Positions 1 through 32,000 of a DNA stretch of 32,000 nt are shown in pieces; the stretch's first letter is position 1; each line of letters starts with the position of its first letter. The translations under genes were made by a program, and so were the position numbers. The notes beneath the pieces were generated by a model. It was not told where the DNA came from and searched no databases. It saw only the letters and a list, made by a program, of their open reading frames with translations. Origin of the DNA: Candidatus Annandia pinicola. GTDB lineage: Bacteria; Pseudomonadota; Gammaproteobacteria; Enterobacterales; Enterobacteriaceae_A. The stretch is taken from contig NZ_CP045876.1 in NCBI RefSeq assembly GCF_020541245.1, positions 90,001 through 122,000 of the forward strand, read 5' to 3'.

Positions 1-571
1 AATTAATATAGAACAGTTAATTAAAAAAACATTTAAATTATATAATATTAATATTAATAAAATAAATATCATTAATAGTTTTATAATAAAAAGAATTTAT
101 TATTTATATAAAAAAAAATATAATATTGATTTTGTTAAATCAATTTTAATAAATTGTAATATGAAATTTTATAATTTAGAAGATAAAATTAGATCAATAT
201 CTTATTTTAAAAAATTTAAAATATTTTATAATTTAATTATTATTAATAAACGTATATATAATATAATAAAAAAATCTAAATTTAAATTAAATTATTTTAT
301 AAATAATAATTTATTTTTATTTAATGAAGAATTTTATTTATTAAATTTAATAAATAAAATAGAAATTCAAATTAAATTTTCTATTTATAAAAACAATAAT
401 AATCTTTTTTTATTATCTTTAATGCATTTTTATATACCTGTTAATATATTTTTTAAAAATATTAAAATTTTTAATAATAATAATAAAGTTATTATTAATA
501 GATTAAATATATTATATAAAATAAATAAATTAACATCCATAATAATTGATATATTATCTATAAAAAAATAA
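1..571 (+). CDS. glyS: glycyl-tRNA synthetase beta subunit, 3' portion (ORF is open from the window edge; codon phase starts at base 2)
   Basis: The frame of the listed ORF 161..571 has no stop back to base 2, so the ATG at 161 is internal. The C-terminal tail PVNIFFKNIKIFNNNNKVIINRLNILYKINKLTSIIIDILSI aligns without gaps to the GlyS C-terminus as I recall it (..FF..VMVM..D...R.NRL..L..L..LF...ADIS.L). Stop is TAA. Confidence 0.55.
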   Translation, partial: INIEQLIKKTFKLYNININKINIINSFIIKRIYYLYKKKYNIDFVKSILINCNMKFYNLEDKIRSISYFKKFKIFYNLIIINKRIYNIIKKSKFKLNYFINNNLFLFNEEFYLLNLINKIEIQIKFSIYKNNNNLFLLSLMHFYIPVNIFFKNIKIFNNNNKVIINRLNILYKINKLTSIIIDILSIKK

Positions 572-586
572 TAATTAATATTTTCT

Positions 587-1459
587 TTAAAATAATTTTT
601 TTGTCCAACCTAATTTAGATATTAAAATTTTAAAATAATCATAACTATTAGGATGAATAAAATTTAAAAAATTATTTCTACATTCTATTAAAATATCCTT
701 ATTTGAATTAATTGGTACTATAATTTGATTATCAAATATTATTTGTAAATTTTTATAATTTTTATTAAATTTAATTCTTATTCTATTTTTATTAGATATA
801 ATTAATGGTCTTGAAGATAAAGTATGTGGAAAAATAGATATTATTTCAATTACATTTAAAGAAGTCATAATAATAGGACCACCCATAGATAATGAATATG
901 CTGTTGAACCAGTTGGGGTAGAAATAATTAAACCATCAGATCTTTGATAAAATGCAAATTTTTCATCAATATATACTTTAAATTCTATTATTTTAATTAT
1001 ATTTTTAGAATGCAATATAATTTCATTTAAAGCTGTTCCTATTTTTTTTAAATTATTATATTTATATACTTCCAATAAAAATTTTTTTTCTATTATATAA
1101 TTACCTGATAATATTAATTTTAGTTTTTTTTTTATTTCTTTAGTATTAATATCAGCTAAAAAACCTAAATGACCTAAATTAATACCAACTATTTTAATAT
1201 CATATAAATAAAGATTTCTTGAAATACCTAAAATATTTCCATCACCCCCTACTATAATAGCTAAATCGCAATATTTTCCAATTTCTTTTATATTTTTTAT
1301 ATTTTCAGAAAATAATTTAAGTTTTTTAGCAATACGATTTTCAACAAATATTTTATAACCCTTATTTTTTAACCAAATATTTATTAAATTATATATTTTA
1401 AAAGTATTATTATTTTCTGGATTTCCTAATATTCCAATATTATAAAAATATTTTTGCAT
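587..1459 (-). CDS. nadK: NAD kinase
   Basis: 290 aa, full-length collinear match to E. coli NadK. Motifs GGDGN, RSDGLIISTPTGSTAYSLS.GGPI and C-terminal KLGW.KKLF are present. It is divergent from grpE, as in E. coli. Confidence 0.92.
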   Translation of the reverse strand: MQKYFYNIGILGNPENNNTFKIYNLINIWLKNKGYKIFVENRIAKKLKLFSENIKNIKEIGKYCDLAIIVGGDGNILGISRNLYLYDIKIVGINLGHLGFLADINTKEIKKKLKLILSGNYIIEKKFLLEVYKYNNLKKIGTALNEIILHSKNIIKIIEFKVYIDEKFAFYQRSDGLIISTPTGSTAYSLSMGGPIIMTSLNVIEIISIFPHTLSSRPLIISNKNRIRIKFNKNYKNLQIIFDNQIIVPINSNKDILIECRNNFLNFIHPNSYDYFKILISKLGWTKKLF

Positions 1460-1547
1460 TTAATCTCTATTTTTTTTTAAATATATATATTTTTTTTAAA
1501 ATTAATAATATATTTATTAATAAAATATTATAATTATTAATCATAAT

Positions 1548-1552
1548 AAGGA
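1548..1552 (+). promoter_or_regulatory. Shine-Dalgarno-like AAGGA 5 nt upstream of the grpE ATG
   Basis: aagga at 1548-1552, ATG at 1558. G-containing motifs are rare in this intergenic DNA. Confidence 0.45.
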
Positions 1553-1557
1553 TATTT

Positions 1558-2190
1558 ATGAATAACAATATTGAAGAAAAAAATAAAAAAAAAATAGAAA
1601 ACGAAAAAGATAATAAAAAAAAAGATAAAAAAAAAAAAAAAATAGAAAATGAAAATGAATGTTTAAAAAATAAAAATAATAATCAAGAAACAGAAAATAC
1701 AGAATTATTTTTAAAAAAAAAAATAAAAAAATTAAAAAAAAAAATAATATTACTAACTTCTACTTCTAATGATATTAATTTAAGAGCTAAAGCAGAAGTA
1801 GAAAATATGAGACGTAGAAATCAAAAAGAAATAGAAAAAATACATAAATTTGCTTTAGAAGATTTTATGTATGAATTATTACCTACTATAGACAACTTAG
1901 AAAAATCTGTAGAAATAGCAAAAAATAATAAAATAAATGATGCAATTATTGAAGGAATAAAACTTACTTTAAAATCTTTTTTAGATACTATTTCAAAATT
2001 TGGTGTTGATATCATAGGTAATGTAAATGATAATTTTGATCCTAAGTTACATCAAGCTATATCAATTCAAGAATCAAATGAAATTAAAAATGATAAAATT
2101 ATTAAAGTAATGCAAAAAGGATATTCTATTAATAAAAGATTATTAAGACCAGCTATGGTTATTGTATCTAAATTTATTGATAAAAAATAA
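1558..2190 (+). CDS. grpE: nucleotide exchange factor GrpE with a Lys/Asn-rich N-terminal extension
   Basis: 210 aa. The RAKAEVENMRRR...FA.E.F..ELLP..DNLE and PAMV.VS regions are typical of GrpE. Confidence 0.9.
   Translation: MNNNIEEKNKKKIENEKDNKKKDKKKKKIENENECLKNKNNNQETENTELFLKKKIKKLKKKIILLTSTSNDINLRAKAEVENMRRRNQKEIEKIHKFALEDFMYELLPTIDNLEKSVEIAKNNKINDAIIEGIKLTLKSFLDTISKFGVDIIGNVNDNFDPKLHQAISIQESNEIKNDKIIKVMQKGYSINKRLLRPAMVIVSKFIDKK
1627..1642 (+). repeat. A16 homopolymer inside grpE, in-frame (encodes KKKKK)
   Basis: Direct count of the run: gat aaa aaa aaa aaa aaa ata. Confidence 0.95.
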
Positions 2191-2196
2191 AAAAAA

Positions 2197-2847
2197 TTAC
2201 CATTTAATAGGTTTAATATTATTATTAACTAAAAAAATATTTGATTTAACAAAATGTTTACATCCAAAAAATCCATAATTAGCTGATAATGGTGAAGGAT
2301 GTGAAGAAATTAATATTAAATGTTTTTTTGAGTTTATTAAATTTATTTTTTTCTTTGCATGCTCCCCCCATAAAAAAAAAACTACATTTTTTTTATATAT
2401 ATTTATTAATTTTATAACTTTATCAGTAAATATTTCCCAACCTATATTTTTATGAGAAAATTTTTTGTTTTTTTCTACAGTTAAAATAGTATTTAATAAT
2501 AATACACCTTGTTTAGCCCAATTAATTAAACAACCATTTTTAGGAATATTAAATTCTTTAAAATTTGATTTAATTTCTATATATATATTTTTTAATGAAG
2601 GAGTAATATTAATATTATTAGATAAAGAAAAAGCTAATCCATCTGCTTGGTTATATTTTATATATGGATCTTGCCCTAAAATTACTATTTTAATTTTATT
2701 AAAATTAGTAAATTTAAAAGCATTAAATATATTTTTTTGTAAAGGATAAATAATTTTTCCATTATAACGTTCTTTATATATAAAATTTATTATTTTATTA
2801 AAATATTTTTTTTTTTTTTCTTTTTTAAAAATTTTTTGTCATTGCAT
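2197..2847 (-). CDS. ung: uracil-DNA glycosylase (family 1), interrupted by an in-frame TGA at codon 3 (2839-2841). Absent from the ORF track because no ATG/GTG/TTG follows that TGA
   Basis: Manual minus-strand translation gives M Q [TGA] QKIFKKEKKKKYFNKIINFIYKERYNGKIIYPLQKNIFNAFKFTNFNKIKIVILGQDPY...LAFS...NWAKQGVLLLNTILTV...GWE.FTD...VVFFLWGEHA...HLILISSHPSPLSANYGFFGCKHF...IKW then TAA. It is collinear with E. coli Ung, including the GQDPY and HPSPLS motifs. The listed + ORF 2465..2749 is its antisense shadow. Confidence 0.85.
2806..2819 (-). repeat. A14 (T14 on + strand) inside ung, in-frame (E KKKK)
   Basis: Direct count: g + 14 A on the coding strand, read as gaa aaa aaa aaa aaa. Confidence 0.9.
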
Positions 2848-2961
2848 TTTTTTAATAATCCTAGTTTATATTAATATATAATTATTAAATTTTAAATTAA
2901 TTTAATAATTATTTATTATATATCTATATATATATAATAAAAATATTTTTTTTATAATTAT

Positions 2962-4752
2962 ATGAAAAATACTAGAAATTTTTCCATTATTGCACATATT
3001 GATCATGGAAAATCCACATTATCAGATAGATTTATTCAAATTTGTAATGGATTAACTAATAGAAATACTCCAATTACACAAATGTTAGATTCTATGGATT
3101 TAGAAAGAGAAAGAGGTATAACAATAAAAGCAAGAAATGTTACTTTAAATTATTTATCGAAATCTAAAATTATTTATAAATTAAATTTAATAGATACACC
3201 TGGACATGTTGATTTTTCATATGAAGTATCTCGTTCATTGTCTGCTTGTGAAGGAGCTATATTATTAATAGATGCTGGTCAAGGAATAGAAGCTCAAACT
3301 CTAGCAAATTATTATACTGCTATTGATATGAATTTAACTATTATACCTGTATTAAATAAAATTGATTTACCTTTAATTGAAACAGAAAAAATATTAGAAA
3401 ATATAAAAAATATATTAAACATAAAAAAAAAAAATATTATAAAATGTTCTGCTAAAACTGGATATGGAGTAGATATTTTATTAGAAAATATTATAAAAAA
3501 AATACCTTCACCAAAAGGAAAAACAAATAATAATTTAGCAGCATTGGTTATTGATTCGTGGTTTGATCAATATAAAGGAGTTGTTTCATTAATATGTATT
3601 AAAAATGGTAATATTAATAAAGGTGATAAAATTAAATTTATGAGTAATTGTAGTATATATCATGTAGAAAGTTTAGGTATATTTACACCAAAAATAATAA
3701 ATAAAAATAAACTAAAATGTGGTGATATTGGTTGGATAATATGTGGTATTAAAATCATTGGTGATGCTCCTGTAGGAGATACTATTACTAAATTTGATAA
3801 ACCTATAAATAAATCATTACCAGGTTTTAAAAAAACAAAACCACAAGTATATGCAGGTTTATTTCCTGTAGATAATAAAAATTATATAAATTTTAAACAA
3901 GCATTAAAAAAATTAAGTTTAAATGATTCATCTTTTTTATATGAAAAAGAATACTCTTCTGTATTAGGTTTTGGTTTTAGATGTGGTTTTTTAGGTTTAT
4001 TACATATGGATATTATAAAAGAAAGATTGGAAAGAGAATATAATTTAGATATTATTATGACTACTCCTAATGTTATATACAAAGTAAAAACAAAAAATAA
4101 AATAATTAAAATTGATAGTTCACATAAATTATTATCTATAAAAAATATAGATTCTATATTTGAACCTATAGTTGAATGTCATATATTTTCACCCTTAATT
4201 TATTTAGGTCCTATAATAAATTTATGTATAAAAAAAAGAGGAATACAAAATAATATTTTATATCATGGTGAAAAAATAGAAATAATTTATGAAATACCTA
4301 TGATGGAAGTAATTTTAAATTTCTTTGATAAATTAAAATCTATTTCAAAAGGTTATGCATCTTTAGATTATAAATTTAAATATTTTAAAAAATCTGATTT
4401 AGTATGTTTAGAAATATTAATAAATTATAAAAAAATAGATGCTTTATCAGTTATAATTCATAAAAAATTTTCAAGAAATTATGGAAATATTTTAGTAAAA
4501 AAATTAAAAAATATTATTCATAGACAACAATTTGATATTATTATTCAAGCATCAATTAATAATAAAATAATTGCACGTAATAATATAAAAAAATTAAGAA
4601 AAAATGTTATTTCCAAATGTTATGGTGGAGACATAAGTCGTAAAAAAAAACTATTAGAAAAACAAAAAATAGGAAAAAAAAAAATGAAGTTAATAGGAAA
4701 TGTATTTTTACCTAAAAAAATATTTTTAACATTACTAAATATAAAAAAATAA
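2962..4752 (+). CDS. lepA: elongation factor 4 (LepA)
   Basis: 596 aa. N-terminal [28 protein letters not shown] and NKIDL GTPase motifs. Full-length collinearity with E. coli LepA (599 aa). Confidence 0.95.
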
Positions 4753-4960
4753 AAAATTTTATTTTTTTTATAATTATTATATTATCTAAAATTATATTAA
4801 TTTATTAAATTAATATAAATTAATTTATTATAAACACAACGTTAAATTATTAAAAAAAATAGTTATAAATTTTTTTATATTATTTTACTTTAAAAAATGT
4901 AATATAAGAATAACATTTTTATTAAAAATATTTTATTTTTTTATTTATACTATAAGATCT

Positions 4961-5626
4961 TTGGAGATAAGATTGCAAAATATAATAGGTTATAGTTTTA
5001 ATAATAGAAGTTTTTTAAAATTATCATTAATACATAAAAGTTACAGTAATATAAATAATGAAAAACTTGAATTTTTGGGAGATTCTATTTTAGGATTATC
5101 AATATCTAATGCATTATTTAGTTTATTCCCTTTTACTAACGAAGGAAACTTAAGCAGGATGAAATCAGTTTTAATACAAAAAAGTACTTTATCTAGTATT
5201 GCTAGAAACATTGGTTTACAAAAATTTTTATATTTAGGAAGAAATGAAGTTTTTTTTTTTGGTAGACGTGAATCTTTTTTATCTAATTCAATAGAAGCAT
5301 TAATTGGTAGTATTTATTTAGATAGCGATATTGAATCAGTAGAAAGAATAATATTATTATGGTACAAAAATTATCTTTATAATATTAAACCTTCAGAAAA
5401 AAATAAAGACTCTAAAAGTCGTTTACAAGAATATCTTCAAAAACATTATTTAAAACCACCAAAATATATATCTTATTTTATTCCTGATAAATATGAATTT
5501 TATATTGAATGTAAATTCGGTAAGGGTAAAAGTATGATAACTACTGGAATAAGTTATAATAAGAAAAATGCTGAACAAATTTCTGCTTATGGGGCTTTAA
5601 AGATAATAAAAGCTTTAAAAAAATAA
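4961..5626 (+). CDS. rnc: ribonuclease III (TTG start)
   Basis: 221 aa. Signature E(K/R)LEFLGDS, EALIGSIYLD, and a C-terminal dsRBD with K..AEQ.A. The stop overlaps the era start (TAATG). Confidence 0.92.
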   Translation: MEIRLQNIIGYSFNNRSFLKLSLIHKSYSNINNEKLEFLGDSILGLSISNALFSLFPFTNEGNLSRMKSVLIQKSTLSSIARNIGLQKFLYLGRNEVFFFGRRESFLSNSIEALIGSIYLDSDIESVERIILLWYKNYLYNIKPSEKNKDSKSRLQEYLQKHYLKPPKYISYFIPDKYEFYIECKFGKGKSMITTGISYNKKNAEQISAYGALKIIKALKK

Positions 5627-6489
5627 TGTTAAAAAAAACTTATTTTGGTTTTATAGCTATTTTAGGAAAAACTAATTCAGGAAAATCAACGTTATTTAAT
5701 AAAATATTATCAAAAAAAATATCTATTATTTCACATAAAATAAATACTACTCAGAAAAATATTTTAGGAGTAATTACTGATAATAATTATCAAACTGTTT
5801 ATATTGATACACCAGGATTATATTTTTTTAATAAAAAAAAAAATAAATACAAAATAAATTATCAAAATGAAATATCATTATATAATATAAATATTATATT
5901 ATTTGTATTAGACGGTATAAAATGGAATTTATTTGATGAAATTATTTTAAATAAAATTAAATTATTTAATATTCCTGTAATTTTTTTAATAAATAAAATA
6001 GATAAAATTAATAAAAAATCATTAATTTTTAATTATATAAAATATTTAAAAAAAAAGATAAATTTTTTATCTATTATTCCAATATCATCTAAAAATGGAA
6101 CTAATATAAATTATTTATATAAAATTATATTAAAAAACTTATTAAAATCATCACATTATTTTCCATCATATTATTTTACAAGTGAATCACCAAGATCTAT
6201 TATTAATGAAACTATTCGTGAAAATGTTATTAAAAATTTAAATAAAGAAATTCCTTATAATATTAAAATTGAAATAAATAATTTTGATTATAATAAAAAT
6301 ATAAATATGTATTTTATAGAATCTATTATAATTGTAAAAAACGTAAATCAAAAAAAAATTTTAATAGGTAAAAATGGTTCTAAAATTAAAAAAATAAGTA
6401 TGAATTCAAGAAACATTATTGAAAAAATATTTAATAAAAAAATATTTTTAAAAATTTTAATTAAAATAAATTTAATAAATAAAAAATAA
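5626..6489 (+). CDS. era: GTPase Era
   Basis: 287 aa. P-loop GKTNSGKST, DTPG, NKID, and a C-terminal KH region (KKILIGKNGSKIK). The rnc-era adjacency is as in E. coli. Confidence 0.92.
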   Translation: MLKKTYFGFIAILGKTNSGKSTLFNKILSKKISIISHKINTTQKNILGVITDNNYQTVYIDTPGLYFFNKKKNKYKINYQNEISLYNINIILFVLDGIKWNLFDEIILNKIKLFNIPVIFLINKIDKINKKSLIFNYIKYLKKKINFLSIIPISSKNGTNINYLYKIILKNLLKSSHYFPSYYFTSESPRSIINETIRENVIKNLNKEIPYNIKIEINNFDYNKNINMYFIESIIIVKNVNQKKILIGKNGSKIKKISMNSRNIIEKIFNKKIFLKILIKINLINKK

Positions 6490-6525
6490 TTTTTTTATAA
6501 ATTATTTTTTTAATAAACTAAAAAA

Positions 6526-6909
6526 ATGACTATTTTAGGATTAGGTATTGATATAGTATGGATGTTACGCATAAAAAATATATGTATTAAAAAAAGAAAT
6601 AAATTAGCTAAAAAAATATTAAATAAAAATGAATTTTATAATTACATAAATAATTATAATAAATCATATCGTTTTTTATCTAAAGTTTTTTCTATAAAAG
6701 AAGCTGCTTCTAAATCATTAGGTATTGGTATGAGGAATGGATTAAATTTTCATAATTTTGAAGTATATAATAATAAAATTGGAAAACCAAAAATAAAATT
6801 TTTAAAATATGCATACTATTTAAAAAAAAAAAAAAAAATAAATAATATTCATACTACTTTAACATATGAAAATGATTATGTATGTTCTGTAGTAATATTA
6901 GAATCCTAA
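6526..6909 (+). CDS. acpS: holo-[acyl-carrier-protein] synthase
   Basis: 127 aa. M.ILGLG.DIV, F..KEAA.K..G.G.RNGL.F..FEV.N...GKP and the C-terminal ..VVILES match E. coli AcpS end to end. Confidence 0.9.
   Translation: MTILGLGIDIVWMLRIKNICIKKRNKLAKKILNKNEFYNYINNYNKSYRFLSKVFSIKEAASKSLGIGMRNGLNFHNFEVYNNKIGKPKIKFLKYAYYLKKKKKINNIHTTLTYENDYVCSVVILES
6822..6838 (+). repeat. A17 homopolymer inside acpS, in-frame (L KKKKK I)
   Basis: Direct count: tta aaa aaa aaa aaa aaa ata. Confidence 0.95.
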
Positions 6910-6935
6910 AACTATAAAATTAAGATATCTATGAT

Positions 6936-7382
6936 ATGATTAAAAAAAAACATAATTATTGGATGAAATATGCAATTTTATTAGCAAAAAGGGCTTTAAA
7001 AAAAAACGAAGTTCCTATAGGTGCAATATTAATACAAAACAATATTATAATTGGTAAGGGTTATAATTGTACAATATCATCTAAAGATCCTACATCTCAT
7101 GCTGAAATTATTGCTATTAGAAAAGGTAGTAAATATTTAAATAATTATAGATTACAAAATTCTATTTTATATTGAACTTTAGAACCATGTATTATGTGTA
7201 CTGGAGTAATATTAAATAGTAGAATTAATAAAGTTGTTTTTGGAGCTAAAAATAAAAATTATATGAATTTTACAAATTTACTAAACAAATTAAAAATAAA
7301 AAATTCTATTAATATAGTAGATGATATATTATCTAAAGAATGTTCTAAATTAATAAATGATTTTTTTTTATCAAAAAGATAA
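6936..7382 (+). CDS. tadA: tRNA-specific adenosine deaminase TadA, with an in-frame TGA at 7173-7175 between the HAE and PCxxC zinc-ligand motifs
   Basis: ORFs 6936..7175 and 7194..7382 are in the same frame (258 nt apart). Joined they read ..DPTSHAEIIAIRKG...YRLQNSILY[TGA]TLEPCIMCTGVILNSRINKVVFGAK...SKECSKLINDFF. This is collinear with E. coli TadA (HAE ... LYVTLEPCVMCAGA ... VVFGA ... LLSDFF). Confidence 0.85.
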
Positions 7383-7426
7383 AATATTTATAATATAATA
7401 ATTATAATACAATTTATAAGGTACTT

Positions 7427-8711
7427 ATGATAAATTATAATAATATATTTAAATATGATAAAAAAATATGGAAAATATTAAAAAATGAAATTAAAAGACA
7501 AGAAGAAAATATAGAATTAATAGCTTCTGAAAATTATATTACAAAATATGTTATGGAAATACAAGGTTCACAGTTAACTAATAAATATGCAGAAGGCTAT
7601 CCCAGGAAAAAGATATTATGCAGGATGTAAATATATAGATAAAATAGAAGAATTAGCAATATATCGTGCAAAAAAAATATTTAAAGCTGATTATGTTAAT
7701 GTACAACCACATTCAGGATCTCAAGCAAATTTTGCTGTATATAATGCTTTATTAAATCCAGGTGATACCATTTTAAGTATTAAACTAGATCATGGTGGTC
7801 ATTTAACTCATGGATCATTAGTAAATTTTTCAGGAAAATTATATAATTTTATTCATTATGAATTAAATAATAATAATAGTATTGATTATATAAATATTCT
7901 AAAATTATCTTTAAAATATAAACCTAAAATGATAATAAGTGGTTTTTCTTCATATTCAGGATTATGTAATTGGAAAAAAATGCGTATTATTGCTGATTAT
8001 ATTAATGCTTATTTATTTGTAGACATATCTCATATTGCAGGTTTAATAGTATCAGGATTGTACCCCAATCCTATAAATTATGCACATGTTATAACTTCTA
8101 CTACTCATAAAACTTTATCAGGTCCAAGAGGTGGTATAATATTATCTAAAGGAAATAAATTATCATTTTATAAAAAATTGAATAAGTCTGTTTTTCCAGG
8201 AACTCAAGGTGGACCATTAATGCATATAATAGCTTCAAAAGCTATGTCTTTTAAAGAAGCTATGAGTTTAAAATTTATTGAATATCAAATACAAACTATA
8301 ATAAATTCTAAATTAATGTCAAAAATATTTATATCTTTAGGATATAAAATAATATCTAATGTAACTGAAAATCATTTATTTTTATTAGATTTAAGAAAAA
8401 ATAATATTACAGGTAATAAAATAGAAATAAAACTAGAATATGCAAACATTATTGTAAATAAAAATATTATCCCTAATGAAAAAAAAAAACATCATATAAC
8501 TTCTGGAATTAGAATCGGAACACCTGCTATTACTAAAAGAGGGTTTAAAGAAAAAGAAATTAGTATATTAACATTATGGATTCATGATATAATACAAAAT
8601 ATTAATAATTTTGATAAAATTATTAATATTAAAAAAAAAGTAATTAATATTTGTAAAAAATTTCCAGTATATAATTATAATAAAAAAAAACAAAATTTAA
8701 TAATTAAATAA
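7427..8711 (+). CDS. glyA: serine hydroxymethyltransferase, carrying a 1-nt insertion (+1 frame change) at about 7601-7604
   Basis: ORF 7427..7630 ends ..[13 protein letters not shown] then goes out of frame. ORF 7587..8711 reads ..[46 protein letters not shown]... Joined at tat c|cca gga they reproduce the E. coli sequence [16 protein letters not shown]. Total length is 1285 nt, which is 3n+1. Confidence 0.9.
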
Positions 8712-8759
8712 TTTTTATAAAATAATTTTATATTATAAAATTAAATTAGGAATTAAATA

Positions 8760-9968
8760 ATGAAACTACCTATTTATTTAGATTATGCTTCAACTACACC
8801 AGTAGATAAAAGAGTTGTAAAAGAAATGATAAAATATTTAGACGTAAATAGTTCTTTTGGAAATCCTTCATCTAGATCACATTCATTTGGATGGGAAGCT
8901 GAAAAATCTATTGATAAATCACGTAATATAATAGCTAAATTAATTAATGCTCATTATAGAGAAATTATATTTACATCTGGAGCAACTGAATCAAATAATT
9001 TAGCTATTAAAGGTATAGCAAATTTTTATAAGTCAAAAGGTAATCATATTATAACTAGTAGTATCGAACATAAATCTGTATTAGATACATGTCGTCAACT
9101 TGAAACTGAAGGATTTAAGGTAACATATATTAAACCTGATATGTATGGATATATATGTTTAGAAAAAATTAAAAAAGAAATTTCTAATAAAACTATTTTA
9201 GTATCTATTATGCATGTTAATAATGAAATTGGTGTTATACAAGATATAAAAGAAATTGCAGAATTATGTAAAAAAAAAAATATAATATTTCATGTTGATG
9301 CAACTCAAAGTATAGGAAAAATAATAATTGATTTAAATATTATACCTATAGATTTATTATCATTTTCAGGACATAAAATATATGGACCTAAAGGTATAGG
9401 GGTTTTATACATAAGAAAAAATCCTAAAATACATATTAAAGCACAAATGCATGGTGGTGGGCAAGAATATGGTTTACGTTCAGGAACTTTACCAGTTCAT
9501 CAAATAATGGGAATGGGAAAAGCTTGTGAAATATTAAGTAAAGAAATGTTATTAGAAAATATTAGAATTAGAAGTTTATTAGATAAATTATGGAGTGGTG
9601 TAAGAAATATAGAAGAATTATATTTAAATAGTGATACTACAACTGGTATTCCTAATATTTTAAATATTAGTGTTAATTTTGTAGAAGGAGAATCTTTAAT
9701 TATGTCTTTAAAAGATATAGCTGTTTCTTCTGGATCAGCATGTGCTTCTCCTAGTTTAGAACCATCTTATGTTCTTAAAGAGATAGGTCGTGAGGAAGAA
9801 TTAGCTCATAGTTCAATTAGATTTTCAATAGGAAGATTTACTACCGAAGAAGAAATTGATTATACAATTAATTTATTTAATAAATCGGTTGATAAGTTAA
9901 GAAGTATGTCTCCATTATGGGAAGATTTTAAAATTAGAAGCGAAAAATTTGATTGGTTTGTTTCTTAA
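8760..9968 (+). CDS. iscS: cysteine desulfurase IscS
   Basis: 402 aa. [26 protein letters not shown] (PLP lysine), SSGSAC.S (active-site Cys). Near-complete collinearity with E. coli IscS. Confidence 0.96.
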
Positions 9969-9973
9969 AAAAA

Positions 9974-9978
9974 AAGGA
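9974..9978 (+). promoter_or_regulatory. Shine-Dalgarno-like AAGGA 6 nt upstream of the iscU ATG
   Basis: aagga at 9974-9978, ATG at 9985. Confidence 0.5.
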
Positions 9979-9984
9979 ATTTTT

Positions 9985-10374
9985 ATGTCATATAGTAAAA
10001 AAGTAATTGATCATTACGAAAATCCTAGAAATGTTGGTTCATTAGATAATAATGATCCTAATGTTGGAAGTGGACTAGTTGGTTCTCCATCTTGTGGAGA
10101 TGTTATGAAATTACAAATTAAAGTTAATAATAAAAATATTATTAAAGATGCTAAATTTAAAACTTATGGATGTGGATCAGCAATTGCTTCAAGTTCTTTT
10201 GTAACTGAATTAATAAAAGGAAAATCTTTAAAAGAAGCTGAAAATATAAAAAATATATATATTGTAAAAGAATTAGATTTACCTCCGGTTAAAATACATT
10301 GTTCTATATTAGCAGAAAGTGCAATTAAAGCCGCTATAAAAGATTATAAAAAAAAAAAAATAACAAAAATTTAA
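9985..10374 (+). CDS. iscU: Fe-S cluster scaffold IscU (start moved to the internal ATG at 9985)
   Basis: MSYSKKVIDHYENPRNVGS.., three conserved Cys (CGDVMKL, GCGSAIASSS, HCSILAE) and the LPPVK HscA-binding motif. The 9949 start in the track would overlap iscS and add 12 residues with no homology. Confidence 0.95.
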   Translation: MSYSKKVIDHYENPRNVGSLDNNDPNVGSGLVGSPSCGDVMKLQIKVNNKNIIKDAKFKTYGCGSAIASSSFVTELIKGKSLKEAENIKNIYIVKELDLPPVKIHCSILAESAIKAAIKDYKKKKITKI

Positions 10375-10386
10375 ACATAAATTAAT

Positions 10387-10391
10387 AAGGA
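10387..10391 (+). promoter_or_regulatory. Shine-Dalgarno-like AAGGA 6 nt upstream of the hscB ATG
   Basis: aagga at 10387-10391, ATG at 10398. Confidence 0.45.
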
Positions 10392-10397
10392 AAAAAT

Positions 10398-10925
10398 ATG
10401 AATTATTTCAAATTTTTTAATTTAAAATCTTTATTTTTTATAAATAAAAAAACTTTATCTCATAATTTTAAAAAATTACAAAAAAAAAATCATCCTGATT
10501 TAAATATAAGTAGTTTAGAAAAAAAAAAAATAGCATTAAAAAAAACTACTTTTTTAAATAGAATTTACAATATTATTTACGATAAATTTACTAGAATAAA
10601 TTATCTATTATTTTTAAATAAAGTTAATATAAATGAAACTATAATTTTAGATAAATATAAGGATTTGGAGAGAAAATTTGAAATTTTTAATTATTTAGAT
10701 TATTTAAAAAAAAAAAAAAAAATAACAAAAGACGAAATTATGTCATTAAAAGCACTTTATAATTATATATTTTCACAAAAGTTATATTTTTCAAAAAAAA
10801 TTAATATTAATATTAAAGAAAAAAGATGGTTTAATGTAATAATAATATTTAATAAATTAATTTTTTTAAAAAGAATTGAAGATAAAGCTAATGAAATTGA
10901 TTTATTAAAAAAAAAAATAATTTAA
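10398..10925 (+). CDS. hscB: Fe-S co-chaperone HscB (J-protein)
   Basis: 175 aa. N-terminal J-domain with the HPD motif (KKNHPDL). Sits between iscU and hscA. Sequence is otherwise very divergent. Confidence 0.8.
   Translation: MNYFKFFNLKSLFFINKKTLSHNFKKLQKKNHPDLNISSLEKKKIALKKTTFLNRIYNIIYDKFTRINYLLFLNKVNINETIILDKYKDLERKFEIFNYLDYLKKKKKITKDEIMSLKALYNYIFSQKLYFSKKININIKEKRWFNVIIIFNKLIFLKRIEDKANEIDLLKKKII
10706..10722 (+). repeat. A17 homopolymer inside hscB, in-frame (L KKKKK I)
   Basis: Direct count across 10706-10722. Confidence 0.9.
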
Positions 10926-10950
10926 ACAATTTATTTATTTTTTTTTATAA

Positions 10951-12429
10951 ATGAGTTTTTTTTTATCTAAAAATAAAAATATAACATTAGGTATAGATCT
11001 AGGAACTACATATTCTTTAGTTTCTTCTATTGTTGATAATAAAATAAAAATATTAACCGATACAAAAGGAAGATTTCTTCTACCATCAATAGTTTTATAT
11101 AATAAAAATAAAACTATTGTAGGTTGGAAATTATTAAATAAATATTATCAATATCAAGAAAATATATTAAAATCTGTAAAAAGAATAATTGGTATAGATT
11201 TTAAAAAAAAAAAATATGATAATTTTTTATATTCTTTAAAATTAATAAACAAAAATTATTTTATTAATACTAATATAGGCTTAATAAACCCTATAAATGT
11301 TTATATTGATATTTTAAAAATATTAAAAATTAGAGCAAAATATATTTTTAAAACAAAATATATAAAGGGTATAGTTGTTACAGTACCGGCTTATTTTAAC
11401 CATGAACAAAGAAATATTACTAAAAATGCTGTAAACATTTCAAATTTAAAATTACTAAAATTATTAAACGAACCTACAGCAGCTGCTATAGCATATGGTG
11501 TATATACAAAAATAAATGGTTTAATAGCTGTTTATGATTTAGGTGGTGGAACATTTGATATTTCTATTTTAAAAATTAATTATAATGGTTTTTTTGAAGT
11601 ATTAGCTACAGGTGGAGATAATTATTTAGGTGGTGATGATATTGATTTATTAATAATATATTGGTTAATAAAAAAATTAAATATAAAAAATATTAATAAA
11701 AAAAAAATAAAATATGAACTAAAAATATTAGCTATAAAAATAAAAATAAAGTTGACTTATCAAAATAAAATAATTATAAATTATAATAAAAAAAATATTG
11801 AAATTAATAGAAATGATTTAGAATTAATTATTTATCCATTAATAAAACATACTTTATTAATTTGTTATGAAACAATAAAAAGTATCAATGTCAAAATAAT
11901 AAATATAAAAAAAGTAATACTAGTTGGTGGTTCAACAAGAATACCATTAATTAAAAATAAAATACAAAAATTTTTTAAATGTGATATATTAAACAATATA
12001 AATCCAGATAAAGTAGTTTCTATAGGTGCCGCTATTAATGCAAATGAAATTATAAATAAAAACTATAAAAAAAATTTATTACTAGATGTAATACCTTTAT
12101 CTTTAGGTATAGAAACTATAGGTGGGGTAGTAGAAAAAATAATACCTCGTAATACTAAAATTCCTGTTTCATGTACTAAAGAATTTACAACCTTTAAAGA
12201 TAATCAAACTACTATGAAAATTAATATTGTACAAGGTGAAAGTGATTTAATTTCTAATTGTAAACATTTAGCTAAATTTATTTTAACAGATATACCTTCA
12301 TTACCATCTGGAATAGCTCGTATTTTTATAAATTTTAAAATTAATCATAATGGATTATTATTTGTAAAAGCAAAAGAAAAATCTACTGGAATAAAAAAGG
12401 AAATAAAAATTTATGATTTATATAAATAA
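10951..12429 (+). CDS. hscA: Fe-S chaperone HscA (Hsp70 family), C-terminally short (492 aa versus about 616 aa in E. coli)
   Basis: GIDLGTT.SLV, VVTVPAYF...QR, LLNEPTAAAIAYG, VYDLGGGTFDISIL, LVGGSTRIPL, DVIPLSLGIET.GG..EKIIPRNT.IP. It ends at ..KEKSTGIKKEIKIYDLYK, immediately followed by fdx. Confidence 0.93.
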   Translation: MSFFLSKNKNITLGIDLGTTYSLVSSIVDNKIKILTDTKGRFLLPSIVLYNKNKTIVGWKLLNKYYQYQENILKSVKRIIGIDFKKKKYDNFLYSLKLINKNYFINTNIGLINPINVYIDILKILKIRAKYIFKTKYIKGIVVTVPAYFNHEQRNITKNAVNISNLKLLKLLNEPTAAAIAYGVYTKINGLIAVYDLGGGTFDISILKINYNGFFEVLATGGDNYLGGDDIDLLIIYWLIKKLNIKNINKKKIKYELKILAIKIKIKLTYQNKIIINYNKKNIEINRNDLELIIYPLIKHTLLICYETIKSINVKIINIKKVILVGGSTRIPLIKNKIQKFFKCDILNNINPDKVVSIGAAINANEIINKNYKKNLLLDVIPLSLGIETIGGVVEKIIPRNTKIPVSCTKEFTTFKDNQTTMKINIVQGESDLISNCKHLAKFILTDIPSLPSGIARIFINFKINHNGLLFVKAKEKSTGIKKEIKIYDLYK

Positions 12430-12461
12430 TTTTATAAATTTTAAATAAACATTATATTATT

Positions 12462-12791
12462 ATGATAAAAATATTTTTTTTACCACATAAAACTATTTTA
12501 CCTAAAGGTAAAATAGTTTATCATAGATCAAAAGATAGTATTTTAAATATAGCTTTAAAAAACGGTATTAATATTAATCATGCTTGTGAAAAAGTTTGTG
12601 CTTGTACAACATGTCATTGTATAATTAAAAAAGGTTTTAATTCTCTTAATAAAATAAATGAATTAGAAAGTGATATGTTAGATAAAGCATGGAATTTAAA
12701 TTTTAAAAGTAGATTATCTTGTCAAGCTATAATTTCTGACAAAGATTTAATAATTAAAATACCAAAATATAATATTAATTATGTTAATTAA
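12462..12791 (+). CDS. fdx: [2Fe-2S] ferredoxin of the ISC system
   Basis: 109 aa. HACEK.CACTTCHC and RLSCQA cysteine pattern, DMLDKAW. Position after hscA. Confidence 0.93.
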   Translation: MIKIFFLPHKTILPKGKIVYHRSKDSILNIALKNGININHACEKVCACTTCHCIIKKGFNSLNKINELESDMLDKAWNLNFKSRLSCQAIISDKDLIIKIPKYNINYVN

Positions 12792-12829
12792 ATTAATTAT
12801 AAATATATTTAATAAAATAAAAAAAATAA

Positions 12830-13906
12830 ATGGATATAAATTTAAAAAAAATTAATATCTTAAATCTTGATGAAAAAAAATTAAAAGAAATTATTGAATC
12901 TATCGGTGAAAAAAAATTTCGTTTTAAACAAATAATGAAATGGATATATCATAATTTTTGCGATAATTTTGATAATATGAGTAATATAAGTATAAATTTA
13001 AAAAAAAAATTAAAAAAAAAATTAGAAATTAAATTACCTGTAATACAAAATATATTATATTCCAAAGATGGAACTATAAAATATATATTAAATTTTAATA
13101 AACAAATTATTGAAACAATTTATATACCTGAAATTAATAGAAAAACAATTTGTATTTCATCTCAAGTTGGTTGTATTCTAAATTGTAAATTTTGTGCTAC
13201 AGGAAAACAAGGGTTTAAAAGAAATTTAAAAGTTTCAGAAATTATAGGACAAATTTGGTGTATATCTAAAATGTTATATAATATAAATCCTAAAAAAAAA
13301 ATTACTAACATAGTAATTATGGGTATGGGAGAACCATTATTAAATGTAGTTAATGTAATTAATTCAATAAAAATTATGTTAAATAACTATTGTTTAAATA
13401 TAAAAAAAAATAAAATTACTTTATCAACTTCTGGAATTATTCCTGCTTTTAAAAAAATTTATGAAATTATAAATATACCATTAGCTTTTTCTTTACATGC
13501 TTCTAATAATGAATTAAGAAATTCTTTAATGCCAATAAATATAAAATATAATATAGAATCTTGTTTATCAGAAATAAATAAATATATTAAATTATCAAAA
13601 TCTAATAAAATTAAATTTACAATAGAATATATAATGTTAAATAATATAAATGATAATATTTATAATGCTTATCAATTAATTAAATTATTAAAAAATATAC
13701 CAAGTAAAATAAACTTAATTCCTTTTAATAAAATACCTAATACAAAATATGAAAGTAGTCCTAAAAATAAAATATATAAATTTGCTCAAATATTAAAAAA
13801 AAACGGATTAATTACTACTATAAGAAAACTACATGGAAATGATATAAATGCAGCATGTGGGCAATTATCAGGAAATATTATAAATAAAATTAAAAATAAT
13901 ATTTAA
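12830..13906 (+). CDS. rlmN: 23S rRNA/tRNA m2A methyltransferase RlmN (radical SAM)
   Basis: 358 aa. FR.KQ.MKW.Y, SSQVGC...C.FCATG, MGMGEPL.N, SLHA.N.E.R, C-terminal DI.AACGQL. Confidence 0.92.
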   Translation: MDINLKKINILNLDEKKLKEIIESIGEKKFRFKQIMKWIYHNFCDNFDNMSNISINLKKKLKKKLEIKLPVIQNILYSKDGTIKYILNFNKQIIETIYIPEINRKTICISSQVGCILNCKFCATGKQGFKRNLKVSEIIGQIWCISKMLYNINPKKKITNIVIMGMGEPLLNVVNVINSIKIMLNNYCLNIKKNKITLSTSGIIPAFKKIYEIINIPLAFSLHASNNELRNSLMPINIKYNIESCLSEINKYIKLSKSNKIKFTIEYIMLNNINDNIYNAYQLIKLLKNIPSKINLIPFNKIPNTKYESSPKNKIYKFAQILKKNGLITTIRKLHGNDINAACGQLSGNIINKIKNNI

Positions 13907-13955
13907 TTTAAATTAATAATAAAAATTATAAAAATTAATAAATAATGAGAATAAA

Positions 13956-15236
13956 TTGTTAAAAAATATAAGATCAATACGTGGAATGTACGATTATTTA
14001 CCTAAGACTAATTTGATTTGGCAAAAAATTGAATATAAACTTAAAAAGGTATTAAGTAGTTATGGTTATAATGAAATAAAATTTCCAATTATAGAAAATA
14101 CTAAATTATTTAAAAAATCTATAGGAAATATAACTGATATAGTAGAAAAAGAAATGTATAGTTTTAATGATAAGAGTGGTAATAATTTAACATTAAGACC
14201 AGAAGGAACGGTTAGTTGTGTTAGAGCTAGTCTTCAAAATGGTATATTATATAATCAAGAACAACGTTTATGGTATTTAGGACCTATGTTTCGTTATGAA
14301 AGACCTCAAAAAGGAAGATATCGTCAATTTCATCAATTAGGAATAGAAATATTTGGTTTACCAGAATCTAATATAGAAATAGAATTATTAATGATTACAT
14401 TAAGATGGTGGAAAATATTAAACATTAATAAATATATGAAATTAGAAATAAATTATATTGGTTCTTCAGAAGAAAGATATAAATATAAAAAAGATTTAAT
14501 AATATTTTTAGAAAAATATAAAAATGAGTTAGATTTAGATTGCAGAAATAGACTTTATAAAAATCCATTACGTATTTTAGATACTAAAAATTTTAAAATT
14601 TTAAAAATTCTTAAAAAAGCTCCTAATTTAAAATATTATTTAAATAATAAATCTTTATCTTATTTTAATAATTTATTATATTTTTTAAAATTTTTTAAAA
14701 TAAATTATAAAATTAATCATAACTTATTTAGAGGATTAGATTATTATAATGGAACGGTTTTTGAATGGAAAACTAATTTTTTTGAAAATAAAGATATTAC
14801 AATTTGTGCCGGAGGTAGATATGATAATTTAGTAAAACAAATAGGTGGATATCATACCCCAGCAATAGGATGTGCTATGGGGTTAGAAAGATTATTAATG
14901 TTATTTTCAAAATGTCAAAAAAAAAATAATTTTATTAAATATATTGATATTTATATAATTGTATATAATTTAAATAAACAATATATTTTAATTAAATTTG
15001 CTGAAATAATAAGAGATATATTACCTAAAATTAAAGTTTTTTTTGATTTTAATCATAAAAAAAAAATAAAAAAAAAAATTGTTAAAGCTAAACAAATGAA
15101 ATCATCATTTGTTATAATTTTAAAAAAAAATAAAATAAAAACTAATAAACTAATTATTATAAATTTAAATAATGGTGATAAATTTATAAAAACAAAAAAA
15201 CAAATAATTAAAATCTTATCAAAAATAAAAATATAA
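13956..15236 (+). CDS. hisS: histidyl-tRNA synthetase (TTG start)
   Basis: 426 aa. IRGM.DYLP, LTLRPEGT..CVRA, RLWY.GPMFRYERPQKGRYRQFHQ.G, CAGGRYD.L, GCAMGLERL. Confidence 0.94.
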   Translation: MLKNIRSIRGMYDYLPKTNLIWQKIEYKLKKVLSSYGYNEIKFPIIENTKLFKKSIGNITDIVEKEMYSFNDKSGNNLTLRPEGTVSCVRASLQNGILYNQEQRLWYLGPMFRYERPQKGRYRQFHQLGIEIFGLPESNIEIELLMITLRWWKILNINKYMKLEINYIGSSEERYKYKKDLIIFLEKYKNELDLDCRNRLYKNPLRILDTKNFKILKILKKAPNLKYYLNNKSLSYFNNLLYFLKFFKINYKINHNLFRGLDYYNGTVFEWKTNFFENKDITICAGGRYDNLVKQIGGYHTPAIGCAMGLERLLMLFSKCQKKNNFIKYIDIYIIVYNLNKQYILIKFAEIIRDILPKIKVFFDFNHKKKIKKKIVKAKQMKSSFVIILKKNKIKTNKLIIINLNNGDKFIKTKKQIIKILSKIKI

Positions 15237-15322
15237 ATTTATTTAAAATATTTATATAATATTATTAAAATTAATTATTATATATAAATTTTTTTTTAAA
15301 TTTATTTAACTTTGAAAATAAA

Positions 15323-16711
15323 ATGTTACCTATAATTGCTATTGTTGGTAGATCTAATGTTGGTAAATCTACTTTATTTAATATTATTACTAATTCTAAT
15401 AATAAAGCTATTTTTTATAATATTAATAATGTTACTAGAGATAGAAAATATGAAATAGTAAATTATAATAATAATAAATTTATTATAATAGATACTGCTG
15501 GATTTAAAAATATAAAAGAAAATATCAAATGTTTGATATCAAAACAAATATTTATTGCTATAAAAGAATCGGACGCTGTATTTTTTATGGTTGATTCAAT
15601 AACTGGTTTACTTGAAGATGATTATATATTAGCAAAATATTTAAAAAATTTATATAAAAAGGATGTATTTTTAATTATAAATAAAGTTGATAATAAAAAT
15701 TTAAAATATAATTCTTATGAATTTTATAAATTAGGATTTAAAAATATATCTTTTATATCTACAGCTCATAATTATGGAATAAATAATTTTTTAAATAATA
15801 AATTAATGCCTTATATTAAAAAATTAAAAAATAAAAATATAAAATTAAAAATTAATGTTGATAATATAAATTATGATAATTTTATAAAAATAGCTATTAT
15901 AGGATCTCCTAATGTTGGAAAATCTACATTAATTAATTGTTTGTGTAAATCTGAAAGAATGATTGTTGATAATAAACCTGGTACTACTAGAGATAGTACA
16001 TATATACCAATTAAATATAATGATAAATTATATGTATTTATTGATACAGCTGGTATTAAAAAAAAAAACAATGTTAATAATATTATAGAAAAATTTTCTA
16101 TAATGAAATCAATTAAAGAAATAAAAAATTCAAAAATTGTAATTATAATTATTGATGCAGAAATAAATATTTCACAAAAAGATTTATCTTTAATATATAA
16201 AATATTAAAATATGGTAAATCTATCATTATAGCATTTAATAAATCTGACAAAATATCTGAAGATAAAAAAATAAAAATAAAAAATAATATAATTAATAAA
16301 TTTAAATATATTAATTTTATACCAATTTGTTTTATTTCTGCTCTATACAAAAAAGGTATAAATTTTTTATTTAGTTTAATAAAAAAAATAATTAATATAA
16401 AAAAAAAAAACATTAATACTTCATATTTAAATAAAATACTTCATGAATCTATTAAAAAACATCAACCTCCTATATATAATAAATATAGAATAAAACTAAA
16501 ATATGTTCATATTGGTAATTATGATCCTTTCACTATAGTTATTCATGGTAATAATGTGAACGGTATTAATATTATTTATAAAAAATATTTAATTAATTAT
16601 TTTAGAAATAAATTAAATATTTCTGGAACACCTATAAAAATAATTTTTAAAGAAAATAATAACCCATATATTAAAGATAAAAAAAGTAATTATAAAAGTA
16701 AATTTAAATAA
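15323..16711 (+). CDS. der: ribosome-associated GTPase Der (EngA), with two tandem GTPase domains
   Basis: 462 aa. Two P-loops (GRSNVGKST at the N-terminus, GSPNVGKST mid-protein), DTAG twice, NK.D twice, and a KH-like C-terminal region. Confidence 0.9.
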   Translation: MLPIIAIVGRSNVGKSTLFNIITNSNNKAIFYNINNVTRDRKYEIVNYNNNKFIIIDTAGFKNIKENIKCLISKQIFIAIKESDAVFFMVDSITGLLEDDYILAKYLKNLYKKDVFLIINKVDNKNLKYNSYEFYKLGFKNISFISTAHNYGINNFLNNKLMPYIKKLKNKNIKLKINVDNINYDNFIKIAIIGSPNVGKSTLINCLCKSERMIVDNKPGTTRDSTYIPIKYNDKLYVFIDTAGIKKKNNVNNIIEKFSIMKSIKEIKNSKIVIIIIDAEINISQKDLSLIYKILKYGKSIIIAFNKSDKISEDKKIKIKNNIINKFKYINFIPICFISALYKKGINFLFSLIKKIINIKKKNINTSYLNKILHESIKKHQPPIYNKYRIKLKYVHIGNYDPFTIVIHGNNVNGINIIYKKYLINYFRNKLNISGTPIKIIFKENNNPYIKDKKSNYKSKFK

Positions 16712-16781
16712 AAAAAAAATATTTACTTAATTTTATATCTTATATTATTAATTTAATAAATAATATTTAAAAGAGGTTATA

Positions 16782-17663
16782 ATGTTTAAAGGAAGTATTG
16801 TTGCATTAATAACACCCATAAAAAAAAATGGTTCTATATGTAAAAAAGATTTAACAAAACTAATTAATTATCATATTAAAAATAAAACTTCAGCTATAGT
16901 ATCTGTGGGTACCACAGGTGAATCTTCTATGTTAAGTAAAAAAGAACATTGTAATTTAATTATGATGACTTTAGAAATTTCAGATGGAAGAATTCCTATA
17001 ATAGCGGGAACTGGTTCTAATGATACCTCAGAAAGTATTAATTTAACTAAAAAACTTGAAAATTCTGGAATTTCGGGATGTTTAACTGTTACACCATATT
17101 ATAATAGACCTACCCAAGAAGGTTTATATCAACATTTTAAATCAATTTCTGAAAGTACACATTTACCACAAATATTATATAATGTACCTTCAAGAACTGG
17201 TTGTGATTTATTACCAGAAACAATTGCTCGTTTATCAAATTTTAAAAATATAATAGGAATAAAAGAAGCCACTGGAGATTTATCTAGAGTAAATAAAATT
17301 TCTTCTTTAGTAAATAATAAAAAATTTATTATACTAAGTGGTGATGATATTACATTTCTTGATTTTATACAATTAGGAGGTCATGGAGTTATTTCAGTTA
17401 CTGCTAATATCGCAGCAAAAAAAATGTCTAAAATTTGTTCTTTAGCTTTAAATAATAATTTTATAAAAGCTCGTAAGATAAATAAAAAATTAATGTATTT
17501 ACATAAAGCTTTATTTATAGAATCTAATCCTATTCCTGTAAAATGGGCTGCATTTAAATTAGGTTTAATTAATAATAATATATTAAGATTACCTTTGACA
17601 AAATTATCTAAAAAATTTGAATTAATAGTTGAAAAAGCTATATGCAAAGCAGGTATTATATAA
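16782..17663 (+). CDS. dapA: 4-hydroxy-tetrahydrodipicolinate synthase
   Basis: 293 aa. [47 protein letters not shown] (active-site Lys context). Confidence 0.94.
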
Positions 17664-17709
17664 TTTTTATATATATAAAATATATTTTAATAATTATTTA
17701 TAATAATTA

Positions 17710-18843
17710 TTATATCAAAATATTTTCTATAATATTTTGATATATAATACTTAATTTTTTTAATTCTAATGTATTAATATATTCATTAGGTTTATGAATT
17801 GTATTATTTTTTAAACCTAATTCTACAATTTGTTTACATATATTATAAATAAATCTTCCATCAGAAGTACCTCCATTAGTAGATATTTTAGGAAATTTTT
17901 TATTATATAAATATATAGATTTTTTAACTATATTTATTAATTTATTTTCATTTGTATAAAATGATTTTCCAGATATTTTCCAATTTATATAATATTTTAA
18001 TTTATTTTTAATTAACATAATTCTAATTTTTTTTATAATATTTTTTACATTTATTATATTATTAAATCTTAAATTAAAATTTATATTTATTTTACTAGGT
18101 ATTATGTTACTTAAATTATTAATATTATCAGAGTATATATTAGATATTTGTAATGTAGTTGGTTCAAAAATGATATTACCACAATCCCATTTTTTTAGTA
18201 TTAAATCTTTAATAAAATTATTAGATATATGTATAGGGTTTTTAGCTAAATTAGGATAAGCTATATGACCTTGTATACCATAAATTATTAAATTAATATT
18301 TAAAGATCCTCTTCTTCCATTTTTAATAGTATCTCCAACATATTTTTCACTAGATGGTTCTCCTATAATACAATATTCTATTTTTTCTTTTTTTTTTTTT
18401 AATATTTCAATTACTTTTACAGTACCATTTATAGCTTCAGATTCTTCGTCAGAAGTTATAATAAAAGATATTCTACCTTTATGTTTAGGGTTTTTTTTAA
18501 TAAAATTTTCAACAGCTATTATCATAGCTGCTAAAGATCCTTTCATATCTGCTGAACCACGACCTAACATTTTTTTTTTTTTAATAAAAGGTATAAAAGG
18601 TAAAGTTTTCCAATTATTAATATCACCAGAAGATACTACATCTGTATGTCCAGCAAATAATATAGTTTTTCCACCAATACCATGATAAGCCCAAGTATTA
18701 ATAGTATTATTTATATTTATATATTTAATATTAAAACCAATTTTTTTTAAACGATTATTTATAATTATTTGGCAACCTGAATCTAATGGACTTAATGAAG
18801 GACATTTAATTAATTTTTTTGTTAAAGAAATTATATTCAACAT
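17710..18843 (-). CDS. dapE: succinyl-diaminopimelate desuccinylase
   Basis: 377 aa. L.K.LI..PSLSP.D.GCQ, AGHTDVV, GRG.ADMKGSLAAM, ITSDEE, GEPSS, GRRGSL, GGTSDGRF. Collinear with E. coli DapE. Confidence 0.94.
   Translation of the reverse strand: MLNIISLTKKLIKCPSLSPLDSGCQIIINNRLKKIGFNIKYININNTINTWAYHGIGGKTILFAGHTDVVSSGDINNWKTLPFIPFIKKKKMLGRGSADMKGSLAAMIIAVENFIKKNPKHKGRISFIITSDEESEAINGTVKVIEILKKKKEKIEYCIIGEPSSEKYVGDTIKNGRRGSLNINLIIYGIQGHIAYPNLAKNPIHISNNFIKDLILKKWDCGNIIFEPTTLQISNIYSDNINNLSNIIPSKININFNLRFNNIINVKNIIKKIRIMLIKNKLKYYINWKISGKSFYTNENKLINIVKKSIYLYNKKFPKISTNGGTSDGRFIYNICKQIVELGLKNNTIHKPNEYINTLELKKLSIIYQNIIENILI
17711..17744. terminator. 14-bp perfect inverted repeat with a 6-nt loop at the dapA/dapE convergence point. 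It overlaps the last 10 codons and stop of dapE. Possible bidirectional hairpin
   Basis: tatatcaaaatatt / ttctat / aatattttgatata read directly. The stem contains only one C:G pair and has no clean flanking U-tract logic. Confidence 0.2.
18388..18400 (-). repeat. A13 (T13 on + strand) inside dapE, in-frame (poly-Lys)
   Basis: Direct count of the T run at 18388-18400. Confidence 0.9.
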
Positions 18844-18905
18844 AATTTTATATATACCTTATAATATATTATTATATTTAAATATTATATTAAATTATAA
18901 AAAAA

Positions 18906-20642
18906 ATGAATTATATTAAAAGCAGTGTCTTAAAAATAAAAAAAAAAATAATATATTATGATTATTTATATAGAAATTTAAGTTATTCTGAAATACCTGA
19001 TTATGAATATGATAAATTATTAAATAAATTTAATATTTTAAAAAAAAAATGTACTATAATTAAAAATAATATATTTAATAAAATTAAATTTAAATATTCA
19101 AATATATTAAATTTTAAAAAAAAAACTCATTTATTACCAATGTTATCATTAAAAAATACTTTTAACATTGAAGAAATATATAATTTTTATAAAAAAATAT
19201 TTAAAAATTTAAAAAAAAAGTTTTATTTATGTTGTGAACTAAAAATAGATGGAATATCAATTAGTTTAATTTATAAAAAAGGAAATTTAATACAAGCAAT
19301 TACTAGAGGTAATGGTTATTTAGGAGATGATATAATAGCTAACGTATTAACTATAAAAAATATTCCATTAATTTTAAAAGGTAATAATATTCCAGAAAAA
19401 ATAAATATTTGTGGTGAAATATTTATAACCTATAAAAATCTTAAAAATATTAAAAAAAAAAATAATAGTTTTTTTTCTAATTCTAGAAATATAGTATCAG
19501 GTACATTAAAAAATATTAATTCTAAAATTACATCAAATAGAAATTTAACATTTTTGTGTTATAATGTTAATTTTTCAAAACAAAAATTATTTAATGAAAG
19601 TCATTTTGAATGTTTAAAAAAAGTTAATAAGTGGGGTATTCCAATACATAATTATATAAAAAAAACATATAAAATAAAAGAAATTAAAAAATTTTTTTTT
19701 TATGCAAATATTAATAGAAAATATTTTGGATTCGATAATGATGGTATAGTAATAAAAATAGATTCTAAAAAAATACAAAATAAAATTGGTTGTAACAATA
19801 AATATCCAAAATGGGCTATTGCTTATAAATTTAAGTCTCAAGAAAAAATTACTAAAGTAATTAATATAGTTTTTAATATAAGTAGATATGGTATTTTAAT
19901 ACCTATAGCATATATTAAACCAATTAATATTTTAGGAAGTAAAATTAGTAAAATTACTTTACATAATAAAAAAAATATAGAAATGTTAAATTTATATATA
20001 GGGGATAGTGTTATAGTAAAATATTCAGGAGATGTTATACCTCAAATTATAAAAGTAATATTATCTAAAAGAACTAAAGAAGCAAAAAAAATTATTTTTC
20101 CAACATTATGTCCTATTTGTAATTCTAAATTAAAATATATAAAAAATAAATATTTATATAAATGTAATTCAAATTTAAATTGTAGAATACAACTACAAGA
20201 AAAAATAATAAATTTTATTTCTAAAAATGGATTTAATATAACTGTTATTAAAAGAAATATAGTTTTTGAGTTAATAAAAAAAAAATATATTAAAAATATA
20301 TCAGATATATTTAAATTAAATTATAAAATTTTATCTAGATTAAATACTATCAATAAATCTTTATTATACAATATTTTAATTTCTATTAATAAATCTAAAA
20401 ATATACATCTATCAAATTTTATATATTCTTTAGGAATTGAAAATGTGGGTAAAATAATATCATTAAATATTGCTAATTACTTTAAATATATAAGTAAAAT
20501 AATATATGCAGATATAAAAGAAATAAATTCAGTTCCTAAAATATCAAAAAAAATATCATTAAATGTATTTAATTTTATGAAAAAAAAAAAAAATAAAATA
20601 ATAATTTCAAAAATATTAAAACATGTTAAAATATTTATATAA
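18906..20642 (+). CDS. ligA: NAD-dependent DNA ligase LigA, short form (578 aa, no BRCT domain)
   Basis: Domain Ia (Y.YLYR....EIPD.EYDKL), adenylation motif CELKIDG, four-Cys zinc finger (CPICNS...CNSNLNC) and HhH region. It ends where the E. coli BRCT domain would begin. Confidence 0.9.
   Translation: MNYIKSSVLKIKKKIIYYDYLYRNLSYSEIPDYEYDKLLNKFNILKKKCTIIKNNIFNKIKFKYSNILNFKKKTHLLPMLSLKNTFNIEEIYNFYKKIFKNLKKKFYLCCELKIDGISISLIYKKGNLIQAITRGNGYLGDDIIANVLTIKNIPLILKGNNIPEKINICGEIFITYKNLKNIKKKNNSFFSNSRNIVSGTLKNINSKITSNRNLTFLCYNVNFSKQKLFNESHFECLKKVNKWGIPIHNYIKKTYKIKEIKKFFFYANINRKYFGFDNDGIVIKIDSKKIQNKIGCNNKYPKWAIAYKFKSQEKITKVINIVFNISRYGILIPIAYIKPINILGSKISKITLHNKKNIEMLNLYIGDSVIVKYSGDVIPQIIKVILSKRTKEAKKIIFPTLCPICNSKLKYIKNKYLYKCNSNLNCRIQLQEKIINFISKNGFNITVIKRNIVFELIKKKYIKNISDIFKLNYKILSRLNTINKSLLYNILISINKSKNIHLSNFIYSLGIENVGKIISLNIANYFKYISKIIYADIKEINSVPKISKKISLNVFNFMKKKKNKIIISKILKHVKIFI
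20580..20593 (+). repeat. A14 homopolymer inside ligA, in-frame (M KKKK N)
   Basis: Direct count: atg aaa aaa aaa aaa aat. Confidence 0.9.
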
Positions 20643-20731
20643 TTAATTATAAAAAAATTATAAATATTATAATTAAAAAAAAAATAAATATTTTATTAAA
20701 TTAATAAAATTATTATAAAATTGTTTTTAAA

Positions 20732-21595
20732 ATGATAAATAATATATTAGACGGTAAAACATTATCAAATTATATACTTTATAATATTTATAAAAAAAAT
20801 CAAAAATATAAAAAATTTGGATATAGATTACCATCTTTAGCTGTAATATTAATTGGTAATAACAAATCATCCTTATTATATGTAAAAAAAAAACATATTG
20901 CATGTAAAATAACAGGACTAATTTCTTATGCTTATAATTTATCTTATTCAGTTAATAACAAATTGTTATTTAATTTAATAAATAAATTAAATAATAACAA
21001 TAATATAGATGGTATTATTATACAATTACCTTTACCATTACATATAAATACAAATAAAATTTTAGAATTAATATCAATAGAAAAAGATGTAGATGGTTTT
21101 AATCCATATAATATTGGTAAACTTTGTCAAAGAATACCTTTATTAAGACCTTGTACTTCGCTTGGAATTATAACATTGTTATCAAAATATAAAATTAATA
21201 TAATAGGATTAAATGCTTTAATTATAGGAGCTTCTAATATAGTAGGTAGACCTATTAGTATGGAACTTTTATTATCAGGATGTACTATTACAATTGTTCA
21301 TAGATTTACTAGAAACTTAAATTATTATATAAAAAAATCAGATTTAATAATAGTATCTGTTGGGAAAATAAATTTTATTTCAGGAAAATTAGTTAAATAT
21401 GGAGTTATTATTATAGATGTAGGTATAAACTATTCTTCTAATGGTAATATTAAAGGTGATGTTAATTTTTTTAGTACTTCAATAAAATCATCATATATTA
21501 CCCCCGTTCCTGGTGGTGTTGGTCCAATGACTATTTCTGCACTTATATATAATACTTTAATTACATATAAAAAAAAAAATAAATTTATTATATAA
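20732..21595 (+). CDS. folD: bifunctional methylenetetrahydrofolate dehydrogenase/cyclohydrolase
   Basis: 287 aa. ILDGK, P.LAVILIG....S..YV..K, DGIIIQLPLP, KDVDGF.P.N.G, GAS.IVGRP, TPVPGGVGPMT. Confidence 0.94.
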   Translation: MINNILDGKTLSNYILYNIYKKNQKYKKFGYRLPSLAVILIGNNKSSLLYVKKKHIACKITGLISYAYNLSYSVNNKLLFNLINKLNNNNNIDGIIIQLPLPLHINTNKILELISIEKDVDGFNPYNIGKLCQRIPLLRPCTSLGIITLLSKYKINIIGLNALIIGASNIVGRPISMELLLSGCTITIVHRFTRNLNYYIKKSDLIIVSVGKINFISGKLVKYGVIIIDVGINYSSNGNIKGDVNFFSTSIKSSYITPVPGGVGPMTISALIYNTLITYKKKNKFII

Positions 21596-21599
21596 AATA

Positions 21600-22979
21600 T
21601 TATTTTTTATATAAGTTTGTATTATTAATATTATCCTCAATTCTAATATTTAATTTATTTAATTTTTTTCTCATTTTGTCTGCTAACTTCCATTTTTTAT
21701 TAATACGATAATAATTTCTTATTTTATTTATTTTATCTATATATTTATAATAAAAAAAATTTTTATCGTTTATTTTTGAAGAATATCCATTAATTTTTTT
21801 TAAAAAATCATTAGGATCATTTTTTAATAAACCTAATATTCCAGCTAATTGACGTAATCTAGCTGCAAAATTATGAACCTTAGAAGATTGTTTATTTTTT
21901 AAATTATTTATTTCTTTAGATAAACTTAATAATACAGAAAAAGATTCAGGAATATTAAAATCATCATTTATTGCTTCAAAAAAACGATTTTTAAATGTAT
22001 TTCCTAATAAAATTTTAATATTAGGATTTGTGTTTTGTAATGATTTATACATAAATTTTAAAATATTAGTATATTTATTTAAACTATTAATTTTATATAT
22101 TAATGGTTTTCTATAATGACGGGATAATAAAAAATATCTTATAATTTCATTATTATAATTATTTAATAAAGTTCTTATTTTTAAATCATTATTTTTTGAT
22201 TTAGACATTTTATCATTATCTATCATTAACATTCCTACATGAACCCAATAGTTAATTTTATTATTTTTAAAAATACATTGTGATTGAGCTATTTCGTTTT
22301 CATGATGAGGAAAAATTAAATCTTGTCCTCCTCCATGAATATCAATTTTATTTCCTAAATATTTATTACATATGGTTGAACATTCAATATGCCAACCTGG
22401 TCTACCTATACCCCAAGGAGATAACCAACCTGGTTCATTTATTTTTGATTTTTTCCATAAAACAAAATCTATTTTATTACTATTTTTTAAAATATTTATT
22501 TTGTTTTTTTTAAAAAAATGACCATAATTATTATAAGTTTTAATAGAAAATAATATATCACCTTTATAGTTTATATAAGCATTTTTATTTTTTAATAATT
22601 TTAAAATTAATTCAATAATATTTTGTATATTATCTGTAACAAGCGGTTCTTTATTAGGTTTAAGTAAATTTAAATTATTAAAATCTTCTTTCATTTTTAA
22701 TATCATACTATTAGTTAAATTTTTAATTGATATTTTTTTTTTATTAGATTTATTTATAATTTTATCATCAAAATCAGTAATATTACGTACATAATTTATT
22801 TTATAACCAAAATAAATCAAATATCTAATCATTATATCAAAAAAAACAAAAGTTCTACCATGTCCAATATGACATAAATCATAAACAGTAACTCCACATA
22901 CATAAATATTTACATTTTTTTTTTTAATAGATATAAATTTTTCTTTTTTATTTTTAATAGAATTAAATATTTTTAACAT
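21600..22979 (-). CDS. cysS: cysteinyl-tRNA synthetase
   Basis: 459 aa. MLKIFNS, YVCG.TVYD.CHIGHGRT (HIGH), GRPGWHIECS, HGGG.DL.FPHHENE, KMSKS. Confidence 0.95.
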   Translation of the reverse strand: MLKIFNSIKNKKEKFISIKKKNVNIYVCGVTVYDLCHIGHGRTFVFFDIMIRYLIYFGYKINYVRNITDFDDKIINKSNKKKISIKNLTNSMILKMKEDFNNLNLLKPNKEPLVTDNIQNIIELILKLLKNKNAYINYKGDILFSIKTYNNYGHFFKKNKINILKNSNKIDFVLWKKSKINEPGWLSPWGIGRPGWHIECSTICNKYLGNKIDIHGGGQDLIFPHHENEIAQSQCIFKNNKINYWVHVGMLMIDNDKMSKSKNNDLKIRTLLNNYNNEIIRYFLLSRHYRKPLIYKINSLNKYTNILKFMYKSLQNTNPNIKILLGNTFKNRFFEAINDDFNIPESFSVLLSLSKEINNLKNKQSSKVHNFAARLRQLAGILGLLKNDPNDFLKKINGYSSKINDKNFFYYKYIDKINKIRNYYRINKKWKLADKMRKKLNKLNIRIEDNINNTNLYKK

Positions 22980-23115
22980 TTTTATCCTATAATACTTTTT
23001 TTAATATAAATATTATAATAAATATTGATTTATTTAAAAATATACATTAATATTAATTAAATTAAATATAATAAATGTTATTATATTTATTTAATTTATT
23101 AATATAAATATATTT

Positions 23116-23189
23116 GCACCCTTAGCTCAGTAGGATAGAGCAATAGCCTTCTAAGCTGTAGGTCACAGGTTCGAATCCTGTAGGGTGCA
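23116..23189 (+). tRNA. argU: tRNA-Arg (anticodon UCU, reads AGA/AGG); no encoded 3' CCA
   Basis: Hand-folded cloverleaf: acceptor gcaccct/agggtgc, D arm gctc..gagc, anticodon arm atagc-CT[TCT]AA-gctgt, T arm acagg-ttcgaat-cctgt. Closely resembles E. coli argU. Confidence 0.88.
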
Positions 23190-23190
23190 T

Positions 23191-24054
23191 TTAAATAATT
23201 TTCAAAGATTGTAAATTTGCATGATAAGATGATCTTATTAAAGGACCACAAAAAACACTTTTAAAACCAATATTATTAGCTATATTTTTAATTTTATTAA
23301 ATTCTTCGATACTCCAAAATTTATGTATATTTAAATGATTTTTACTAGGTTGTAAATATTGTCCTACAGTTAACATAGTTACTTTATTTTTATATAAATC
23401 ATGTAAAACATTAACAATTTCATTAAATGTTTCTCCCAATCCTACCATTATACCTGATTTAGTAGGAATATTAGGACATATATCTTTAAATTTTTTTAAT
23501 AAATATAATGATTTTTTATAATTAGAACCTGGTTTAATTTTTTTATATAAACGAGGTACACTTTCTATATTATGATTAAAAATATCAGGAGTATATGAAG
23601 ATAATATTTTTAAAGCATTTTTTATTTTTCCTCTAAAATCTGGAACTAAAATTTCAACTTTTATTTTATAATTATATTTTTTAATAGCTTTTATACAATT
23701 TACAAATTGTTGTGCCCCTCCATCATATAGGTCATCTCTATCAACTGATGTTATTACTACATATTTTAAACCAATTTTTTTTATTGCTTTAGCTAGATTT
23801 TTTGGTTCATCTAAAGATGGTTTAAAAGGTTTACCATATTTAATATTACAAAAAGGACATTTTCTAGTACATATAGATCCTAAAATCATAAAAGTGGCTG
23901 TATTATTATTAAAACATTCAGTTAAATTAGGACAAGAGGCTTCTTCACATACTGAATTTAAATTATACTTTCTTAAAATAGATTTTATATTTATTATTTT
24001 TTTAAAATCATAAGGTAATTTTATTTTCAATGAATAAAAATTTTTTTTTCTCAT
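23191..24054 (-). CDS. lipA: lipoyl synthase (radical SAM)
   Basis: 287 aa. [51 protein letters not shown]. Confidence 0.95.
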
Positions 24055-24076
24055 TTTTTTTTATTAATTTTTTATA

Positions 24077-24694
24077 TTAAAAATAAATCATGTATATTAA
24101 AAAATTAATTAATATTTTTATTATTTTATTAGTTTTAATATTATTTTTTAATTCTTTAAATTGTGTCATTTTAATATTTTTATATCCGCATGGATTTATA
24201 TATTTAAATGGAGATAAGTCCATATCAATATTTAATGCTAATCCATGAGATACATAACCATTATAAAAATTTAAACCTAAAGAACATATTTTTTTTTTAT
24301 TAATATATATACCAGGATTTTTTTTTAAATAATATGATTTAATATTAAAATATAAAAGAGTATTAATAACTGAATTGACAATAATATAAATAAATTTTTT
24401 TATTTTAATTTTTATACGGTTTAAATCTATTAAAAAGTATATAATTTGTTGACCTAAACCATGATATGTAATATTACCTCCACGATTACTATACATAATT
24501 GGTATATTCATTATTTTTTTTTTATATTCATTACTATTTTTATGGTTTTTACCCATGGTAAAAACTGGATAATGTTCTACTAACCATATTTCATCACAAG
24601 TATTAATATTTCTTTTTTTATTAAATTTATTCATATCACAATAAACTCTATACCAATTTCGTCTACCTAAATTTTTAACAATAATATTGTTCAT
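24077..24694 (-). CDS. lipB: octanoyltransferase LipB
   Basis: 205 aa. DEIWLVEHYPVFT.G, RGG..TYHG.GQ, KKICS.G, HG.ALN..MDL.PF..INPCG. Adjacent to lipA. Confidence 0.92.
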   Translation of the reverse strand: MNNIIVKNLGRRNWYRVYCDMNKFNKKRNINTCDEIWLVEHYPVFTMGKNHKNSNEYKKKIMNIPIMYSNRGGNITYHGLGQQIIYFLIDLNRIKIKIKKFIYIIVNSVINTLLYFNIKSYYLKKNPGIYINKKKICSLGLNFYNGYVSHGLALNIDMDLSPFKYINPCGYKNIKMTQFKELKNNIKTNKIIKILINFLIYMIYF

Positions 24695-24746
24695 ATAATT
24701 AATTTTATAAATATTATTTTATTATTTGTAAAAATTATTTTTTTTT

Positions 24747-24768
24747 ATATATATATATATATATATAT
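24747..24768. repeat. (AT)11 dinucleotide microsatellite in the lipB-holA intergenic spacer
   Basis: Direct read: atatatatatatatatatatat. Confidence 0.9.
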
Positions 24769-24787
24769 TAAAAAAAATATTATTTTT

Positions 24788-25789
24788 TTATTTTAATAAA
24801 ATAGTTAAAATATACTCTATCATATTCCATATATTGTTATAAAAAACATTATAAAAATAAAATTCTATTTTATATAATAATTTTATTATTATGTAAAATT
24901 TATTAATATTTAAATTTTTTATAATTTTAATTAATAATAAACTTTCTAAATATTCAATATTATGTTTTTTTAAAATTTCATATACTAAATTAATATTATT
25001 TTTTTTTATAAAAATTTTAATTAAAATTATTATATAATATTCTAATTCTTTTACTATAACTATAATATTATAATTTTTTATTTTTAATTGATATAAAATA
25101 TTTATAGAAATATTTAAATCTTTTAAAATTAAAGATTTAATAAAACATTTGTGAGTAAATATGTTCATGTTTTCTAAAATATTTTTAATATCTTTAATTT
25201 TAATATATTTTTTTTTATATAATATATATATATAATCTAATATTTTTATTAAAATTGAAATATTATTTTTATAAAAATAATTAATAAATTTTATTGATGA
25301 TAAAGATAAATTAATATTTTTAATTTTAATATAATAATAAATAAAATTATCTTTTGTATAATTTTTTGTTATATCTTCTATAATAATACCAATTGATTTT
25401 ATTTTATTATAAAAATAGTTTATTTTTATTAAATTATAATTTTTATTATAAATTAAAACTATTATATTATTTAAACTTGATAAATTTATTATTTTATCAA
25501 TTTTATTAAATAAAATATTATTTGATATATTTATTTTTAATTTAATTATAAAAATTTTTTTTTTCTCTAAAATATTTATTTGTTGTAATAAATTTAATAT
25601 TAAAATAAAATCATCTTTTTTTTTAATTGAAAAATTATAAACATTATAAATATCTTTTTTTTTTAAAATATTTATTATTTGATTTTTAATTTTTAGTTTT
25701 AAAATTTCATTTTTTTCTAAAATTAAATATATTGGAAATATATTTTTTTTTTTATAAAATTTAATAAAATTAGTTTTAATGTTATAAAT
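24788..25789 (-). CDS. holA: DNA polymerase III delta subunit. 5' end uncertain: the frame is open to 25804 but has no ATG/GTG/TTG before the internal ATG at 25168. ATT at 25789-25787 is proposed by alignment
   Basis: Manual translation upstream of the listed 126-aa ORF stays open for 212 more codons (..IYNIKTNFIKFYKKKNIFPIYLILEKNEILKLKIKN...). The length (about 333 aa), the position between leuS and lipB, and the segments YL(I/L)L..(N/D)..L and (N/H)(I/F)(F/T)..(H).....L......(L/I).IL.QL resemble E. coli HolA (343 aa). The sequence is very divergent. Confidence 0.65.
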   Translation of the reverse strand: MYNIKTNFIKFYKKKNIFPIYLILEKNEILKLKIKNQIINILKKKDIYNVYNFSIKKKDDFILILNLLQQINILEKKKIFIIKLKINISNNILFNKIDKIINLSSLNNIIVLIYNKNYNLIKINYFYNKIKSIGIIIEDITKNYTKDNFIYYYIKIKNINLSLSSIKFINYFYKNNISILIKILDYIYILYKKKYIKIKDIKNILENMNIFTHKCFIKSLILKDLNISINILYQLKIKNYNIIVIVKELEYYIIILIKIFIKKNNINLVYEILKKHNIEYLESLLLIKIIKNLNINKFYIIIKLLYKIEFYFYNVFYNNIWNMIEYILTILLK

Positions 25790-25819
25790 TCCTATTTTTT
25801 TAAATTATATTAATATTTA

Positions 25820-28399
25820 TTATATAATAAAATTTATAACTTTTTTTTTTATATATATTATTTTTAATATTTTTGAATTTTTTAAAATTTTATAAATTTT
25901 TTTTTTTTTAAAAATTATATCTATTATTTTTTTTTTAGAAATATTATTTGAAATTAAAAATTTTGTTTTAAACTTACCATTAATTTGTATTAAAATTAAT
26001 ATATTATTATTTTTATATAAATAATTATTTGTTAAAGGCCATAAAACTTCATCTATATTTTTTTTATTTCCCATTTTATTCCATAAATAAAAACTAAAAT
26101 GAGGAGTAAAAGGATAAATAAGTCTTATAATAACTAATAAACATTTATTTATTATTTCATAATAATAATATTTTTTTGAAATTTTAATAATATTATTTAA
26201 TAAAACCATAATTAAAGATATTGCTTTATTAAATAATTGTTTTTTTTCAATATAATTAGAAACTTTTTTTATTGTTTCATTTAAATTTGTTAATATTTTT
26301 TTACATAATTTTTCTTTTTTAATTAATTTATATTTTTTTTCATAATATATTTTTTTAAATTTTATATGTTTATATACAAAATTCCAAATTTTATTTAAAA
26401 ATCTATAAATACCTTTAATACCATTATTATTCCATTTTAATTTTATAGATACTGGGGCTGCAAACATGATAAACATTCTTAATGTATCAGCTCCATAATT
26501 ATTAATAATAGTTTTTGGATCTATTCCATTTTTTTTTGATTTAGACATTTTATTTATACCAGCATAAAATACTTTAGTACCATTTTTTTTATAAACTTTT
26601 ATAATTTTATCGTTTTTGTTTCTTTTAATAATTAAATTTTTATTAGATAACCATTTAACAATACCATTATCTAAGCAATAAAAACTTTCATTAACTACCA
26701 TACCTTGACATAAAAGTTTTTTAACTGGTTCTGATGATTTAATAAAACCTGCATCTCTAAGTAATTTATGATAAAATCTAAAATATATAAGATGCATTGT
26801 TGCATGTTCAATCCCCCCGATATATTGATCTATTGGTAACCAATAATTTGCTTTTTTAGAATTTATCATACTTTTATTAAAATTAGGACAAGTATAACGT
26901 ATATAATACCAAGAAGATTCCATAAATGTATCAAAAGTATCTTTTTCTTTAAAATAAATTTTATTATTAATATTAATTTTATTTTTATCAATTAAAATTA
27001 ATTTATTATTTTCTTTAAAATATTTATATTTTGATAATAAAATTGGCAAATAATTATCTGGTATAGGTTTAATAATACCATGTTTATTTTTCATCATAGG
27101 TATAGGTGCACCCCAATATCTTTGACGAGATACCCCCCAATCTTTTAAACGATAATAATATTTTAAACAACCTATTTTTTTTATCAAAATAATATCAAAA
27201 ATAATATTATTAATATCTTTGAAATTTAAATTATTAAACTTATTACAATTACATATAATACTATTATTATTATTAAATATATAAGGTAAATTAGATTCAT
27301 ATTTTTTATCTGTAGATTTAAATATTTTTTTAATATTTAAAGAATATTTTTTTGAAAAATTAAAATCATTTTTATTATGAGCAGGAATAGATATTATAGC
27401 CTTAACCCCATAATCGTTTTTTACACAATTTGATATCCAAATAGGTATTTTATTTTTATTAAAAGGATTTATAACAAATAAATTAGTATTAATTCCAATG
27501 TTATTTAATTTATCATTTGGATATTTTATATCTATTAGTTTTTTACTAATTTTTATAAATTTATTAACACTTGTATTTATTTTACTTATTTTTTTAGAAA
27601 AATAATGATCTATAGACAAAGAGATATAAGTAACACCTAAAATATCTGATGGATTTTTTGTATATACTTTAATTATTTCATTATTATTAAAAATATTAAA
27701 TTTAATTTCTATGAATTTTGATTTTCCAATCCAATTTTTTTGCATAGTTTTTACTTCTTCTGGCCAATATTTTAATTTATTTAAATCTTCTAATAATTCA
27801 TCAGCATATTTAGTAATTTTAATAAACCATTGTGATATTTTTTTTTTAATAACTAAATTATTACAACGCCAACAACGATTATTTATAACTTGTTCATTAG
27901 CTAAAACTGTTTTATCAAAATTACACCAATGTACTTTTGTTTTTTTTTTATATGCAAGTTTTTTTTTATATAATTTAATAAAAAACCATTGTTCCCATTT
28001 ATAATATTTAGGATCACATGTTGTAATTTCACGATTCCAATCATAACCAAAACCTAATTTTTTTAATTGTTTTTTCATATAATATATATTATTATATGTC
28101 CATTTTTTTGGTTCTACTTTTCTTTCTATAGCAGCATTTTCTGCAGGAAGTCCAAAAGCATCCCAACCTATAGTTTGTAATACATTTCTACCTAACATTC
28201 TATAATATTTAGAAATTACATCAGAAATAGTATAATTTCTTACATGGCCTAAATGTAAATTACCAGAAGGATATGGTAACATAGGTAAACAATAATATTT
28301 TTTTTTATTTTTTATTTCTTTTACTGTAAAAGTCTTTTTTTTACTCCAATATTTTTGAACATATTTTTCTATAATTTGATGACAATATTTTTCTTGCAT
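25820..28399 (-). CDS. leuS: leucyl-tRNA synthetase
   Basis: 859 aa. MLPYPSG.LH.GHVRNYT (HIGH), GWDAFGLPAENAA, DWGVSRQRYWG.PIP, KMSKSK.NG.DP. Confidence 0.96.
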   Translation of the reverse strand: MQEKYCHQIIEKYVQKYWSKKKTFTVKEIKNKKKYYCLPMLPYPSGNLHLGHVRNYTISDVISKYYRMLGRNVLQTIGWDAFGLPAENAAIERKVEPKKWTYNNIYYMKKQLKKLGFGYDWNREITTCDPKYYKWEQWFFIKLYKKKLAYKKKTKVHWCNFDKTVLANEQVINNRCWRCNNLVIKKKISQWFIKITKYADELLEDLNKLKYWPEEVKTMQKNWIGKSKFIEIKFNIFNNNEIIKVYTKNPSDILGVTYISLSIDHYFSKKISKINTSVNKFIKISKKLIDIKYPNDKLNNIGINTNLFVINPFNKNKIPIWISNCVKNDYGVKAIISIPAHNKNDFNFSKKYSLNIKKIFKSTDKKYESNLPYIFNNNNSIICNCNKFNNLNFKDINNIIFDIILIKKIGCLKYYYRLKDWGVSRQRYWGAPIPMMKNKHGIIKPIPDNYLPILLSKYKYFKENNKLILIDKNKININNKIYFKEKDTFDTFMESSWYYIRYTCPNFNKSMINSKKANYWLPIDQYIGGIEHATMHLIYFRFYHKLLRDAGFIKSSEPVKKLLCQGMVVNESFYCLDNGIVKWLSNKNLIIKRNKNDKIIKVYKKNGTKVFYAGINKMSKSKKNGIDPKTIINNYGADTLRMFIMFAAPVSIKLKWNNNGIKGIYRFLNKIWNFVYKHIKFKKIYYEKKYKLIKKEKLCKKILTNLNETIKKVSNYIEKKQLFNKAISLIMVLLNNIIKISKKYYYYEIINKCLLVIIRLIYPFTPHFSFYLWNKMGNKKNIDEVLWPLTNNYLYKNNNILILIQINGKFKTKFLISNNISKKKIIDIIFKKKKIYKILKNSKILKIIYIKKKVINFII

Positions 28400-28482
28400 T
28401 TTTTTTATTATATTGTTTTATTTTTTTTTAATTAATTAAAACTAAATTTAATAATATAAAATTTAAATAATTAAATATATTA

Positions 28483-28941
28483 TTATAAAAAATAAGGATT
28501 TTTATATCCCATTGATTTCATAATACTTGTTTCTATTTTAATCATAGAAATTAAATCTTTATATAATTTATGTTTATATCCTATTAAATGTAAAATTCCA
28601 TGCATAATATTATGTAAAAAAAGCGTTTCAAATTTTATTTTATATAATTTTGATTCTTTTATAATATTTTTATAACATATAACTATTTCTCCTATTATTT
28701 TAATATTTGTATTTGGTATATTTATATCATTAAATGTAATAATATTAGTAACTTTATTTTTATTAAAATATAATTTATTTAATTCTATTATTTTTTTTTT
28801 ATCAACAATAACAATATTTATTTCTTTATTAATTTTTTTATATTTTGTTATAGATATTAATAAATATTGTAATTTAGATAAAGAAATTATTTTTCTTTTA
28901 TATTTACACATTAATTTTAAATTACAAATAATTTTTTTCAT
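28483..28941 (-). CDS. ybeY: endoribonuclease YbeY (16S rRNA 3' maturation)
   Basis: 152 aa. Zinc-binding H.(I/M)HG.LHL.GY.H motif (HNIMHGILHLIGYKH), GEIVIC. Sits between leuS and miaB as in the E. coli ybeZYX region. Confidence 0.88.
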   Translation of the reverse strand: MKKIICNLKLMCKYKRKIISLSKLQYLLISITKYKKINKEINIVIVDKKKIIELNKLYFNKNKVTNIITFNDINIPNTNIKIIGEIVICYKNIIKESKLYKIKFETLFLHNIMHGILHLIGYKHKLYKDLISMIKIETSIMKSMGYKNPYFL

Positions 28942-28988
28942 TTTTTTATATTTATTTATTTTTTTTATATTTTAAATTTAAAAAAAAA

Positions 28989-30311
28989 TTATATTATTTC
29001 TCCTCTTAAAGAATGAGGTTTTATACCAGTTATTTTTAAATAAATAAATTTACCTATCATTTTATTATTTCCTGAAAAATTAACTATTCTATTATTTTCA
29101 GTTCTTCCTGATAATTTTAAATTATTTTTTTTTGATATACCTTCAACTAATACTTTTTGAATACTACCTAACATTCTACGACTCCAAGATATAGTTTGTT
29201 GGTTAATTCTATTTTGTAATATATATAATCTATTTTTTTTTTCTTTAAGACTTACGTTATCTTTAAATTCAGAAGCAGGAGTTCCAGGTCTTGGTGAATA
29301 AATAAAACTAAAACTTGCATCAAAATTTATGTCATTTATTAATTTCATTGTATCTTCAAAATCACTTTTAGTTTCACCAGGAAATCCTATTATAAAATCA
29401 GAACTTATTTGTATATTAGGTCTAATTGAAGTTATTTTTTTTATTATATTTTTATATTCTTCAACTGTATATAAACGTTGCATTAATTCTAATATCTTAT
29501 TAGAACCACTTTGTACTGGTAGATGTAAAAAATTTACTATTTTTGGTATATATTCATATGCTTCTATAATATCTTCTGTAAATTCAATAGGATGACTAGT
29601 TAAAAATCTAATTCTTTCTATACCATTAATATTTGATATTAAATGTAATAATGATGAAAAGTTACATATTTTACCATCATTTTTTTTACCTTTATATGCA
29701 TTAACATTTTGTCCTAATAAATTAACTTCTTTAACACCATTTTTAGATAAAAAAACAATTTCTCTTATTATATCATCACATGGTCTACTTATTTCAAAAC
29801 CTCTTGTATAAGGAACTATACAAAAAGTACAATATTTATTACATCCTTCCATAATTGATATTAAAGCTGTAGATTTAAAGTTTTTTTTAAAATTAAAATA
29901 ATAATCAAATTTTTTTATTTTACCAAAATTTATTTTTATTACAGTTTTATTATTTTTTAAAAAATTATCTATCATATTAGGTAAATCATGTATATTCTGT
30001 GGTCCAAATATAATATTTACATATTTAGCTCTTTTTAATATTTCTTCACCTTCTTGTGAAGCAACACAACCACCAACACAAATAATAATTTTGGGATTTT
30101 TTTTTTTTATTTTTTTCCATCTTCCTAATTGATGAAAAACTTTTTCTTGAGATTTATCTCTTATAGAACATGTATTTAAAATTAATATGTCAGCTTCTAA
30201 ATCTATTTTAGTAATCAAATATTTTTTTTTATTCAAAATATTTATTATTTTAGAGGAATCATACACATTCATTTGACAACCCCAAGTTTTAATATATAGT
30301 TTTTTAATCAT
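28989..30311 (-). CDS. miaB: tRNA-i6A37 methylthiotransferase MiaB (radical SAM)
   Basis: 440 aa. [44 protein letters not shown], and a C-terminal TRAM-like region. Confidence 0.94.
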
Positions 30312-30415
30312 TTATTTTTTTATACATTAATATTATAAATGTTACTTATAATATATTATTTTTTTTAATTAAAAATATAATTATTATATACTAATTATTA
30401 AAAAAACTTATAATA

Positions 30416-30489
30416 TGGCTACGACAGGAATCGAACCTGTGACCTCAGCGTTATGAGTGCTGTGCTCTAACCTTCTGAGCTACGTAGCC
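30416..30489 (-). tRNA. metU: elongator tRNA-Met (anticodon CAU); no encoded CCA; A31.C39 mismatch at the base of the anticodon stem
   Basis: The reverse complement ggctacgtagctcag..ggttagagca-cagca-CT[CAT]AA-cgctg-aggtc-acagg-ttcgatt-cctgt-cgtagcc-a is near-identical in architecture to E. coli metT/metU. Confidence 0.85.
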
Positions 30490-30501
30490 ATAATACAAAC
30501 T

Positions 30502-30573
30502 CTGGGGTACCTGGATTCGAACCAGGGAATGCCGGTATCAAAAACCGGTGCCTTACCACTTGGCTATACCCCA
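30502..30573 (-). tRNA. glnU: tRNA-Gln (anticodon UUG); no encoded CCA
   Basis: The reverse complement tggggtatagccaagtggtaaggcaccggtTT[TTG]ATaccggcattccctggttcgaatccaggtaccccag is almost identical to E. coli tRNA-Gln(UUG). Confidence 0.92.
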
Positions 30574-30581
30574 AAAAAAAA

Positions 30582-30666
30582 TGCGGAGAACGAGATTTGA
30601 ACTCGCATACCTTATAAGGGGTGCCAGATCCTAAATCTGGTGCGTCTACCATTGCGCCATCTCCGC
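30582..30666 (-). tRNA. leuW: tRNA-Leu (anticodon UAG, long variable arm); no encoded CCA
   Basis: The reverse complement gcggagatggcgcaatggtagacgcaccagaTT[TAG]GAtctggc + variable arm + gcgagttcaaatctcgttctccgca resembles E. coli leuW. Confidence 0.88.
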
Positions 30667-30743
30667 TTTATTATAATAAAAAAATATATTATTAAATATT
30701 TATATTATAATAAAATAAAATAAATATAAATATAGGTAAAAAT

Positions 30744-32000
30744 TTGAATAAAACAAAAAATAACTTTATATATAATATTATAACTAAAGATTTGAAAAAA
30801 TGCAAACATAAAAAAATATATACTAGATTTCCCCCAGAACCAAATGGTTATTTACATATTGGTCATGCTAAATCTATATTATTAAATTTTAATATAGCAA
30901 AAAAATTTAATGGAATATGTAATTTAAGATTAGACGATACAAATCCATCTAAAGAAAACAAAAAATATGTTAATTCTATTAAATATGATATTAAATGGTT
31001 AGGATTTAAATTTTATTATGATATATATTATACTTCACAATATTTTTATTTATTATATAAATTTTCTATAAAATTAATTAAAAATGGATTAGCATATATA
31101 GATGAATTAAATAAACATCAAATTAGTAAATATAAAGGTAATTTTAATAATTTAGGTAAAAATAGTCCTTATAGAAAACGAAGTATAAATGAAAATTTAA
31201 TTTTTTTTAAAAAAATGAAAAATGGTTTTTTTAATAATGGTAAAATATCTTTAAGAGCTAAAATAAATATGTTATCTCCTAATATTCTAATGAGAGATCC
31301 TATATTGTATAGAATTAAATTTAATAAACATTATAAAACGAAATATATATGGTGTATATACCCTATGTATGATTTTGCTCATTGTTTATCAGATTATATA
31401 GAAAAAATAACTCATTCTTTATGTACATTAGAATTTCAAGATAATAAAATTTTATATGATTGGTTTTTAAATAATCTTAAAATTTTTAATAAACCTAAAC
31501 AATATGAATTTTCTAGATTAAATATAGAATACAATGTTATTTCTAAAAGAAAGTTGTCAATATTAATTAAAAAAAAAATAATTACAGGATGGGATGATCC
31601 TCGTATAGTCACTTTATCTGGATTACGTAATAGAGGTTACACATCTAATTCTATTTTAAATTTCTGTAATTCTATAGGAGTAACTAGACAAAATAGTTTA
31701 ATTAAAATTTCTTTTTTAGAAAATTTTATTCGTAAAGAATTAAATATAAAATCACAAAGATTAATTGCTGTTTTAAATCCTATTAAAATTATAATAGAAA
31801 ATTTTAATAAAATAAAAGAAAAAATTTTAATTCCAAATCATCCACAAAACAAAAATATGGGTAAAAGAAAATATGTTTTTAGTAAAGAAATATATATTGA
31901 TAATAAAGATTTTAAAGAAAAAAAAACAAATGGTTATAGAGGTTTAACTATAGGTAATAAAGTAAAATTAAGATATTCTTACATTATAAAAGCTAAAAAA
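30744..32000 (+). CDS. glnS: glutaminyl-tRNA synthetase, 5' 419 codons (TTG start; runs off the window end)
   Basis: Manual translation: MNKTKNNFIYNIITKDL...TRFPPEPNGYLHIGHAKS (HIGH)...CNLR.DDTNP..E...Y...I..D..WLGF...GLAYIDEL...GKNSPYR.RS..ENL..F..M..G...G...LRAKI.M.SPN...RDP.LYRIKF..H......W.IYPMYDF.HC.SD.IE.ITHSLCTLEFQDN..LYDW. Collinear with E. coli GlnRS. Not in the ORF track because no stop is reached. Confidence 0.93.
   Translation, partial: MNKTKNNFIYNIITKDLKKCKHKKIYTRFPPEPNGYLHIGHAKSILLNFNIAKKFNGICNLRLDDTNPSKENKKYVNSIKYDIKWLGFKFYYDIYYTSQYFYLLYKFSIKLIKNGLAYIDELNKHQISKYKGNFNNLGKNSPYRKRSINENLIFFKKMKNGFFNNGKISLRAKINMLSPNILMRDPILYRIKFNKHYKTKYIWCIYPMYDFAHCLSDYIEKITHSLCTLEFQDNKILYDWFLNNLKIFNKPKQYEFSRLNIEYNVISKRKLSILIKKKIITGWDDPRIVTLSGLRNRGYTSNSILNFCNSIGVTRQNSLIKISFLENFIRKELNIKSQRLIAVLNPIKIIIENFNKIKEKILIPNHPQNKNMGKRKYVFSKEIYIDNKDFKEKKTNGYRGLTIGNKVKLRYSYIIKAKK

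Follow-up and report, generated by a model that had tools for sequence, protein, structure and literature searches.

The question raised by this locus is whether, and by what route, a gene with a stop at its third codon is still expressed. The gene is ung, and it lies in a stretch of 32,000 nucleotides of Candidatus Annandia pinicola (contig NZ_CP045876.1, positions 90,001 to 122,000), which was analysed as a whole and is called the window here. A. pinicola is an obligate symbiont of Pineus adelgids with a genome of ~0.35 Mb and a G+C content of 17-18%, and the window has ~17% G+C. The A. pinicola record carrying the RefSeq Ung protein WP_226799324 is 348,580 bp long, and ten further window proteins matched A. 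pinicola records exactly. The gene order of the window, nadK, grpE, ung, lepA, rnc, era, acpS, tadA, glyA, was like that of Riesia and unlike that of Stammera. The nearest ung loci in a species-level genome collection without Annandia were those of Candidatus Stammera capleta, with 60-65% identity. Annandia, Purcelliella and Stammera have been placed in one clade, sister to Buchnera (Dial et al. 2021, PMC8857208), and the Annandia genome of Pineus strobi was described in a 2026 preprint as perfectly syntenic with that of P. similis. The features of the ung locus are as follows, where strain 2 is the second strain described further below.

2196..2847, minus strand: ung (family-1 uracil-DNA glycosylase), 216 sense codons and TAA, from the ATG at 2847..2845
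2839..2841, minus strand: in-frame TGA, ung codon 3, in the column of the conserved N-terminal Trp
2836..2844, minus strand: CAA TGA CAA, identical Gln codons flanking the ung stop, giving UGA-C; the same in strain 2
2830..2832, minus strand: ATT, ung codon 6, the start in the RefSeq model; kept in strain 2
2806..2819, minus strand: A14 tract within ung, codons 10-14; of equal length in strain 2
2859..2862, minus strand: AGGA, a Shine-Dalgarno-like element 11 nt 5' of the ung ATG; kept in strain 2
2662..2676, minus strand: GQDPY catalytic motif of Ung, residues 58-62
2284..2301, minus strand: HPSPLS motif of Ung (leucine-intercalation loop), residues 183-188

From its 5' end, ung reads ATG CAA TGA CAA AAA ATT TTT AAA AAA GAA (AAA)4 TAT TTT. 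The frame after the TGA stays open for 213 sense codons and ends with the TAA at 2198..2196, and both motifs are intact. This agreed exactly with the initial annotation, which had placed the TGA at 2839-2841 of the minus strand, followed by about 213 open codons. Its other details were confirmed as well. The frame after codon 1 contains no ATG, GTG or TTG, the A14 tract is present and is the longest A run in the gene, and the four remaining Trp codons (110, 137, 160 and 216) are all TGG. A Shine-Dalgarno-like motif at -6 to -16 was found for ~11 of 27 window genes. With Trp at codon 3, the product scored 304.7 bits against the NCBIfam equivalog NF003589 (cut-off 223) and 260 bits against TIGR00628 (cut-off 185.75). 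The window ung is a family-1 Ung, since it lies above these curated cut-offs and carries both GQDPY and HPSPLS. The RefSeq protein WP_226799324 is 100% identical to the window Ung from codon 7 on. It begins with MFKKEKKKK, which means that the RefSeq start is the ATT of codon 6, read as Met.

The position of the TGA was then compared with homologues. In a MAFFT alignment, the column of the TGA held W in 116 of the 120 homologues listed. This bore out the proposal that the TGA stands at the conserved N-terminal Trp, with the spacing of 12 residues to the YF as described. Two of the four rows without W were the truncated A. pinicola model of RefSeq itself and Buchnera P0063, which is an annotation artefact. 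The Buchnera protein was considered as a natural Ung without Trp and was rejected, as the Trp is encoded in its DNA, 5' of a frameshift in poly(A). The Ung of the sister species A. adelgestsuga starts with MKW (MKWIFFLKNENKKKYF), and Trp is its residue 3. Trp in the sister species together with W in the column indicated that TGG was ancestral and that TGA was derived in A. pinicola. According to the alignment, the ung TGA arose by one G-to-A substitution in an almost invariant Trp codon, and a chance match was rejected.

A second strain allowed the age of the TGA and the selection on the gene to be assessed. Strain 2 is an A. pinicola-like strain from Logan assemblies, and the entry to it was a 216-aa member of the 90% cluster of the RefSeq Ung. 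Its ung contig was L081, from SRR33594997; contigs L082-L091, reached through the clusters of other window proteins, came from three runs and covered most of the window and ~16 kb beyond. Strain 2 was ~6% diverged from the window, with a pooled dS of 0.18 and 16 amino-acid differences in Ung. Its ung reads ATG CAA TGA CAA GAA ATT, with the TGA at 61..63 of L081, and this TGA was present in Logan contigs from both SRR33594997 and SRR33594955. The remaining four Trp codons are again all TGG and A14 is unchanged; no indels between the strains were found in ung over the 651-nt alignment, A14 included. The same TGA in independent reads of a diverged strain excluded a base-call error, which the initial annotation had kept as one explanation.

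Selection on ung resembled that on its neighbours. The omega of the part after the TGA was 0.30 (p = 7e-4, Nei-Gojobori, strain pair), and the pooled omega of the other 25 genes for the same pair was 0.25. These values come from one strain pair, short genes, an approximate method and an extreme composition, so that they are to be read relative to the other genes. If ung were neutral, ~19 new stops would be expected between the strains from the substitution spectrum at four-fold sites; none was seen (P(0) = 5.5e-9). The way in which true gene loss looks in this region was shown by acpS, which is intact in the window and unrecognisable in strain 2, where ~400 nt of AT-rich sequence without a match stand at its place. 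In ung, omega was far from 1, and neither stops nor indels had accumulated as in a pseudogene. The shared TGA, the omega of 0.30 and the absence of new stops ruled out for ung both a young nonsense mutation and a pseudogene. The suggestion of a very young TGG-to-TGA mutation was thus abandoned.

A second case was found in the same window. In a scan of all long window frames under code 4, tadA was the only other real gene with an in-frame TGA.

6936..7382, plus strand: tadA (tRNA adenosine-34 deaminase), 148 codons, the second window gene with an in-frame TGA
7173..7175, plus strand: in-frame TGA, tadA codon 80, between HAE (7098..7106) and PCIMC (7185..7199)

The context of this TGA is ...NSILY*TLEPCIMCTG..., with 68 open codons after it, and the protein is 71% identical to the TadA of A. 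adelgestsuga. Strain 2 carries the same TGA in two read sets (L088 and L089), with the same downstream frame and stop, and reads ...LY TGA ACT TTA GAA CCA TGT.... For the strain pair, the part before the TGA had an omega of 0.22, and the part after it one of 0.21 (p = 0.006 for the latter). About 3.05 new stops would be expected after the TGA under neutrality, and none was seen (P(0) = 0.047). The HAE and PCxxC zinc ligands stand on opposite sides of the TGA, so a downstream restart cannot yield both motifs. Selection after the TGA, together with the impossibility of a restart, speaks for ribosomes that read past this UGA. The column of the TGA held T in 80, V in 36, I in 3 and S in 1 (A. adelgestsuga) of the 120 homologues listed, and W in none. 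A tolerated leaky stop fits such a T/V/I/S column better than a reassignment to Trp. Trp inserted at codon 80 would be a radical change beside a zinc ligand, so that tadA may function badly or be in the course of being lost. Demand for the enzyme may also be low, since 41 of 43 CGN codons are CGT, which could be read with A34 unmodified.

The GenBank accessions pass from UDG80324 (acpS) directly to UDG80325 (iscS), and a tadA fragment is absent from the protein collection. Judged by this gap in the accessions, tadA and glyA are apparently regarded as pseudogenes in GenBank. The glyA frameshift, an insertion at 7601..7604, was considered as a shared recoding site and was rejected, as glyA is intact in strain 2. 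The TadA of strain 2 has an unusual Tyr before HAE.

The genetic code was examined through the use of TGG and TGA. Across 30 window genes, 2 in-frame TGA stood against ~75 TGG, and ~15 extra strain-2 genes contained no further in-frame TGA. All 67 of the aligned Trp codons were TGG in both strains, with zero swaps between TGG and TGA. The two-fold A/G families used as a control (Lys, Glu, Gln, Leu-TTR and Arg-AGR) gave 2187 A/A, 132 differing and 9 G/G codon pairs. Codons ending in G made up ~3% of these families, and 56 (86%) of the 65 such codons in the window ended in A in strain 2. The strict retention of TGG despite this strong G-to-A bias indicated that TGG is under strong selection and that UGA is far from equivalent to it. 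A fixed code 4 is refuted for A. pinicola: the TGAs are few, only one of the two lies in a Trp column, and TGG and TGA do not interchange. The argument that the initial annotation had itself raised against code 4, that TGG is the usual Trp codon, was thereby strengthened. It had also asked whether in-frame TGAs align to Trp columns; in the window and the ~15 strain-2 genes, this was so for ung and not for tadA with its T/V/I/S column.

The terminators and the decoding genes were also surveyed. Among ~45 genes of the two strains, none ended with TGA, and all ended with TAA except htpG (TAG). TGA stops ended 3 of 45 ORFs in four Stammera loci with TGG at all ung Trp codons (read as code 11) and 0 of 14 in Westeberhardia. 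As TGA stops are rare in loci read as code 11 too, zero TGA terminators are weak evidence on RF2. An approximate RF2 fragment, used as a tblastn query, had no match in the window or the ~16 kb of extra strain-2 sequence. No tRNA-Trp gene was found in the window and the extra loci, where the tRNAs present were Arg-TCT, Met-CAT, Gln-TTG and Leu-TAG. The literature consulted, namely the Annandia genome papers and supplements to work on prfB, Codetta, gTranslate and the 4-bp stem, made no mention of prfB, trnW or UGA in Annandia. RNA structure 3' of either UGA did not exceed that of shuffled controls (z = +0.6 and -0.25), and no Rfam elements besides tRNAs were detected. These results did not match selenocysteine insertion or a programmed read-through stimulated by structure, and the columns are Trp and T/V/I/S, not Cys or Sec.

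We hold with moderate confidence that ung and tadA carry old nonsense alleles that are tolerated through low-level read-through of UGA. With AT mutation pressure strong and selection weak, Trp codon 3 of ung would have become TGA through a G-to-A change, and a separate nonsense change would have struck codon 80 of tadA. Both changes would predate the split of the two sampled strains and would have been fixed by drift. Since ung and tadA evolve as ordinary coding genes, a useful amount of full-length protein is probably still made. A near-cognate tRNA, most likely tRNA-Trp(CCA), would read the UGA with low efficiency, and this would be the most economical account for both genes. It would restore the native Trp in Ung. 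In bacteria, UGA is read through chiefly by tRNA-Trp, and in E. coli termination is weak at UGA-C, as in ung, and at UGA-A, as in tadA. Ung and TadA would each be required in small amounts only. A. pinicola would then still use the standard code, with UGA leaky or, at the utmost, only just beginning to turn into a Trp codon.

A leaky or transitional UGA would be expected to leave a few intact conserved genes with UGA, at sites that are shared between strains and in genes under purifying selection, and ung and tadA show this pattern. Alignment of the UGA to Trp, a further mark of such a state, was found in ung (116 of the 120 listed) and not in tadA (T/V/I/S). The initial proposal that UGA is translated here survives in part. 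Low-level decoding is retained as probable, with tadA, the shared TGA and the omega of 0.21 in its favour, and a fixed code 4 is dismissed by the 67 of 67 TGG.

Expression that bypasses the stop, by a start at the ATT of codon 6 or through the identical flanking CAA codons, was not among the two options of the initial annotation. Ung could be made in this way without decoding UGA, either by re-initiation at the ATT six nt on after Met-Gln or by a hop of the peptidyl-tRNA-Gln from CAA to CAA. Ung would then work without its N-terminal Trp, and tadA would be a separate matter. We consider this explanation unlikely, with evidence on both sides. RefSeq starts WP_226799324 at this ATT, which is kept in strain 2, but the only Shine-Dalgarno-like element is placed for the ung ATG, at a distance of 26 nt from the ATT. 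Non-AUG initiation is plausible, as holA has no ATG, GTG or TTG over its first 212 codons in either strain and an omega of 0.44 in this stretch. CAA TGA CAA is present in both strains, and none of the dozen relatives shown in the alignment had either Gln there; however, identical flanking codons would occur in ~5% of cases by chance, according to a rough estimate, and were noticed post hoc. The purifying selection on ung fits the routes to an Ung without Trp as well as it fits read-through. Such an Ung would nevertheless discard a residue kept in 116 of the 120 homologues listed, and the sole apparent precedent, Buchnera P0063, is an artefact. In addition, re-initiation at the ATT or a hop leaves the selection after the TGA in tadA unexplained, which read-through of both stops would account for.

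It is also conceivable that RF2 is already lost or crippled, with UGA unassigned or ambiguous and read slowly by tRNA-Trp(CCA), as the earliest stage of the change to UGA as Trp, which most lineages of the related Stammera clade have already undergone in full. This would agree with the persistence of two in-frame TGAs under selection. It would agree as well with Stammera, in which tRNA-Trp(CCA) can carry a full reassignment and a basal lineage is still code 11 with prfB. That TGA ends none of ~45 genes in two strains points the same way, but it counts for little beside 3 of 45 in the all-TGG Stammera loci and 0 of 14 in Westeberhardia. The 67 of 67 TGG that were kept against a very strong G-to-A bias mean that UGA is heavily disfavoured, and one of the two TGAs lies outside a Trp position. 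We regard the loss of RF2 at this stage as decidedly improbable. Finally, ung and tadA might simply be pseudogenes whose decay has yet to set in, or the TGAs might be sequencing errors. GenBank, apparently without a tadA protein between acpS and iscS, would agree with the former. The same TGAs were nevertheless found in a diverged strain from separate sets of reads, and omega was 0.2-0.3, as in functional genes. The ~19 stops expected in a neutral ung were not seen and the length of A14 was unchanged, whereas the truly lost acpS is already unrecognisable in strain 2. For the two genes together we give this explanation very little credence, and for ung it is already effectively refuted.

Read-through of an old UGA is the kind of state that was reported for Candidatus Providencia siddallii, a symbiont of leeches. 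Its strains PSOF and PSLP have nine genes apiece that carry an in-frame UGA and are otherwise intact, some of them common to both, and prfB and trnW(CCA) are kept; the authors interpreted this as read-through at the beginning of a change of code (PMC10540940). Annandia, too, is a gammaproteobacterial symbiont with a reduced, AT-rich genome that is annotated under the standard code, and a few of its intact genes carry UGA at sites shared between strains. However, the UGAs of P. siddallii are reported at Trp positions, and one of the two in Annandia stands at T/V/I/S. The presence of prfB and trnW(CCA) was shown in P. siddallii. P. siddallii also has PSAC, with widespread UGA as Trp, and no such sister lineage is known for Annandia. 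By this comparison, A. pinicola looks like a new, undescribed case of the PSOF and PSLP kind. Stop-to-sense changes are mostly inferred from their end states, and genomes with a few selected in-frame UGAs are rare, with P. siddallii as the described example. A. pinicola would be a second and independent case. The annotations of the A. pinicola genome, with pseudogene calls and an ATT start for ung, may understate the repair and tRNA-editing capacity of the symbiont. In genomes of this kind, pseudogene counts warrant re-examination for in-frame UGAs that are shared and selected.

The kinship with Stammera adds a comparison within one clade. Annandia and Candidatus Stammera capleta belong to the same clade (Dial et al.) and are similar in G+C content and genome size. 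According to published reports, Stammera uses code 4 with tRNA-Trp(CCA), mostly without prfB; code 11 and prfB persist in a basal lineage. The ung Trp codons of Stammera were all TGA in four genomes and all TGG in four others, and the four TGA-bearing genes have TGA at the very Trp that was hit in Annandia ung. In Stammera with code 4, every ung Trp is TGA and UGA occurs in 62% of genes, whereas TGA accounts for 2 of ~77 such positions in the Annandia window. The order of leaky read-through, RF2 loss and tRNA change becomes testable by comparison, as this related clade holds both the standard and the reassigned code. A. pinicola may even have taken the first step of a stop-to-Trp change: RF2 would be lost or weakened, UGA would be decoded slowly by the ordinary tRNA-Trp(CCA) in a few genes of low demand, and the predisposition would be shared with the Stammera clade. 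We offer this only tentatively, as a possibility. If true, Annandia, basal Stammera and derived Stammera would form a graded series of code change.

Two other known forms of rescue were compared with the ung and tadA stops. In E. coli, ribosomes have reportedly hopped over stop codons between identical codons. The ung stop is similar in having identical codons on either side (CAA UGA CAA), which would permit a putative +6 hop. In contrast, tadA reads TAT TGA ACT and has no matching in-frame landing codon, which makes a hop inapplicable there. In Buchnera and Blochmannia, frameshifts in poly(A) tracts are said to be rescued by transcriptional slippage. The likeness is that apparently broken but selected symbiont genes are kept working by infidelity of expression. 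The defect in Annandia is, however, a stop, and A14 is in frame and 3' of it, so that slippage provides no rescue. Slippage at poly(A) was also considered together with the alternative ATG in CA-ATG-A and was rejected, as the frame opened there ends with TAA before A14. The poly(A) frameshift of the Buchnera ung (P0063) lies in the homologous Lys-rich stretch.

Outside ung, the frames compared between the window and the second strain, an A. pinicola-like strain, included:

6936..7382, plus strand: tadA, with an in-frame TGA at 7173..7175
7427..8711, plus strand: glyA, for which a +1 frameshift was required around 7601..7607
24788..25804, minus strand: holA-like frame of 338 open sense codons in DNA of about 10% G+C
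28483..28941, minus strand: ybeY, with omega of 0.94 between both strains (sd 4.5, nd 20.5)

The TGA of tadA was located between the zinc-ligand motifs HAE and PCxxC and was common to the window genome and the second strain. The residue at this column was T, V, I or S among the homologues and was never Trp. The region 3' of the TGA was under purifying selection, with an omega of 0.21 between the window and the second strain. Codon usage was relevant to the need for TadA. The Arg codons in the window genes overall were AGA (156), CGT (41), CGA (2) and AGG (2), with no CGC or CGG, and 36 of the 41 CGT codons were kept in the second strain, indicating good conservation. Since the CGN codons were almost all CGT, the requirement for inosine-34, and thus for TadA, may be small.

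The Trp codons of ung were also compared among the loci of Stammera capleta (L004, L009, L010 and L057 versus L034, L051, L068 and L071). All ung Trp codons were TGG in four of the genomes, and their compactness was equal under either code. In the other four, all ung Trp codons were TGA, and applying code 4 raised the coding coverage from about 0.7 to about 0.93. The contrast agrees with published work, which separates a lineage using code 11 from lineages using code 4.

In Buchnera aphidicola GCA_948107705.1, the annotated Ung (P0063) was 213 aa long, and its start fell after the conserved Trp solely because of a frameshift in a poly(A) tract. The upstream frame at this locus (L092 1477..1530) encoded MNIILTWKDVLSQEKKK. 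This is the classic setting for poly(A) slippage, and the frameshift was in the stretch homologous to the A14 tract of Annandia.

In glyA, the sequence at the shift site was TAT CCC A GGA AAA AGA in the window and TAT CCT GGA AAA AGA in the second strain, where the gene was unbroken and encoded 421 aa (L089 617..1882). The additional base was peculiar to the genome of the window. Possible explanations are a mistake in the assembly, a lesion of recent origin and a +1 slip site at CCC-AGG.

The first 212 codons of the holA-like frame contained no ATG, GTG or TTG in either strain, and yet showed an omega of 0.44. AGGA was found directly before ATT/ATA codons at the 5' end, so that this frame likely begins at a non-canonical start codon. 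The holA of A. adelgestsuga was labelled as a pseudogene (PMC6022629). TTG was the start codon of rnc and hisS.

ybeY was the only gene in the two-strain comparison in which the signal of purifying selection was missing. acpS was intact in the window genome (6526..6909, plus strand), whereas the corresponding stretch in the second strain (L088 1797..2200), about 400 nt long, was AT-rich and non-coding; the loss of acpS is strain-specific. lepB was gone from between lepA and rnc, leaving a spacer of 208 nt (4753..4960), and the order lepA-rnc-era was otherwise retained.
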